IMG/VR virus record: IMGVR_UViG_3300032246_001892
Location: 1 to 64,000 of that record
DNA from: a virus
Reading direction: 5' to 3' (one strand)
DNA length: 64,000 bases
The position numbers and the translations under genes were made by a program. Positions 1 through 64,000 of the stretch are shown piece after piece (the first letter of the stretch is position 1; every line of letters starts with the position of its first letter). The notes below the pieces were generated by a model. The model was not told the DNA's origin. It saw nothing but the letters and a program-made list of their open reading frames with translations, and searched no databases.

Positions 1-207
1 AATGCTCTGGTCTATGGTAATGCTTGGGTCTATGGTGATGCTAGAGTCTATGGTAATGCTCTGGTCTGTGGTAATGCTGAGGTCTATGGTGATGCTAAGG
101 TCTATGGTGATGCTAAGGTCTATGGTGATGCTAAGGTCTATGGTGATGCTAAGGTCTATGGTAATGCTCTGGTCTATGGTGATGCTGAGGTCTATGGTGA
201 TGCTGAG
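1..207 (+). repeat. 18-bp tandem repeat (~11 copies) encoding (N/D)AxVYG
   Basis: Unit gtctatggt(a/g)atgctnnn, directly visible. Confidence 0.95.
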
Positions 208-357
208 GGAGTTCCTAAAAAGGAAATCAAATCAGAATACATCTGTGAGGATGATTTTCAAAGAATCATTTCTGGTGATGTTGATGAGGTTATTGTTGAT
301 GGAGTCAAGTATAAGAAGGTTGCTCAGACAATTACTTCTTGGAGAAAGATTTCTTGA
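1..357 (+). CDS. Hexapeptide-repeat (left-handed beta-helix-like) protein, 3' part; frame 1, not the 2..370 ORF of the track
   Basis: Frame 1 reads NALVYGNAWVYGDARVYGNALVCGNAEVYGDAKVYG...GVPKKEIK...WRKIS, with TGA at 355-357. Confidence 0.85.
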   Translation, partial: NALVYGNAWVYGDARVYGNALVCGNAEVYGDAKVYGDAKVYGDAKVYGDAKVYGNALVYGDAEVYGDAEGVPKKEIKSEYICEDDFQRIISGDVDEVIVDGVKYKKVAQTITSWRKIS

Positions 358-391
358 CACCTCCTCCTAAAGCATATAGAATAAGATTATG
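354..391 (+). promoter_or_regulatory. Repeated early sigma70-type promoter cassette, copy 1
   Basis: TTGACA(354-359)-17 nt-TAGAAT(377-382)-6 nt-ATG(389). Confidence 0.85.
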
Positions 392-703
392 AAAATTACA
401 GACAAGGACAAGATTACAATGTATGAAGCTTTTCTTCACAAGATTAATATGGCTTGTGTCTGTGGAGATAATTTAGCAATTCAAGAGCTTGTTCAGAATG
501 CTGATGCTTGGTCATATGCCCATAGACAAGGTAATGGGGAGATCTCTGATAAGCAGCAGCAGGAGCTTATTGATAATAGGTTCTTTAAGCTCTGCGATAC
601 ACCTAAAGCTGTTGCAGCTAATGAGTCAATGAAAGCAAAGAGAAAGGTTATTCTCGATAAATTAACAGAACAGGCACAAGAGCTTCAAATGGGTTATGAA
701 TAA
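389..703 (+). CDS. Hypothetical early protein
   Basis: ORF starts immediately after the promoter cassette. Confidence 0.75.
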   Translation: MKITDKDKITMYEAFLHKINMACVCGDNLAIQELVQNADAWSYAHRQGNGEISDKQQQELIDNRFFKLCDTPKAVAANESMKAKRKVILDKLTEQAQELQMGYE

Positions 704-1043
704 ACAAGGATCAACAGTTTGTGAATGTGGTAGAGATGATGTTCATTCAACAAGAGATTGTTGGACATTAGAAAATAAAATGAAAAAGTATACAGATCTG
801 AATATTTGGATTCATAAGCTTAAACAGATTATGGATGAGAAGAAAGTATTGATATGGCTCTGTACACCTAATAAAGCATTTAATGATAGAACACCAATGA
901 GTATGATTATGGAAGGGCAAACCGAATTATTAAATGCTGCTAGACAAGATAGATCAAAACTTATAGATGTTTTGGTTAAATTATTAACTGTGTTAAAACT
1001 TGACATCTCCTCTCAAGCCATGTATAATAAGGATTATGAATGA
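696..1043 (+). CDS. Protein with Xre/MbcA/ParS antitoxin C-terminal-like (DUF2384-like) motif; start may be ATG 780
   Basis: WLCTPNKAFNDRTPMSMIMEG resembles the W-L-x-x-P-N-x-x-(L/F)-x-x-x-x-P motif. Confidence 0.5.
   Translation: MNKQGSTVCECGRDDVHSTRDCWTLENKMKKYTDLNIWIHKLKQIMDEKKVLIWLCTPNKAFNDRTPMSMIMEGQTELLNAARQDRSKLIDVLVKLLTVLKLDISSQAMYNKDYE
1000..1038 (+). promoter_or_regulatory. Early promoter cassette, copy 2 (variant)
   Basis: TTGACA(1000)-17 nt-TATAAT(1023)-7 nt-ATG(1036). Confidence 0.85.
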
Positions 1044-1242
1044 ACTAAAAAATATAACAAGAGAATCTAAAAGAGAACTACAGGAAATTGCTTTATCTGA
1101 GTTTAAAGAATACCTTGAAAAGGCAATAAGGTATAAAGATTTCAACTTTATTATTGTCCCAATTAATGACAAATATCATTATAGTGTAGAGCAATATCTT
1201 GATTTTTTGGAGTATTATCATATTTCCATTAAACTGTCCTAA
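1036..1242 (+). CDS. Hypothetical early protein (start moved to ATG 1036)
   Basis: MNELKNITRES..., directly after the promoter. Confidence 0.7.
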   Translation: MNELKNITRESKRELQEIALSEFKEYLEKAIRYKDFNFIIVPINDKYHYSVEQYLDFLEYYHISIKLS

Positions 1243-1266
1243 AATTACTAGGGAAGCTATATTCTC

Positions 1267-1304
1267 TTGACATCTCCTCCTAAAGCATATAGAATAAGAT
1301 TATG
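1267..1304 (+). promoter_or_regulatory. Early promoter cassette, copy 3
   Basis: TTGACATCTCCTCCTAAAGCATATAGAATAAGATTATG. Confidence 0.85.
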
Positions 1305-1469
1305 ACATACGAAGAACTTCTAGAAGAGAACAAAAGATTAAAAGAACTGGTTAATAGGCAAACAGATGCTCTTGCAAAGAATTGTGCAAAGCTAATCTTA
1401 GAAGCAGAAAAGTATATTGAAGAGCATACTAAAAAAGAAGAAGATGGTGCAGATTGGTGGAAGAAATAA
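1302..1469 (+). CDS. Small coiled-coil early protein (55 aa, not in the ORF track)
   Basis: MTYEELLEENKRLKELVN...DWWKK*, directly after the cassette. Confidence 0.7.
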   Translation: MTYEELLEENKRLKELVNRQTDALAKNCAKLILEAEKYIEEHTKKEEDGADWWKK

Positions 1470-1509
1470 TTTTCTTGCATTGTCCTAAAATTTTCAATAT
1501 ATTAAAGAC

Positions 1510-1707
1510 ATGAAAAAGAAACCCATTAAATCAAAAAATGAGCTTGAAAAAATTCTTGATATAAAAGATAATTTTATTGTAGATGCATATCTTAGAAATG
1601 TCAGTGTAAAAGACTTTCTTAAAGATCTTGAAGATTATGTGAATAAAATGAAAGAAGCTTCCTTTATGAAAGGATATAGTGAAGGTGGATTTGCAGGGTA
1701 TGAATAA
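1510..1707 (+). CDS. Hypothetical early protein
   Basis: ORF preceded by a TTGCAT..TATATT promoter-like sequence. Confidence 0.65.
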   Translation: MKKKPIKSKNELEKILDIKDNFIVDAYLRNVSVKDFLKDLEDYVNKMKEASFMKGYSEGGFAGYE

Positions 1708-1712
1708 TTTTA

Positions 1713-1750
1713 TTGACACCTCCTCCTAAAGCATATAGAACAAGATTATG
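1713..1750 (+). promoter_or_regulatory. Early promoter cassette, copy 4
   Basis: TTGACACCTCCTCCTAAAGCATATAGAACAAGATTATG. Confidence 0.8.
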
Positions 1751-2119
1751 AAAATAAATTATAGTGGACTCATTGCTGAAGAACAATGTATGAAAGCAAG
1801 TTCTTGGGAAGCTAATGAACCTGTAGCACATATTAATGTTGTACAGAGTTTAATTGATAGATTAAATGATGCAGAAGAAAGCAATCAGAAGCTTAAGGAA
1901 GATATTGAAAAGCTAGAAAGTCAAAAAATGCTTATGCAAGCGAAGTTAAATGAAGCTAGAAATATATCAGATAATTTTGCATACTCTATAAAAAATCTTG
2001 GGCATTATGCTGATAAGGCAATAAGTGATTACAATTCTAGTCTTTGGAGAATAACAGATGGTATACCTGTAAACAATATATTTACAGCATATAAAAAGTT
2101 GCTTGACACCTCCTCCTAA
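1748..2119 (+). CDS. Hypothetical coiled-coil early protein
   Basis: ORF lies between two cassettes; its stop is inside the next cassette. Confidence 0.75.
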   Translation: MKINYSGLIAEEQCMKASSWEANEPVAHINVVQSLIDRLNDAEESNQKLKEDIEKLESQKMLMQAKLNEARNISDNFAYSIKNLGHYADKAISDYNSSLWRITDGIPVNNIFTAYKKLLDTSS

Positions 2120-2139
2120 AACTATAGAATAAAATTATG
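2103..2139 (+). promoter_or_regulatory. Early promoter cassette, copy 5
   Basis: TTGACACCTCCTCCTAAAACTATAGAATAAAATTATG. Confidence 0.8.
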
Positions 2140-2304
2140 ACATACCCACTTAAAGTTCAAATTGCTATGGATCACTTACAAGAGTTTTCAGCTGATGTTA
2201 TTGCTTCTTTAACATTAGCCCGAGAATATGATCTTCAAAGGATTGCACATGATATTGATCTAGTGTTAAGAGAGATAGGACATATACCAAATCAAGAGGA
2301 ATAA
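2137..2304 (+). CDS. Small early protein (55 aa, not in the ORF track)
   Basis: MTYPLKVQIAMDHLQEF...PNQEE*. Confidence 0.65.
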   Translation: MTYPLKVQIAMDHLQEFSADVIASLTLAREYDLQRIAHDIDLVLREIGHIPNQEE

Positions 2305-2312
2305 GTATTATT

Positions 2313-2516
2313 ATGAATAATGAAGCATTGCTATTTCCAGTTCATATAGCAATGCTTTTAATGGCAATAGGCTTCTTGGTATTCTTTTTTATGGCTCTTG
2401 GTGGAGTAAAGAAAGTTAGAAAGATAACAAGAAAGGCAAATAAGAGAGCTAAGAAGGCAGCAGTTTGGATAAAGAATAATGATGCTTATAAGAAGAGTTG
2501 GTTTTATCAGATATGA
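2313..2516 (+). CDS. Small membrane protein
   Basis: One hydrophobic helix followed by a basic tail. Confidence 0.65.
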   Translation: MNNEALLFPVHIAMLLMAIGFLVFFFMALGGVKKVRKITRKANKRAKKAAVWIKNNDAYKKSWFYQI

Positions 2517-2680
2517 GTGGCTTAAAGATAGCTTCAGTTTGGATTGAGGATCTAATACAATGGGTTCCAATGTCTCATATAAAGGTTATTCAATGGTATA
2601 CCCACGAAGGTAAGAGTTGTGTCCAGTTTTCTTTTGATGACAAAGTACAGGAAAGCTATGTTGAGTATAAGAATTTTTAA
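2513..2680 (+). CDS. Small hypothetical protein
   Basis: ATGA overlap with the upstream stop. Confidence 0.55.
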   Translation: MSGLKIASVWIEDLIQWVPMSHIKVIQWYTHEGKSCVQFSFDDKVQESYVEYKNF

Positions 2681-3342
2681 ATCTCTTTTAGGGTAACCTT
2701 ACCTTCCTTGTCAATGATTAAATAATGACAAGGTGAGTCACAGAATGAACCTGTGTTGTAATAGTTCTTATTCATCTTAGTACAGAAATACTCTTCAGCA
2801 TAATGTACATGCCCACCAAAGATAGCATCATAATGAGTATTCTCAATATGCTTTAATGCTCTCATTTTTATCTTTTCCCTGACATCAAGAAATGTTTTAC
2901 TATTTCTCTTTAACCATCTTGAAACTGGTTTTGAATAAGTCTGGAAAAAATAATAGACCTTCTCAGCTAAATGGGTTATAAATGGATGACTATCAATAAA
3001 AGTATCAAAGATATCTAAATGTAAAAACAGCATATGCTTTTCATTTACTGTTAATTCATACTGATGAACAAATTCAATACCAAGAATATTAGCTAACACT
3101 TCTGAATTCTTGTCATGATTTCCAGCTATAAGGATAACCTCTTTTTTCTTTGATATCTTTCTAATAGCATCTAAAACCTTCCAATGCTTCTTTTTATATC
3201 TGTTAAAGCTTTCATTGTCCAATAAATCCCCATTAATAATGAGTTTATAAAAGTCTTCCTTTTCAAGTACTTTTAATAATGCATCAGTTATACAAACAGG
3301 ACTTCCTAAATGAATATCAGAGATAACTAGAATATTGGACAT
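2677..3342 (-). CDS. Calcineurin-like metallophosphoesterase (LpxH-like)
   Basis: SDIHLG, GDLLD, GNHD, GHVH and NTGSF motifs. Confidence 0.85.
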   Translation of the reverse strand: MSNILVISDIHLGSPVCITDALLKVLEKEDFYKLIINGDLLDNESFNRYKKKHWKVLDAIRKISKKKEVILIAGNHDKNSEVLANILGIEFVHQYELTVNEKHMLFLHLDIFDTFIDSHPFITHLAEKVYYFFQTYSKPVSRWLKRNSKTFLDVREKIKMRALKHIENTHYDAIFGGHVHYAEEYFCTKMNKNYYNTGSFCDSPCHYLIIDKEGKVTLKEI

Positions 3343-3390
3343 CTATACTATTTATTTGACTTTTCTCTCCTTTGCTCTATAATTCTGAAT

Positions 3391-4329
3391 ATGTTCAATA
3401 TTTTCTCAAGCTTCTCAGCACCTATTAGTCCAAAGGAAAATAATAATTTGTACCCATCTTGGTCCTGGTCAACTGTTATCAAAGATGCTGATGGTAAGGA
3501 TGTACCTGTTTCTGAGCTTATTAACAAGTACAATAGACTCAATGAATCTGCAGAGCATCTAAGAGGTGAAGCTGAGAAATTCTATGAAGAGAACAAAAAG
3601 CTCAAAGATCAACTCAACTCTATTGAAGAGGATGGTACATATGAGCACAATAATGCCATTAAGCTCAGAGAAGAGAATGCTGTATTAAAGAATAGAAACA
3701 CTGAGCTTCTTGAGAAGTATAATGGTTTTGTTACAATGGGTGGTTTAAAGTATATGGAAGCAAAGCTTCAGATTGTTCAGAATGATTATAAGAAGTGTGC
3801 AGAACAAAGAGATGAATATAAGCATCAGCTCAATGCTGCTAATAAAGAGATTGTGGTATTAAAGAAAGATATTGTTGTATTAAAGAAAGATATTGTTGTA
3901 TTAAAGAAAGATATTGTTGATTATGTCTTTGACAAGGATGAAGAGATTGAAAAAATGAAAACAGAAAAGTATTATGTCTGTAATCACTGTGGATACAAAG
4001 TAGCTCACGATACCAATTATTATGGTGGCTGTGGGTTTTGTAAAGATGGTATAATGATTGAGAAGGAAGAAACTATAGATAACCCTATGTACCCTATTCA
4101 TTGGGGCACTCTAGACCCTGATATATACGAAAAAGCTAAAAACATGAGCATTGAAGAAGCTATTAAAGATGTAGCAAAAGCAGAAGTAGAGAACGAAGAT
4201 TCTTTCGAATGTCCGTGTAATAGGTGCAAGGAACCAGAAGAAAATTTAGTAGATAGAGTATCAAAGCTTGAAAAGAAAATAGAAGAGCTTACAATCATTA
4301 AAAAGAGCAAAAAAGCAATAAGACTATAA
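3391..4329 (+). CDS. Coiled-coil protein with Zn-ribbon motifs
   Basis: Heptad-rich; CNHC..CGFC and CPCNRC; TTGACT..TATAAT promoter upstream. Confidence 0.75.
   Translation: MFNIFSSFSAPISPKENNNLYPSWSWSTVIKDADGKDVPVSELINKYNRLNESAEHLRGEAEKFYEENKKLKDQLNSIEEDGTYEHNNAIKLREENAVLKNRNTELLEKYNGFVTMGGLKYMEAKLQIVQNDYKKCAEQRDEYKHQLNAANKEIVVLKKDIVVLKKDIVVLKKDIVDYVFDKDEEIEKMKTEKYYVCNHCGYKVAHDTNYYGGCGFCKDGIMIEKEETIDNPMYPIHWGTLDPDIYEKAKNMSIEEAIKDVAKAEVENEDSFECPCNRCKEPEENLVDRVSKLEKKIEELTIIKKSKKAIRL
3844..3919 (+). repeat. 21-bp tandem repeat (~3.5 copies) encoding KDIVVLK
   Basis: aaagatattgttgtattaaag repeated. Confidence 0.9.
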
Positions 4330-4332
4330 TAT

Positions 4333-4566
4333 ATGCCAAAAGGAAAACTAGAATTTAATTTACCAGAAGAGCAAGGAGACTTCGAACTCGCATCAAATGC
4401 CACAAAGTGGTATTTAGTTGCTTGGGATATGGATGAGTATCTGAGAAGTTTAACCAAGTATGCTTCAGATAATGAGACTCAAGAACGCATTGATGCCTTT
4501 CAAGAAGTAAGAGATAGGTTTTGGGAGATTATGAACGATAGAAATTTAACTTTTGACGAAAGCTAA
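4333..4566 (+). CDS. Small phage hypothetical protein
   Basis: MPKGKLEFNLPEE... ORF in a co-directional run. Confidence 0.75.
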   Translation: MPKGKLEFNLPEEQGDFELASNATKWYLVAWDMDEYLRSLTKYASDNETQERIDAFQEVRDRFWEIMNDRNLTFDES

Positions 4567-4570
4567 TAAA

Positions 4571-4882
4571 ATGACAAAGGAACTATTTGAAGAGATTATT
4601 CTTAACATCCAGCTTTTGTCTGAAAAGAATAGACAGATATATGAACTTGGAATTGATTTAATGGAATATATAGAACCATATGAAAAGATTAATGATCTTC
4701 TGTTTAAGTCACACTTTAATGACGAACAGATTGAATGGATTGATTGGTATCTATATGAGAGACCATCACTGACTAGAAACGGAAAACCAAACCAGGCTTG
4801 GAGTACTGTTGATGGGCAGAAGGTAGAAATTTGCCACACCATCGATTCTCTTTGGGAAACTATACAAGAGTATAATAAATAG
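4571..4882 (+). CDS. Hypothetical protein
   Basis: ATG at 4571 within track ORF 4553..4882. Confidence 0.7.
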   Translation: MTKELFEEIILNIQLLSEKNRQIYELGIDLMEYIEPYEKINDLLFKSHFNDEQIEWIDWYLYERPSLTRNGKPNQAWSTVDGQKVEICHTIDSLWETIQEYNK

Positions 4883-4888
4883 TCGTTA

Positions 4889-5245
4889 ATGAGTCTAGAA
4901 TCAAAATTAAAAACACTTCGTAAAAAATTAGATAAATGTTTCAGCGCAGAGACTGTTACCTATTTCAGTGAAGAAATCCCTAGTACAGGACACTGTGCTG
5001 TTGTATCAGCAATTATACATAAACGGTTTGGTGGTATATTTCGTAGTACATATGTAAATGGAATTAAGCATTGGTTTAATGAAATCGATGGACTTCAAAT
5101 CGACTTAACTGGCGACCAATTCGGCTTTAAGAAGGTACAGATTAAAAAAGATTTATACGTTGATTCTATTCCTAGAGTATGGGATGATTTAAACGAAACA
5201 ACTCTTAAAAGAGTTGTAATTATGGAGGAAAAATTAAAAATATGA
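4889..5245 (+). CDS. YunG-like protein (Cys-His-Asp, transglutaminase-like)
   Basis: GHCAVVS..FGG..HWFN..IDLTGDQF. Confidence 0.6.
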   Translation: MSLESKLKTLRKKLDKCFSAETVTYFSEEIPSTGHCAVVSAIIHKRFGGIFRSTYVNGIKHWFNEIDGLQIDLTGDQFGFKKVQIKKDLYVDSIPRVWDDLNETTLKRVVIMEEKLKI

Positions 5246-5793
5246 AGAAGACAGTAATTTGGTTAACAGGTTTATCTGGTGCTGGTAAAACAGAAATTGC
5301 CAATACTTTGTTTGAAAAGTATAAGGATCAACACAAAATAGGTGTTGTTGATGGAGATGCTTTGCGAGCAAAGTATGATAAGCCATTTGGCTTTGATATG
5401 ACAAGCAGACAGAGAATGGTATCTGAAGCTATTTATTGTGCGAAGAACATGCTAGTTTTTCAAAAGGTGAATTTAGTTATTGTAGCAATGATCTCGCCTT
5501 TAAAGTCAATGAGAGACAATGCACGTGAGCTTCTAACAAAGTATTGTGATGCCAATTTTGTTGAAGTATTCGTTGATACACCACTCTGGTTATGTGAAGA
5601 AAGAGACCCAAAAGGCCTTTATAAAAAGGCTCGTGCTGGAGAAATTAAAGACTTTACTGGTATTGATTCACCTTATGAAAGACCAGTTTTACCTGAAGTT
5701 CATTTACACCATGAAACAACATTAGATAAAATGACAGTTGAAAAAGCTGTTGATATCATCTATAATAGAATCAAGCAACCAACAATATTATGA
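5242..5793 (+). CDS. cysC: Adenylyl-sulfate kinase
   Basis: WLTGLSGAGKT, DGDALR, RDPKGLYKKARAGEIKDFTGIDSPYE. Confidence 0.95.
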   Translation: MKKTVIWLTGLSGAGKTEIANTLFEKYKDQHKIGVVDGDALRAKYDKPFGFDMTSRQRMVSEAIYCAKNMLVFQKVNLVIVAMISPLKSMRDNARELLTKYCDANFVEVFVDTPLWLCEERDPKGLYKKARAGEIKDFTGIDSPYERPVLPEVHLHHETTLDKMTVEKAVDIIYNRIKQPTIL

Positions 5794-6245
5794 TCAAGAA
5801 AACTCTAACTCCTACCAACGATATGTATATGCAGTTCACAGAAGATGAACTTGCGGAACTTAATATGGCACCCGGTGATAAGTTTAGTGTTAAACATCTT
5901 GAAGATGGCTCCATTAAACTTGAAAAGTATGTCAAGATGGAAGTTGATATGGGAGATTGGCCTCGGGAGGTGCTTGAACAGATTATTAGTATGTCCTGCG
6001 AAGAAGATATTTCAGCCAATGAAGTTATCAGTAATCTGCTTAAAAAGTCGTTGGAGACAGTAAAAACCTCGTCTACAGACGTGATAAATGATTTCATGAA
6101 AGGAAAACATTTGTTAAATGAGACTTATCACAATACAGAAGTCATAGGTAAAGAATATAATTTCCCTACTCCGTGGAATGTGCCTCCGGTTTATGCTACC
6201 ACAGAAGATGTTTTACCCGAACATAGAACTCATAATTCTCTGTAG
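5790..6245 (+). CDS. AbrB/MazE-like DNA-binding protein
   Basis: QFTEDELAELNMAPGDKFSVKHLEDGSIKL pattern. Confidence 0.45.
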   Translation: MIKKTLTPTNDMYMQFTEDELAELNMAPGDKFSVKHLEDGSIKLEKYVKMEVDMGDWPREVLEQIISMSCEEDISANEVISNLLKKSLETVKTSSTDVINDFMKGKHLLNETYHNTEVIGKEYNFPTPWNVPPVYATTEDVLPEHRTHNSL

Positions 6246-6285
6246 GTAACACTGGCAGTTATGGGGGTATATCCTAAATAGGAAT

Positions 6286-6864
6286 ATGAAAAAACTTATT
6301 TTAATCATCCTGACATTGGGATGCATTGTGGGGTGTACATACTATACAGAAAAACAATCAGAAACATTGAGTCGTAATGTATATGCAACATCAGATTCTT
6401 TAAACACAGCACGCGTTGATCTGGCCAATTACTATTCTGAACAAACAACACGTTTGGTTAAATCTCCTAAAAAAAGAATTAGCATTCACGCTGTTTATGA
6501 AGCAGGCAAAGTAGCAGCGGAAAATTCAAAGACAAGAGTTATCGTTGTACCAGAAGCATATAGGAATGATAAAGTTGTAGTTGTAAATTCATCAGAATAT
6601 CAAGAGCTTCTTAAAGACAAAGCAATTGCCGAACAGTTAAAGAAAGATAATGAAAACATTATTAAATCAAAGATTGAAACAGATAAGGAATTAGCAAAAC
6701 AAGCGGAATATAATAATAAGATGATAATAGATCTTAATAACATGCAGAAAAAATTGGTAGAAAAGGATTTAGCTATTCTTTGGAGAAACATTATTATTGT
6801 AGGTTTACTCGTTTCTATCGGTGGATACATATATTTGAGAATGAATAGTTTCTTAGTTTTTTGA
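6286..6864 (+). CDS. Putative lipoprotein with C-terminal TM helix (spanin-like)
   Basis: Signal peptide with lipobox-like IVGC, coiled coil, C-terminal hydrophobic helix; next to the lysin. Confidence 0.5.
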   Translation: MKKLILIILTLGCIVGCTYYTEKQSETLSRNVYATSDSLNTARVDLANYYSEQTTRLVKSPKKRISIHAVYEAGKVAAENSKTRVIVVPEAYRNDKVVVVNSSEYQELLKDKAIAEQLKKDNENIIKSKIETDKELAKQAEYNNKMIIDLNNMQKKLVEKDLAILWRNIIIVGLLVSIGGYIYLRMNSFLVF

Positions 6865-6897
6865 TGAATACCCCCTACTTTATCCGTAAGTATTAAT

Positions 6898-7026
6898 ATG
6901 GATAAGTTCATTAAAACAATTTCATCTACGGTCAATTCAATTATTGACTGGATTGCTGTACACCCAAAGACCGCTCTCATGGTTTTTGTGTTTGTAGTCG
7001 GCTTTATTTTGGGCACTCTCTTTTAA
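6898..7026 (+). CDS. Small membrane protein (42 aa, not in the track)
   Basis: MDKFIKTISS...LMVFVFVVGFILGTLF*; TAAGTA motif upstream. Confidence 0.6.
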   Translation: MDKFIKTISSTVNSIIDWIAVHPKTALMVFVFVVGFILGTLF

Positions 7027-7160
7027 GGGAGTCCATATTCATATGTATTTTAAAAAACATTCATACTACCGTTCTGCCTTTTGGTGTACATATAGTTTGC
7101 TTTTAGGTTTTGTTGTTGCGAGAGGTATTTTATTTCATTTATATAGGTAAGTAGTTATAT

Positions 7161-7574
7161 ATGTGGCAAAATATCATTAATGTGACTAAATCAGCCGCAG
7201 CATTTCTTCAGAATGGTAAAGCACCTCCAAACACCCCCGCACACTTGGAAAAACAGATAGAAGATACAAATCATCTATCTTCAAAAAAGTTCTTTATTAT
7301 CTTTACATCGGTATTAATGCTCAGTCTTTTATATTACTCTAGTGTAGCAATTCTCTTATCAATTAGTATGGTTGAGCATATTACTGCATTTGTTACTATA
7401 TTCTCCAAAACAATAGAAATATTTGCAGTTATTATAGCATCCTATCTAGGCGTTCAAGCTGTTGTTGATTTGAAATATAACAGTTCGTCAAACGTTAGTC
7501 TTGAAGGTGATATAGATGTTGAAGAAGAAATATTAACATACAACACGAAAGAGGATGACTATGTATTAAAATGA
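7161..7574 (+). CDS. Putative holin / two-TM membrane protein
   Basis: Two hydrophobic segments; overlaps the start of the lysozyme gene. Confidence 0.5.
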   Translation: MWQNIINVTKSAAAFLQNGKAPPNTPAHLEKQIEDTNHLSSKKFFIIFTSVLMLSLLYYSSVAILLSISMVEHITAFVTIFSKTIEIFAVIIASYLGVQAVVDLKYNSSSNVSLEGDIDVEEEILTYNTKEDDYVLK

Positions 7575-8182
7575 AATCGCCATCAGAAGAATCTTTAAAA
7601 TTATTATTGGAATATGAAGTAGGAGGAGGCAAACCATATTATGATAAATTCTTGTCGAAATTTACTTGGCCCGGAGGAGCTAGTGGACCTACAATAGGAA
7701 TTGGAGTAGATTGTGGTTATTACTCTAAAGAAGAGCTTTCAAAAATCTTTGCATTTTTATCAAAGAAAGAAATTGATTTAGTTAGAAACGCTTCTGGTAA
7801 AACCGGTCAAGCAGGGAAGGAATATACAATAATATTAAAAAATGCTGGTATAACGGTTTCCTGGGATCAAGCTTCAAATATATTTAAAACTCTTACATGG
7901 CCTAAATTCTCAAAATTAGCAGAAAAGACTTTCCCGGGTCTTGATCAACTCTGTGATAATGCATATGGAGCTATAGTTTCTTTGGTTTTTAATAGAGGTA
8001 CTTCATTATCAGGAGATAGTAGAAGAGAAATGAAAAATATAAAAGATTTAATACCCAATAAAGACTATAAAAATATTGCAAAAGAGTTTCGTAAAATGAA
8101 AAGAATATGGGAAGGAAGAGGTTTAGATGGACTTATTACCAGAAGAGAAGCCGAAGCCAAGCTTGTTGAGACCTGTATTTGA
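7571..8182 (+). CDS. Lysozyme-like endolysin
   Basis: EYEVGGG..WPGGASGPTIGIGVDCG..SLVFNRG..GLITRREAEA. Confidence 0.8.
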   Translation: MKSPSEESLKLLLEYEVGGGKPYYDKFLSKFTWPGGASGPTIGIGVDCGYYSKEELSKIFAFLSKKEIDLVRNASGKTGQAGKEYTIILKNAGITVSWDQASNIFKTLTWPKFSKLAEKTFPGLDQLCDNAYGAIVSLVFNRGTSLSGDSRREMKNIKDLIPNKDYKNIAKEFRKMKRIWEGRGLDGLITRREAEAKLVETCI

Positions 8183-8183
8183 T

Positions 8184-8441
8184 ATGAATTTGAGTGATGT
8201 TTATTCTAATAGGGTAAAAAAAACCTCCGTATCCTCTCTCGGAGTAGGAGGTTCTTTCCCGACTATAGAAAAAGACCCCACTATTAACAAGTTAGAAAGA
8301 GATGTTATGTCTCAAATGGCTTCTCTTATGCCTAAAGAAACTATTGCTACAGTTATTAATTCTCCTTCCGTTAAAATATTAACCCCGGAAGAAGCGATAA
8401 AAGAGTTGATAGAACTAGAAAAATCCCAGATAATGTCTTAA
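8184..8441 (+). CDS. Hypothetical protein
   Basis: ATG 8184 just after the lysin stop. Confidence 0.6.
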   Translation: MNLSDVYSNRVKKTSVSSLGVGGSFPTIEKDPTINKLERDVMSQMASLMPKETIATVINSPSVKILTPEEAIKELIELEKSQIMS

Positions 8442-8740
8442 TGGATTTATTCGCAATTAATGAAAAAATAAAAGACGAAATGTTATTAAATCATAAGGCA
8501 TTTTTTGCCAAAACGATTTTCCTTTCTGCCGGTGCAGTTATTTTACCAGAGCCCTTTTACGAAACCACTGTCTTATGGGACAAAGAAGAAGATATAGAAA
8601 CTATTCAAAAAGCTGTTAAGAGTACTTCAAAACTTCAAAAGAAATTAAAAGATCATATGACTGAAATGATTTTTGAGTACAACCTGGGTCATCCAGCACT
8701 CGTTTGGGCTACATTTATTACACCAGAACCACCAATTTAA
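8441..8740 (+). CDS. Hypothetical protein
   Basis: TAATG coupling with the upstream ORF. Confidence 0.65.
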   Translation: MDLFAINEKIKDEMLLNHKAFFAKTIFLSAGAVILPEPFYETTVLWDKEEDIETIQKAVKSTSKLQKKLKDHMTEMIFEYNLGHPALVWATFITPEPPI

Positions 8741-8788
8741 AAACTTTGATAAATGGACTAATATTACATAAGTAGATTAAATTGACTT

Positions 8789-9196
8789 ATGAGTTCAGCT
8801 CCCGATATTGACCCAGTTGGTGAAAATTTTATAGAAAAACTTAATATTTTTGAAACAAGACATCGATCATTTATAAATTTAATTGTAAAGCCGATGATGA
8901 CAATGCTGATATTTTTGTCAGTGGGTTATTACACACTTTGGATGTCAACCAATTATGTCAAGCAGGATAAATTTGGGTCTTTCGTCGAAAAACAAATAGA
9001 GGCAGATAAAAGACAAGACGAAATAACAAAAAATAGATTTGAAGTTACACAGGTTAAATTAGAAACCATTATAAATCAACAAGTTGCCTACGGAGAACAA
9101 TTAAAAGCGTATAACCAGCTTTTATCAAACCAGCAAAAACAAATAGATTCTTTAGATAATAGAGTAATGTATCTGGAGAGAAAGAACACCCAATAG
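8789..9196 (+). CDS. Membrane-anchored coiled-coil protein
   Basis: One TM segment plus coiled coil. Confidence 0.7.
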   Translation: MSSAPDIDPVGENFIEKLNIFETRHRSFINLIVKPMMTMLIFLSVGYYTLWMSTNYVKQDKFGSFVEKQIEADKRQDEITKNRFEVTQVKLETIINQQVAYGEQLKAYNQLLSNQQKQIDSLDNRVMYLERKNTQ

Positions 9197-9211
9197 AGGT
9201 AAATAGGTCAT

Positions 9212-9394
9212 ATGCCTTACAAGATTAAAAAGATAAATGGGGGTTACAAAGTTTGTAAGACCTCCGGTAAATGTTTTAGTAAAAAACCTCTTTCAAAAAA
9301 GACAGCCGTGGCACAAAGAGCAGCCATAGCAATAAATGCTTACGAATCTTCTAAAGTTTCCTTAATTAAACTTATTGAAGACAATTTAACATAA
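9212..9394 (+). CDS. Small basic protein
   Basis: MPYKIKK..KCFSKKPLS; TAAATA motif upstream. Confidence 0.65.
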   Translation: MPYKIKKINGGYKVCKTSGKCFSKKPLSKKTAVAQRAAIAINAYESSKVSLIKLIEDNLT

Positions 9395-9621
9395 AGATAT
9401 AACATTGTGAAAAACAAAAGATTTTGTTATCGCAATGGTGTGGTGTTAATTGACACGCATCCACATCTTTTGTTAGGCCAAGTAGTAGAAATTATAGATG
9501 AAAGTGATAATGCCTTTAAAGTGAGGGTATGCCATAATAGTGTGGTCTTTGTAGTAAATAAAGAAAATATTTTAGTTAATTGATCTTGACTTAACCTAAT
9601 AATATATCATATATTAATTAT

Positions 9622-10017
9622 ATGATTCACGTAGCATTAGCTAATATTGAAAGTCAAGTAATCAAAGGAATGGTTCTTGAGGCTCCTGTTAATTCTATTG
9701 CCTATAACGATTTAGATATTCCAGTTTTAATTCAAGAAGGAGCCATATTCAAAGTTACTCATAATAACAGAGTTGGAGTCAATAGATATCGCATTAATCT
9801 GCAGGATATTAAGACTGGCGAGAAGCGTTATCAGATGAATTATGGTATTGGTAAGAATAATAAAGGCAATCCAGTTTGGTCTCGTAGGAAGGATCTAGAG
9901 AATCCAGAAGATATTCCTCTTTGCTATTCTTTGAAAACAAAAAATCCTCTTTTTAGAAAAGTTCCCGGAGAAAAAAGATATATCTTTACTAAATTAGATA
10001 CACCTATAAGATTTTAA
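9622..10017 (+). CDS. Hypothetical protein
   Basis: ORF behind a TTGACT..TATATT promoter-like sequence. Confidence 0.7.
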   Translation: MIHVALANIESQVIKGMVLEAPVNSIAYNDLDIPVLIQEGAIFKVTHNNRVGVNRYRINLQDIKTGEKRYQMNYGIGKNNKGNPVWSRRKDLENPEDIPLCYSLKTKNPLFRKVPGEKRYIFTKLDTPIRF

Positions 10018-10018
10018 T

Positions 10019-10092
10019 GCCTGGTTAGTTTAATGGTAAAACGGTTGATTTGTAATCATCAAACAAGAGTTCGATTCTCTTACTAGGCTCCA
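10019..10092 (+). tRNA. tRNA-Thr(TGT)
   Basis: Acceptor gcctggt/actaggc, anticodon loop TT-TGT-AA, TTCGATT T-loop, CCA encoded. Confidence 0.9.
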
Positions 10093-10130
10093 TTTTATAA
10101 AAATAGTCACCGATAGGATAAATATGATAT

Positions 10131-10580
10131 ATGAGTCCTACAGGCCTTAATATAACACAATATATTAATTTACGTAAAATAACTGGCAATGTTACATCTA
10201 CTTGTTGTTGTGGGAAACCCTTTACAAGGCAAAAACATAGAGCTGGTAAATACTGCAGTTTACAATGTTTAGCTGAAGCAAAAAAGCAAAAAGTTGGGGA
10301 ACAAAATATATCTTTGTTCAAAGAAGGTAAATTAACACATAGAAAAATTATAAAAAGAGTTATGCTAGCTATGGGAGTTGAACACAAATGTCAAATATGT
10401 GGACTAACTGAATGGTTAGATAAACCTATTTCAATGGTATTAGATCATATTAATGGTCGAGCGGATAATAATAGACCAGAAAATCTGCGACTTATTTGTC
10501 ATAATTGTGATTCTCAAACAGAACATTATAAAGGACGCAACAAAGGTAGAGGACGTAAATCATTGGGTTTAATTAAATAA
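10131..10580 (+). CDS. HNH endonuclease (free-standing homing type)
   Basis: CQICG..LDHINGRADNNRPENLRLICHNCDSQT. Confidence 0.9.
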   Translation: MSPTGLNITQYINLRKITGNVTSTCCCGKPFTRQKHRAGKYCSLQCLAEAKKQKVGEQNISLFKEGKLTHRKIIKRVMLAMGVEHKCQICGLTEWLDKPISMVLDHINGRADNNRPENLRLICHNCDSQTEHYKGRNKGRGRKSLGLIK

Positions 10581-10586
10581 AAGCTT

Positions 10587-10612
10587 CGTGAGTTCGAATC
10601 TCACCTCAGGCT
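10587..10612 (+). pseudogene. Orphan tRNA 3' fragment (T-arm plus acceptor 3' strand)
   Basis: gtgag-TTCGAAT-ctcac-ctcaggc-t; no matching 5' half seen upstream. Confidence 0.8.
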
Positions 10613-10792
10613 CTCTTACCGCAATTAAGGGGGATAAGTATATATGTGTTGGATCCATTAGAGGCTGCAATGACTGGGTTGATGTTACTCCCGTTTGTAA
10701 TTTGTTATACAATCTTTTTAATAATCAAATATTCACGTAAGATTCTTCTTGCAATTTCTCGTAAGGTGTTTTAATATACATCATAGCAATAA

Positions 10793-10806
10793 GTCCTCAT
10801 AGTGTA
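10793..10806 (+). pseudogene. Orphan tRNA 5' stub
   Basis: gtcctca-TAGTGTA, after a promoter-like sequence and fused directly to tRNA-Glu, which begins gctcctg-TAGTGTA. Confidence 0.5.
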
Positions 10807-10884
10807 GCTCCTGTAGTGTAATTGGTTAACACATCCCCCTTTCACGGGGAAGACTTACGGGTTCGAACCCCGTCAGGAGTACCA
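10807..10884 (+). tRNA. tRNA-Glu(TTC)
   Basis: tcccc-CT-TTC-AC-gggga; acceptor gctcctg/caggagt; CCA. Confidence 0.92.
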
Positions 10885-10933
10885 TATAATTTATACAGAA
10901 GCTTACAGAAGTGATAAAGGAAGAAAATTGAAC

Positions 10934-11021
10934 GGAGCGATGCCTGAGAGGTTTAAAGGAGAATTCTACTAAAATTCCGAGGTCTAATACACCTCCGTGG
11001 GTTCGAATCCCACTCGCTCTT
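10934..11021 (+). tRNA. tRNA-Ser(ACT), class II, rare A34 anticodon
   Basis: ggagcga/tcgctct; gaatt-CT-ACT-AA-aattc; variable stem gaggt/acctc; gtggg-TTCGAAT-cccac. Confidence 0.85.
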
Positions 11022-11024
11022 AAT

Positions 11025-11116
11025 GGCAGGTTGGTAGAGTCTGGTTTATTGCACCGCACTTGAAATGCGGAGAACTTTTATCGGTTCCGTGGGTTCGAAT
11101 CCCACACCTGCTTCCA
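11025..11116 (+). tRNA. tRNA-Ser(TGA)
   Basis: ccgca-CT-TGA-AA-tgcgg; long variable arm; CCA. Confidence 0.92.
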
Positions 11117-11122
11117 TTTTTT

Positions 11123-11194
11123 GCCTGATGAGACAGCAAGAGAAGTCCACGGTCTGCAAAACCGTTATGTTCGGAGCGTTACCGAAATCAGGCT
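11123..11194 (+). tRNA. tRNA-Cys(GCA), atypical T-loop
   Basis: gcctgat/atcaggc; acggt-CT-GCA-AA-accgt; ttcgg-AGCGTTA-ccgaa. Confidence 0.8.
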
Positions 11195-11238
11195 CATTTT
11201 TTATGATTTTTAGACCCTTGCTTAGTAAGTATATGTAT

Positions 11239-11853
11239 ATGAATAATTTTTACTATCTATACAAAATAACCAATTTAATTAATAAAAAATATTATATAGG
11301 TGTCCATAGTACTAATAATTTAGATGATGGGTATATGGGATCTGGAAAATTGATATTAAAAGCTATAAAAAAATATGGAAACAAAAATTTTAAAAAAGAA
11401 ATATTAGAGTGGTTTAATACAGAAGAAGAAATGTACAAAAAAGAAATTGAAATTGTTAATGAAGAATTCGTAAATGATAAAACAAACTACAATGTCAAGC
11501 TTGGCGGGCCAGCTAATTTTTATTATATAAATAAAAACAAATTAAACCATAAAAAAAATCAACACTTAATACATGCTAACAAATTAAAATCTGATCCAGA
11601 ATATAGAAAAAGATTTGTTGAAAAAATGAAAAATGCCTTATCAAAGGAAAAGCGATTAGAGTATAGCAAAAGGATGAAAGAGAATAATTGTAATAGAAAT
11701 AGATTTTGGATATCAAACGATTTTTATAAAAAATCTAAAATGGTAACACAAGAACAGTTTGATGTTCTGTTAAATCAAAATTGGTATAAGGGTGTAAAAT
11801 ATAGAAAGAATAGATCGGTTCAAATCCAGTCCGGCGCTCCATATATGGGGTAA
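11239..11853 (+). CDS. GIY-YIG (Seg-like) homing endonuclease; start at 11233 or 11239, not 11065
   Basis: YLYKITNLINKKYYIGVHST..DGYMGSG..YNVKLGG; the track's N-terminal extension is translated tRNA sequence. Confidence 0.9.
   Translation: MNNFYYLYKITNLINKKYYIGVHSTNNLDDGYMGSGKLILKAIKKYGNKNFKKEILEWFNTEEEMYKKEIEIVNEEFVNDKTNYNVKLGGPANFYYINKNKLNHKKNQHLIHANKLKSDPEYRKRFVEKMKNALSKEKRLEYSKRMKENNCNRNRFWISNDFYKKSKMVTQEQFDVLLNQNWYKGVKYRKNRSVQIQSGAPYMG
11817..11841 (+). pseudogene. Orphan tRNA 3' fragment inside the end of the GIY-YIG ORF
   Basis: gg-TTCAAAT-ccagt-ccggcgc-t-CCA. Confidence 0.75.
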
Positions 11854-11861
11854 GTATTAAT

Positions 11862-12215
11862 ATGTTTACAAGAATTAAAGACGCTCTTCAAGGCAAAGCT
11901 CCTATAACAGCTTCACGTTCCCCTAAATGGGCTGGTGTGAGAGAAAGTCATTTAAAACAACATCCTACTTGTGCAGTATGTGAAGGAAACGAAAATCTTA
12001 ATGTTCATCATATTAAACCCTTTCACTTACATCCAGAATTAGAATTAGAACCCACTAATCTTGTAACTCTTTGTGAATGTGAAAAACATGGTGTAAATTG
12101 CCATTTGCTTATAGGTCATATAGGTAATTTTCACAATATTAATCCTCATGTATTAGAAGATATTCCAATTTGGAACGAGAGATTAAAAGAAAAAAACGAT
12201 AACCCAGACGTATAG
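11862..12215 (+). CDS. HNH endonuclease
   Basis: CAVC..VHHIKP..NLVTLC..CHLLIGH. Confidence 0.85.
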   Translation: MFTRIKDALQGKAPITASRSPKWAGVRESHLKQHPTCAVCEGNENLNVHHIKPFHLHPELELEPTNLVTLCECEKHGVNCHLLIGHIGNFHNINPHVLEDIPIWNERLKEKNDNPDV

Positions 12216-12255
12216 TCATTGCTTTATCAGCTAAAACGTATTAATATAAATAATA

Positions 12256-12329
12256 CGTGATGTAGCCCAATGGTTAAGGCGCCTGGTTTGGGACCAGGAG
12301 ATTTGAGAGTTCGAGTCTCTCCATCACGA
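12256..12329 (+). tRNA. tRNA-Pro(TGG)
   Basis: cgtgatg/catcacg; cctgg-TT-TGG-GA-ccagg. Confidence 0.92.
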
Positions 12330-12339
12330 TAAAGTTCAT

Positions 12340-12415
12340 TCCTCGGTAGCTCAATTGGTAGAGCATGCGACTGTTAATCGCAGGGTTGCTGGATCGTACC
12401 CAGCCCGGGGAGCCA
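12340..12415 (+). tRNA. tRNA-Asn(GTT)
   Basis: tgcga-CT-GTT-AA-tcgca; T-loop ATCGTAC; CCA. Confidence 0.9.
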
Positions 12416-12476
12416 CTTTTAAAAACAATAATTTAATCTATTTGATTTAACTATCTAAATCCCTTATAATAAAAAC

Positions 12477-13472
12477 ATGATTGAATATGTAGACATCATC
12501 GTGGGTCTTGCTTGGGGTGATGAAGGTAAAGGTAAAATCTCAAGTGCTCTTGCAGAGAACTATGATATGGTATGTCGTTGGAACGGAGGTCCTAATGCAG
12601 GGCATACTGTTTACATAGATAATAAAAAATACAAGACGCATCTTATCCCATCTGGAGTGTTTCATGGTAAGCCTTCTATCATCGGTCCTAATTGTGTAAT
12701 AAATCTTGAAAAATTTAATGAAGAATTAATTTATCTTGATGATAATGGATTTGATGCAAGTTTAGTAAAAGTGCATCCCAACGCTCACATTATTACAGAA
12801 GATCATATTCAATATGATTTAAATTATCTTAAACCTAAATTAGGAACTACTGGACAGGGTATAGCTCCTTGTTATGCAGATAAAGCAAATAGAGTTGGTA
12901 TTCAAGCATGGACTCAATTAGATAAAAAATATATATGGGACATGAAGTTGAAAGGTAAGATTCTTTGTGAAGGAGCGCAAAGCATTTGGCTTGATATTAA
13001 TTGGGGAGATTATCCTTATGTAACAAGCAGTGAGACATTTCCTCATAATGCATGCTCTCTTGGATTCTCGCCAAAGAAGATTCGAGACATTATAGGTGTA
13101 GCAAAAATTTACGATACTAAAAGTGGTGTAGATCCTTTATTCCCCGAGACTCTCTGGGATGATCCAATTCTTAATAAGATCATAGAGATTGGCAATGAAA
13201 AGGGAACCACCACCGGAAGAAAGCGAATTGTTAATTGGTTGAATGTATCAAAACTTATTAATGCAATTAATCTTTCAGGTGTTAATAAATTAATCATTAA
13301 CAAATGTGATGTATTAGATCAAGTAGGAGAGTTTAAATTATATCATAAAAATGGATTTATGACTTTTGAACATTTACATGCTTTGCAAGTATGGTTAGAA
13401 ATTTTTATCATAGAAGCTACAGAAATCAAAAGAAAAGATATTGTATTTTCTGGAGACGTGACTAAGATATGA
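12477..13472 (+). CDS. purA: Adenylosuccinate synthetase (short form)
   Basis: WGDEGKGK, GGPNAGHT, GTTGQGI, EGAQ, GTTTGRKR, NKCD. Confidence 0.92.
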   Translation: MIEYVDIIVGLAWGDEGKGKISSALAENYDMVCRWNGGPNAGHTVYIDNKKYKTHLIPSGVFHGKPSIIGPNCVINLEKFNEELIYLDDNGFDASLVKVHPNAHIITEDHIQYDLNYLKPKLGTTGQGIAPCYADKANRVGIQAWTQLDKKYIWDMKLKGKILCEGAQSIWLDINWGDYPYVTSSETFPHNACSLGFSPKKIRDIIGVAKIYDTKSGVDPLFPETLWDDPILNKIIEIGNEKGTTTGRKRIVNWLNVSKLINAINLSGVNKLIINKCDVLDQVGEFKLYHKNGFMTFEHLHALQVWLEIFIIEATEIKRKDIVFSGDVTKI

Positions 13473-13478
13473 AAGCAA

Positions 13479-13551
13479 TACGGAGTAGCTCAATTGGTAG
13501 AGCAGCAGAATTTGGATCTGCTGGTTCTAGGTTCGATTCCTAGCTCCGTAG
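13479..13551 (+). tRNA. tRNA-Gln(TTG)
   Basis: tacggag/ctccgta; gcaga-AT-TTG-GA-tctgc. Confidence 0.88.
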
Positions 13552-13594
13552 CTTTTTTATTGATATTCCTGATTAATTAATTTAATATATACAC

Positions 13595-13951
13595 ATGAAT
13601 GAAGAACAAAAAGTGATTGTTATTACTATGATGGAATCGTATACCACTTACGAAAATCATGGCACACTTAAGATTGATTTAGAAAATTGGGTAGAACTTG
13701 ATGGCAAGGATAAAAATGAAATTGCAGAATGGTTAAATAATAATTCTGATAATCTTTTTGTTGATACAACTACCGGTGAGATTAAAAGAGATCAATTTTA
13801 TAAATATGATCAAGAAGAATTGGATGATATGTTAGTAAACGGAGAAGAAAAAGAAGTTGATGAAGATATTATTCCTTTATATGAATATCGGCAGAACACA
13901 GAAGTAATCTCAGATAGAATTAAAAACGAACAGAAATATCTTTATATTTAA
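13595..13951 (+). CDS. Acidic hypothetical protein
   Basis: D/E-rich ORF behind a promoter-like sequence. Confidence 0.7.
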   Translation: MNEEQKVIVITMMESYTTYENHGTLKIDLENWVELDGKDKNEIAEWLNNNSDNLFVDTTTGEIKRDQFYKYDQEELDDMLVNGEEKEVDEDIIPLYEYRQNTEVISDRIKNEQKYLYI

Positions 13952-13958
13952 AATAAAT

Positions 13959-14041
13959 GGGTCGGTACCGAAGTGGCCAAACGGGGAGCTCTGTAAAAGC
14001 TTTGTCATTCGACTTCGAAGGTTCGAATCCTTCCCGGCCCA
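13959..14041 (+). tRNA. tRNA-Tyr(GTA)
   Basis: gggtcgg/ccggccc; gagct-CT-GTA-AA-agctt; long variable arm. Confidence 0.92.
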
Positions 14042-14093
14042 CATTAAATAATATTATTTACAAAAAAAATGTAAATCCATGGTAAGTAATTAC

Positions 14094-14474
14094 ATGGAAA
14101 AAACATGCACTCAATGTAAACAAACAAAATCAATAGACTCCTTTACGAAAAAGAAGAGTAAAATAGGAAAATATTATAGTTGGTGTAAAGTATGTTTGAG
14201 CATATACAATCGTAAGAAGTTTAAAAACAGAAAACAAGAAATATTAGATATATTAAAAATTAAAGAATGTGTTAGATGTGGATATAAAAAGTATTTAGGG
14301 GCTTTAGAATTTCACCATGAAAAGGGGGATAAAAAATTTAATTTATCTAAAAATCAATCAATAGAACGAAGTATAGAAGAAGCAAAAAAATGTATAGTTT
14401 TATGCTCTAATTGTCACAAAGAAGAACATTATTTTTTACATAATAAAAAACGCCCACCATTTTATGAAAATTAA
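14094..14474 (+). CDS. HNH endonuclease with N-terminal Zn finger
   Basis: CTQC..CKVC; CVRCGY..LEFHH..KCIVLCSNCHKEEH. Confidence 0.85.
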   Translation: MEKTCTQCKQTKSIDSFTKKKSKIGKYYSWCKVCLSIYNRKKFKNRKQEILDILKIKECVRCGYKKYLGALEFHHEKGDKKFNLSKNQSIERSIEEAKKCIVLCSNCHKEEHYFLHNKKRPPFYEN

Positions 14475-15141
14475 AACAGATCTCACAAAAATATGTGACG
14501 GAATTTATCTATGTGAAATGGATAATAGATATGATCTTGCAATGACTTTTTGTAGAGTACAAGAATTTTATGAGTCTGCTTTTAAAGAAATAAGAGGTAA
14601 AAGTTTTTCTATGATGAAATTCCAAAGATTATATTCTTTGAAACGGGAAGGTTGTTTTTCATATCCACTAGATTGGGCAGGATTCAATATCCCAAGTAGT
14701 ATATTGGAAAAGTTTTATAAGGGAGATTGGATGTCTAATGACTGGAATGAATATGATGGTGTCTTTAAAAAAATTGTGAATCAAATAGGCGAAGATAAAC
14801 CATTTTATTTAATTGCTTCAGAAAAGAATCAAAAACAAACCGTAGATCATGAGTTATGCCATGCTTTTTATAATTTAAATAAGGATTATAAAAGTAGTGT
14901 TGATAAAATGATTAATAGTATTCCCAAGACTCTTCTCAATAAAATGAAGAAGGTTCTTAAAGATACCGGCTACTGTGATAGAGTGATGAAAGACGAGATA
15001 CAGGCATACCTTTCCTGTGACCATAATTATTTTTCACACCAAGGACGTTTGTCTGATATAGATGATAAAAGAATAGAAAAATTTGAAAAGTTATTTCAAA
15101 ACCATTTTAACAAACACATATCCCTAAATATAACAAAATGA
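14464..15141 (+). CDS. Hypothetical protein with HExxH motif
   Basis: HELCH...DEIQAY. Confidence 0.65.
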   Translation: MKIKTDLTKICDGIYLCEMDNRYDLAMTFCRVQEFYESAFKEIRGKSFSMMKFQRLYSLKREGCFSYPLDWAGFNIPSSILEKFYKGDWMSNDWNEYDGVFKKIVNQIGEDKPFYLIASEKNQKQTVDHELCHAFYNLNKDYKSSVDKMINSIPKTLLNKMKKVLKDTGYCDRVMKDEIQAYLSCDHNYFSHQGRLSDIDDKRIEKFEKLFQNHFNKHISLNITK

Positions 15142-16301
15142 ATTTTAAAGATTTCTACAATAATGAAGAGGGGTATATGGTTCTCCTTAAAGACATACCG
15201 GTAAGCGAGGCTCTTTCTTATCACTTAAAACATAAATTAACTTTATGTGAAAACCACTTTAGAATATATTCTAAAGCATATTTTGATTTAATTGCTGAAG
15301 CAAGAGATCTTTATAATAGGAATCTTTTATCTTTAAATGATGAAGATGCAGAAATGGTAGAGTCAAATCTAGGAGAAAAGGCATTATATGAAGGAAGAGA
15401 AGTGTTTTTAGAGGCTCCTCTTACATTCAATGAAGATGTAATAACGGAAGCGATCGCGGTTATTCCTCATAATTCAATTCATACCAAAATCTTTGTTGAT
15501 ATGGATGGCGTGCTTTGTGATCTATATAATGTAGTGGCTTCAGAATTGAACATCCCTCTTGAAGAATTGACTCCTGGGGATTATGCTGGATTTTTCAAAT
15601 CTCATGCTGATGATGCAGATGATGTTTTTGCTAATTTGCCAAAATACGAATCAGCAGATTTCTTAATTAAAATAGTCAATGATTTAGCAGGAGAATATCG
15701 TATTTGCTCCGCTCAACTTAAAAATCACGATTCGACAAAAGTGATATCTGGAAAGAATCAATGGCTTGATAATAATTTAGAGGATCAGCCAGTTGAGAGA
15801 ATTTTTACCAGGGAAAAATATAAACATGCTACTACAGACGGCAAACCTAATATTTTAATTGATGATTGGAAAGAAAATATCAATGATTGGAATGATGCCG
15901 GCGGAATAGGAATTCTTTATTCAGCTGAGAGAGATGGTCTAGATACTTTAATAGAGAAATTATTAGAAGCTAAAGAACTTCTTGACAATAGATATAAAGG
16001 TGTGGTCATGACTGAAGCCAAAGTACATGGTAAAAATGTAAAGCTTAATAAACCCTTTAGAACTCCAGGAGGTCCTAAGAAGTTTGCAGTTTATGTAAAA
16101 ACTCCTAAAGGCACAGTTAAGAAAGTTACATTCGGAGATCCTAATATGAGAGTTCGTAATGCTAGTAAAGCAAGAGCGAAGTCTTTTAGAGCAAGACATA
16201 AATGTTCTCAGAAAAAGGATAGAACGACTGCTGGGTATTGGAGCTGTAATGTATCAAGATATAGAAAAGCATTAGGGTTAAAATCAACAAGAGCCTGGTA
16301 A
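15138..16301 (+). CDS. Fusion: phage protein with an internal HAD 5'(3')-deoxyribonucleotidase domain
   Basis: IFVDMDGVLCD..K.QWL..NILIDDW..N..W..AGGIGI in the middle; C-terminal KLNKPFRTPGGPKKFAVYVK..SFRARHKC..GYWSC. Confidence 0.75.
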   Translation: MNFKDFYNNEEGYMVLLKDIPVSEALSYHLKHKLTLCENHFRIYSKAYFDLIAEARDLYNRNLLSLNDEDAEMVESNLGEKALYEGREVFLEAPLTFNEDVITEAIAVIPHNSIHTKIFVDMDGVLCDLYNVVASELNIPLEELTPGDYAGFFKSHADDADDVFANLPKYESADFLIKIVNDLAGEYRICSAQLKNHDSTKVISGKNQWLDNNLEDQPVERIFTREKYKHATTDGKPNILIDDWKENINDWNDAGGIGILYSAERDGLDTLIEKLLEAKELLDNRYKGVVMTEAKVHGKNVKLNKPFRTPGGPKKFAVYVKTPKGTVKKVTFGDPNMRVRNASKARAKSFRARHKCSQKKDRTTAGYWSCNVSRYRKALGLKSTRAW

Positions 16302-16564
16302 TGAGTCAACCTTATCAAGAAGAAATAATTTCTAGTAAAGAAGTTATTAGGAATTTCTCAGAAACTTTAGACGAGGAAGATCTGAAGTGGCACTTTGACA
16401 ACGAAGATAGAGTCGTTGAAGTTTTAGAACCAACGGACTGGCTTATTCAATTTGATAATCTATTGCCCGAATCTATAGAAGGTACATTATATATCCCAGC
16501 AGGAGTTTATCATAGAGTTATAAAAGGAACAAAAGATTTTAAAATAAAAATTAAAAAATCTTGA
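16301..16564 (+). CDS. Cupin-like protein
   Basis: WHFD..E..IPAGVYHRVIKG. Confidence 0.65.
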   Translation: MSQPYQEEIISSKEVIRNFSETLDEEDLKWHFDNEDRVVEVLEPTDWLIQFDNLLPESIEGTLYIPAGVYHRVIKGTKDFKIKIKKS

Positions 16565-16600
16565 TCTTTCTGCAAAGGCGTGTTAATATAATCATGTCAA

Positions 16601-16620
16601 GCACGAGTAGCTTAGCGGTA
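16601..16620 (+). pseudogene. tRNA 5' stub complementary to the 3' end at 17572-17582
   Basis: gcacgag-TA-GCTTAGCGGTA; gcacgag pairs with ctcgtgt. Confidence 0.8.
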
Positions 16621-16628
16621 TAAAATAT

Positions 16629-16702
16629 GGGGATTTAGTTAAAAAGTATAACGCCTGATTTACACTCAGGAGTCGTTGGAGCATTACCATCAGTCCCTAC
16701 CA
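16629..16702 (+). tRNA. tRNA-Val(TAC), atypical T-loop
   Basis: ggggatt/agtccct; cctga-TT-TAC-AC-tcagg; T-loop AGCATTA; CCA. Confidence 0.8.
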
Positions 16703-17413
16703 CTTTAATAATAGATTCTTTTATTAAATGTTTTTTCCCTAGAATAATAATTTTAACATTATTTTGTTCTGCTGTTCTTTTAATTTTATCTATATCAGTT
16801 TTAATTAAGAAATCATTTTTTGGATCAAGATATACATTATACATAGGTAGATAAAAATCTGGGTAATATCTTCTTTGTTGGTTTTTATTATCTTTGTACC
16901 AAAAAAAGAAGGTCTGATCCATAATATTTTTAAATTATTCAATATATTTGAAAGAGTAACTTCATATGAACTTTCTGCCACAAAAATTTCACCCTTTATG
17001 TTTGAAATTTTGCTTCTGTGTGTATGCTTTTGACCGCCACATTTAGGATTTATAGTTGATGTTATTTTATTCCAATTTACAAGACAATCTTTGCAGCAAG
17101 TTTTTAAATAAGGAGACCCTGTGTCTTTTTGACAAAAATTACATAGAAGATTCGGTTTATCGCACGTGGGTGTTATACCTCTTTTTCTTAAAGATTCTAT
17201 ACATTTTTGTTTGGTTTTTTCTGATTGTTTATATCCTAAAAGTTTTTCTTTTACCTTTTTCTTAAATTCTTCAGTTCTTGCGCCTCTACTATTAGAACAA
17301 GATCTAGAACAAAATCTTAAAGGAGTATTAATAGCTTTTTTGTCTTTTCTCCATTCATGTTTTATTTTTTTACAACATTTTAAACAAATATTTGAACCTG
17401 TAAAAGTTTTCAT
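16635..17413 (-). CDS. PD-(D/E)XK-type (TnsA-like) putative homing endonuclease split by a -1 frameshift (possible pseudogene)
   Basis: ORF 17413-16805 carries CSRSC Zn motifs and ESSYE..WIRP; ORF 16922-16635 continues WYKD..RRYYPDFYLP..YLDPK; the junction is a T7 run at 16901-16907. Confidence 0.75.
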
Positions 17414-17507
17414 AACAAAATTTTAAATACTTACGTGATAAGGGTTCGAATATAAGTAAATTATATAAATGTTAGATATATATATACAAATTTGTATTTA
17501 AATGAAT

Positions 17508-17582
17508 GGGGGTGTAGTGCTAATGGTAACACGCAGCCTTAGCAAGGCCGAGTTAAGGGTTCGAATCCCTCCTCGTGTACCA
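17508..17582 (+). tRNA. Chimeric tRNA-Ala(AGC) with a non-pairing acceptor stem (likely pseudo)
   Basis: gggggtg..cagcc-TT-AGC-AA-ggccg..aaggg-TTCGAAT-ccctc-ctcgtgt-A-CCA; three acceptor mismatches. Confidence 0.75.
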
Positions 17583-17606
17583 CGCCTCTATCCCTAAATA
17601 AAAATC

Positions 17607-17933
17607 ATGAATCTAGGGGATTTTGTGATTTTGACAAGCATTTTTTATCTGCTGTCATTTTTCTGCTTTTTTATATATAGACATTTTTATCCCAGTAAAG
17701 CATTTTTAGTTGAAGGTGGTTATCAATATGTATTGTGGGATATGAGACAATACAGACATAAAAAATATGAATTGAATCCCAAAGTATTGAGAACCTCTAT
17801 TAGGATTTACGTTAGGGGTGTAGATAAACATAATAGCAGAGAAATTACTAAGTGTGTTTTGCAAAAATTAATAGATAATAATATATTGGAATTGGATACT
17901 AATGGTAATAAAGACATATATTATAAAAAATGA
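17607..17933 (+). CDS. Membrane-anchored hypothetical protein
   Basis: N-terminal TM; TAAATA motif upstream. Confidence 0.6.
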   Translation: MNLGDFVILTSIFYLLSFFCFFIYRHFYPSKAFLVEGGYQYVLWDMRQYRHKKYELNPKVLRTSIRIYVRGVDKHNSREITKCVLQKLIDNNILELDTNGNKDIYYKK

Positions 17934-18157
17934 AATTTTTAATCTTGTTTTTGATGTGCGTTAATTTATCGGCATCAGAATATATAAACACCAACAATAT
18001 AAACACAGAAGAATTTTTAAATGAAATGCAAAAGGTTTATCATTTAAAGATACATAAAACTCACAAAATAGATTTTATCTTAACGGGTCAAACTATTTTT
18101 GACTATAGAAACAACCGAAACAACACTTATAGCTGTTTTAAACTAAATTTTTGGTAA
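17930..18157 (+). CDS. Hypothetical protein with signal-peptide-like N-terminus
   Basis: MKFLILFLMCVNLSA. Confidence 0.55.
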   Translation: MKFLILFLMCVNLSASEYINTNNINTEEFLNEMQKVYHLKIHKTHKIDFILTGQTIFDYRNNRNNTYSCFKLNFW

Positions 18158-18159
18158 AT

Positions 18160-18690
18160 ATGAAAGACGTGCATTGCGATATACAAAACATACTGTTTAG
18201 TAAAACAGTCATTAGTGCTAAAATAAAATCACTAGGGAGAACGATTACCAAGGACTATGCTGGTAAAGATTTAACAATTATTAGTTTAATGACAGGCAGC
18301 TTGTTGTTTACAGCTGATTTAATAAGAGAAATTAATATTCCAATCTCTCTTTATACAATAACAGTCTCAAGTTACAATGGTGCTAAAATAAGCTCAGGGA
18401 CACTTAATATCAAAGACTCTCTCCCTGATTGTAAAGATAAGGATGTGTTGATTGTTGATGATATATTAGATACCGGATTAACTCTTTCTTCTCTTAAAAC
18501 AATTATAGGAGCCCTTCAACCTGCTTCTATTAAGACTTGTGTTCTATTAAACAAAAAAATAGAGCGTACTAATTTGCAGCATCCGGATTATTTTGGATTT
18601 GAAATAGATAAAGAATTTGTAGTAGGTTATGGATTGGATTTTAACGGCACATATAGAAATCTGCCTTATGTTGGTATTTTAAAAAATTAA
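18160..18690 (+). CDS. hpt: Hypoxanthine-guanine phosphoribosyltransferase
   Basis: VLIVDDILDTGLTL, FVVGYGLD..YRNLPYVG. Confidence 0.92.
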   Translation: MKDVHCDIQNILFSKTVISAKIKSLGRTITKDYAGKDLTIISLMTGSLLFTADLIREINIPISLYTITVSSYNGAKISSGTLNIKDSLPDCKDKDVLIVDDILDTGLTLSSLKTIIGALQPASIKTCVLLNKKIERTNLQHPDYFGFEIDKEFVVGYGLDFNGTYRNLPYVGILKN

Positions 18691-18732
18691 AGTTGTAATA
18701 TCTTTAATTTATTAATATAATAACCAGACCAT

Positions 18733-19323
18733 ATGAATTTGGAACATCTTAGAAGAGAGACCGTTTTAGTTTTAAATAGGAATTGGCAAGCAATTCACGT
18801 TAAGTCCCCTGCAGAAGCATTGTCAATGATGTTTACAGATACTGCTACAGGTTTAGATATTAGAGGAAATGATGACATGGCTCCTTATAAATGGGACAAA
18901 TGGATTGGTCTTCCATATGATGAAAATGCTTTTTATATTAAAACTATAAGAGGCGAAATTAAGATTCCTAAAATTATCATCTTATCATCCTTTGATAAAG
19001 TGCCACAAAAAAGACCTAAATTTTCAAGCAGAGGTGTTTGGATGAGAGACGGAGGTGTGTGTCAATACACTGGTCAAAAATTAACTCCTAATGAAGGGAA
19101 TATAGATCATATTATTCCAAGGTCTCGGGGAGGAGCTACTAATTGGTCCAATTGTGTTCTGGCACATAAAGAAGTTAATGCCAAGAAAGCAGATAAAACT
19201 CCTCAAGAAGCTGGGTTGAAATTAATCAGGACTCCTAAAGAACCCAAATCAATGCCTACTACTTTTTACATCAGGAACAAACACAAGATTAAAGAATGGG
19301 ATATGTTTTTAAAATATGAATAG
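18733..19323 (+). CDS. HNH endonuclease
   Basis: VLVLN..RDGGVCQY..IDHIIPRSRGGATNWSNCV..N..K. Confidence 0.88.
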   Translation: MNLEHLRRETVLVLNRNWQAIHVKSPAEALSMMFTDTATGLDIRGNDDMAPYKWDKWIGLPYDENAFYIKTIRGEIKIPKIIILSSFDKVPQKRPKFSSRGVWMRDGGVCQYTGQKLTPNEGNIDHIIPRSRGGATNWSNCVLAHKEVNAKKADKTPQEAGLKLIRTPKEPKSMPTTFYIRNKHKIKEWDMFLKYE

Positions 19324-19720
19324 AATAAGCTGGGAAGAATACGCTTTAAAAATAGCAGAGGTTGCATCATTGCGATCAGAAGACCCACGTACTAAAGTAG
19401 GTTGTTGCTTATTAAGACACGACAACACTATAGCTAGTTTAGGTTATAATGGTGCTCCTGCAGGAGTAGAAATAGAATGGGATAATCGTGTAGAGAAACA
19501 TAAAAGAGTCATACATGCAGAGATTAATGCTTTGCGTATGGTTAAACCTGGAGAATGTTATTTGGCTGCTATAACATTATCACCTTGTAATGATTGCATT
19601 AAGTCTTTAGCAGCTTACGGCATCAAAAAAATCGTATACAGAAATGTATACGATTGTGGTACTTCTTATTGCTTCAAAGAGATAGCAAAAGATTTTGGAA
19701 TAGAACTTATTAAACTTTAA
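19316..19720 (+). CDS. dCMP deaminase
   Basis: KVGC..GYNGAP..HAEINAL..PCNDC. Confidence 0.9.
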   Translation: MNRISWEEYALKIAEVASLRSEDPRTKVGCCLLRHDNTIASLGYNGAPAGVEIEWDNRVEKHKRVIHAEINALRMVKPGECYLAAITLSPCNDCIKSLAAYGIKKIVYRNVYDCGTSYCFKEIAKDFGIELIKL

Positions 19721-20304
19721 GTCCAGAAATACTGTCTATTACGGATTATATTTTCCAATACTACAGTATCCTTATCTTCGATAAGTTTTTCTATGCGATC
19801 TACTTCTGAGTAAAGATCTTTATAAGATTTTTCTCCAAGAGTCATCTTATAAAGATTGGTACCTTCAACTTTTTTGAACATATCATTAAAAGGCCTTAAT
19901 GGAGGATAAGCGCCATTAAGATCCTTTTCTAATTGAGGTCTTTCTACAGTGATATATCTATAAGAATCTTCTAACCAATTAGCAAATTTTTGATGATTTT
20001 CTGTGGCGCTCCAATCAGTAGATCCGTTCAAGTATTCGTCCTCATAAAAACCTTTGACAAATTCAAAATTAACCTTTTCTATAAGAGATGATACATCATT
20101 CCATTTTTTGGGAATAATTTTACGATATCTTTTATTTTGAGGATCTATGATCGGATCAATTTTATCATAGTAAAAATGTCTCCAGCTTCCAGGGAAGGCA
20201 TTGAATAGATCAATTCTCCCTAAAAATTTATAATTCCATAATATATTCTGTATGAAATTAAAATGTTTTAAAACTGGTTTAGATGAGATCTTTTGAATGT
20301 CCAT
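19717..20304 (-). CDS. Hypothetical protein
   Basis: 195-aa ORF. Confidence 0.7.
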   Translation of the reverse strand: MDIQKISSKPVLKHFNFIQNILWNYKFLGRIDLFNAFPGSWRHFYYDKIDPIIDPQNKRYRKIIPKKWNDVSSLIEKVNFEFVKGFYEDEYLNGSTDWSATENHQKFANWLEDSYRYITVERPQLEKDLNGAYPPLRPFNDMFKKVEGTNLYKMTLGEKSYKDLYSEVDRIEKLIEDKDTVVLENIIRNRQYFWT

Positions 20305-20361
20305 GTTTTAATTCTATAATATTTTTAATATTAATCAAGAATATTATAGAATTAAAATTAA

Positions 20362-22035
20362 TTAAGCTTCACAACTTTTACAAGTCATAATAGAACGCGC
20401 CAATTCTTTTGCTGGATTAGAACTTCTCTGATAATAGAGACTCTTAATTCCATTCTCCCATGCAAATATAATAAGCTCATTAACTGCTTTGGGGGATGTA
20501 CCTGCTGGAATCATAAGATTCAAGCTTTGACCCTGATCAATATACTTTTGTCGTGAAGACGCCTGAATAACTATTTCCTTTTGAGAAGTCTCAGCAAAGG
20601 TTTTAAACACATCCTTTTCTTCTTGAGTAAGGAAATCTAAATGTTGAACCGATCCACCATGTGTAAGAATGTCTTTCCAGGTATCTTCATCATTCTTATT
20701 TTTATTTTTAAGAAGTAATTTAAGATAAGGGTTCTTATAGGTAAATTTGCCTTTTGCTAAATCTTTAACAAAGTAATTGGATTCAAGTGGTTCAATACTA
20801 GGAGACACTTGTCCAAGAATAAATGAACTGGATGTAGTTGGAGCAACTGCAAGAGTTGTAGTATTTCTACGATTATAACCCTTGAGTAATTCCGGTTCAC
20901 CAATTAATTCTGAAAGGTCTTTAGTAGCTTTATCTGCTCTATCACGAATAGTTTTCCAAATAGTCGTATTGAGAAGTTTCGCTTCCATAGACTCGAATGC
21001 AATCATTTTCGATTGTAATAATGAATGCCATCCCAGAATACCGAGACCCAATGCTCGATGTCTTAACGCAAAGTTTCTAGGAGCATCCATGAAAGGCATA
21101 TCCTTGGTTTTATTAATAAACTCGGTCATCACTGCATCTAGGAAATATATCATCGTCTCAACTGCATCTGTATCTTTCCACTCCTCCCACTTTTCTAGAT
21201 TCATAGAAGAGAGGTCACAAACAAATGATTCATCATCATTATTAGGAAGCATGATTTCTGTACAAAGATTAGAATGGTTAATCTTCATCTTTGTGTCTTT
21301 ATAAACCTGAGGAGCTTGATTGTTTACGTTATCGGTAAAGAAAAGATAAGGATAACCAGACTCAAAGCGCTTCTTAAGAACAAGACCCCAAATTCTACGC
21401 TTTTCTTTATCACCTTCAATCATTGATTTCATCCACTCATCGGTGATAGTAACACCGATAGAAAGGTTTTGAATACTATTTCCTTCTGAGCGAATAGATA
21501 AGAATTCTTCTATGTCCTTATGGTCAATAGGCAGATAAGACGCAAAAGACCCACGGCGAACATTTCCCTGGGAAATGACACTCATAAGACTTTCAAAAAG
21601 CTCCATGAAATGAACCGTGCCAGTAGATTCTCCACCAGATGAAATAGGTTCACCTCTACCTCTTAAAGCACCGAAATAAGCTGAAGTACCTCCTCCACCT
21701 TTTGTCATCATTCCTACTTCGGAAACTTTGGCTAAGATACCTTCCATGGTATCAGGAATATGAGAACCAAAACAAGAAATAGGAAGACCTCTCTTGCGAC
21801 CAAAGTTTGACCAGATAGGAGATGCAAGAGAATAAAAACCTCTATGCATATAGTCTTCAAACTTCTTTGCAAACTTTGTATCTCCTGTGAAATCTACTAA
21901 AATTTTTTGAGCAGCCTTTGCTATATCATGGATTCTCTGTTCCGGTGTTTCGTCTTCTAAAAGATAACCTCTTTGAAGAAATTTCCTTGAATCCTTGTTT
22001 AGCCAATAAATGTTGCTTGTTGCTTCTGTAATCAT
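20362..22035 (-). CDS. nrdA: Ribonucleotide reductase class I, alpha subunit
   Basis: PISCF, RRGS, SNLCTEI, APTTSSS, DQGQSLNL, SLYY, C-terminal CKSCEA. Confidence 0.95.
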   Translation of the reverse strand: MITEATSNIYWLNKDSRKFLQRGYLLEDETPEQRIHDIAKAAQKILVDFTGDTKFAKKFEDYMHRGFYSLASPIWSNFGRKRGLPISCFGSHIPDTMEGILAKVSEVGMMTKGGGGTSAYFGALRGRGEPISSGGESTGTVHFMELFESLMSVISQGNVRRGSFASYLPIDHKDIEEFLSIRSEGNSIQNLSIGVTITDEWMKSMIEGDKEKRRIWGLVLKKRFESGYPYLFFTDNVNNQAPQVYKDTKMKINHSNLCTEIMLPNNDDESFVCDLSSMNLEKWEEWKDTDAVETMIYFLDAVMTEFINKTKDMPFMDAPRNFALRHRALGLGILGWHSLLQSKMIAFESMEAKLLNTTIWKTIRDRADKATKDLSELIGEPELLKGYNRRNTTTLAVAPTTSSSFILGQVSPSIEPLESNYFVKDLAKGKFTYKNPYLKLLLKNKNKNDEDTWKDILTHGGSVQHLDFLTQEEKDVFKTFAETSQKEIVIQASSRQKYIDQGQSLNLMIPAGTSPKAVNELIIFAWENGIKSLYYQRSSNPAKELARSIMTCKSCEA

Positions 22036-22043
22036 AACCTGTT

Positions 22044-22787
22044 TTATATTTTATCTACTAATTGATTATTATCAATGTTATTCGTTTGGGTTTTTCTTTT
22101 AGCCCAAGCTAGTTTCATCTTTTCTTTGGTTGATTCTTTATGCTTTTTACCAAACATATTATTATTTTCACCAGAATTAACATCTTTTAATTTCTTTCTG
22201 GTTTCTTCAGAAATTGAATTTTTCTTATAGAATTCTACCATTCTAAGTCTTTGTTCTTCTTTTGTTTTTTCGTTCCAATATCTTTTGTTGAATTCTTTTC
22301 TTTGTTGTCTTTGTTCATCTGAAACCCAAGGTAAACCTTTTTTTCTGCGAGTTTCTACCGTTTTTTTCCAAGACTCTTTATTTCTTTTCTTTAAAGCTTC
22401 TTTCATTTTTCTTATGGTTTCTTCTGATTTTGGTTTTCTCATTTTATTTTTAGTGGTTTCTGATAGTTTATAACCACCCTTATTTACGAAGTTTTTACCT
22501 CCATTATGTTTATTAAAAAATCTCGTATTTTCAGCAGCATTTACTTTCATTAAGAATCTTGATTCATATAATAAAGTTTCTTCTGATGTTTTAAAATGTT
22601 TTATTTTTAAAACTTCAAATGAATGTAGACCATCTTTCTTTATCAAATCTTTTATGATTTTTGAAGTGGTCTTATATCCAGATTCGGTCATTAGATTTGA
22701 TGAATCTGCTGATGAATTTATTTTACAACCAGCATAATATTTTTTAGTTGGTTTATGTCTTATAATATAAAAATATGGTATTGCCAT
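22044..22787 (-). CDS. GIY-YIG-like homing endonuclease with NUMOD3-type repeats
   Basis: PYFYII..YYAGCK; SEETIRKM, NNMFGKKHKESTKEKM. Confidence 0.8.
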   Translation of the reverse strand: MAIPYFYIIRHKPTKKYYAGCKINSSADSSNLMTESGYKTTSKIIKDLIKKDGLHSFEVLKIKHFKTSEETLLYESRFLMKVNAAENTRFFNKHNGGKNFVNKGGYKLSETTKNKMRKPKSEETIRKMKEALKKRNKESWKKTVETRRKKGLPWVSDEQRQQRKEFNKRYWNEKTKEEQRLRMVEFYKKNSISEETRKKLKDVNSGENNNMFGKKHKESTKEKMKLAWAKRKTQTNNIDNNQLVDKI

Positions 22788-22819
22788 ATTTATACTTACT
22801 CTACTAGACCAGTGGAATA

Positions 22820-23791
22820 TTAAAATAATTCAGATTCATCAAAACATTGATTCTTTTTTGCGTATTCTGTTGGACGCTGGTGGAAAAAATCGGTTAAATT
22901 ATTTCCAAGTAGTTCTTCTTCAAACCATTTGGTCTTTTTTAACAACTCTTTATCAACCTCAAATGCTTCTTTAAACTTAATTTGTTTAAGGGATTCATTA
23001 ATACGATTCTTGATGAATTCCTTGAGAATAGGAGCTGTTAAATTTTCTTCATCGATTCCGTTAACCATCCAATCAACAATCTCTGATTCGGATTCAAATG
23101 CTTGCTTTGCTTCGTGTGCAATCTTGGCTTCTAATTCTTCATCAAATAATTCTGGATATTCTTCTCTGATTGTGTTGATAATTTTAGTACCAACGAGACC
23201 GTGTATCTGTTCTTCGTTACGAGTATATTTGACCTGCTGATCTGTATCCTTTAGAACATTCTTAAAACGTGCAAACCAATTAATAACGTAGAATTGTGAA
23301 AATAAAGAAACGTTCTCAACAAAGAGAGTAAAGAGGATAAGTGCATAGAGGTATTGTTTTTTAGAATCTTTGTAATACCTATGAGTGTACTTTCTAAGAT
23401 ACTTAACTCGGCCTTCAATCCAGTCAAGTTTTAAATTCTCTTCAAAGACATCTTCAAGACCAAGAGCAGAAATCAAACGCTCATAAGCGTTATTATGAAT
23501 AACTTCCACGTTTGCCATTACATACCCAAGATCAGATAAAGACGGATGAGGAAGATTTTCTCCCAATTTAGCCCAAAAGGTTTTGACTGCAATTTCAATT
23601 TGACCAATAGCTGAAAGGGTACGAATAACAATTTCCTTTTCTTGTTCTGTCAAATTAACTTTAAATTGTTGTATATCAGACTTAAATGAAAATTCTTTAT
23701 CTGTCCAAAAACCATTATGCATGGCTTCAATAAATTCATCTGTCCAGGGGTATAAGTTAGGTTTACGGGAAATTTGTTCGTCGAATATCAT
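22820..23791 (-). CDS. nrdB: Ribonucleotide reductase class I, beta subunit
   Basis: FW..E, EVIHNNAY, ENVSLFSQF, EEQIH, DFF. Confidence 0.93.
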   Translation of the reverse strand: MIFDEQISRKPNLYPWTDEFIEAMHNGFWTDKEFSFKSDIQQFKVNLTEQEKEIVIRTLSAIGQIEIAVKTFWAKLGENLPHPSLSDLGYVMANVEVIHNNAYERLISALGLEDVFEENLKLDWIEGRVKYLRKYTHRYYKDSKKQYLYALILFTLFVENVSLFSQFYVINWFARFKNVLKDTDQQVKYTRNEEQIHGLVGTKIINTIREEYPELFDEELEAKIAHEAKQAFESESEIVDWMVNGIDEENLTAPILKEFIKNRINESLKQIKFKEAFEVDKELLKKTKWFEEELLGNNLTDFFHQRPTEYAKKNQCFDESELF

Positions 23792-23840
23792 ATATTTGTC
23801 TTCTATTTAGTAATAGATTATCTTTATTTTAAGATAATAA

Positions 23841-24266
23841 TCACTTAATTTTTGAGTTATTTTTTTTATTCGATAACTTTTTGATTCTCAAAGGTTTACG
23901 TTTTTTGTATTTGGATTTTTTTTCTATTTTCTCTAAAAAATTTCTTTGTATCTCAGATTTATAAATTTTAGATGATATATGTTTTAAAAATGCTGCATTT
24001 TCTAATTGAGATACTCCGTTAATAACTCTTTTTTCCGTATAGAGTACTTGAGTTTCACTCCATTCCGGAAACAAATAATGAATACACTCATGATAAGCTG
24101 TAGCTAAAAATTCACCACTAGGATTGAATACTAGGTCAGTCCAATTACATATTCCGTGTGTACCCCTCATTTTTCTCAACGAGAAAAATTCTGCCGGTTT
24201 ACGTTTAACCAAATTTAAACATCTTTTATATATAATTGATATTTCTGTTTTGGTTATCTTTTTCAT
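23841..24266 (-). CDS. Hypothetical protein (HExxH)
   Basis: HECIH; TAAGTA motif upstream. Confidence 0.6.
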   Translation of the reverse strand: MKKITKTEISIIYKRCLNLVKRKPAEFFSLRKMRGTHGICNWTDLVFNPSGEFLATAYHECIHYLFPEWSETQVLYTEKRVINGVSQLENAAFLKHISSKIYKSEIQRNFLEKIEKKSKYKKRKPLRIKKLSNKKNNSKIK

Positions 24267-24344
24267 TCCAATACTTAGATTATAGAAGCCTTTTAAATCA
24301 TTTCAAGTTGATAGTTATCTGTATTGCTCTATATTGATAGAAGT

Positions 24345-25556
24345 ATGTTTAATCTAAACAGTAAAAACGTAATAAAATTGTCTAAAGATAAAGGTGAACT
24401 TTATTATAACCTTGTCAATGACAATGAATTTCCTATAAGGAGATACATTGAAAACACCTATGGGGTAGCTCCTAGTTTCTGTTATCCAGATGAAGAATTC
24501 ACAGGTGATATATTAACCTTTTTATTAAAAAACGGAAAATTGATGAACTTTACATCAACTGGTAAAATAGAATTATTAGAAAAGGATAATATTAAAGGAT
24601 TGAGAGGAGGCACTTTTTGGATTGCTTATAAAAAGGTCTATGTAAGATTAACAGTTAAAAATCAAACAGATGAAAAAGAACATCTTACAATTTCAGCAGG
24701 ATTCAGTCATGCATTGGAATGGTCGGAAAACGAAAAGGATAAAGAATACTCACCAGCTCAGATTTTTAGTTTAGGTTTTATATTTCCATCCAATGTTATG
24801 GATGTTCCTTTTAACGATTTTATTGAATTTATTCATAAACCAACAAAAGGCCGAGTTCATCTTTTTATTAAGAATCAATACGGTGAATATGATTTTGAAC
24901 CCATTTCTGTAGATATACCAGATAATGTTGATCTGTCTTTAAATTACGGAAAGGATTTTGTTGAAATAGATAAAACTATTAAAGAAAGACTTTCTGAAAA
25001 ATCCAGTGGTTTGTATATGTTTCATGGACCTCCCGGAACAGGTAAAACTACCTATATCAAGTATTTAGCAGGACAGATTGATAGAGATTTTATCTATATT
25101 CCTACAAGCATGTTAGAATTCTTTACTTCAGATCCTAACAGTTTATCAGTTCTTTTACAAAAACCAAATTCAGTTCTTATATTAGAAGATGCCGAGAAAG
25201 CTATCATAAAAAGAGAAGACAATGGAATGGCATCATCGGTATCATCTCTTTTAAATCTGTCTGATGGTATCATGAGTGATATTTTAAAAACAGCTGTTGT
25301 CTTGACTTATAATTGTTCAAGACAAGAAGTAGATGAGGCTTTAAGAAGGAAAGGAAGACTCCGTGTTGATTATGAATTTGATCTTTTAAAAGTGAGTGAT
25401 GCTAAAACATTAGCAAAGTCCTTGAATTATTCCGATAAACTAATAGAATCAGAAATTAAAGAAAAAATGTCTATTGCTGATGTTTACAATTTAAAAGATA
25501 AAGTTAATTTTTACGAAGAACCCTCAGAAGAAGAAACGCGTATTGGATTTAGATAA
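24345..25556 (+). CDS. AAA+ ATPase
   Basis: GPPGTGKT, LILEDAE, LLNLSDG, ALRRKGRL, C-terminal IGF. Confidence 0.9.
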   Translation: MFNLNSKNVIKLSKDKGELYYNLVNDNEFPIRRYIENTYGVAPSFCYPDEEFTGDILTFLLKNGKLMNFTSTGKIELLEKDNIKGLRGGTFWIAYKKVYVRLTVKNQTDEKEHLTISAGFSHALEWSENEKDKEYSPAQIFSLGFIFPSNVMDVPFNDFIEFIHKPTKGRVHLFIKNQYGEYDFEPISVDIPDNVDLSLNYGKDFVEIDKTIKERLSEKSSGLYMFHGPPGTGKTTYIKYLAGQIDRDFIYIPTSMLEFFTSDPNSLSVLLQKPNSVLILEDAEKAIIKREDNGMASSVSSLLNLSDGIMSDILKTAVVLTYNCSRQEVDEALRRKGRLRVDYEFDLLKVSDAKTLAKSLNYSDKLIESEIKEKMSIADVYNLKDKVNFYEEPSEEETRIGFR

Positions 25557-26350
25557 TGGAAGATTTAATTAAATTAGAAAAGAGCTTTGACCATATTCTC
25601 TTTGTAGATAAAGATCATAGTTATCGCATTAACGGAGAAATTGCAAAATATTCAGTTACCAAACTTCTTAAAAAATATGAGAAGCCCTTTCCAAGAGATG
25701 AAATGGCTAAGCACGTTGCAAGAAAGAAAGGAATGCTTATAGAGGATATTCTACATGAATGGGATTATAAGAGAGATTATTCATCCCACAAAGGATCCGA
25801 ATTCCATTTATTTGCAGAGAATTATCTTCAGAGAAGACAAATGCCTTTGAATAAAAAAGCATTTATTTCTTTTTTAACGCAAGGATGTGATTACTATGAA
25901 GAATCTAAAATCGTTAAATATTATGAAGAGCAAGCACATCTTATCACCAATTTTATAAATTTTTATAATTGGTGGAAAGTTGATCACATCTTAGTTAAAC
26001 CTGAATTTGTGGTTGGGGATGATGAAGCTAGCGTCTGTGGAACAATTGATAATCTTTCATATAATATTAAAACAAAGAAATTTGTTATATTTGATTATAA
26101 AACTAATAAAGCAATTGATAAAAAAAATTCGAGAGGAGAATGTCTTCTTCCGCCTTTTAATTATTTGCCTTCTTGTGAGTTGTCCAAATATAGCTTACAG
26201 CTACATCTCTACAAACATATCATAGAAAAAAATACTGGTATGGCTGTTGAAGGGTGTTATATTGTATGGGTTAATGGTAAAGAGAATTATGAATTAATTG
26301 AATGTTTAGATCTAAGTAAAGAAGTCATTCAAATTCTAAAAGAAGCTTAA
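25556..26350 (+). CDS. PD-(D/E)XK exonuclease
   Basis: GSEFH..E..CGTID..IFDYKT..YSLQL. Confidence 0.85.
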   Translation: MEDLIKLEKSFDHILFVDKDHSYRINGEIAKYSVTKLLKKYEKPFPRDEMAKHVARKKGMLIEDILHEWDYKRDYSSHKGSEFHLFAENYLQRRQMPLNKKAFISFLTQGCDYYEESKIVKYYEEQAHLITNFINFYNWWKVDHILVKPEFVVGDDEASVCGTIDNLSYNIKTKKFVIFDYKTNKAIDKKNSRGECLLPPFNYLPSCELSKYSLQLHLYKHIIEKNTGMAVEGCYIVWVNGKENYELIECLDLSKEVIQILKEA

Positions 26351-26404
26351 ATATAAAAAAATATTTGAAATGGACACAGTGTAAGGTAAATATATTCACA
26401 TTAT

Positions 26405-27148
26405 ATGTCACTCATTAAATCATACCTCTCCGTATTGAACGAAGACACAAAGAAGCCCTCCGGAGTCGCTGCCGACAATACTGGGGAACTTGAAGGTGCA
26501 GAGAAAGCAAAGTCTTTCCCTAAGAGTACTGGTCCTGAATCAGTATCAACACCAGAACCAGTTGAAGGCCCTTCACAAGAAGACGTAAAGGCAGAGGAAT
26601 CTGCACCTAAGTCAGTGAAAGCCGAATCAACAAATCCTTTTGACGTACTTTATAGTAAAGTATTAGCCCAGGAAAATTGGGAATTGGAAGAAGAAGAGGA
26701 AGAAGCCAATGCTGAACACGGCAGTGAATTTGAATTTGCTGGTTTAGAGTCTCCTGAAGGTTCAGAAGAACATGAAGAAGCTGAGGAAGAGGGTTTAGAA
26801 GCCGTTTTAACACACCTCAAGAGTGCTGTTGAAGCCTTAGAGAGATTAGTATCCGGCGCCGAAGAGGAAGAGGGTGAAGAAGAAACCGAAGAAACCGAAG
26901 AGAGTTCAGTTCCTATGTCCGAAGAGGGTGTAGAGATCGAAGAGCTTAAGGGTACAGAAGACCTTTCAGACAAGAGCAAACAAGAAGTAAAGGGTGCAGT
27001 ACCTGTTTCTAAAGGTGCAGCAACAGTCGTTAAAGGACACGAAGTAAACGGAAAGCCAACAGAGCTTAAGGGAACAGAAAGCCTTGATGATAAGAAAAAG
27101 CAGAACGTAGGTGGAGTGAAGACAGGTAAGTTCTCATTTGACCAATAA
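26405..27148 (+). CDS. Highly acidic late protein (prohead core/scaffold-like)
   Basis: Glu-rich; internal ELKGTE repeat; TAAATA motif upstream. Confidence 0.55.
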   Translation: MSLIKSYLSVLNEDTKKPSGVAADNTGELEGAEKAKSFPKSTGPESVSTPEPVEGPSQEDVKAEESAPKSVKAESTNPFDVLYSKVLAQENWELEEEEEEANAEHGSEFEFAGLESPEGSEEHEEAEEEGLEAVLTHLKSAVEALERLVSGAEEEEGEEETEETEESSVPMSEEGVEIEELKGTEDLSDKSKQEVKGAVPVSKGAATVVKGHEVNGKPTELKGTESLDDKKKQNVGGVKTGKFSFDQ

Positions 27149-27164
27149 TATAAAATATTAAATC

Positions 27165-27198
27165 AAAAAACTCCGTCCACAAGACGGAGTTTTTTTTT
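27165..27198 (+). terminator. Intrinsic terminator
   Basis: aaaaaactccgtc-cacaa-gacggag-T9. Confidence 0.9.
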
Positions 27199-27223
27199 AC
27201 CCAAATTCCCTAAGTATCTTTAC

Positions 27224-27559
27224 ATGGAAAGCTTTTCTTCATTTTTTAAAACCTCTACGCCTCATACTAGAGAGCATCAACAGAACCCTATGAGGTCTAT
27301 GAATAGAAAGCATTTAAATCAAGTTCCTTATTCGAAGGGTCAACAAGCCAATGACCCAATGGTAGATAGAATTGTAAAGAATAATAAGTTTGGCAAGTGG
27401 CCTAATGTTGGTACATCTACAGGTTTAAGGTTAGCTAAAACATATCATATAACCCATACACCTGATAAAGCCTATTCAAAATCTCTTAATAGAACTGGTA
27501 TAACTTTAAGTTACAATCCTCAGACTAAGAAATTTAGTTTAGAGAGGTTAAAAAAATAA
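27224..27559 (+). CDS. Basic hypothetical late protein
   Basis: TAAGTA 7 nt before ATG. Confidence 0.7.
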   Translation: MESFSSFFKTSTPHTREHQQNPMRSMNRKHLNQVPYSKGQQANDPMVDRIVKNNKFGKWPNVGTSTGLRLAKTYHITHTPDKAYSKSLNRTGITLSYNPQTKKFSLERLKK

Positions 27560-27560
27560 T

Positions 27561-28190
27561 ATGGAAACTTTAAGATTTTTAAATAAACAAGTCAATCTAA
27601 ACGAAAGACAAAATTTTAATGGTTGGTGGAAAGAACAAATTAGTATTAATGGACAAGAAATTGCTTATTATGCAAATACTACAACATTATCTGGTTCAAG
27701 TTTTCTTTACGGTGAAGATACGGGAGCAGGTTTTCAATCACCACAGAATTTAATTGTATTATTAAATCTTAATAATGAATCTATATTGCTATCTAAATTT
27801 GGTATTATAGCAGATAGCGATCTTTCAGGTGTTATACACTATGAACATTATACAGAGGTCTATGGATTATCATCTGAGCCAAAAGCCGGTGATGTTATGT
27901 CTTTAACAGAATTTGGTTCAGACCGTTTAAATTATCCTCGCAGAGGTCCTAATAGCTTTCAAATTACAGAAGTCATTGATGAATTTCAAGGCAATCCTTT
28001 AGGAGGTCACTATGTCTGGTTTTTCAAGGCTAAGAGATATGATTATAGCTTTGAGACTAATGGACCAGGTGCTGGTGTCGGTAATACTGCTCTAGATGAT
28101 AATGCAGCTGCCGATGCCGCTGGTATTAAAAACTTTGATTATCTTTTAGACAATCCTTGTAGTGATACCAGCGTATACGGCGGTTATTAA
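27561..28190 (+). CDS. Neck/head-completion protein (T4 gp14-like)
   Basis: LYGED..LSKFGI..EPKAGD..FQITEV..YVW..KRYDYS pattern. Confidence 0.6.
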   Translation: METLRFLNKQVNLNERQNFNGWWKEQISINGQEIAYYANTTTLSGSSFLYGEDTGAGFQSPQNLIVLLNLNNESILLSKFGIIADSDLSGVIHYEHYTEVYGLSSEPKAGDVMSLTEFGSDRLNYPRRGPNSFQITEVIDEFQGNPLGGHYVWFFKAKRYDYSFETNGPGAGVGNTALDDNAAADAAGIKNFDYLLDNPCSDTSVYGGY

Positions 28191-28528
28191 CCAATAACCT
28201 CAGCGTAAGATTCGTCTAAACTTTTAGCAGTATCTTCTGAATAACATACTTTAATTCTATACTGTTCTTCAAGAATTTTCATTAGAATAATGTTCTCAGT
28301 AGACTCCATATATTTGTGAATAGCTAGAGGTTTAAACTCAACCTTCTCGATAGGTATTCCTCTCTCTTCTGCTTTATCAGCAATAATATTAACTGCTTCA
28401 TAAAGAGCAATCCAACGGGATAGAGTAGAAGCATCTTGATGAGTCTTATCCCACCAAGCCAATGGGCTTTGCATAGGTCCTAGATCAGAGGTAGGGTTCT
28501 TTTCTTTTTTACGTGTTTGTGTTGTCAT
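28187..28528 (-). CDS. Hypothetical protein
   Basis: ORF in a minus-strand run. Confidence 0.7.
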   Translation of the reverse strand: MTTQTRKKEKNPTSDLGPMQSPLAWWDKTHQDASTLSRWIALYEAVNIIADKAEERGIPIEKVEFKPLAIHKYMESTENIILMKILEEQYRIKVCYSEDTAKSLDESYAEVIG

Positions 28529-28532
28529 ATTA

Positions 28533-28964
28533 TTATCCTTCGATGATTGCTGGAGGAGTGGGAAGAGAAGGTTCTGATACTGTAATAGGATCTGTAACTC
28601 TTGCCACCGTGAAATTCATTGTAACTACATTTTTACCACTGCAATGATCACATAAAAATTCTATGCGTTCATTTTGATCTGGTATAAAGGTAATCACATT
28701 AGGCTTTTGACAGAATGCACATAATAGAATACTAGAGAGTTGTTCTAGCTTGTCCAACTCTTTAAGTTTGGTCTTCTGTGCAAAGTAACTGTTAATGACG
28801 TAAGCCAAGAATGTAAACAGTATATACTGCACACAAACCGCTAATGTAAATGCTACTAGGAAACTATTTCCTGCTAATTTGGATGTTAACCCGATAACAG
28901 ACGAGATAAACAGGACTATTAAAGTGGACTTGATAAATGACAATGTATTTTTATTAATCTTCAT
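28533..28964 (-). CDS. Membrane protein with Zn ribbon
   Basis: Two TMs, CAFC..CDHC. Confidence 0.7.
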   Translation of the reverse strand: MKINKNTLSFIKSTLIVLFISSVIGLTSKLAGNSFLVAFTLAVCVQYILFTFLAYVINSYFAQKTKLKELDKLEQLSSILLCAFCQKPNVITFIPDQNERIEFLCDHCSGKNVVTMNFTVARVTDPITVSEPSLPTPPAIIEG

Positions 28965-29006
28965 AAGGAAGATATTGTATCAAAATACAGGGAACGTCAA
29001 GTTAAA

Positions 29007-29450
29007 TTATCCTTCGCCTGGTGATTGTGGGGGTAGGGGTCCTGCTAAGTCTGCAACTGATAAAAGTTTTTCGCCTATAGTTTTAATATACTCAAGAGTT
29101 TTTTGTGTTACTTGAGTAAGGTGTTCTATTTGAATTTTCTGATTTTTTGAAATAGAAGGATTTTGATCAACACATGTTTTCATCTTGTTATGTGCAGCTA
29201 CGAGATAAACAAAACTATCTCTTATATCATCCGATACTGTTTGAAGAGGCCAGGGAAGATCCGCAGTCTGATATGGCTGCGGTTCTGACGGAGGATATAC
29301 TGGAGGTGCATTATGCTGATAGGGAAAATTATACCCGTCCTTAGTACTGAATCCGACAAAGTCTTTACGAGGCTCTTCGCTAGTTGCTCCATAATGAGCA
29401 TTATTCCAAATATCGCCTACTGCCTCGCTTAATACTTTGTCCAAATTCAT
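29007..29450 (-). CDS. Hypothetical protein
   Basis: 147-aa ORF. Confidence 0.7.
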   Translation of the reverse strand: MNLDKVLSEAVGDIWNNAHYGATSEEPRKDFVGFSTKDGYNFPYQHNAPPVYPPSEPQPYQTADLPWPLQTVSDDIRDSFVYLVAAHNKMKTCVDQNPSISKNQKIQIEHLTQVTQKTLEYIKTIGEKLLSVADLAGPLPPQSPGEG

Positions 29451-29451
29451 A

Positions 29452-29634
29452 TTAAGAAGGTCTTCCTTGTCTTACAAGATTACCACATCGACCACATTGC
29501 CAACGGATTGTCTTTTCTACTTTCTTGGATCTAGGATCCATACTTTCTGCCACTCTCCCTTGTACATGTGCACCACAAAAGGTACATGCTATAGGAGTAT
29601 TTGACAGAGTTTGATATTCTGGTTTATTGTTCAT
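29452..29634 (-). CDS. Small Zn-ribbon protein
   Basis: CTFC..CGRC. Confidence 0.7.
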   Translation of the reverse strand: MNNKPEYQTLSNTPIACTFCGAHVQGRVAESMDPRSKKVEKTIRWQCGRCGNLVRQGRPS

Positions 29635-29645
29635 ATTAGATATAT

Positions 29646-30479
29646 TTACTTAGTTTCGCTTGGTTTCCAAGTGTTTTGATCATGTTTATGTTGGTCTTGG
29701 ATATATAATTCTTTAAACTTGTGTGTAATGAACTTACAAAGTTCTGAACGAACAATATCTTCTTCGCCTAATTCCATACAGAATATACCTTGAGCCTTTG
29801 CTTCATCATTATTAAAAAGATTGTACACCTTATCAAAACCAGACTTTCCAAAAGGAAGATCACTTTGTTCAGGGTCACCACAAAGGAATACTTTAGAAAA
29901 TTCTCCAATACGACTCATAATAGTATGAATCTCTCTTTTGGAGAAATTTTGAATTTCATCTGCACATACAAACTTTGCAGAGAAGTGGAGACCTCTTGCG
30001 AAGTTGATAGGACAAATAGTTAATCTGTTATCCTTCTCTAATCTGTCAAGAGTGGGTTTTGATAACAACTCTGAAAATTTATCATGGAAGGGGGTGAGAT
30101 ATACACCAAACTTTTCTGCTATGTCACCTGACAGGAATCCTAGTTTTGAATCTGAAGATTCAACTGCTGATCTAACCAATACTAAATCAGAAATTCTTCT
30201 CATATTGAGAAGTGTTAATCCACAATACATTGCTAAGGTAGTTTTAGAGGTTCCTGCCGGACCCTTTAAAAACAATACTTTAGTGCCTTTGTCCAAAAAC
30301 AGTTTAATGATTTGTTTTTGTTTATCTGTCCAAGGTAAATCCTTAACAGATAAATCAAAGGATATTTTATCCCTTTGAAAAACATAAGGTGAATTGTCTT
30401 CCGACTTTTTAGGGTCAGAAATATTGTTAGTGGAAACAAGTGGTTTCACTTGTTTTTTAACGCGGGGTTTTTTTCCCAT
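29646..30479 (-). CDS. phoH: PhoH-family ATPase
   Basis: GPAGTSKT, LGFLSGD, ARG, DEIQN, SRIG, GDPEQSD, DIVRS. Confidence 0.93.
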   Translation of the reverse strand: MGKKPRVKKQVKPLVSTNNISDPKKSEDNSPYVFQRDKISFDLSVKDLPWTDKQKQIIKLFLDKGTKVLFLKGPAGTSKTTLAMYCGLTLLNMRRISDLVLVRSAVESSDSKLGFLSGDIAEKFGVYLTPFHDKFSELLSKPTLDRLEKDNRLTICPINFARGLHFSAKFVCADEIQNFSKREIHTIMSRIGEFSKVFLCGDPEQSDLPFGKSGFDKVYNLFNNDEAKAQGIFCMELGEEDIVRSELCKFITHKFKELYIQDQHKHDQNTWKPSETK

Positions 30480-30491
30480 ATGTAATTGTAT

Positions 30492-30899
30492 TTAGACTAC
30501 TGCCCCTGGAACTGTTGTAGGAATTTTAGGTGCTGTAGCATTTTGTGTTGGAGTTGAAGGGGTTACTGTGCTAGCAGGTGTTTTTGGTTCTTCTGCTGCT
30601 GCCGTTTCTGGTTTCTGAATAGGTACTCCAGCTTTAATTAATAAATCCATAGCTTTGGATTTGGTATTATCATCAAGGTCTGCAAATTTAGAAGGAGTTT
30701 TGTCATTTAATATATCTGCCATTTTAACTAAGATATCATGATTAGCACCTGATTGTGTTCCAATTTTATTAAGTGTTGTGTTTAATATTGATTGAACATT
30801 TGCTGGTGATGATTTAATAGCATTTTGTACTAGTGATAAAGCCGGATTGCTTACAGCAACTTCAGCCTCTTTTAATATTTGATCGAACTTTGACATCAC
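30492..30899 (-). CDS. Hypothetical late protein (possible internal head protein)
   Basis: MSKFDQILKEA N-terminus; Pro/Thr-rich tail; TAAATA upstream. Confidence 0.6.
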   Translation of the reverse strand: MMSKFDQILKEAEVAVSNPALSLVQNAIKSSPANVQSILNTTLNKIGTQSGANHDILVKMADILNDKTPSKFADLDDNTKSKAMDLLIKAGVPIQKPETAAAEEPKTPASTVTPSTPTQNATAPKIPTTVPGAVV

Positions 30900-30981
30900 T
30901 ATTATTTACTATAATTCTTGTGTTTTTCAAAAAAAATATTAAAACGTGCCAAACAAAGGATAAATAATCACATAAAATTAT

Positions 30982-33186
30982 ATGTCTACTTTAACCTTAG
31001 CATCACCCGGTGTACAAATTAATGAAGTCGATCTGAGTCTTTTAGCCAAGACTTCAGGTCAAACAAACGTTTTCGTTACAGGATTCGCCGATAAGGGCCC
31101 TACAGATGAAATCGTCAACGTCGGAAGCATTTCAGAATATGAAGATGTTTTTGGAACCCCTACCAACGCAGCTGAAAGATATCTTTATCAATCTGCCCGC
31201 CAGGTATTAACTCAATCAAACGGCAATCTGTTAGTAACAAGAATGCCTTACGGTTCCGGTTCAGGTGCAGGTTTCTCAAATACATATAGTGCATTGGTAT
31301 ATGGCATATCAGCAAACGCAGCCAATTACTCAGATGCAACTTCATATACAATCTTAGAGCCACAATCCATTCTTCTTTCAGAGGACCAATACACATCCTT
31401 ATTATCAAATGATGTTACATGGAGCACAGGTTTCAATAGTGCTTCTGCTAATATCACAGACGCGTCTGGTATCGGAAGAGCTGGTTTAGTTGTTGTCAAT
31501 CCTTCAAAACTTTCTGTTAATAATCTTTTCGAAGGATATTATATTGGTATAGCGGATAATTCAAATAATAACCCAGCAACTGATTTCAATGCCATAACAG
31601 GTATTAAATCAGCTAACACAGTAGTAAACGGTTCTTATCAAACATTTGCAACTGTTCCACAATCAAGACTCAACTTCAGCTTGACTCAAGCTTATTCAGC
31701 TGCTGGAACAAGTATCTCAGAGGTAGTGGAGAAATTCCCAACCTCATATGATTTCGGTTCAAGTTCATTCAATGATTGCCTTACCCTTACAGTATTCAAG
31801 ATTCGTTCTTCTATATATGCACAGGACACAATCGTATTGGATTATGTAACACAAGAAGGTTATACAGGTTCATTGTATTCTCTCAGAACACAAAACAACC
31901 CAAGTGGTGGAGCACCTGTTACATTCAATTTAGATGCAGTAGCTAATCAACGTTCTAATAACGTAAAGGTTATCACAAACCCGTACATAGCCAATACAGG
32001 TAACTGGATTGGATCTAATGGTGTGCCTCTCAAGACTGTAAGAGTCTCTAATGCAGCCAAGAATCTTTATTCAGAGGGTGTTTATATCTCTGATACAAAT
32101 GACGCCGCTAAGGACGTTGGTAACGTTCCACAAAAATTACAACGCATTTTAAATAATGTTGATGTTCTTGATGTTTCGTTAGACGTTACAGCAGAAGCCG
32201 GTTTAGGAACAATATGGGCAAGTGCCAAGGCTCGTTGGTCAGATCCTGTATATGGAAATAGTTCAACCGGACAACCTTATGTGTATGATGAATCTTACAC
32301 AATAGATCTTACAGGTCTTAAGAATCAAAGTACAGGATCAAGCGATTCAGTAGCTCTTAATTATAATTCAGTAGCATCCCAATTCGTTGCGTTTGCAGAA
32401 CAGACTCGTAAAGATCATGTATTCTTAGCTGATCCGTTAAAGGGTATCTTTGTATCTGGTAAAGACATAAAGGTGTCTAAGGGTACTGGATATGTGTTCT
32501 CTTCAGATGTATATTGGACCATCAAGAATCTTTACGCTTCTTCGATCTCAAGTTACACTGCAGTTTACGGCAACTGGCTTAAGATTAATGATACAGCATC
32601 AAACTCACAAGTATGGGTACCTGCTTCTGGATGGGCTGCAGCAGTCTTTGCACAAAGTGCACAGACATCATTCCCATGGTCAGCACCTGCTGGCTTCAAC
32701 AGAGGGGCTCTTACAAACGTTCTTGATTTGGCTATTAACCCAACTCAAAAGCAAAGAGATCTTCTCTACAGAATAAACATTAACCCAATTGCCTTCTTCC
32801 CTGGTGATGGATATGTGATATATGGACAAAAGACACTCTTCACAAAGCCTTCAGCTTTTGATAGAATCAATGTTCGTAGACTTTTCCTAACATTAGAAAA
32901 GAGTACACAGTCTCTCTTAAAGTACTTCGTGTTTGAACCAAATTCATTCACAACAAGAACTCGATTGGTGAACTCCCTCACACCTATCTTTAATCAAGCC
33001 AAAAACAATAACGGCTTATATGATTATAAGATTGTTTGCGATGAGAGAAACAATACACCAGATGTAATTGATGCAAATCAATTGAAGGTTTCAATTTATA
33101 TCCAACCCGTAAGAACCTCAGAATTCATTTTAGCCGACTTCATTGCTACGCAAACAGGAGTCAACTTTAGTGAGTTGATTGGTTAA
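30982..33186 (+). CDS. Contractile tail sheath protein (T4 gp18-like)
   Basis: SPGVQINEVD, PWSAPAGFNRG, GQKTL..SAFDRINVRRLF, FEPN. Confidence 0.96.
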   Translation: MSTLTLASPGVQINEVDLSLLAKTSGQTNVFVTGFADKGPTDEIVNVGSISEYEDVFGTPTNAAERYLYQSARQVLTQSNGNLLVTRMPYGSGSGAGFSNTYSALVYGISANAANYSDATSYTILEPQSILLSEDQYTSLLSNDVTWSTGFNSASANITDASGIGRAGLVVVNPSKLSVNNLFEGYYIGIADNSNNNPATDFNAITGIKSANTVVNGSYQTFATVPQSRLNFSLTQAYSAAGTSISEVVEKFPTSYDFGSSSFNDCLTLTVFKIRSSIYAQDTIVLDYVTQEGYTGSLYSLRTQNNPSGGAPVTFNLDAVANQRSNNVKVITNPYIANTGNWIGSNGVPLKTVRVSNAAKNLYSEGVYISDTNDAAKDVGNVPQKLQRILNNVDVLDVSLDVTAEAGLGTIWASAKARWSDPVYGNSSTGQPYVYDESYTIDLTGLKNQSTGSSDSVALNYNSVASQFVAFAEQTRKDHVFLADPLKGIFVSGKDIKVSKGTGYVFSSDVYWTIKNLYASSISSYTAVYGNWLKINDTASNSQVWVPASGWAAAVFAQSAQTSFPWSAPAGFNRGALTNVLDLAINPTQKQRDLLYRININPIAFFPGDGYVIYGQKTLFTKPSAFDRINVRRLFLTLEKSTQSLLKYFVFEPNSFTTRTRLVNSLTPIFNQAKNNNGLYDYKIVCDERNNTPDVIDANQLKVSIYIQPVRTSEFILADFIATQTGVNFSELIG

Positions 33187-33206
33187 TACAAGGATAAATA
33201 TAGTAT

Positions 33207-33749
33207 ATGCCCAACTTATTCCAAAACCAAGACATTAATAATTTCTATCAGAATGCGTTCAATAGAGATTTCGCAAGAACAAATCTATTCAGAATTCTGA
33301 ATATTAATTCTGGAGCAACAAACATTAACTTTGATGAATCAGATTTAGTTTATGTTACTTCAACAACCTTACCTCAGCGTGCCATTAACAATGTACAGGT
33401 TCCTTTCATGGGAATGCAGTTCAATGTTCCTGGTACAGCCAACTATCCTAATAGTGCTGGTTGGAATGTAACATTCAGAATGCCTCAGGATCTTGGAATT
33501 AGAGCTAAGCTTGAAGCCTGGTCAAGAGGCACATTTGATGACCAGACAAGTACTGGAGCATATGAAGTTAAGAATCTCGGTACTGTAACTTTAGCCCTTA
33601 TGGGTAAGAATGGTAATCCATTATCAATCTACACATTGGTAGGTGCTTATTGTACAAATATCGGTGATTACGCATTAGATATCACACAGGCCGGTGAGAT
33701 TGTCACACAGCCTGCTACTATCGCTTACCAATTCTGGGTAAACGAATAA
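33207..33749 (+). CDS. Tail tube protein (T4 gp19-like)
   Basis: ARTNLF..TLP..VPFMG..PG..W.VTF..YQFW; follows the sheath gene. Confidence 0.85.
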   Translation: MPNLFQNQDINNFYQNAFNRDFARTNLFRILNINSGATNINFDESDLVYVTSTTLPQRAINNVQVPFMGMQFNVPGTANYPNSAGWNVTFRMPQDLGIRAKLEAWSRGTFDDQTSTGAYEVKNLGTVTLALMGKNGNPLSIYTLVGAYCTNIGDYALDITQAGEIVTQPATIAYQFWVNE

Positions 33750-33784
33750 TAGACAAACTTTGAGTATCTAGATAAATATTCTAT

Positions 33785-34486
33785 ATGGCATCAAGTCCCT
33801 ATAGGTTTTATCTAGATATTTTAAGTAATTGGTCTTCAACTATTGCTCTTGAGAGTCAATGGTTCATGTATTTTAATCTAGACTCCGTCAATGCTTTAAA
33901 AGGAGATTTAGGTAGTGCTGTAAGAAATTATGATTCTGGTAATTCAGCAGCTTGGTCGATCGGAAGTAATATAGTTAGTCAATTAACTAAGACAGAGTAT
34001 CAACTCACAACAGAAAGTTTAATAGGTTGTGTATTCGCAAGACAGATTACTCTGCCAGGTGAAACTATAGGAACTTCTAACGAAGGTGTTGATTATGCAG
34101 GTTATTTAGGACCTGCAACATCCTCTAATAGAGACACTTATAAAAAACTTTCAATAGTCTTTACAGAAACAAATGCTTCGTTCATAGATTTAATTTTAAG
34201 ACCCTGGTCTATATTGGTTGGATACAATGGTTTAATAGCGAGGCAACCTGGATCGCCTAAAAATGTAAAGTGTGATTACGCAGATATAGTCTTTTTAGCC
34301 AAGACCGGAGCCAATAGTCCAATGGCTAAACGTAAAATATTTAGATTCTATAATATTGTGCCTTCTATAGTTCCTGGCATGTCACAAACATACGCATCAG
34401 AAGGTATGATATATGGAGCAGTTGATTTTGCTTATGACTATTACAGTGTATTAGAAGCTGATTCTCCCACATTCGCCAATCAATAA
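33785..34486 (+). CDS. Tail-tube-like baseplate/tube initiator protein (gp54-like)
   Basis: Tube-fold pattern ITLPGE..FTET..FYN..P..VDFAYDYY; position. Confidence 0.55.
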   Translation: MASSPYRFYLDILSNWSSTIALESQWFMYFNLDSVNALKGDLGSAVRNYDSGNSAAWSIGSNIVSQLTKTEYQLTTESLIGCVFARQITLPGETIGTSNEGVDYAGYLGPATSSNRDTYKKLSIVFTETNASFIDLILRPWSILVGYNGLIARQPGSPKNVKCDYADIVFLAKTGANSPMAKRKIFRFYNIVPSIVPGMSQTYASEGMIYGAVDFAYDYYSVLEADSPTFANQ

Positions 34487-34521
34487 TTGATTTAATCGAT
34501 TATTAAACTAATATATTAGTA

Positions 34522-35484
34522 ATGTCTTATTATCTACATAATGTAGAAATGCCTTTTTGTGGTAAAAATATTTGTTTTAGAGAAATAAAATCTAAAGAAC
34601 AATTAGCTCTTGCCAAGGCTAACTTTTCAATTCCATCTGAGAATGGTGAACCTAAATTATACACCTCTTTCTTAAAGAAGATAATTTTTGATTGTGTTGA
34701 GAATAAAGAAGATTTAAAAGATTTGAATCTTATAGAGTATATATTATTTGCCACTAAATTAAGAATGGTTTCTTTCGGTTCTAGTTTGGAATTACAACTC
34801 AATCAAGAAAATGAAGAAAACGGGATTAAGACAGCTAAAATAGTACTGGATTTAAATTTCTTTTTGAGGAATTTGTATGATGCTTCTTCTAATTTATTAT
34901 CCCATCGTATAGAGATGGAAGGGATGAATATATTACTATCTTGGCCAGATCAAGCGTCTGAAAATTATTTTCTTGGTTTGGGTTCTATTAAATCCATTAC
35001 AGAGTCCCTACCTTATTTTATAAAGTCTATAAAAATAAAAGATAATATTATAGACTTATGGTCTTTCTCTTTTGAAGAAAGAGAAGATATATTCAATAAT
35101 TTACCAATTTCAATTAGAGTAAAGGTACAAACAGAGTTATTAAAAGCTCTAGAACACCAAGCATCGTGTGATTTATTTGGTGTTAAACAATTATCTGATT
35201 ATAGGTTTAGTTTTTTTAATAAGACCTATGTAGAGATTTTAAGACTTTTTTTCACCTTTGATTTAAAGAGTATATATAGGGAATATTATGTTCTAGGTAC
35301 TAAAAAAATGGATTTAAATTTTGTTGATGAAATGACGACTACGGAGAGAAAGGTTTATCTATCCTATGTAGAGGAAGAGAGGGCAAGTAGAGAAACTCCT
35401 AATAATCAAAGTAATAATATACCGATAGGTGGTAATACTTTAGAAAGTTTAGCTCGTGAATTTGGTGATTCTATGCCTAATTAA
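34522..35484 (+). CDS. Baseplate hub assembly/chaperone protein (gp26/gp51-like)
   Basis: FREI.SKEQ..LRMVSFG..EMTTTERKVY; position. Confidence 0.5.
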   Translation: MSYYLHNVEMPFCGKNICFREIKSKEQLALAKANFSIPSENGEPKLYTSFLKKIIFDCVENKEDLKDLNLIEYILFATKLRMVSFGSSLELQLNQENEENGIKTAKIVLDLNFFLRNLYDASSNLLSHRIEMEGMNILLSWPDQASENYFLGLGSIKSITESLPYFIKSIKIKDNIIDLWSFSFEEREDIFNNLPISIRVKVQTELLKALEHQASCDLFGVKQLSDYRFSFFNKTYVEILRLFFTFDLKSIYREYYVLGTKKMDLNFVDEMTTTERKVYLSYVEEERASRETPNNQSNNIPIGGNTLESLAREFGDSMPN

Positions 35485-35489
35485 ATTAT

Positions 35490-36317
35490 ATGTCAGAAGA
35501 TACTACAGAAGTTAATCCCCCAGCTTTATCATTTAAAGATGCTCTTAATGCATTGGATACGGTTTCGAAAGATTCATTTATCAGCGAGGTCTGGATACCT
35601 TCTTTGAATAGAAGTGTTACTGTTAAAGAAATTAATGCTAGACAACAAAAGAATTTGTTAGAAGCAGCTATAGATTCTTCAGTTTATAAGACCACCTTTT
35701 CAAAAGCTTTTTATGATATAATAATATCCAATATTTCAGAGCCTAGAGAAGTATTGGATTCATTAACTATTGCAGACAAGATTGCCATTGCAGTTGCATT
35801 AAGATCACAAATTTCTCCTACTATTAAAGTAGAGTTTGAAGACAGTGATATCACAGAAGATATCTCATTAAAAACCATTACAGATAAAATCAAGCATTAT
35901 GTTACACCACCAGAGGAATCTTTTGAGGTAGTTAAAAATGGTGTTTCTATTTCTGTAAATGTCATTCTACCTACTATTCATTCTGAGGTTCAATTTGATA
36001 CTTTCTTATTAAAGAATAAGAAAAAGACTGATGATACAGAAGAAGTTAAGACCATTATTACAGATGCTTTCTTAGGAGAGACATCAAAGTATATAAAGAA
36101 TGTATCTATCGACGGGGGAGATTTAAATTATTCATCCTTTTCAATTCATCAAAAAATTCAGTTTGTAGAAAAATTACCAGCTGCAGTTATACAAAAGATT
36201 CTTGATATTGTCGCTAAATGGAAGAAAGAATTGGAAGCCGTAATAACAATAAAGGCTTCAACTGGTGATTATACAAAATTATTAGAAGTTGATAGTTTAT
36301 TGTTTTTAACTAATTGA
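35490..36317 (+). CDS. Baseplate hub protein (gp26-like)
   Basis: WIPSL..V.VKEINARQQK.LL..LR pattern; position. Confidence 0.5.
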   Translation: MSEDTTEVNPPALSFKDALNALDTVSKDSFISEVWIPSLNRSVTVKEINARQQKNLLEAAIDSSVYKTTFSKAFYDIIISNISEPREVLDSLTIADKIAIAVALRSQISPTIKVEFEDSDITEDISLKTITDKIKHYVTPPEESFEVVKNGVSISVNVILPTIHSEVQFDTFLLKNKKKTDDTEEVKTIITDAFLGETSKYIKNVSIDGGDLNYSSFSIHQKIQFVEKLPAAVIQKILDIVAKWKKELEAVITIKASTGDYTKLLEVDSLLFLTN

Positions 36318-36352
36318 GGTTAGGTTTCGGCTATAGAGTCTAAGTATTCTAT

Positions 36353-38503
36353 ATGCCTCCTGATGCATTTAAAGAACTTTTAGCTAAATTAGAAGTAGCT
36401 GGTCCCATAAACTCTAAGGACTTTCTCAAAATCCTACTGGGTAACGACACTTCATCTCTTAATTTAAAAGATGAGATTAAAAGAACTGTTTTAACTAAAG
36501 TAAAGGAAATAGTAGGTTCAACCTTTATTATAAAAGATGCTGCTGAAAATTCAGTCGAGCAAATTAAAACAGCTACGGATAATATAAAGAAAGCTGCAAA
36601 ACAGTATGGTGTTGATCTTAAAAGAATTCAAACCAACATTCCTACAGTAGAAGTTAAATTACCTTCCACGCCATCTTCACAAGAAGAACCCAAACTTTAC
36701 AAAACAAAACCAGATGAGATTAATTTAGGTGATGATACTATTCAAAAACTTGCTAAAATTGTAGGTTTATCAAATAAAGAATCAAACTCCTTATTAAAAG
36801 GACTTAAGAAATCTATAGATGATGAGAATGAGCATTTAAGTGGATTGGACAAGTATCTATCGAGTAAATCTGGCGGTTTATTAGAGACTCTCTACAGCTT
36901 CGGTTCTTTGCTTTTTAAAGGTGGATTGGCTTTATTAGCAGGGAGTACATTTGGTCCTATTATAACGAAGACCATTGATAATATTTTTGGTACTAATCTT
37001 ACTGGGCTATTCTCACCATTTAGAGAATCTTTAGCAAAATGGCAAGGATGGATAGATGGATTTGGGAAATGGAGTACATTGCTTGGCTTAAAAATGATGG
37101 GAGCAGCTGCTTCCTTAACATCAAAACTCGCTGGTGGTGTGTTTGGATCCAAAGCAGCTAAGGCAGTTAAAGCCTCTACAACAATTGCAGCTAAGGCTGG
37201 TGGGGGTGTTGTATCACTTGCAGCTAAAGCAGTAGGATCAGCTGTTGCTAAAAAACTTTTACCTGCACCCAAAGCGTCTACTCCTAAAGCACCGGTGACT
37301 AAACCAGCTGTTAGAACTCTTCCTCTGCGTGATGCTAGAGGTCGATTCGTGAAGGCTGCTGCAAAAACTGCTACCAAAGCAGCACCCTCTCTTCCTAAGG
37401 TTATAGGAACTGTAGCCAAAGGAGCTGCTAAATTAGGTGGAAATCTTTTAGGTACTATTGGCAAGAGACTCCTTACTAAGATTCCAGGTATAGGTCTCCT
37501 CATCAGTGCTGGTATAGGTATTAAAAAATTAATAGATGGTGATATAGTGGGTGGTCTTTTAGACATAACATCTGGTATAGTGGGTTTAATACCATTTGCT
37601 GGTATACCTCTTTCCATTGCGATAGATCTTTTAAGTGCCAACATAACAGAAAAAGCAGAAGGTGATCCGAAACGAAAGGGCGCGGCTCTAGGCAATATGT
37701 TTGGTGGACTCATGTCTTGGATTAAAAATAAAATATTTGCTATACCAGGTGTAAAGGCTATAACTGCAATTGGATCTTCTATAATGAAAGGAGATTGGAA
37801 ATCTTTCTTGAGTAATGTTTCCTTTTTAATCCCTTCTTTTGGATTCTTGTCTAATTTATTCAATGATGTTAAAGCAGGTATTACACCCAAAGATAAACCT
37901 TTAACATTTAGTAATTTCTTTTCTAATATAGGAAAAATTCTAATGCAAACCGTTTTGAAGATGTTGCCAGAAAGTATTTTAGGAGTTAGTGTAAGAGCAA
38001 GAGCAGCCAAGCTTTTGGGAGTTGAAGGATTTGGAGAACCTACAGATGGCAAAACACCTCCAACCAAAGAACCTCCTCAAAACCAACAAGAACAAAAACA
38101 TTGGTGGAGCTGGGGTAAAAATAAAGATAAGCCGGCTGTTTCAGTATTGCCTCCAGCAGATGCAGCTGCTATCACAGCACTTTCAGCTTCTATAAATAGT
38201 TATGAGCAGGGTATAAATGCTGATAACGTACCTCAGACTCAACCGGTATTTCAAGATCCTGGTTTGAAATTAACTCAAGATTTACAGGCTCACTTAAGTT
38301 CTATGAAAGAGGTTATGTTTAATATGTCTAGTAATTTTAAAGACTTAAATCAAAATCTATCGTCACAGAGTGGGGGATCTTTAGTAAATATTAGCAATTC
38401 AAGTTCTAATCAGTCATCAGACTCTTATATAAGTGGATCAAGGGATCCTATATTTGATGCTCGTTCTGATTGGTGGAATATTACAAATAGAAGAGGACAA
38501 TAA
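36353..38503 (+). CDS. Tape measure protein
   Basis: Ala/Gly/Lys-rich helical protein with hydrophobic segments and an RDARGRF motif; position in the tail operon. Confidence 0.7.
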   Translation: MPPDAFKELLAKLEVAGPINSKDFLKILLGNDTSSLNLKDEIKRTVLTKVKEIVGSTFIIKDAAENSVEQIKTATDNIKKAAKQYGVDLKRIQTNIPTVEVKLPSTPSSQEEPKLYKTKPDEINLGDDTIQKLAKIVGLSNKESNSLLKGLKKSIDDENEHLSGLDKYLSSKSGGLLETLYSFGSLLFKGGLALLAGSTFGPIITKTIDNIFGTNLTGLFSPFRESLAKWQGWIDGFGKWSTLLGLKMMGAAASLTSKLAGGVFGSKAAKAVKASTTIAAKAGGGVVSLAAKAVGSAVAKKLLPAPKASTPKAPVTKPAVRTLPLRDARGRFVKAAAKTATKAAPSLPKVIGTVAKGAAKLGGNLLGTIGKRLLTKIPGIGLLISAGIGIKKLIDGDIVGGLLDITSGIVGLIPFAGIPLSIAIDLLSANITEKAEGDPKRKGAALGNMFGGLMSWIKNKIFAIPGVKAITAIGSSIMKGDWKSFLSNVSFLIPSFGFLSNLFNDVKAGITPKDKPLTFSNFFSNIGKILMQTVLKMLPESILGVSVRARAAKLLGVEGFGEPTDGKTPPTKEPPQNQQEQKHWWSWGKNKDKPAVSVLPPADAAAITALSASINSYEQGINADNVPQTQPVFQDPGLKLTQDLQAHLSSMKEVMFNMSSNFKDLNQNLSSQSGGSLVNISNSSSNQSSDSYISGSRDPIFDARSDWWNITNRRGQ

Positions 38504-38505
38504 TA

Positions 38506-39495
38506 ATGGCTAAATTTAATTATTTTTATATCGACGAAGAAAGTACAGAAGTTAATAATCTGACTATAAAATACCCTATAGCAAGACCTACAGGTAGTGG
38601 TACTGTGGATGTACATGGTACATTAAGATGGAAAAATTCTGGAAGTGTTGATGAAGTTCCTCGTTTGGTGTTGACAGAATATTCATTAGATTATGGTGCT
38701 TGGACTTCTAATCTAGCTCGTTTATTAACTGGAGCAGCTCAATTGCAGCAAGGTCAATTAGATCCTTATCAAGCATTGTACACTGGGAATAAAACCGGTT
38801 TTTATTATTCATTACCATATCTAATAAGACCTGGAAGTTCGATAAGAGGTAATATATCCAATACTTGGTCGGATTCAACTCAGGGTATAACCGATATGGC
38901 TAAAGGCATTTTAGGTGGGGGTTCGTCTAAAAAGGCATTTGATATGCTTACTGGAGCCGGTGATGTTCTTGGTAATGTATTAACACCTGGATATGGGACA
39001 GAACCTGTGAAGTCTTTTGCTACTACTAGTGAAAATACAATAACAGTTTCGTTTCCTCTTTACAACACTGGATCCATTGAAGATGCTAATAATAATTTCA
39101 GCTTCGTAAGTTTATTAGCATTTCAAAATTTAAAAACCAGAACAACATTCTTATCGTATCTTCCTCCTAAAATATATACTGTCGATGGTTTATCTGATGG
39201 AAGTGTTTATATGCCAGCTGCTATTATCAAAGAACTAAATATAGAATCTATCGGAACAACAAGATCAATAACAGATTTAGGAGGCAATAGCAGTTCTGAT
39301 GGTAGAACATTAATACCTGAAGCTTATAAAGTTACTATAGTATTTCAAGAATTATTACCTCAAAGTTCTAATATTATGTGGGGAGCTTTAGGCGGACAAA
39401 AGGTTAAAGTTATAGTACCTGGAATAAATCCCTATGCTGGATCGTCTGGATCAACAGCAAATGCTAATAATATAAATATATTGACAACTGCATAA
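38506..39495 (+). CDS. Baseplate tail-tube cap protein (gp48-like)
   Basis: Follows the TMP; FPLYNT..PP.IY.V..IPEAYKVTIVFQE. Confidence 0.5.
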   Translation: MAKFNYFYIDEESTEVNNLTIKYPIARPTGSGTVDVHGTLRWKNSGSVDEVPRLVLTEYSLDYGAWTSNLARLLTGAAQLQQGQLDPYQALYTGNKTGFYYSLPYLIRPGSSIRGNISNTWSDSTQGITDMAKGILGGGSSKKAFDMLTGAGDVLGNVLTPGYGTEPVKSFATTSENTITVSFPLYNTGSIEDANNNFSFVSLLAFQNLKTRTTFLSYLPPKIYTVDGLSDGSVYMPAAIIKELNIESIGTTRSITDLGGNSSSDGRTLIPEAYKVTIVFQELLPQSSNIMWGALGGQKVKVIVPGINPYAGSSGSTANANNINILTTA

Positions 39496-39496
39496 T

Positions 39497-39856
39497 ATGA
39501 ATAGAAAAGACATATCAACTTTACCAAAATTATCCTTATACAGTTTTGAGAATTTTTTAAACGTATATACTGATGCAGATACAAATTACAATTTTTATAA
39601 TTTGCAAAGAGCTATTAACGTAGTCCCTACAAACAATGAATCAGTAGAAGATGAATATGTTGTTACCTACTCAGATACCTGGGTTTCTATTTCTTATAAA
39701 CAATACAATACTTTAGATTTATGGTGGTTGATATGTAACTATAATCAAATAGAAAATCCAACCAAAATGCCTACACCCGGAACAGTTTTAAAATTATTAA
39801 AATCTAAATATGTAGGGACCATATTATCGGAATTACAAAAACAGATTAGTCGATAA
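39497..39856 (+). CDS. Baseplate wedge protein (gp53/LysM-like)
   Basis: DTWVSISYKQY..LWWLIC.YN.IENP..PGTVLK. Confidence 0.8.
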   Translation: MNRKDISTLPKLSLYSFENFLNVYTDADTNYNFYNLQRAINVVPTNNESVEDEYVVTYSDTWVSISYKQYNTLDLWWLICNYNQIENPTKMPTPGTVLKLLKSKYVGTILSELQKQISR

Positions 39857-40256
39857 ATTTTTGGACGTCAAAAAAGAATCTCACCATCATATGAGTTTCT
39901 GATATTTCTTTAATACTATAACAATAGATATCGTTGTCTATTTTAAAGTAAAAAGAATCTTGTATAATATCATTAAACATTTCATGCTCAAAATCTATTT
40001 CAGGATGATCATCTAGATATTCTTCTACTTCCTTATCAAAAATTTGCTCACTTCTACTTTCAAGCTTATCAATAGATTTTTTGAGCTTTAACCAAGTCCC
40101 TTCTTTGTCATTGTAATCCAGAAGGATTATGGGGTATCTACTTTTGTAGTTAAAAACCTTACTGTTTTTAGATAAAAACAAGTAATCTTGGGGTATTTCT
40201 TCTAAAACCATGAGATAATCAGCAAGGTCATCCCTTTTCTTTTTTGATTTCACCAC
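39846..40256 (-). CDS. Hypothetical protein
   Basis: 136-aa ORF divergent from the terminase gene. Confidence 0.6.
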   Translation of the reverse strand: MVKSKKKRDDLADYLMVLEEIPQDYLFLSKNSKVFNYKSRYPIILLDYNDKEGTWLKLKKSIDKLESRSEQIFDKEVEEYLDDHPEIDFEHEMFNDIIQDSFYFKIDNDIYCYSIKEISETHMMVRFFFDVQKFID

Positions 40257-40272
40257 TAAATATTTATTAATA

Positions 40273-42156
40273 ATGCCAAAATTACCTAGAGACGATGATG
40301 ATTATGAGACAGATCTTGATTCTGTTCCCTTGGATGAGATAGAAAATGGTGACATTTTAGTAGATGGCAAATATTTTCAAGGCAATGAAAATATATTAAG
40401 ACAGAACGCCACATTTAAATGGTCTGATGATATGATAGCAGAGCTTAAACTCTGTGCTAAAAGTATTTTGCATTTTGCGGAACATCATTTTTATATTACT
40501 ACATTGGATGAAGGTAAGAAGAAAATAGAACTTTATAAATATCAAAAAAAATTGTTAAAGGCTTTTAAGTCTAATAGATTTAATATAGTATTATCAAGTA
40601 GACAGTCAGGTAAAACAACTACTATTACTATATATGCTCTTTGGTTAGTCTGTTTCCAAGCGGATAAAAGAGTTACCATTATAGCAAATAAAGAATCTAC
40701 AGCCAAAGAAGTATTTGCTAGAATACGAATGGCATATGAACAATTACCGGTTTATCTCAAACCTAGTATGAAGTCTTGGCGTAAGGATGGATTTTTATTA
40801 GCAAATGACTCGGCTATCACCATCAGTACTACTTCTGCTGCAGGTCCTCGTGGTTCTTCCAGTAATCTTTTAATTATAGATGAGATGGCACATTGTCCTA
40901 CGGAATTGATGAAGGAATTATGGAAATCAGCTATTCCCATTATTTCATCTTCTAAGAAATCTCAGATAGTGGCAATTAGTACTCCTAATGGAACTGATAA
41001 CAAATTCTATGATCTTTATGAAGAAGCTTTAAAGAAAAATAGTGAGTGGAATTTAGAGAGAGTTGATTGGAATGATGTGCCTGGGAGAGACGAGGCTTGG
41101 AGATTACAAACAATAGCTTCTTTAGGTTCAGTAGAAGATTTCGAACAAGAATTTGGTAATGCATTTATACTGCCTGGTAAAAGCGTTGTAGATCTTTCAT
41201 ATCTAGATGCACTGAAAGCACAATCAAAAGATCCTATATTGGTTAATGATAATGGTTTTTATAAAATATATGAATTACCAAAGCCTGGTGATTTATATAT
41301 CATAGGAGTTGACGTAGGTGAGGGTATAGGAAGGTCTAATACCGTGGCTCAAATTTTAAATGTAACTAATTTACAAAATATAAAACAAGCGGCGGTTTAT
41401 GCAACTAACTCTATGTCACCGTTTCATTTCGGGACAAAATTGATGAGTGTATTGACTGACTGGGGTAGACCTCCTATTTTAATTGAGAATAATAATAATG
41501 GTCAACAGGTATTGGATGTATTATGCCAAACTCACCAATATGAAAATGTTGTATCTTATCAATTTGAAGGTAACAGTAAACATTATAACACTGAAAAGAG
41601 ATTAGGTATTCACAATCATACTAATACTAGATACAAAGGCATTGCTAATTTTAGATACTGGATTAATGGATTAAAAGTAGTAGGTTTGAGTGATATAGAT
41701 ACCATATTAGAACTTTATAATTTCGTTAGACTTCCTAATTTTACATATAGTAAAAGAAGTGATAAAGATTTAGATGATAGAATTTTTGGTTTGATTTGGG
41801 CTCTTTTTATATTAGATCCTTCTTTAGTAACAAGATATTTTGTCGTGTCTGAATTAGATGATCAGGGAAGACCTCTTAAAATACAGGCATTGTATGACAA
41901 TTCTGATATCATTTCTAAAAGTCCTCTTCTTATAGGTGGCGAATATAGTTTAGATAAAAATAAGAGATCTTCTGCTTTACCTAGTTTAATGCCTACTAAA
42001 GAATATAATGGCAATGCAGCTTTTGCAGATGAAGCTAATGATTTATGGAGATGGCTTCATACTCAAGCTTATACTGAAAAGGATAAATTCCGAAAAAACC
42101 CAGATGAAGAAGATAAGTCTTCTATAGAGGAATACAGACCCATAACACTTTTTTAA
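40273..42156 (+). CDS. Terminase large subunit (T4 gp17-like)
   Basis: SSRQSGKTT, IIDEMAH, STPNG, FEQEF, IGVDVGEG, IENN. Confidence 0.96.
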   Translation: MPKLPRDDDDYETDLDSVPLDEIENGDILVDGKYFQGNENILRQNATFKWSDDMIAELKLCAKSILHFAEHHFYITTLDEGKKKIELYKYQKKLLKAFKSNRFNIVLSSRQSGKTTTITIYALWLVCFQADKRVTIIANKESTAKEVFARIRMAYEQLPVYLKPSMKSWRKDGFLLANDSAITISTTSAAGPRGSSSNLLIIDEMAHCPTELMKELWKSAIPIISSSKKSQIVAISTPNGTDNKFYDLYEEALKKNSEWNLERVDWNDVPGRDEAWRLQTIASLGSVEDFEQEFGNAFILPGKSVVDLSYLDALKAQSKDPILVNDNGFYKIYELPKPGDLYIIGVDVGEGIGRSNTVAQILNVTNLQNIKQAAVYATNSMSPFHFGTKLMSVLTDWGRPPILIENNNNGQQVLDVLCQTHQYENVVSYQFEGNSKHYNTEKRLGIHNHTNTRYKGIANFRYWINGLKVVGLSDIDTILELYNFVRLPNFTYSKRSDKDLDDRIFGLIWALFILDPSLVTRYFVVSELDDQGRPLKIQALYDNSDIISKSPLLIGGEYSLDKNKRSSALPSLMPTKEYNGNAAFADEANDLWRWLHTQAYTEKDKFRKNPDEEDKSSIEEYRPITLF

Positions 42157-42159
42157 TAT

Positions 42160-42759
42160 ATGAACCAGACCGTTTTAAACAGAGCACGCAGTGATAAATT
42201 TCTTTTGGTATTAGATTTGCCTGAAGCTTTAAAGAATTCACAAGATGCTGTGATGCAATCTAACTATAAACCAAAGCAAATACAATTTACAGTATTTGGA
42301 TCTCCTGTGCCAGAAATTTCTGTACCAGAGATTTCGGTTGCTTATGGTGGCCAATCAATGAAAGTTTCAAGTATGTCTCGTCCTTCATATCCGCCTTTAG
42401 AAGTTAAATTCTTAGTAGATAATGGATATCAAAATTATTGGACTCTCTGGAAATGGTTAGATCTGTTTAACAATTCTAAGACCAGCTCGTCTGATTTAAA
42501 TGCTAATGTTAATATGCATGGAGAAGATATCAGATTAACAAATTCATTAGAAAAATATATATCCAACTTTTCTCTTTTTGCTTTAGATGAATATGATAAA
42601 CAAATCATATCATTTAAATATAGTGATGTGTTCATTACTAAATTAAGTCCTATAAATTATTCATACCAAGATCCTTCTGAAATTACCTGCAATGCAACTT
42701 TTGTTTATAATCAATTGCAGGTAGATCTTTTAAGAGATGTAAACGTATCTTCTTGTTAA
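42160..42759 (+). CDS. Tail completion protein (T4 gp3-like)
   Basis: Y.PLEVKFLVD..YQNY..LWKWL..F.Y. Confidence 0.7.
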   Translation: MNQTVLNRARSDKFLLVLDLPEALKNSQDAVMQSNYKPKQIQFTVFGSPVPEISVPEISVAYGGQSMKVSSMSRPSYPPLEVKFLVDNGYQNYWTLWKWLDLFNNSKTSSSDLNANVNMHGEDIRLTNSLEKYISNFSLFALDEYDKQIISFKYSDVFITKLSPINYSYQDPSEITCNATFVYNQLQVDLLRDVNVSSC

Positions 42760-42760
42760 T

Positions 42761-44374
42761 ATGTCTGAAGATTTAAAATATATACATCAGATAAGAGACC
42801 AATATTACCATATAGAAATATGGTTATATAATCAAATAGAAGGCCAAGAGCCCTTTTTAGTTCCTTTCTTTTTTGTTAATTCATTAGCTATAGAAGAGAC
42901 TTTAATGAATTGGCCTACTAAAGGATGGATAGTTTTAAAAAATGATTATGAGATGTTTGAAAGAGGTGCTTTAGCTACTATTAAAAATAAAGAAGCTGAT
43001 AGGCCTAAAGTGGATGCTCCTTATATTTTCAGATCAGATGGACGTAATAGAATTAGTATAAAGATATATCCAGTAAATAAAAAACCATTAAAAGACAATG
43101 CTCGGGAGATAGCAGGTGATTTACCACCTGATCTTTGGGAAATGAATTATGACTTTGTGGTTTATGATATAGAAGATCTCCCTACAGAAGACCCTCAACG
43201 TAAATTGAGGAAATTATATTTTCAAGATGAACGTCTGCAGATCATGAGTGAAAGAAATTTAGAATGGTCTACTTCTTTATATGGTCCTAATAATGGCAAC
43301 TCCTCAACAAAAGATATACAGAGGACTATGCCAGCTAATTTGGCACTGAAGTCTATAATAAGTGCAGCAGCATCAAAAGATTCAAATCCTAATAATGCAG
43401 ACATGAAAGTGGGGTATGATAGTTCAGGTTCTATAAAGGATCCAAATATTAAATTTGATAATTTTGGAGAATGGGATGAGGGCCCATCGTCTATTATGAC
43501 TAATGATTTAGGTACTAATATTTTATATACATCCCCAGCCAATTCTAACGCCTTACAGGATTTAAATTATGTTTATAATAATGCAGTAGGCAAAGACGGG
43601 TCACCTGTAATATTAGATTTTGGAAGATGGACGGAGGATAAGAAATGGCATTTAAGACCTTTATCTAGTTATTTTAAAAATGCAGAGGACAATCAAATAG
43701 AAAGACTTTTATTAGAAGATGGATTAGATGCTACTACTTCACCTCCATATATAGCTAGAGCTCCAGACGGTAATGGTTCAGATACAAAAAATTTCATATC
43801 GGGTATAGCATCAAGAATTAAAAAATATAAATTTGCACCAATGGTTTCATCTGATGATGCTCGTATAACTAATAGACCTGTATATAACTACGATTTTAGT
43901 AAAGGTCAATTTAATTCGTATTTTAAAGGAAATAGAGCTGAAGATGTTTCTACTAAATTACAAGATTTGGCTAAGGAAGGTTTATATGCGTATAACCAAA
44001 AAGACAGTCAACAGATTTTATTAAACATTAATAAAACCAAATCAACTGGTTTGATGACTACTAATTATTTTACTCCCCAGACATTCTTTCCCAAAAATAA
44101 AACATCTCTTAGTATGATTAAAGATGCTTTATTTTTAAATGAAGCATTATATTTTCAGGCTCCGGGTTTGACTTTTAGAACACCAGGTAAATTTATTTTC
44201 GTAGATAGAACTACATCTAGTGATCGCAACCCCTTTGACGATAGGTTCTTAGGCCAGTGGCTCATGACTAGAGTTGTGCATTTATTCACACAGGATAAAT
44301 ATCTCTGTGATGTAGTTGCAGTTAAGGTAGATTCCTTTTCAAAGCTATGGGATCACATGGATACAAAATATTAA
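42761..44374 (+). CDS. Baseplate hub protein (gp27-like)
   Basis: C-terminal PG...RTPGKFI..GQWLMTRVVHLF..Y pattern. Confidence 0.6.
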   Translation: MSEDLKYIHQIRDQYYHIEIWLYNQIEGQEPFLVPFFFVNSLAIEETLMNWPTKGWIVLKNDYEMFERGALATIKNKEADRPKVDAPYIFRSDGRNRISIKIYPVNKKPLKDNAREIAGDLPPDLWEMNYDFVVYDIEDLPTEDPQRKLRKLYFQDERLQIMSERNLEWSTSLYGPNNGNSSTKDIQRTMPANLALKSIISAAASKDSNPNNADMKVGYDSSGSIKDPNIKFDNFGEWDEGPSSIMTNDLGTNILYTSPANSNALQDLNYVYNNAVGKDGSPVILDFGRWTEDKKWHLRPLSSYFKNAEDNQIERLLLEDGLDATTSPPYIARAPDGNGSDTKNFISGIASRIKKYKFAPMVSSDDARITNRPVYNYDFSKGQFNSYFKGNRAEDVSTKLQDLAKEGLYAYNQKDSQQILLNINKTKSTGLMTTNYFTPQTFFPKNKTSLSMIKDALFLNEALYFQAPGLTFRTPGKFIFVDRTTSSDRNPFDDRFLGQWLMTRVVHLFTQDKYLCDVVAVKVDSFSKLWDHMDTKY

Positions 44375-44375
44375 A

Positions 44376-44693
44376 ATGAATAGAGATCAATTAAAAAATA
44401 GATTACAACAGACTCGTATTAATCAATTAGCTTCTTCAAATAAACAGCCTAATCAATTTCCATCCAAAATACAAATGGCAAAGAATATAGGTCAGAGTAT
44501 TGTGAGAAACGTGACTAGTGTAGCAGCCGGAAACGGTCTCAAGATATCTGAAGAAGATGCTCAGTCTAGATTAGCCATCTGCCGCGGTTGTGATTTCTTT
44601 AATAAAGACCAAGAGAGATGTACCAAATGTGGGTGTTATATGGCTACTAAAACATATCTCAAGGCTGAAAAATGTCCTATTGGAAAGTGGTAG
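44376..44693 (+). CDS. Cys-rich small protein (DUF6171-like)
   Basis: RLAICRGC..CTKCGC..K..CPIGKW. Confidence 0.7.
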   Translation: MNRDQLKNRLQQTRINQLASSNKQPNQFPSKIQMAKNIGQSIVRNVTSVAAGNGLKISEEDAQSRLAICRGCDFFNKDQERCTKCGCYMATKTYLKAEKCPIGKW

Positions 44694-45270
44694 AGAAATA
44701 TTTGTCTATTACTTCTATTGCCTTTTCTCTTATTAATTTTTCATAATTAATATTATCTTTAGTATAGACTACAACATCAGCCTCTCTTTTTATTATCTCA
44801 TTATTAATTCTTTCGAATTCATTAGCAGGATTAAGTCCTTCTCTTTCTATATAAACTAATAATCCTTTCATTTCATTTTTTAACCAAAAAATTTCGTCTT
44901 TTGGATATTCTGTGTATCTCATATCTGTTATAATAGATATGTTATTGTTCCTGAATTCTTTATTACCTTGTAGATGCTCTATAAAATAGCGTCCTTCTGT
45001 AGTGTTTCTCATTAATCTCCCGTACTCAACCATGATAGGTCTAAGCAAGGTTTTTTCATTATCATCTTGTGTATATAATGATATATTAGTCTTGGATTGT
45101 ATCAGGTCGTTTAAATCTTTACGTATATAATCACCTGCTATAGAAAATCTTTTAGCTGGTATGTGGTATTCTGTTTTAAAAACTTCTATTAAAGCCTTTC
45201 CTAAGGAATCTTTACCAGCTCTTGCATGCCCTGCTAAACCTATAGGAGGGTAAAATATGCTGTTAACCAT
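44677..45270 (-). CDS. Deoxynucleoside monophosphate kinase-like protein
   Basis: IGLAGHARAGKDS..R..YG..IITDMRY..E. Confidence 0.75.
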   Translation of the reverse strand: MVNSIFYPPIGLAGHARAGKDSLGKALIEVFKTEYHIPAKRFSIAGDYIRKDLNDLIQSKTNISLYTQDDNEKTLLRPIMVEYGRLMRNTTEGRYFIEHLQGNKEFRNNNISIITDMRYTEYPKDEIFWLKNEMKGLLVYIEREGLNPANEFERINNEIIKREADVVVYTKDNINYEKLIREKAIEVIDKYFSTTFQ

Positions 45271-45291
45271 AAGTTATTATATTAGATTAAT

Positions 45292-46599
45292 ATGTCACAA
45301 AATCCAGAACTTATTATAAAGAATTTAGAATTAGCTGCTAATTTGAGTGCTAAAACTAAGCCTTCAAACAGCGCAATCAAAGCTTTGGCTTCTGATAGCA
45401 ATGAATATGCTGGTTTTTTAGCTATCTTCGCATATGGTCAAGATGCTATGTATCGTACATATAATTTAGTGCCTGGAAGAGCCTCCTATAAAATTACTCC
45501 AGAAGGTTATGGTAATTTAATGAGTAGGCTAGGGACCCTCAAATTGTTAGATCAATTAAAAACTCAGACACCTGCCGGGAAAAAGGGTGATTTGGTAATT
45601 CCAAATTATTTGGGTATTTCCAGTCGTATGGCACCACAAATGAATTTGAACCCAATGACCGGACCGGGAGTCAATACTCCTTGTCTAGGTGCAGATTTAT
45701 TAAACAGTATCCATCCTGGAATGGTAGACGCAATAGAAAATACTTGTAATATAATTCGTACTAGATCCTATCTTTCATTACCTCCAGGAGCATTTGGTGG
45801 TCTACAATCTGTACTTTATCAAATACAAGGTGCGGTCAATTCTTTTATGCAAGCCCTTTATGATTTATATCAAGGAGTGATGTTAGTAATGCAACAATTT
45901 GCTCAAGTTATAAACGGTATTATGGCATCTATAAACCAATATGTTTACAATTTAATATCGAGCATCATACCTTTGGATTTGATTTGTGCTATACTCGGTG
46001 CTGCTCAGAGTTTATTAGATGATATAGCATTTTTTGCTTCTCTCTTTAATGGGTCGGATAGTCTTTTTAATACTATTAATTCTATACAGACAGTTATAAA
46101 CTATGCTTCTATAGGTTTAAATTATGCTTATAATCCCATCAGTCTTTTAACTTTGATTCCGGGAGTGGGTGATGTGATAAATTCACTCTCAGATTTAACA
46201 GCAAATCCAGAAGCATTTTTAGGACAATTAATTTCTAATTTTGGATTTTCAGCCGGTGCTAATAATTCTGCATTACAAACAGCCAATGCAATTCTCTTAC
46301 ATTATGGGTTGATGGGTCAATTAGGTCCTTTAGGTGGCATAATGTTACAGGCAGGAGTTGCTGGTAATAATAGTCAATGGTATAGAACTTCAAATCCTGG
46401 CACTGGTGATTTTGGTATGGGGAGTGGAATAGTTCCTCCTAATCCAATGTATTTAAATCCTGATAATCCTCTAGCAGCACTGGATGTGAATTCTAATCCT
46501 TATTTCAAAGCTTTCAAAACTGATATTGGGGATTTTACGGCTGATGTAAGTAATTTAGCAAACCTTGCTAAAGATAGTGTAACTGATTTAGTTAAATAA
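45292..46599 (+). CDS. Hypothetical structural-region protein
   Basis: 435-aa helical ORF upstream of the gp5-like genes. Confidence 0.7.
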   Translation: MSQNPELIIKNLELAANLSAKTKPSNSAIKALASDSNEYAGFLAIFAYGQDAMYRTYNLVPGRASYKITPEGYGNLMSRLGTLKLLDQLKTQTPAGKKGDLVIPNYLGISSRMAPQMNLNPMTGPGVNTPCLGADLLNSIHPGMVDAIENTCNIIRTRSYLSLPPGAFGGLQSVLYQIQGAVNSFMQALYDLYQGVMLVMQQFAQVINGIMASINQYVYNLISSIIPLDLICAILGAAQSLLDDIAFFASLFNGSDSLFNTINSIQTVINYASIGLNYAYNPISLLTLIPGVGDVINSLSDLTANPEAFLGQLISNFGFSAGANNSALQTANAILLHYGLMGQLGPLGGIMLQAGVAGNNSQWYRTSNPGTGDFGMGSGIVPPNPMYLNPDNPLAALDVNSNPYFKAFKTDIGDFTADVSNLANLAKDSVTDLVK

Positions 46600-46602
46600 A
46601 AT

Positions 46603-47691
46603 ATGGAACCAATACACGGTATACATTTGGGGATGGTTGTAAGTGATGTAGCAGATCCAGAAGGAAGAAATAGAGTACAGGTTTATGTTCCTTATTTGAG
46701 TAATACTTTATATACTGGTGTAAATCAAGAATTGAAAGATATGTCTTTCAAGAGTCCAGCAGATCTTAAAAAATTTGGTCTCTGGGATAAACTTAAAAAA
46801 ATACTCCCTTGGGCAGAAGCTGCAGCCCCTTGTTTTGGTGGTTCGAGTGGTATGTTTAATTCTTCGACTGGTGCTGGAGCAGTTAATAGCGGATCTACGT
46901 TTAATGATGGTGGTAATGATGTTGACGTCACTAAAGAATTTCCTAGTAGTACTGCTAATATGGATCCATTAGGAAATACACAAACAGAATCAAAAAATGA
47001 ATATTTTAGCAGTTCTTTTATAAATTTTGTAAAGGCTAAGGAAGGTTTTAGTGCTAAAGCTTATGGAGATAATACTCAAACTTCAATAGGTTATGGTACA
47101 AGAGCTACGAGCCCCAATGAAGTTATAACAGAATCTGAAGCCGAAGCAAGGTTGGTCGCAGAATTATCTCAATCAGCATCAGAAACTGATCGAAGATTAT
47201 CTTCAAAGAATATACAATTAAACCAATATCAAAAAGAAGCTTTATATTCTTATACCTATAATAGAGGAGCTGGTGGATTAGATCAACTTTTGAATAATTC
47301 TGGATCATCATGGGAGAGTATTTCTGCTAATATGCCTGTGTATTGGGGGAGTTATACACCTGCTCAGAGCGGATTAATAAATCGTAGAAATGACGAAGTT
47401 CAATATGCCAATAGTGGTGGCACATCTTTTAGTTCGCCAACCCAAACATCTTCAACCAAATTAGTAAGAATAGCAGATCGCTCTGCCGCTGATATTCAGG
47501 CTACTAATATAGGTACTCCTGGATCACCTTCTGGAGTATTTTCAACACCGTTACCTGGAGATAAAGTGTGGGTATTTTTCTTGGGCGGAGATATTCAAAG
47601 ACCAGTTTACTTTGCTAAAGCAATTGAACCTGCTGATGCTTATGCTATGGCGGGTGAACCTCCTACTGGTGTTAACACCACTATTGCCTAA
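46603..47691 (+). CDS. gp5-like baseplate spike N-terminal (OB-fold) protein with inserted lysozyme domain
   Basis: GMVV..DPEGRNRVQV..LPWA ... P.PGDKVWVFFLGGD..PVYF flanking KEGF..AY.D..SIGYG..YN.G..GLINRR.DE. Confidence 0.8.
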   Translation: MEPIHGIHLGMVVSDVADPEGRNRVQVYVPYLSNTLYTGVNQELKDMSFKSPADLKKFGLWDKLKKILPWAEAAAPCFGGSSGMFNSSTGAGAVNSGSTFNDGGNDVDVTKEFPSSTANMDPLGNTQTESKNEYFSSSFINFVKAKEGFSAKAYGDNTQTSIGYGTRATSPNEVITESEAEARLVAELSQSASETDRRLSSKNIQLNQYQKEALYSYTYNRGAGGLDQLLNNSGSSWESISANMPVYWGSYTPAQSGLINRRNDEVQYANSGGTSFSSPTQTSSTKLVRIADRSAADIQATNIGTPGSPSGVFSTPLPGDKVWVFFLGGDIQRPVYFAKAIEPADAYAMAGEPPTGVNTTIA

Positions 47692-47698
47692 ATAAAAT

Positions 47699-49744
47699 AT
47701 GCCCGATCCGCTTCAAATTTCAAAAAACCAAGAAACCACAACGAATTCTATTAATTCTCGTTATAGTGGTATACAAATGGTTGACAGTAAAGTGGTCGAT
47801 CCTAATGGTTCTCAAACCACAGATGATAGATCTTTTATTACTGGTCAGAATTCTTGGGGAACTCTTTGGAAGATGGTTAAAGGTAATTTCTTGGTAAGAG
47901 CCTATAATAATATATCTCTTAATGCCAGTGGTGATGTTCATGTAACCGGTCACAATAAACAAGAAACTTTAACCGGAGATAAAGGTATATACGTAAAAGG
48001 TAAAACCCAAAATCTCTCTGGAGAACAAGAAGATTCACATAAAGAGGCTTTATCAGAATATCAAACAGTTGTAAATGAAATTACAAAAAATTCTCATGAT
48101 GCAATGCATAATACACAAGCAGAAAGAGTTGCTTGTCCTATTTGTGCACAAAAACATTTAGTAGATGATAAGAGTGATAATTGGGCAACCATTTTTGATT
48201 ATCTTAATAAAATTTGTCCAGGTTATCTTGCAGGTCCTTTTCAAGCATTTAGGACTGTAATGAATAAGGTATATATACCTTTCTTAAGTCAAAAAAATAC
48301 CATAGGCATGAATAGTGGTGAAGGATGTGGACCGGGTTGTGAAAATGGTATGCGTGAAGGATTATCTAATAAATTCCAAGCAAGTCAGAAGGCTGTTGAG
48401 AAAGGGTTTAAAGATAATGAAGATAAATTAAATAAAATATCAGAAAAATTAGGCAATCCTAGTCCTGTAGTACAAGGTCATAAAGACAATGAAGTACAAA
48501 TATATGGTCTTCCTGGGTCTGGTCAAGAAGTGAGTCCTTATGTACAAGTTAAAGGACAGTATAATACGATTCCTACACACTTCCTTGTTTCGCCTACTCA
48601 AAAGAATTCCTTAATTACAAAAACAAAAGGATCTTGCCCTAAGATTATATTTGTTCCTCCTACACAAATACCTACAGGGGCGTTGATGTTTAATATTCAA
48701 AACAAATTTGATATTATTACTGGGGTAGGTGGCACTAATATTATTTCAACAGGGGAGATAGCTTTGAAAGGAGGATCAGCTCATATTAATGGATCCCAAG
48801 GAGAAGCATCTATTACTTCTAACAATCTCACAACCATTGGAGGTAAAAATGTATTAATAACGGCAGATGATAGATCCGGAGATACTGGAGTCATGATACA
48901 ATCAAAGCATACCTTTGTAGGAGGATCTTTAAATGTTACTGGTGATGTGGCACTTAAAGGCCATTTAACTACAGACGGTGCTCTTTCAGTTCCTTATATT
49001 ATAGCACCTACACAAAGTGCAGAAACCACTTTAGCAGCTTCTTCTAAATACGCAACAGAGGGAGCTAATTGGGTTGGGGTTGGATTGGGTTTAAATACTA
49101 CAAATTTTGTAAAAGATTTAGCAACTCAGTTTTTATTAAGACCTAGTTTTGCAATGACCGTGGATGGTATAACTAAAATAACCATGGAAACTTTTAATTT
49201 AATTATGATGGCTAGAACATTAGAATGGCCAGTACCAACCGGCATATTCTGGGGAGTTGGTGCAGGTTTCGGTGTTGTCGAAGTGCAAGGATTTGTTTGG
49301 AACTTTACACATAATCATACATTAGCCGGAAATAGTCACACTCATCAATTTGATCAGGTAAAGGGTAGCTATTATAAAACATTACAAGGTTGGGGTGGAC
49401 AGAGAACTGCTGGTAGTCCAGCACCAACACCAGCACCGACACATGGAGATTATCCTTCACCAGGCCCTAATGCTAAGGGAGGTGGTTGTGGCGGTGGTGG
49501 TTTATATACCAAGGCACGTAACACGAAATATAATCTCGGGGATGGTGATCCTTTCAATGGTGGTAATTATGTGCCAGTTACTATTAATAGAAATCCGGAC
49601 GGTTCTTTAAACCCATCACCGTATTTTTCATGGACCGATACATACCCAGCACCTAAAATAACTCCTGGAGGTACAGATCCAAATACTGGAAATATTATCC
49701 CAATTACAGACACTACAATACCCAGTGTTTCAGCTAATTGTTAA
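47699..49744 (+). CDS. gp5 C-terminal-like beta-helix spike protein
   Basis: Alternating Gly/hydrophobic beta repeats; HNH..HTH near the C-terminus; follows the OB-fold gene. Confidence 0.6.
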   Translation: MPDPLQISKNQETTTNSINSRYSGIQMVDSKVVDPNGSQTTDDRSFITGQNSWGTLWKMVKGNFLVRAYNNISLNASGDVHVTGHNKQETLTGDKGIYVKGKTQNLSGEQEDSHKEALSEYQTVVNEITKNSHDAMHNTQAERVACPICAQKHLVDDKSDNWATIFDYLNKICPGYLAGPFQAFRTVMNKVYIPFLSQKNTIGMNSGEGCGPGCENGMREGLSNKFQASQKAVEKGFKDNEDKLNKISEKLGNPSPVVQGHKDNEVQIYGLPGSGQEVSPYVQVKGQYNTIPTHFLVSPTQKNSLITKTKGSCPKIIFVPPTQIPTGALMFNIQNKFDIITGVGGTNIISTGEIALKGGSAHINGSQGEASITSNNLTTIGGKNVLITADDRSGDTGVMIQSKHTFVGGSLNVTGDVALKGHLTTDGALSVPYIIAPTQSAETTLAASSKYATEGANWVGVGLGLNTTNFVKDLATQFLLRPSFAMTVDGITKITMETFNLIMMARTLEWPVPTGIFWGVGAGFGVVEVQGFVWNFTHNHTLAGNSHTHQFDQVKGSYYKTLQGWGGQRTAGSPAPTPAPTHGDYPSPGPNAKGGGCGGGGLYTKARNTKYNLGDGDPFNGGNYVPVTINRNPDGSLNPSPYFSWTDTYPAPKITPGGTDPNTGNIIPITDTTIPSVSANC

Positions 49745-50460
49745 AGCTTGGTGTAATCAGGAAGAGGAGCTCCCATCATTTCAATAATGGTTGGGAGGTC
49801 TGCTTCACTTTCACCTGGAGTCGTTCCTAATCTTGTATAAGGAGTAACTCCTAATTGAGATGCGATATAATTCATTTGATCGTAGTAGTAACGATAATAT
49901 CTATTGCTTTGACCACTTTTTGTCAATTTAATGTACATCACCTTAATAAGTGACATATCTACTAAAGAAATAGTCCATCCTTTTATCACTTCTCTTTGAA
50001 GAAATGCTACAAAATTATTAACATGGTTTTGTAAGGTGACTGCTGATAAATTTTGGATGAATGTAATAATTTCTTGTGGTTGTATTACATTTAAATTGAC
50101 ATTAGATGAACAGTTTGTGGTGGTTTTAACAATAGGGTTTCCGTCGGTGTCACAAATATATTCGTTTATAATTTGACACCCACCAGCTGCTGCTACTTCC
50201 TCGTACAACTGTATTCTGGGAATAAATTCTGCATAAACTGCTGACAATACAATACCCAAAGACAATCTACCATCACCTACATCCATGAAGTCCAAAGGAT
50301 TTACGCCTAAATCATTGTTATCAACCTCGTTGTTTCTAATCCAAGGATCATACGAACCATCCCCTCCAAGTGCGTCCTGAGATAAATCCGTAAAAAACGC
50401 CTGACTATTAAAATTTAATGGATTGGATGTTAGATAAGGAAAACTAGTGGATAACGACAT
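49741..50460 (-). CDS. Hypothetical protein
   Basis: 239-aa ORF. Confidence 0.7.
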   Translation of the reverse strand: MSLSTSFPYLTSNPLNFNSQAFFTDLSQDALGGDGSYDPWIRNNEVDNNDLGVNPLDFMDVGDGRLSLGIVLSAVYAEFIPRIQLYEEVAAAGGCQIINEYICDTDGNPIVKTTTNCSSNVNLNVIQPQEIITFIQNLSAVTLQNHVNNFVAFLQREVIKGWTISLVDMSLIKVMYIKLTKSGQSNRYYRYYYDQMNYIASQLGVTPYTRLGTTPGESEADLPTIIEMMGAPLPDYTKL

Positions 50461-50468
50461 ATATCTAA

Positions 50469-50873
50469 TTAGTCTAAAAAGTTATTTTGCTGTTGCTGTT
50501 GTATAAAGATAGTTTTTAAGAACTCTAATATTGCGTCCTTGTCTTTTGGAGACTTGTAATGTTGTACTACAACTCTCTCACCATCGGTATTATATCCAAA
50601 TAACATAAATGTATCTAGATATTCTGTAATAACATTTCTTAAGACTGTTAAGTCTCTTATTGCTATTTTAGTTTCAAATTCTGATTCTTTGGACCACTTG
50701 TCAAGACCTTTCTGCAACTCAGCGTTATTAATAGCATTAAACAGATTATTTTTAATTTCATCCAGAGATTTGGGGTTTTTATGTGTTTGCAGAGAGGCAG
50801 AAAGAGAAGGAACTACTGTTAAAGATAGTTCCTTCTTTTTTGTTTTTTTAGGCCTTTTTTTAGGCTCCGGCAT
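50469..50873 (-). CDS. Hypothetical protein (start MPEPKK at 50873)
   Basis: ORF in a minus-strand run. Confidence 0.7.
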   Translation of the reverse strand: MPEPKKRPKKTKKKELSLTVVPSLSASLQTHKNPKSLDEIKNNLFNAINNAELQKGLDKWSKESEFETKIAIRDLTVLRNVITEYLDTFMLFGYNTDGERVVVQHYKSPKDKDAILEFLKTIFIQQQQQNNFLD

Positions 50874-51183
50874 AGGTCGAAGCCTTATTATTGATACCAA
50901 ATTTCACCAGGTATTCAACAATGACTTCAATTGAGCTGGTCCTAATCTTGAAATGATCTGGAATAAACTGACCTCCATCATGCATTTCAAAATACTCTTC
51001 ACCAATATCATTATGATTATTAAAACAAGTAATGAAGATGGTTGCTACTTGTGGATCTACAATAACCGTCCAAGAACGAGGATCCTGGAAACCATAGTCG
51101 CTAAAAAGCTTATCGGCTACGTATCCACTATCTCTCAGTCGCTTGATAAAGTAACTGCATGTTGTTATTTTGTTCTTTGCCAT
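50860..51183 (-). CDS. Hypothetical protein
   Basis: MAKNKITTCSYFIKRLRDSGY ORF. Confidence 0.75.
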   Translation of the reverse strand: MAKNKITTCSYFIKRLRDSGYVADKLFSDYGFQDPRSWTVIVDPQVATIFITCFNNHNDIGEEYFEMHDGGQFIPDHFKIRTSSIEVIVEYLVKFGINNKASTYAGA

Positions 51184-51206
51184 ATATTTTATTTAATTAG
51201 TTGTGT

Positions 51207-51962
51207 TTATTTTACTAGAGCTGAAACAATATATTTCAACTCAACTTCATCATCTTCTTTATTTTGAAAGATGAAAACTTTATACTGATTATTAATTTTT
51301 ACTTTAATATCAGTTTTGCACGAAGCAAGATTTTTAAAGATCTCTACGTTTACAGGAAGAGCTTCTGAGATATCTGAACCAATAAATGAATCTGATATAA
51401 CTAACGTCATATTATCAACATTCTGTAATGTTCGGTCATTGATCTCTGCATATACCTTTCCTTCTTTGGTAAAGAAGTAGATCTTAGTAAGATCTGAAGC
51501 AAACGCATAACCTGCCATGATCTGTTTGATTTTACTTGTGCTTAAAACAAATTCTGTATCAAACTTAATCTGTGAAAATTTATTAAGATTTACAGGTGTT
51601 TCTCTAATAACACTGTCATCAACTAAATGGTATTTGAAGAAAGTCTTTTCATTATCTGGAGACTTAACTTCACACTTAATACTATTGATATTGTACTCTA
51701 TAGAGAACTCTCCATCATCTCCTAGACATTCCAGTCCAGATAGTAATTTCTTTATACTAATGAGATTTAGTCTTACTGCTTCATTCAAAGTGAATGGAAG
51801 CGTAGTTTTAGCGTAAAGAATCACGGTATTATCCGGAGACGAACAGACAGAATACAAATCATTCTTGTCTGCTTTTAACACACAACTCTCAGTAAGCCTA
51901 TTTACAGGCTTGAGTAACTTCTCTAAGAAGCTCTTAGGAAGCGGTATATGAATGGCTGACAC
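51207..51962 (-). CDS. DNA sliding clamp-like protein (gp45/PCNA-like)
   Basis: ~250 aa, two-domain alpha/beta pattern, in the replication block. Confidence 0.55.
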   Translation of the reverse strand: MSAIHIPLPKSFLEKLLKPVNRLTESCVLKADKNDLYSVCSSPDNTVILYAKTTLPFTLNEAVRLNLISIKKLLSGLECLGDDGEFSIEYNINSIKCEVKSPDNEKTFFKYHLVDDSVIRETPVNLNKFSQIKFDTEFVLSTSKIKQIMAGYAFASDLTKIYFFTKEGKVYAEINDRTLQNVDNMTLVISDSFIGSDISEALPVNVEIFKNLASCKTDIKVKINNQYKVFIFQNKEDDEVELKYIVSALVK

Positions 51963-51975
51963 TTAAATTAATAGG

Positions 51976-52461
51976 TTAATTGGTTTTATTTTTTTCATTA
52001 AAGGTATTAAATACCTTGCCGAGCATTCCGGCCATCTTAGTTAGAGTAGCATTCATCCTTTCTAACTGAGATCTAATTGCTTGAATATCTTCATTGGTAG
52101 CTGCTACAGTCGGTTGAGGAGCTGCATTCTGTACTAATGGAGTTACGTTGGGTTGATTCGGTAATGATACTGGAGGAGGCATTGGAATCATCTGAGCTCC
52201 AATGGATGTATCAGGTACTTGCTCTAAGGCTAGCCTCTCTACATCTTCATAAGCCTTTAACATAGCCGGTGACACTCCTGTGGTCACCGGCTGGTTAAAG
52301 TTGGCTGGTTGGCCTACAATAGAAGCAACAAACTTATTCATGTCGATTTTATTAGCAGGGTTATTACTTCTCTCCATAGTCATATTATCTACTCCGTGAA
52401 GATGGGTTCCTACCATTCTGGCTAACATAGCCGCTTCGTATGCTTGTTGCTTCTGGTCCAT
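51976..52461 (-). CDS. Hypothetical protein
   Basis: Pro/Gln-rich with a C-terminal coiled coil. Confidence 0.7.
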   Translation of the reverse strand: MDQKQQAYEAAMLARMVGTHLHGVDNMTMERSNNPANKIDMNKFVASIVGQPANFNQPVTTGVSPAMLKAYEDVERLALEQVPDTSIGAQMIPMPPPVSLPNQPNVTPLVQNAAPQPTVAATNEDIQAIRSQLERMNATLTKMAGMLGKVFNTFNEKNKTN

Positions 52462-52465
52462 ATTT

Positions 52466-53311
52466 TTACCTCAGGTCTCTACCTGCGTTGATTACACTGA
52501 CTGCAATAGAGGAATGGATACTCTCGAAGTGATTAACAATTACGAGGTAATCATTAATACGACCATCAAGATCAGTATCTAACTCTACTGCAACCTTACG
52601 GACCATATCTTCGACGAAGACTGGATTCTCATACATAAGCTCTGTCTGATAAGCCTCATCAACACGCTTAAGGGCGTTAACGATAGGTGCTGAGCAACTA
52701 CGCTCAACTGCACCAATAAGCTCCTCAAACCAATATACATCCTTACCGTCAACACCTGTGTGGTTGAGTTCAACGGTAACGTCTGCATAAGACTGCTGAT
52801 TATGAGCTCCATAATCACTGATCTCCTTAGAGCAGGGGCAGAGGGAAGCGTAAAGAACATTAGCGTGGAGATAGAACTTCTTCTCTCCGTTAATGAGTCT
52901 ACCCTCAAATGAACCTTGATAATCCATATGAGACTTGACCTTAGAGACTGGTGCCTCCTTGATCATGAAGTAATCAAACTTGATCTTAATGTAAGCGTTC
53001 TGAGACTTCAGACGATTCTTACACTCATCAAGGAGAAGATCCATAACCTGATCAATACGATGGGTCTTGTTAGCAAGAACCTCTTCAACCAGGATACGAT
53101 AGCGACTCATGTTTGTACCCTTAACCTCTGGAGTGAGATCGGTATACATACTAATGATTGCTTTAGTAGGGTTAATGGTTCCATCTTGTCTAATAATTTC
53201 CATAGGAACTACGATATTCCTAGAACCAACTTTAGGAATATACTTCTTAGGGAAACCATCCAGCGTATTTTGAATGTCTGGAATGTCGTCGTTTGTTTTT
53301 ACTCTTGGCAT
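52466..53311 (-). CDS. folE2: GTP cyclohydrolase I type B (start MPRVK at 53311)
   Basis: PDIQ..KVG, KGTNMSR, SLCPCSKEIS.YGAHNQ, KRVDE..YENP.FVEDMVR, ESIH. Confidence 0.93.
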   Translation of the reverse strand: MPRVKTNDDIPDIQNTLDGFPKKYIPKVGSRNIVVPMEIIRQDGTINPTKAIISMYTDLTPEVKGTNMSRYRILVEEVLANKTHRIDQVMDLLLDECKNRLKSQNAYIKIKFDYFMIKEAPVSKVKSHMDYQGSFEGRLINGEKKFYLHANVLYASLCPCSKEISDYGAHNQQSYADVTVELNHTGVDGKDVYWFEELIGAVERSCSAPIVNALKRVDEAYQTELMYENPVFVEDMVRKVAVELDTDLDGRINDYLVIVNHFESIHSSIAVSVINAGRDLR

Positions 53312-53339
53312 ATATTTGTTTGTTTGTTGTTTAATTGAA

Positions 53340-54206
53340 TTAAAGATCCTTGAGAATATCTTGGATACGGTCATTTTGATCTGAAAGAACATCGTTATTA
53401 TCATCTACAACTGTAGAAGATGCAACCGACTTTGTTGTAGTAGGAACAATATATTCCTCTTCAACTTCTAATACAGAAGCTACAGAAGCTGCTGGTGCTT
53501 CTTCCTCACCAAGGAAGTGAACCTTAAGCATCTTGTTAATGTCTTCTGTAGTCTTATGCTCAAAGATAGAATCAAGAGGCTTGAAAGACTTATAAATCTC
53601 TTCAAGATCCGTTGCACCTTCAAGAGGAGAAGCAGAAATGAACTTGGAAGAAACATATGTAGGATATCCACCCTCATTTGCCTCTACCTTGATACGGAGA
53701 TTACAACCCTTCTCTGAGAGATCAAAGATCCTAGATCCGAATTCATCTGCATCATCACCGCTAATAGCATCTGTAATGACTTTATTAAGCTGCTTACCAA
53801 AACGAAGAATCTTGGTCTGACCCTGATTGTCAGGGTTAGTTGGATCCTTAATAACGTAAACATTGGCTAACCAATTTTCATTACGCTTGATTGGAGCAAT
53901 GCGCTTAATCTCACCCTCATTATTGGTACGATAAATCTTGGAGCGATACTCATCAATAGGGCAACGTTCGCCATATGTCGTAGGACACAAGACTGAAACA
54001 AGTTGATTAGTGACAACACTCTTCCAGAGATGATGGAAGTAGTGAAAGAGCGTACGCTCTGGTGCTTCAATGTTAGGAATCAGGCGTACCAAATAGGTAT
54101 TACCAATCTCCAGTTTCATAAAGTCTCTGAATCCGCTCTCTGCGGTAGAAGACTTCTTATTAAGAGCCTCTTTAATAGACTCGAATAGGTTGTTGTTGTA
54201 TTTCAT
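53340..54206 (-). CDS. ssDNA-binding protein (T4 gp32-like)
   Basis: VRLIP..H..CP...GE.CPI..NVYVIKDP.NPDNQG..FGK..FDL..G.N; acidic C-terminus. Confidence 0.88.
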   Translation of the reverse strand: MKYNNNLFESIKEALNKKSSTAESGFRDFMKLEIGNTYLVRLIPNIEAPERTLFHYFHHLWKSVVTNQLVSVLCPTTYGERCPIDEYRSKIYRTNNEGEIKRIAPIKRNENWLANVYVIKDPTNPDNQGQTKILRFGKQLNKVITDAISGDDADEFGSRIFDLSEKGCNLRIKVEANEGGYPTYVSSKFISASPLEGATDLEEIYKSFKPLDSIFEHKTTEDINKMLKVHFLGEEEAPAASVASVLEVEEEYIVPTTTKSVASSTVVDDNNDVLSDQNDRIQDILKDL

Positions 54207-54243
54207 ATGTTGTTTGTTTTGTTTTTGTTTGTTTAATATTATA

Positions 54244-54900
54244 TTAAGATGAAACCCTTTTCAACTCTTCTATAATAAAATTCTTAATTTTGTTTGTAGC
54301 CTCTTTAGTAAAGGCTTTTGTTTTTGGTGAATTGTGATATCTGGTTTTGTAAGCATTTAAATTATCTGTTAAATTAGGAGCCCATAAAGCCTGTTCATCT
54401 TCGCTTAAATTATAAACACTAGATAGATCACCAAGCTCCATTATACTATAAGGACTTATATTATGCTCCCTATAATGTTGAGTCCAAGCTGGCATTCTAC
54501 CAATTTTAAAATTTAAGTATTGATTCAGAGTTATTTTATTCCTGAGACAGAAAAGAGCAACGAAGCGTAAACTATCTTTAATCTTGTCTAATTGTTTATC
54601 CGGAGACTGACTCTCTAATTGTTGTTGATAGAGGCTATAAGTTCTAATTGCTGCACGAGTGATGAAAAATTTAAGTGGAGGGCACTTTTCATCTGGGTGT
54701 AATCCACGAGGAGCACCGAAGAATTCATCCCATTTAATATGAGAAAATTTAGCAAAGAAATTACTCAGTCTCTTGAGCAAGACTACATTTTCAGGAGTAA
54801 TATCTGAAAAATCTTTTCTAGGTTGATAAGGCAACCCATTACGGAAATGTTTAAGAAAGCAATTATATATATCTTGCTCTACTTTATTCAATTGATTCAA
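54244..54900 (-). CDS. Hypothetical replication-region protein
   Basis: 218-aa ORF upstream of the SSB gene. Confidence 0.7.
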   Translation of the reverse strand: MNQLNKVEQDIYNCFLKHFRNGLPYQPRKDFSDITPENVVLLKRLSNFFAKFSHIKWDEFFGAPRGLHPDEKCPPLKFFITRAAIRTYSLYQQQLESQSPDKQLDKIKDSLRFVALFCLRNKITLNQYLNFKIGRMPAWTQHYREHNISPYSIMELGDLSSVYNLSEDEQALWAPNLTDNLNAYKTRYHNSPKTKAFTKEATNKIKNFIIEELKRVSS

Positions 54901-55204
54901 TTTGTTTGGATTTTGGCTTGTTTAGTTTTGATCGGAAAATCTTTTTATAAATATTAGGAGTACTTCCTAAATAGGCACGCATAATATTTTGTAAACTATA
55001 GTCTCCGAGTATTTCAAAATATAATTTTTGCGTTCTTTTGTCTTCTATAAGGAATTTAAGAAAATTTAAATAATTGAATTTCTTGCCTCGTGCAATGCAT
55101 ACGAAAGAAGCAAACTTCATAGTAATGTCTTCAAATTCTGAAAGATCAAATACATCTGAAGGGTTTACATTTTCGTCTATCTGTTGTGAAGATGTGATAA
55201 TCAT
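54884..55204 (-). CDS. Hypothetical protein
   Basis: Overlaps both neighbouring ORFs. Confidence 0.7.
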   Translation of the reverse strand: MIITSSQQIDENVNPSDVFDLSEFEDITMKFASFVCIARGKKFNYLNFLKFLIEDKRTQKLYFEILGDYSLQNIMRAYLGSTPNIYKKIFRSKLNKPKSKQIESIE

Positions 55205-56091
55205 AGTGGTTTTAAATTCTTAGTAACTTCCATAAAGAGAGGTGTTATTTTACCTCCAGCGGCATATTCATGGCCACCACCTTCACATAATCTTTCTGCA
55301 AAAGCCCCTACATCAATAGGGTCGGTTTTAGTACATTGTCTTATAGATACCTTTTCGTTTTTGGTATTTATAAAAAAGAAAATATCTGGTGCATATTTTT
55401 GAATTAGAATATCCATTACCTGTGGTACTATTCTTTCAACCATACCTGCATATACTTTCTTCTGCTTTCCTCCTATGGTAAGTTCTCCATAAAAAAGAGG
55501 TATTTTTTCAGCTTCTATTGAAGCTTCTCTCTTTATAAAATCTATGGCTCTCCTTTGTTCAGGAGTTATTTTTTTAAATCCTTTACTATAATCTTTAATA
55601 AATTCTGAGAACTTATTACGATATTGAGACCAAAATAAAATGTTTAAATCGTAAGAATCTGGAATTTGTAATTTATAAGAATCAAAATCATCAGCCAAGG
55701 CTATTAACATTTTTTGTTCTTGTGTTAATTCTGGAGAGGAGTCAGCAAATAATTTCCTTACTAAAAGAGAATTTGAAGAATATTCCTTACACAACACTTT
55801 AGATTTATTAAATCTATTAACAAAATTTAATGATGTTTTGTGATGATCTATAATAGTAATATTACTTTCATTTAAAAAAGGTAAAAATTCTTCTCTTAAA
55901 GCAATATCTAAAACAAAGGTAGTTGGCTTATTATGAGTATTAGAAATATTATCTCTAATTTTATCTACTACTTCTAAATTATTGACCGGAAAATAATGGA
56001 AAGTATCATCAGGTCTTGACCACATTAATGTCAAAAGGCTTACAGCTCCATCTAAATCATTATGAGTAAATACGTGATAGCATTTTGACAT
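55201..56091 (-). CDS. DHH-family phosphoesterase
   Basis: THNDLDG, LDI, IDHH, GGGHEYAAG. Confidence 0.9.
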   Translation of the reverse strand: MSKCYHVFTHNDLDGAVSLLTLMWSRPDDTFHYFPVNNLEVVDKIRDNISNTHNKPTTFVLDIALREEFLPFLNESNITIIDHHKTSLNFVNRFNKSKVLCKEYSSNSLLVRKLFADSSPELTQEQKMLIALADDFDSYKLQIPDSYDLNILFWSQYRNKFSEFIKDYSKGFKKITPEQRRAIDFIKREASIEAEKIPLFYGELTIGGKQKKVYAGMVERIVPQVMDILIQKYAPDIFFFINTKNEKVSIRQCTKTDPIDVGAFAERLCEGGGHEYAAGGKITPLFMEVTKNLKPL

Positions 56092-56121
56092 ATCTACTAT
56101 TTAATATGAGGTTATTAACTT

Positions 56122-57510
56122 TCACCCCTCATCGTCTAAATTTTCTATAAGATTAAGAGTATCAGCGATACTTTGAATACCTGATGTTGCTGATCCTGGT
56201 ATATTTCTCCTAGAAGAATTAAATGATTGTGACACACTATCCGGATCACTAAGGATTAATGTAGGATAATCAATTTCTAATACGGTATGACATTCCCTCG
56301 GACCAAAACGATTTTTAGTAATACCAAGATGAATAATGCCCAATTCAAAATCCTCTTCTTCCGTCCAAATAGAGAATTGTGCATCTGCTGTATGAGCTAG
56401 TCCCATAGATTCTGACATGGTCTCTAATCCAGGGTTTGATTCTCCATAGGCAGATCTATTAGTCTGAGTCGCAGAAATTACCGGACATTCAAACCAATAA
56501 GACATGGCTCTAATTATTTCTGTAATCTTTTTAATAGACTCATAAGAGTTATGTCCCTTTTCTGGAGGTGCTACTAGATTTAAGTAATCTAATACAATAG
56601 CATCTGGCTTAATACCTTTCTTAACCAATCTTTCAATATAGGTTTTAATTTGTATTGGAGTAACACTTTGAGGAGGAAATTCTTTAATAATAAGCTTGGC
56701 ATCTTGATGTTTTAATTTATATGCATTTAATGAATCCTTAAGAGGTTCAATCTGCATAGGTAAATCATTCATAGCAATGCGAGACAATTGAGAACTAATA
56801 CGTTTTGCGTATACTTGCTCTGCCATCTCCAAAGTAATAAGGACAACGGTTTTATTCTGACTAAGAATATTCGTAGCGATGTTCCCTAAGAATATAGACT
56901 TACCTACGTTCGTGACTCCATAGAACACATAAAGAGCTCTACCTTCTGCCATGAAACCGCCACCAATTTTATCATCTAACCATTTCCATCCCGAAGGAAT
57001 GGTTTTAAATACCTTCTGTAAATCCTCACAATGAGAGTCTACACTTTCTAAATAATCTAAACCGTAACTTTCAACTAAAGATATACCACAAGCCTTTTCA
57101 AAATCTTCTAATATTTTAGTAGAATCTATTTGACCGGATTGTACATCTATAGAGGTTTTAAGAACTGTATTATATACAGCTTTTTCTTTGAGAAATCTTT
57201 CAGTATTCTTTAATAAGACTTCTTTGTCATAGGTTTTATCAATGCTACTAAAGCTCAAAGCAACATCTCTAAGAGCATCTCTTTTTTCTGGTTCAACTAA
57301 ATGAACCTTAAGCTCTGTAACATTAGGTACTTTATTATACGTTTCGTAATAACTACTCAGTGCTTCAAACACTACCTTAATATTCTTGTCCTGGAAATAA
57401 GAAGGTTTTGCATGTTCTATGATACTTTCCAAATATATTGGATCCATCAAAGAATTGTAAATAACAATCTTTTCAAAAAGACTTAAATCTAAAGGTAGTG
57501 TTTTACTCAC
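56122..57510 (-). CDS. Replicative helicase (T4 gp41/DnaB-like)
   Basis: GVTNVGKS, TLEMAE, LDYLNL, SATQTNR, SES.G..HTAD, KNRFG. Confidence 0.93.
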   Translation of the reverse strand: MSKTLPLDLSLFEKIVIYNSLMDPIYLESIIEHAKPSYFQDKNIKVVFEALSSYYETYNKVPNVTELKVHLVEPEKRDALRDVALSFSSIDKTYDKEVLLKNTERFLKEKAVYNTVLKTSIDVQSGQIDSTKILEDFEKACGISLVESYGLDYLESVDSHCEDLQKVFKTIPSGWKWLDDKIGGGFMAEGRALYVFYGVTNVGKSIFLGNIATNILSQNKTVVLITLEMAEQVYAKRISSQLSRIAMNDLPMQIEPLKDSLNAYKLKHQDAKLIIKEFPPQSVTPIQIKTYIERLVKKGIKPDAIVLDYLNLVAPPEKGHNSYESIKKITEIIRAMSYWFECPVISATQTNRSAYGESNPGLETMSESMGLAHTADAQFSIWTEEEDFELGIIHLGITKNRFGPRECHTVLEIDYPTLILSDPDSVSQSFNSSRRNIPGSATSGIQSIADTLNLIENLDDEG

Positions 57511-57546
57511 TCAGTTATAATAGTTAAAAGAAACAATAAAGCAATC

Positions 57547-57732
57547 TTATTTTGATCCCCAACTAGTCCCATTAAAGAGACCAGAAAACCCAGTTGTAGG
57601 TGTATTACCTATAGCAGCGGCACTCGGAGGCTGAGGATTAATAATTCTTGCAATTTCTTGTATTTCTACATCGTCTTGTAATCTACTGGCTGGTAGATGG
57701 TTTAATATATCTTTTAATTGTTGATATGTCAT
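57547..57732 (-). CDS. Small hypothetical protein
   Basis: MTYQQLKDIL..L..DV ORF following queD. Confidence 0.55.
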   Translation of the reverse strand: MTYQQLKDILNHLPASRLQDDVEIQEIARIINPQPPSAAAIGNTPTTGFSGLFNGTSWGSK

Positions 57733-57735
57733 AAA

Positions 57736-58236
57736 TTATACTCCTTGTCTTTTGGGCTGAGATGGACTTCCGTAACTAACAGAATGAACTGATACTGGTT
57801 TAGATTTTTCAAAAAGAGCAGAATTATTTTCATGTTCAAAAACTTCTACTTTCTCCACCCAACATCTATCACCCGTTGTCGTTCTAATATAATCATTCAT
57901 CTGATTGAAGCACCATTCTGCGGTTTTTTCAATACCAACAGACTCCATGATTCTGAGTTGGCATCCTCTTTGATTGTTAAGTTCTTGCCAAAATGGAAGT
58001 AAAGGATCGTCCTGTGCCACACAAAGAGTGTGATCAAATTGATCATTTAGAATTTTTTTAATTTCTTTAAGACCTCCAAAATCAACCACCCAATTCTTTT
58101 CATCTAAGGTATTGGCACCAAACCAGAACTTTGCTCTGAGTTGGTAACCATGAATAAATTGACAATGGCTATGGACTGCCCTCCATTGACGGAAGGCACA
58201 AGATCCTAATTCTATAATTTTGGTAGATGTATACAT
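57736..58236 (-). CDS. queD: 6-carboxytetrahydropterin synthase / PTPS (start MYTST at 58236)
   Basis: HCQFIHGY, WVVDFG.LK, FDH, E, VEVFE..NSA. Confidence 0.88.
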   Translation of the reverse strand: MYTSTKIIELGSCAFRQWRAVHSHCQFIHGYQLRAKFWFGANTLDEKNWVVDFGGLKEIKKILNDQFDHTLCVAQDDPLLPFWQELNNQRGCQLRIMESVGIEKTAEWCFNQMNDYIRTTTGDRCWVEKVEVFEHENNSALFEKSKPVSVHSVSYGSPSQPKRQGV

Positions 58237-58237
58237 T

Positions 58238-59431
58238 TTATTCTTCCTCCGTTTCAGAATATAAAACATTATCAACTGGTGTTAATGTCTCTGAGATTGT
58301 GTCTTCAGAGTCTGTATCTTCAACAGTCAAAGAATCATTATTAAAACAAAGCTTTGTTCGTAATTTCTCTTCTAATGCTGGTAGAATTTTATCCCAAACT
58401 TTAACATCGGTTTTCCAATCTTTAAAGAATCCTAACATTTCTCCATTGAACGTATGACGATGACCTTGTTTTTCTACAACACCGTAACCTTCACACATCT
58501 CGAGTAATCCTGAATATCTATTGAGACCGGTCCTAAAGTTTAGATACATCTCTGTCTCTAAATAAGGTGGCACAAATCGATTCTTAGTTGTAAAGGCTCT
58601 AAGGGTCAAACCATTAATGTCTTTGGATAAAGGAGTAACATCTGTATTGGAATCTTTATTCTTACTATCACTTGATCTTTCAGCTTTCTTAGCCATCTGA
58701 ACAATAACGGATGCCATATAAAGAGGTCCGGATCCACCAGCCTGCTTCTTAATTGCTGAAGGATGCATCTGCGATGGATCTTCGTATATATGATTAGTAA
58801 ATACTACTGGGCAATTAGCTTTGGCTGCTGAATGAGTAATTGCTCTCATCATACTCTTAAGAGCTTTTGCCCTATTACCCATATCTGGAGTATCACTTCC
58901 TTCATCTATCTTCTTCTTTTCTTGTGTAGTAATAAGATTACCAAGAGAATCAATAACGATAAGAACCTTGCCGTGTAATTTCTTCTCAACAACGTTTTCT
59001 AAAAACTTGACGATTTGATTTCTACATCCTTCGGTAATTTCTGTAGGTATGTGTTTAATCTTAGAAGGATCACATCCAAGTCTTGATGCAGTACTTTCAT
59101 CCAAAGCTCCCTCTGTATCAAAATATGCAATATGCATACCTTTCTTTTGTGCATTGGCCATGACCTTATTGCACATAAGAGTCTTACCACAAGATTCTGG
59201 TCCAATGAATCCCGTAAGTCTACCCATAGGGATTCCTCCATATATAGAACCTGAGATAATAGCATTAAGAGCCATTGAACCGGTATCAATCCATTCCTTA
59301 ACTGTAGATAAACTATTCTTATCTAAATAAGATGCCTCAGGATTAAGATCCTCTAAAACCTTAAAAGCATCTTCAATGCTTCCACTACTTGTTTCTTCTA
59401 CGTCTGCTTCGTTTTTCTTTTTGTATGCCAT
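58238..59431 (-). CDS. uvsX: UvsX/RecA-like recombinase (start MAYKK at 59431)
   Basis: IDTGSMALN..GGIPMGR..GPESCGKT, FDTE, IDSLG, TNH, KNRF. Confidence 0.92.
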   Translation of the reverse strand: MAYKKKNEADVEETSSGSIEDAFKVLEDLNPEASYLDKNSLSTVKEWIDTGSMALNAIISGSIYGGIPMGRLTGFIGPESCGKTLMCNKVMANAQKKGMHIAYFDTEGALDESTASRLGCDPSKIKHIPTEITEGCRNQIVKFLENVVEKKLHGKVLIVIDSLGNLITTQEKKKIDEGSDTPDMGNRAKALKSMMRAITHSAAKANCPVVFTNHIYEDPSQMHPSAIKKQAGGSGPLYMASVIVQMAKKAERSSDSKNKDSNTDVTPLSKDINGLTLRAFTTKNRFVPPYLETEMYLNFRTGLNRYSGLLEMCEGYGVVEKQGHRHTFNGEMLGFFKDWKTDVKVWDKILPALEEKLRTKLCFNNDSLTVEDTDSEDTISETLTPVDNVLYSETEEE

Positions 59432-59448
59432 ATAATATATAATAACAA

Positions 59449-59483
59449 AAAACCTCAGAAAGTCAAAGACTTTCTGAGGTTTT
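59449..59483. terminator. Perfect 16-bp hairpin, likely terminator; overlaps a TTGACT -35-like hexamer upstream of uvsX
   Basis: aaaacctcagaaagtc-aaa-gactttctgaggtttt. Confidence 0.8.
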
Positions 59484-59510
59484 CCTGGTTTCTTTTTTTT
59501 TAACGATCGA

Positions 59511-59903
59511 TTACTCGTCAAAAAGATTCACGACACCACCTGTAGGTGCTCCTGATACACCACCGGCTGGAACAAAGAGGTTACTCTTGTTGAACATCTG
59601 GCTGTACTGAGCCTGAAGTCTGAAATCGATGGCATCGATGTCGGCCTCGGTGATGTTGTCCTTCTTGTAGAGGAATACCACGTCACCAGTCTTATCAGGG
59701 AGAAACTCTCTGAAGAAGATAGGAAGGAGTTGAACAGACATTCTTCCGCTCTGATCCTGTGGCACTACGTTGAGGACAACTGGGTTCTTTAATGCAAGAA
59801 CCTTGTCGGTTGTCTTTTCAAGAACCGTCTCGCCCAAAATGGTGCGACCTACGGTATCTAATATGGTTGTTAATGTTGTTGTTGTTGTTGTTTCTTCACT
59901 CAT
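59511..59903 (-). CDS. Hypothetical protein
   Basis: 130-aa ORF with many C/G-ending codons. Confidence 0.75.
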   Translation of the reverse strand: MSEETTTTTTLTTILDTVGRTILGETVLEKTTDKVLALKNPVVLNVVPQDQSGRMSVQLLPIFFREFLPDKTGDVVFLYKKDNITEADIDAIDFRLQAQYSQMFNKSNLFVPAGGVSGAPTGGVVNLFDE

Positions 59904-59933
59904 GGGTTTTAATATTATACTTGTACTGAATTA

Positions 59934-60584
59934 TTATTCAAGAGGCAAATTCCAATTTAATGCTTCTGAAATATTTGGAAATGCATCTATAAAAATATTT
60001 TTAATATCATTGGCAATTTCTCTATGCTCTTTTTGAGTATCTTCATTACATCTAAGATCTATATAATGTATCCAACTTCTCAAGGTGCCACTCATATACA
60101 AAGTTGTTTGAGTACAAAGAGGTAAAACCATTCTTGCACATTCTTTAGCAACTCCTTTAGATAAAAGCTTTTCATATAAAGAAGCACCCTGGATAAGATG
60201 ATTTTTAACAGCTTCTTTATCCTCACCTAAATCTAATAAATTCGTACTAGATTGTCTGTTCTTTTCAGACTGTTCTCTAATTTCAAATGATTCAAAATTA
60301 GTAACACTACTATACCGTTGACTAAATTCTTGAAACGCAAAACTTCTATGTCTTAAAATTTGTGCTGCTATTGCACGAGATGTTTGGATCTCAACCGTTG
60401 CACTTACCATTTCTAATGGACTCCAGTGTTTATGTTTTATCAAATACTTTAACAGTTTAGGTGCTGTTTGAGTATTCATTTGATTATCCGGATTGGATAC
60501 TCTAGCACAATAACTAACAAAGTCTTCTGCTGATTCTAAACCTTCTATTAAAGGTTGAGTTATACCTACTAGTCTCACTTGCAT
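59934..60584 (-). CDS. thyX: Flavin-dependent thymidylate synthase
   Basis: ARVSN, HWSPLE, QILRHRSFAFQEFSQRY, ECAR.VLP, R..QKEHR. Confidence 0.95.
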   Translation of the reverse strand: MQVRLVGITQPLIEGLESAEDFVSYCARVSNPDNQMNTQTAPKLLKYLIKHKHWSPLEMVSATVEIQTSRAIAAQILRHRSFAFQEFSQRYSSVTNFESFEIREQSEKNRQSSTNLLDLGEDKEAVKNHLIQGASLYEKLLSKGVAKECARMVLPLCTQTTLYMSGTLRSWIHYIDLRCNEDTQKEHREIANDIKNIFIDAFPNISEALNWNLPLE

Positions 60585-61444
60585 AAAATATTCTCCTTGA
60601 AAAATAAAATGTTATTTTCAATACATGATAATTGTTCTTCGTTCACTTCTTCTTCAAATATATGAACCATTTTCTCTATAATTTTATGTTCTAGATTAGA
60701 AGCTCTCTCATAATTCTTATTATTGAATCCCATTAATACTGGATGAGATGTATCTATGGTTTCTATGAAAGAATAAAGATCACCTGTATAATTTATAAAT
60801 TCTGTTGGTAACCCACAACCTAGTAAATGGTGTGATTTTGTATAGTCTATAATACCGTCATCTATAAATCTCTTAAGAAGCTGAGGTCTAAAGGTAGCAA
60901 ATGCTGTTGGTTTCCATACTTCTTTTAATTTCTTTTTATTTTTTAAAGGATTATCTGTAATTGCTTTATATATAGATTCTTCACAATTCTCTAATGCTTG
61001 CTGCCAATAATAGTCATAACCAAAGCTAATTGCTATCTTATCAGCATATTGAGACATGAATAAATAGGAATCTTTTAATTCCTGGTAATTCTTTCCCTGA
61101 ATAACTCCTATGCGTGTACCTCTTGCTGAATGAGTATCAAATTTACCTAGGAACTGTTCAAAACATTTAACATTAGCTTCATAATCTTGAAATACATCCG
61201 GAATTATATATTCATCTGGCTCTAATTGAAGAACCCAATTAAAAAATAAATCGTGATTATATGCTTCACCAAGCTCATAGAGACTATTATCTAAAATAAT
61301 TTTACGCCCCATCTTTTTAGACTCAAAGAAAAAGTCTCTATATTCTTTGCTTTCTTCAAGTAAATGAACTAAAGCATAGTCATAATCCGTTAATTCACGG
61401 ACTCTCTTCATTATTTTTAAAGGTGCTTCATGTGCTACTAACAT
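60575..61444 (-). CDS. TGT/DpdA-like TIM-barrel protein (putative 7-deazaguanine transglycosylase)
   Basis: IILDNS, IIPDV, GVIQG, HHLLG and TIDTS in the TGT-family order; folE2 and queD nearby. Confidence 0.55.
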   Translation of the reverse strand: MLVAHEAPLKIMKRVRELTDYDYALVHLLEESKEYRDFFFESKKMGRKIILDNSLYELGEAYNHDLFFNWVLQLEPDEYIIPDVFQDYEANVKCFEQFLGKFDTHSARGTRIGVIQGKNYQELKDSYLFMSQYADKIAISFGYDYYWQQALENCEESIYKAITDNPLKNKKKLKEVWKPTAFATFRPQLLKRFIDDGIIDYTKSHHLLGCGLPTEFINYTGDLYSFIETIDTSHPVLMGFNNKNYERASNLEHKIIEKMVHIFEEEVNEEQLSCIENNILFFKENILCK

Positions 61445-61465
61445 ATCTTTGTTTATTATACTCCA

Positions 61466-63808
61466 TTAACTGAACAAATCAAATAAATCTGTACATACTT
61501 CTGCACTCATTGAAGGCAGATTCCATCCAATACACTCATATACTCTTTGAATAGGTGGTGCTACTATTTTATCAAACATTAACTGATGGTTAATTTTAAT
61601 GAAATCATTAAGCTCTGGAGGATATTGATCTATAAAAGCCATTACTTTAAAATTGTAAGGGTTCTTAGAGGCATAAAAGTATTTCATTTTCATACCGCTG
61701 GTAATAGATTCATATACATTATCTATATTATGCTTCTTGAGGAGCCCATTATAATGAATAGCAGCCTTGGCATGAATGGGTGTGCCTTTACCTATCTTAC
61801 CAAAACTATCCACTTTAGCTTCTTGTTTCTCGATATCCGAAATCTTACTACGAATAGAGATATCTTCCGCCTTCATTTCTTTAAAATTCTCATATGCATC
61901 TCTAAAGATTTCATTAGATCTCTTTTTATCTTCGACAAGCATTGCGGATTCGATTACATTTTTAATTAATTTCTTAACTGTATCGGAAATAGATGACCGT
62001 GCTACTTCAACTCCTACATACTTAAAAGGATCTTTTGGTGTATATCCTTCTTTATCTAATACGTGAAGTATATATCTCTTCTTTTCCATGAAGAGACCCA
62101 CATCACATATAGTCTCCTGCTTAAAGACAAAACGTGCATCTGTAGATTTTAATTCATTTATAGCCCATACAATAATTTCTCTATTAAGATACTCATCAAT
62201 TTCCTTGGCTACTTCTCTTGCCTCAGTAGATAGCTTGCCTTCCTTAATAAGATCTACATTCAAGTGTGATAAAATAGGTTGCATAGAAAAATAACAACTA
62301 TCCGTATCACCATAAAGGTATATATTCTCCTTACCCACTTTACATCCCTTCTCAATTGCATATTTATAAACTATTTCTGCTGCTTGTTTAACAACCGCTT
62401 GGCCGGTGAGAGTAATACTAGCTGAGTGATCTATATCAAAAAGAGGAGAATACTTTTGTGCAAATACTCCGTAAATGGAATTCAACACGAGCTTATAAAC
62501 ATTCTGTAGAGTATCTAAATTAAGAATCTCTTCTTCAATTTTATCTCTTTCGGTTTTATCCTTTACCGAAGATACCATCTTCTCTCTTTTAATCATCTCA
62601 TTCTTGGCTTCTACTCTCTCATTATAAAGACGATCAATGAGATTAGGAATGACTCCTTTAAATTTTTGAGTATAAAGAACATTGTATTTGGATATCGAAA
62701 GGCTCTCCTTTTGGACCAGTCTATTGAATTTCTCTTCTGATAAAGTAACCGTTTTCTCATTAGCTAACTTTATAGTATATTCTCCATCCTGACTATTGAT
62801 AACTTTACCTATCTTAGTCTCTGGAGATATGTTCAAGGTGATAATGGTATTAGGATATAGACTGTTAGCATCATAACTAACAACTGCCTTGCTTAAACCT
62901 CTTTCTGGTTCATGAACGTATCCACCTACATACTCATCTCTCACTCCGTCATTCTTAAAGGTAGGTATTTTATATCCTTGAATAGCTGCTTGATGAGCCA
63001 CTGCACCTGTAATCATGGATACCTTACCCATAGATTGTTCAAAAGGTATAAATCCTTTGTATGAAAGTGTGCGAATGAGTTTAATAAATTTGAGCTTCTC
63101 ATCCAACTTTACAAGTATTCTTACGTCTTGAATATTGTAATCTACAAATAACTCCCAATTATCAATTGATAATTGAGCCAGGTTTGCTCCTCCAGTATCT
63201 ATTTTACCTTCTTTTAATTCGTATTCGCCAATGAAATTCAAAGCATAAGATTCTCTATCGCCTCTTGTAAAGGTTCTATAAACTTCCATGTAATCAATAT
63301 TACTAACTCCTCTAATGTACCAACGATTGATCATCTTACCAAATTTATTCATAGCTACATTCTCTCTATAATAAAGGGAATTAACTGGTGATAATCTTGC
63401 AGCATCTTCTTCACCAAATAAATTATGAAGTCTATTCATAATGTAAGGAATATCAAATCCTTCGCCGTTCCATGTACTAAGAATATCGGGAGGCTCCTTC
63501 TCCCAGAAAGAAAGAAATGCCTGAAGCATGTCTGTTTCTTTCGGATGACAGAAATATGTTACATTACTATCTTTAGGTGTATAAGGTTTCTGACCCCATG
63601 AATAATATTTCTCCTCAATAGTATCATAAATGGTAATGAGATTGATAGGGTAGTCTGCCTTTTCAGGTTCAGGAAAAGAACTGTCATTTGCATAACAGGA
63701 ATCTTTATATTCTACCCATTTTTTCTTTTTTTCGTCCCATACTTCGTAATCATCTCTCAAGGACTTATTATTCCTAATATCCCCCAATGTTATAATTTGT
63801 TCTTCCAT
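61466..63808 (-). CDS. Family B DNA polymerase lacking its N-terminal domain and ExoI motif
   Basis: WNGEGFDIPY (ExoII), YNIQDV (ExoIII), YDANSLYP, KLVLNSIYG, YGDTDS, KKRY, C-terminal DLFDLF. Confidence 0.93.
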   Translation of the reverse strand: MEEQIITLGDIRNNKSLRDDYEVWDEKKKKWVEYKDSCYANDSSFPEPEKADYPINLITIYDTIEEKYYSWGQKPYTPKDSNVTYFCHPKETDMLQAFLSFWEKEPPDILSTWNGEGFDIPYIMNRLHNLFGEEDAARLSPVNSLYYRENVAMNKFGKMINRWYIRGVSNIDYMEVYRTFTRGDRESYALNFIGEYELKEGKIDTGGANLAQLSIDNWELFVDYNIQDVRILVKLDEKLKFIKLIRTLSYKGFIPFEQSMGKVSMITGAVAHQAAIQGYKIPTFKNDGVRDEYVGGYVHEPERGLSKAVVSYDANSLYPNTIITLNISPETKIGKVINSQDGEYTIKLANEKTVTLSEEKFNRLVQKESLSISKYNVLYTQKFKGVIPNLIDRLYNERVEAKNEMIKREKMVSSVKDKTERDKIEEEILNLDTLQNVYKLVLNSIYGVFAQKYSPLFDIDHSASITLTGQAVVKQAAEIVYKYAIEKGCKVGKENIYLYGDTDSCYFSMQPILSHLNVDLIKEGKLSTEAREVAKEIDEYLNREIIVWAINELKSTDARFVFKQETICDVGLFMEKKRYILHVLDKEGYTPKDPFKYVGVEVARSSISDTVKKLIKNVIESAMLVEDKKRSNEIFRDAYENFKEMKAEDISIRSKISDIEKQEAKVDSFGKIGKGTPIHAKAAIHYNGLLKKHNIDNVYESITSGMKMKYFYASKNPYNFKVMAFIDQYPPELNDFIKINHQLMFDKIVAPPIQRVYECIGWNLPSMSAEVCTDLFDLFS

Positions 63809-64000
63809 GTTTCTCTTAAATTTTTAAAACGGTTCCAAACATAATGTGATTTACTTTTTATATATTCTTCAAAAGCTTTATCAGACATTGAAGCAAGTCT
63901 TTTGCCTGTTATCTCATTCTGATTGGTTTTCTTTCCTTTTTTGGAAAGAGATATTTTCTTTCCTCTCATTATATGATCAACATTAGAGTTATGCAAACTT
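63790..64000 (-). CDS. C-terminal end of a putative homing endonuclease (truncated by the window edge)
   Basis: Basic NUMOD3-like RGKKISLSKKGKK; frame open to the window end; overlaps the pol ATG. Confidence 0.45.
   Translation of the reverse strand, partial: SLHNSNVDHIMRGKKISLSKKGKKTNQNEITGKRLASMSDKAFEEYIKSKSHYVWNRFKNLRETWKNKL

Follow-up and report, generated by a model that had tools for sequence, protein, structure and literature searches.

A nuclease-bearing block from another phage has probably overwritten a resident tRNA-Val(UAC) gene in an uncultured myovirus-like virus

Homing nucleases are known from phage tRNA clusters, with T4 SegB and the T5 enzymes as examples, and recent work has shown that nucleases of this type drive the amplification of tRNA genes directed against host defences. 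The gene for T4 SegB lies in a tRNA cluster; the enzyme has the T-arm motif GGTTCRANTCC as its recognition element, cuts at the 3′ ends of tRNAs and drags flanking tRNA genes along with it (PMC2330249; PMC13096335). A homing nuclease gene that divides a protein-coding gene, namely mobE splitting nrdA in Aeromonas phage Aeh1, is mentioned in PMC2330249 and PMC2790892.

The locus described herein lies in a window of 64,000 nt (the whole stretch of DNA analysed), which is part of a 91 kb myovirus-like contig from an uncultured virus. It contains a split resident tRNA-Val gene of which the first 20 nt (16601-16620) and the last 26 nt (17557-17582) are left, with 936 bp between them. A sequence-only reading of the window had described a tRNA gene split around a cargo of ~0.95 kb; this description holds, and all of the elements that it listed are present in the sequence. 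The cargo is made up of four parts: a second, non-canonical tRNA-Val (hereafter Val′), an antisense nuclease gene, a 13 nt T-arm fragment and a decayed tRNA-Ala-like body. The features are given below, with reference to two syntenic relatives, L002 and L003.

16561-16600, plus strand: upstream region of the resident tRNA-Val, sharing long identical runs with L002/L003 up to the tRNA start in the alignment
16601-16620, plus strand: 5′ stub of the resident canonical tRNA-Val(UAC), equal to positions 1-20 of the intact L002/L003 tRNA-Val with 2-3 differences
16621-16628, plus strand: 8 nt AT-rich spacer with which the imported block opens and which has no counterpart in L002/L003
16629-16702, plus strand: Val′, a predicted non-canonical tRNA-Val(UAC) with encoded CCA (Rfam tRNA, 49.6 bits)
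16635-17413, minus strand: predicted free-standing homing-endonuclease-like gene, frameshifted (open reading frames, full-length homologues and fold)
17439-17451, plus strand: orphan T-arm fragment (T-stem 5′ strand and T loop), an exact copy of 17554-17566
17508-17556, plus strand: tRNA-Ala-like body with anticodon AGC and without a 3′ end of its own (Rfam, 24.2 bits, below the cut-off)
17557-17582, plus strand: 3′ piece of the resident tRNA-Val(UAC), identical at 26/26 positions to L003 and 25/26 to L002, and pairing 7/7 with the stub

The uninterrupted gene that the sequence-only reading would have sought in relatives exists in both L002 and L003, where a single 76 nt tRNA-Val(UAC), with ends matching the stub and the 3′ piece, sits between the same two flanking genes. 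Identity of the window to L002 and L003 is 74 and 71 %, respectively, for the upstream gene and 44 and 40 % for the downstream gene; the next gene, encoding a phosphoribosyltransferase, is also common to all three. In flanking proteins the empty-site relatives are just ~70 % identical to the window. The block is thus present in the window and absent at an otherwise conserved locus in L002/L003, a presence/absence polymorphism. Since ~30 nt of the resident gene, spanning the D arm beyond the stub, the anticodon arm and the variable loop, are gone, the insertion is in fact a replacement, and the gene that was split and the cargo tRNA Val′ are the same isoacceptor, tRNA-Val(UAC). A search with our covariance model for Val′ (R1) found no copy in the available DNA of 80 loci retrieved by way of the second gene upstream of the split tRNA gene (15138-16298), L002 and L003 included, which makes the block look like a foreign element among these relatives. 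The AT-rich, promoter-like stretch at 16561-16600 now stands upstream of both the stub and Val′; as a promoter/terminator scan with a consensus promoter returned nothing above background in this region, we only infer a promoter role for it.

Both junctions can be read from the comparison. The stub holds the 5′ strand of the acceptor stem, positions 8-9, the 5′ strand of the D-stem and the D loop, and homology to L002/L003 in the alignment ends after 16620. The 3′ piece comprises the T arm, the 3′ strand of the acceptor stem, the discriminator A and CCA; here the right junction falls inside the T arm, with identity to the relatives starting at 17557, the crossover zone lying within 17556-17570 and the crossover itself falling in a 14 nt stretch of shared T-arm sequence. 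The sequence-only reading had the insertion split the tRNA gene with junctions in the D loop and the T arm, and the intact relatives, the end of stub homology and the T-arm crossover bear this out. Likewise, the complementarity that it saw between the two ends is real: the stub pairs with 17572-17578 at 7/7 positions, with one G-U at 1-72, followed by A and CCA (17579-17582). When viral contigs were scanned for exact matches to the stub or the 3′ piece, nothing was returned. A donor with the exact left junction of the window was not found either, so that microhomology at the four-base D-loop motif, as proposed in the sequence-only reading, is no more than possible.

Further tRNA debris lies between the nuclease gene and the right junction. 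The direct repeat that had been noticed there proves to be a 13-mer occurring exactly twice in the 64 kb, at 17439 and 17554, with none expected in 100 shuffles. An equivalent partial copy, of the T arm of the downstream tRNA-Ala, occupies the same place in another contig (L254), and four more loci (L162, L164, L166 and L154) carry T-arm pieces beyond the nuclease start. The Ala-like body had been described as having a 5′ strand unable to pair with the 3′ strand attached to it, and in the body as found (17508-17571) that strand is indeed mismatched at 3/7 positions; the A-C mismatch said to mark a crossover was found at the first T-stem pair (49-65). With one further mismatch each in the anticodon stem and the D-stem, all four stems are affected; the Rfam score is under the 29-bit cut-off and ARAGORN made no call. 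The Ala-like body, decayed and truncated, is a passenger that came with the imported block, and its T arm is where it joins the resident 3′ end. Neither it nor the spacer has a close match in any fetched locus. An alternative 3′ strand for the body at 17581-17587 (6/7 pairs) was considered and rejected as a likely chance match, 9 nt out of register.

Val′ presents the anticodon UAC, a discriminator A and an encoded CCA, and scores above the Rfam tRNA (RF00005) family cut-off of 29 bits as well as 90.3 bits with model R1; ARAGORN made no call for it. In an alignment of 14 distinct homologues, pairing holds in 99.3 % of cells and 13/21 pairs change on both sides, a level reached by 0/500 shuffles, with slid controls pairing at ~50 %. 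Its elbow departs from the canonical form, as the D loop (AAAAGNA) lacks GG, and hence G18-G19, and the T loop (RGCRKUA) lacks T-psi-C, with both loops being invariant in the 14 sequences. On these grounds Val′ is a well-supported, if non-canonical, candidate tRNA-Val(UAC). A search of the 91 kb contig with the Rfam tRNA model found no tRNA-Val besides it, and because it also stands behind the resident upstream region, Val′ most likely took over the decoding of GUA/GUG. Copies of Val′ also occur without the nuclease; since many members of the nuclease family, in turn, abut canonical tRNAs, Val′ is not simply an accessory of the nuclease. No copy of Val′ turned up in the cultured or deposited phage genomes searched.

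The sequence-only reading had also noted an antisense nuclease. The antisense gene is there, but its frame is not intact, being split between open reading frames at 16805-17413 and 16635-16922 by a one-base frameshift in an A7 run (16901-16907) relative to all full-length homologues, which are 240-260 aa long and cover both halves in a single frame; a miscall of the run is possible. Because of the frameshift, the nuclease as assembled should be incapable of activity now. The 3′ end of the gene overlaps Val′ in antisense over 22 codons plus the stop, which falls in the D arm. The predicted product has a cysteine-rich N-terminal part and a PD-(D/E)XK catalytic domain. Alignment-based searching retrieved 328 homologues of this unnamed family; motifs PDF and D-P-K are invariant in the alignments, whilst the DNA-binding N-termini of homologues vary (e.g. 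NUMOD4, C2H2 fingers). Pfam gave no match and PHROGs weak matches only, a profile search of PDB sequences returned nothing relevant, Foldseek gave weak rows only, and a peptide pattern taken from just the N-terminal half had no match. Close relatives were likewise absent from the cultured or deposited phage genomes searched. The fold was assigned from a wider structural search with an AlphaFold model of homologue P0001 (pLDDT 82), residues 128-255 of which match Vsr (Z 8.5), the I-Bth0305I catalytic domain (7.6), TnsA (7.5) and Bax1 (7.5). These matches are of moderate strength (Z 7-8.5). From fold and genomic context, the gene is predicted to encode a DNA endonuclease domain, and its activity and target are likewise predictions from these two sources. 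Membership of the SegB/GIY-YIG family was considered and rejected, given the PD-(D/E)XK fold and the lack of a GIY-YIG match in Pfam or PHROGs.

Members of the family are closely associated with tRNA genes, with a tRNA within 1 kb (≤1 kb) of the nuclease homologue in 145/160 loci, and 20 loci yielding 146 Rfam tRNA or tmRNA matches. Most nuclease 3′ ends adjoin canonical tRNAs. Where a tRNA touches the nuclease 3′ end it is Val(UAC) in 19/69 cases, as against 21/712 elsewhere (Fisher p = 2.6e-11), and on the nuclease tree the Val(UAC) label takes 7 changes compared with 13.6 when shuffled (0/1000). Four of the five rows nearest to the window bear this label (L166, L165, L167 and L082); in the nearest, L164, Val′ is cut off by the contig end and the row is unlabelled. 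By tree and neighbourhood, the lineage to which the window's nuclease belongs thus has a specific link with tRNA-Val(UAC).

The arrangement is not confined to the window, as unrelated contigs show the same order of genes and comparable tRNA stubs. In L254 the order is that of the window, namely Val′, an antisense and intact nuclease, a partial T-arm copy, tRNA-Ala(UGC) and an orphan Val-like 3′ piece, with the tRNA-Ala(UGC) being intact where the window has the Ala-like body. Six contigs from different samples (the L242 type) display a 5′ tRNA stub, Val′, a nuclease remnant, a chimeric T arm and a 3′ end that pairs with the stub; a 7-mer before their Val′ resembles the spacer of the window, and their 24 nt stub was found solely in these six insertion-bearing contigs. 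In L168 a 26 nt stub is fused upstream of the nuclease-linked Val.

We consider it probable that the resident tRNA-Val(UAC) gene was overwritten by the block of a free-standing, SegB-like homing nuclease, which recombined at conserved tRNA motifs and brought its own isoacceptor with it. The 936 bp that replaced ~30 nt of the canonical gene would be a mobile block from the tRNA cluster of another phage, arranged in the donor as Val′, an opposite-strand nuclease gene running into it, a partial T-arm copy and a tRNA-Ala gene. During a mixed infection, a nuclease of the tRNA-Val(UAC)-linked lineage would have cut the resident tRNA-Val gene, with the donor genome then serving as template for repair of the break; the cleavage, its target site and the repair pathway are steps that we infer. 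As the resident gene and Val′ have too little sequence in common for ordinary gene conversion, repair would have proceeded through short sequences common to all tRNA genes, with the T arm joining the donor tRNA-Ala to the resident 3′ end on the right, and a point in the D loop serving for the join on the left. The two halves of the resident acceptor stem would have remained as flanking stubs. Later, the nuclease gene would have become frameshifted, unless the A7 run is a miscall, and decay would have set in in the tRNA-Ala copy.

The nuclease may alternatively have been an uninvolved passenger of ordinary illegitimate or short-homology recombination between the tRNA clusters of co-infecting phages. 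Short shared motifs abound in such clusters and the crossover lies in one of them, the 14 nt T-arm stretch; moreover, the window's nuclease is frameshifted and four or five other nuclease genes in the cluster are potential break makers. We nonetheless regard this as unlikely, as a lineage linked specifically to tRNA-Val(UAC) is found in a landing site that is itself tRNA-Val(UAC), and the same stub architecture surrounds this nuclease in unrelated contigs. That recurrence also bears on whether reads of two phages were simply joined at shared tRNA motifs, for which the metagenomic origin of the contig and the position of the junctions in or near conserved motifs could be cited: equivalent architectures are present in independent assemblies from at least six samples. 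Such an artefact would further need two separate misjoins, both returning to the same syntenic backbone, across shared stretches of just 4 and 14 nt. Assembler k-mers are generally longer than this, and an artefact is very improbable.

The sequence-only reading had kept, as its less likely option, a composite acceptor stem formed by the stub and the 3′ end and then processed or charged, and the 7/7 complementarity would suit a functional split tRNA of this kind. That complementarity, however, is inherited from an intact ancestral gene, and the middle of the gene, including its anticodon arm, is missing: 20 and 26 nt of 76 are left, in place of the two complete halves of a trans-spliced tRNA. 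The D-stem half in the stub has no partner, the Ala body has a mismatched 5′ strand of its own, and the same anticodon is provided by Val′, the sole tRNA-Val in the contig by the Rfam search. Archaeal split tRNAs use long complementary leader sequences, which this locus lacks, and the option can be given hardly any credence. A PD-(D/E)XK nuclease within a tRNA gene also calls to mind a group I or II intron with its homing endonuclease, as in cyanobacterial tRNA-fMet with I-Ssp6803I. Yet no intron family matched within 16500-17700, even at E-values up to 10; the cargo is joined at the D loop and the T arm rather than in the anticodon loop, other tRNA genes lie inside the cargo, and splicing could not restore a gene from which 30 nt are deleted, such that an intron is almost certainly not the explanation.

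If a homing nuclease block did overwrite the resident gene, the locus offers a natural before-and-after pair in which a nuclease block replaces a tRNA gene of the same anticodon and both junctions remain readable, and thereby a clean view of selfish nucleases reshuffling phage tRNA clusters. It also brings to light a large, unnamed family of nucleases with a restriction-enzyme-like fold; the hundreds of members are found almost only in tRNA clusters, in lineages each associated with certain tRNAs. In addition, the coding sequence of a protein here terminates within a tRNA gene on the opposite strand, and there may be a class of recoded-elbow phage tRNAs missed by standard finders such as ARAGORN. 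How phage tRNA repertoires get shuffled, and whether tRNA sequence evolves to escape nucleases, become testable questions. In the fetched loci, tRNAs with non-canonical elbows amount to 36 distinct sequences with 14 anticodons, and a tRNA-Cys of the window with the same odd T loop adjoins a GIY-YIG gene at 11123-11853. It is conceivable, though doubtful, that nuclease-linked recoded-elbow tRNAs such as Val′ and the odd tRNA-Cys are cleavage-immune replacement alleles. Were this so, cassettes of a nuclease plus an immune isoacceptor would destroy a canonical tRNA gene bearing the SegB-type T-arm motif and supply a motif-free working copy, and an entire class of phage tRNAs, marked by non-canonical D-loop/T-loop pairing, would have arisen from such conflict. 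The notion that non-canonical tRNAs always accompany nucleases was itself weakened by the canonical neighbours of most nuclease 3′ ends and by nuclease-free Val′; in addition, L006 has two non-canonical tRNAs and no adjoining reading frame of more than 72 aa.

With regard to known systems, I-Ssp6803I shares the broad PD-(D/E)XK fold class (although its structural match is weak, at Z 4.3) and likewise interrupts a tRNA gene, the cyanobacterial tRNA-fMet; it is, however, encoded in a group I intron and its tRNA is restored by splicing, whereas here there is no intron and part of the tRNA is deleted. I-Bth0305I is a phage-encoded, multi-domain homing nuclease, the solved catalytic domain of which (3r3p) is among the best structural matches, just under Vsr. 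There is no sequence-level match to that enzyme, which is hosted by an intron in a protein-coding gene and differs in its active-site motif, whilst the family considered here is free-standing and tied to tRNA genes. Archaeal split tRNAs (Nanoarchaeum, Caldivirga), which are joined in trans, similarly have their 5′ and 3′ parts encoded apart, but as complete halves with complementary leaders, in contrast to a gene that derives from an intact one and lacks its middle third. In Aeh1, as here, insertion of a free-standing homing nuclease gene cuts a host gene in two; the pieces of nrdA still form a working enzyme, whereas the split tRNA gene would be dead and its function replaced by a cargo gene.

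The closest likeness is to SegB, the free-standing GIY-YIG nuclease of T4/T6. In both cases a nuclease gene lies among phage tRNAs with its frame ending at or in a tRNA gene, related phages differ by its presence or absence, flanking tRNA genes are co-inherited and tRNA segments are rearranged; the T-arm motif that SegB recognises corresponds to the crossover point in the window. The present nuclease differs in being predicted and having a PD-(D/E)XK catalytic fold, in lying on the opposite strand and overlapping its tRNA antisense, in being linked to a structurally non-canonical tRNA, and in that its block landed within a tRNA gene, of which the two ends survive as stubs. By analogy, therefore, the gene would be SegB-like in its way of working, yet outside the SegB family.

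The source contig, a 91,286-bp IMG/VR virus contig with an estimated completeness of 42% (CheckV), of which the window makes up the first 64 kb, carries a tRNA cluster at 10019-14042 of the window, and the split tRNA locus lies ~2.5 kb downstream of this. Viral contigs queried with the 387-aa product of the gene at 15138-16298, two genes upstream of the split tRNA, gave 80 related loci. In two of these, L002 and L003, the gene order follows that of the window on both sides of the insertion site. Both share with it an upstream 87-aa gene (74 and 71% identity, respectively), a downstream 108-aa gene (44 and 40%) and a phosphoribosyltransferase (about 70%). The two flanking genes are about 200 bp apart in these relatives, and the space between them contains a single 76-nt tRNA-Val(UAC) with encoded CCA (ARAGORN), which is the uninterrupted gene that the sequence-only reading of the locus had presupposed; no tRNA occupies that site in the remaining loci of the 80. 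When the window is aligned to these genes, the upstream region is matched through tRNA position 20, and the match resumes at the T-stem, with 26 of 26 bases identical to L003. The alignments to the two gene ends thus identify the locus, at the level of sequence, as a tRNA-Val(UAC) gene that has lost about 30 nt and gained 936 bp (16621-17556) in their place, upholding and sharpening the earlier claim of a tRNA gene split by insertion at D-loop and T-arm junctions. The G-U at acceptor pair 1-72 is ancestral. The parts of the locus are:

16601-16620, 5′ stub of the resident tRNA-Val(UAC)
16629-16702, plus strand, Val′, a non-canonical tRNA-Val(UAC)
16635-16922, antisense, nuclease frame piece of 95 aa
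16805-17413, antisense, nuclease frame piece of 202 aa, overlapping the former
From 17508, Ala-like tRNA body
17557-17582, 3′ piece of the resident tRNA-Val(UAC)

Direct reading bears out the pairings first described: the stub at 16601-16620 pairs with 17572-17578 at 7/7 positions (one G-U), followed by A-CCA; the 5′ strand of the Ala-like body is unfit for the attached 3′ strand, with three mismatched positions; and the chimeric T-stem has an A-C mismatch at its first pair. The 13-mer repeated at 17439 and 17554 has two copies in the window versus none in 100 shuffles. ARAGORN makes no tRNA calls within 16601-17582, and Rfam reports a tRNA at 16629-16699 (49.6 bits, anticodon UAC), a sub-threshold tRNA at 17512-17574 in the Ala-like body (24.2 bits versus a cut-off of 29), and no intron or other family at the locus. 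The body displays an AGC anticodon at 17541-17543, within a truncated chimeric pseudo-tRNA under the Rfam cut-off. As this is a single base off the usual UGC loop, decay is more likely than a used A34 tRNA.

Val′ possesses a D loop without the GG pair and a T loop without T-psi-C, which is why ARAGORN misses it. A degenerate pattern locates it in 15 viral contigs, and more metagenome loci also carry it. Across 14 distinct sequences, aligned without gaps except for the contig-truncated L164 row, 99.3% of cloverleaf cells are paired, falling to about 50% when partners are slid, and two-sided changes occur in 13 of 21 pairs, with 0/500 shuffles as good. The UAC anticodon, the discriminator A, the CCA and the two odd loops never vary among these sequences. 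Val′ is a genuine and conserved family of tRNAs. Its covariance model finds a single copy in the window (90.3 bits) and nothing in the 80 loci fetched via the 387-aa protein; searching the complete 91 kb contig with the Rfam tRNA model uncovers no second tRNA-Val. Val′ also occurs without the nuclease, in the order Val′, Ala(UGC) in L244 and Val′, canonical Val(UAC), Ala(UGC) in L256. In the latter, Val′ (6996-7069, minus strand) is 4 nt from the canonical gene, so that two same-anticodon tRNAs with differing elbows are kept adjacent. Another Val′ is preceded, at L162:3190-3330 (minus strand), by a long tRNA-like element that combines a canonical T arm with an acceptor-like stem of 11 bp.

Scanning every fetched locus reveals a class of phage tRNAs with the T loop RGCRKUA and GG-less D loops, comprising 36 distinct cloverleaf candidates with 14 anticodons and spanning Val, Cys, Trp, Ile, Lys, Pro, Phe, Ala, Asn, Thr, Gly and Tyr types (examples are at L217:994, 2890, 3916 and 4441, in L170 and L139, and at L006:10089 and 10715). 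These recoded-elbow tRNAs are modestly over-represented at nuclease 3′ ends (7/24 versus 65/770, the counts being non-independent), and the two in L006 have no reading frame of more than 72 aa beside them. In the tRNA cluster of this relative, a 480-bp gap between tRNAs (L006:10237-10715) has no ORF >67 aa and may contain debris of tRNAs or a non-coding RNA. No member of the family turned up in the deposited phage genomes that were searched, and a 2020 review of non-canonical tRNAs makes no mention of phage tRNAs. The hypothesis that recoded-elbow tRNAs are nuclease-immune alleles is a doubtful one.

With regard to the nuclease, its C-terminal piece has 328 homologues in a large protein collection, typically 240-260 aa, some with NUMOD4, C2H2 or helix-turn-helix N-termini, and all without a Pfam domain in the catalytic part. 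Both window pieces form one frame in full-length homologues, from which the window differs by one base in a homopolymer run (16901-16907); the gene is a pseudogene or contains a homopolymer miscall. In the AlphaFold model of a full-length homologue, P0001 (mean pLDDT 82.5), residues 128-255 resemble restriction-endonuclease-like folds, namely Vsr (Z 8.5), the I-Bth0305I catalytic domain (7.6), TnsA (7.5), Bax1 (7.5), VRR-NUC (7.1) and Hjc (5.3), and Foldseek matches the same families weakly. The invariant motifs, P-D-F and then D-P-K, are consistent with a predicted PD-(D/E)XK active site. The last 22 residues, conserved in the closest homologues and with a pLDDT of about 50, are coded exactly antisense to Val′, with the stop codon in the Val′ D arm. 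Since nuclease-free Val′ copies leave an identical antisense frame open, the tRNA explains this conservation, and the overlap is the nuclease reading frame running on past its own gene body into the tRNA.

An alignment-based homologue search gave 80 viral and 80 metagenomic nuclease loci, 145 of these 160 having a tRNA within 1 kb (ARAGORN); 146 Rfam tRNA or tmRNA matches were obtained across twenty loci. In 69 distinct cases a tRNA on either strand touches or overlaps the nuclease 3′ end, 19 of them Val(UAC), versus 21/712 at other positions in these loci (odds ratio 12.5, p 2.6e-11, from phylogenetically non-independent counts). A quick maximum-likelihood tree built from 111 catalytic domains, with few columns and poor resolution, requires 7 changes of the Val label versus a shuffled mean of 13.6 (0/1000). 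Each of the rows nearest to the window nuclease (L164, L166, L165, L167 and L082) carries an opposite-strand tRNA-Val(UAC) where its nuclease gene ends (3′); in L164 this tRNA is truncated by the end of the contig and has no label in the tree. Enrichment, tree label and nearest rows together place the window nuclease, by sequence relationship, in a Val(UAC)-linked lineage, and the disrupted gene is also a tRNA-Val(UAC).

Repeated units of tRNA, nuclease and orphan 3′ end, also described separately from the sequence alone, hold up at the sites of the window that were checked. Further nuclease genes, and a tRNA-Cys linked to one of them, are:

10131-10580, HNH nuclease gene
11123-11196, tRNA-Cys(GCA) with U73 and an odd T loop like that of Val′, followed by the GIY-YIG gene
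11239-11853, GIY-YIG nuclease gene
11862-12215, HNH nuclease gene
14079-14474, HNH nuclease gene
18733-19323, HNH nuclease gene

The first follows a tRNA-Thr and precedes an orphan T arm and acceptor 3′ strand at 10587-10615, which differ from the resident tRNA-Thr and therefore come from another allele. The HNH gene at 14079-14474 is inserted at the 3′ end of tRNA-Tyr (13959-14042), with a second copy of that 3′ end and an L003-type downstream flank at the ORF end (14450-14476). The tRNA-Cys is missed by Rfam and ARAGORN alike, and the window lacks the canonical tRNA-Cys that L002 and L003 carry, save for a remnant (its last 25 nt and downstream flank, 11817-11849) in and past the nuclease ORF end, where 29 consecutive bases match L002. 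This is a second case, within one genome, of a nuclease-linked recoded-elbow tRNA replacing a canonical gene of the same anticodon.

The same architecture recurs elsewhere. L254, whose nuclease is intact and about 55% identical to that of the window, runs tRNA-Asn, Val′, antisense nuclease, partial T-arm copy of the next tRNA, intact tRNA-Ala(UGC), orphan Val-like T arm and 3′ end; the order is that of the window cargo, except that its Ala gene is still complete. Six L242-type contigs from different samples have a 28-nt tRNA 5′ stub, a short AT-rich spacer starting with the same 7-mer as the window spacer, Val′, a nuclease remnant of roughly 70 codons from the end of the gene, a T arm with unpaired halves and, at the end, a 3′ strand complementary to the stub. 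L162 harbours Val′, an intact nuclease and an orphan Val-like 3′ piece, L166 a T-arm fragment past the nuclease start, and L168 a 26-nt stub joined upstream of a nuclease-linked Val. In all of these, the left break falls after the D arm and the right in the T arm.

These equivalents, present in independent assemblies, make an assembly chimera unlikely, as does the need for two misjoins that both return to the same backbone through shared stretches of just 4 and 14 nt. A split tRNA that functions as a composite, as also proposed from the sequence, is contradicted by the 30 nt missing, and an intron within the tRNA gene by the same loss and by the absence of a ribozyme match in Rfam. That the nuclease is a passenger in plain short-homology recombination is quite improbable. 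Very probably, the locus preserves the natural trace of a tRNA gene being overwritten by a homing-type nuclease block.

The mechanism of such overwriting can be proposed from the locus anatomy and by analogy with SegB, a homing endonuclease of T4/T6. In a mixed infection, the Val-linked nuclease would cut the resident tRNA-Val gene, whether in its T arm, at its 3′ end (where SegB cuts) or in the anticodon arm now lost, each of which fits the sequence. Val′ differs too much to provide a homology arm. Repair would copy the block of the donor, starting immediately upstream of Val′ and continuing through the donor tRNA-Ala, resolving on the left at some point in the D loop and on the right within a roughly 14-nt T-arm stretch common to donor Ala and resident Val, which would account for the A-C mismatch. 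The donor was not found among the loci searched. The stub would now be the Val′ leader, behind a conserved upstream region with a putative promoter role, in which the scan called no promoter.

SegB is the closest studied system, being a free-standing nuclease inside a tRNA cluster. It recognizes a conserved T-arm motif, cuts the 3′ ends of several tRNA genes and is inherited at nearly 100% in crosses, taking neighbouring tRNA genes along (PMC2330249), and it leads to recombination-dependent rearrangement of tRNA segments (PMC13096335). The overall kind of event is already known; new at this locus are the nuclease family, with its predicted activity, and an unusual tRNA as cargo.
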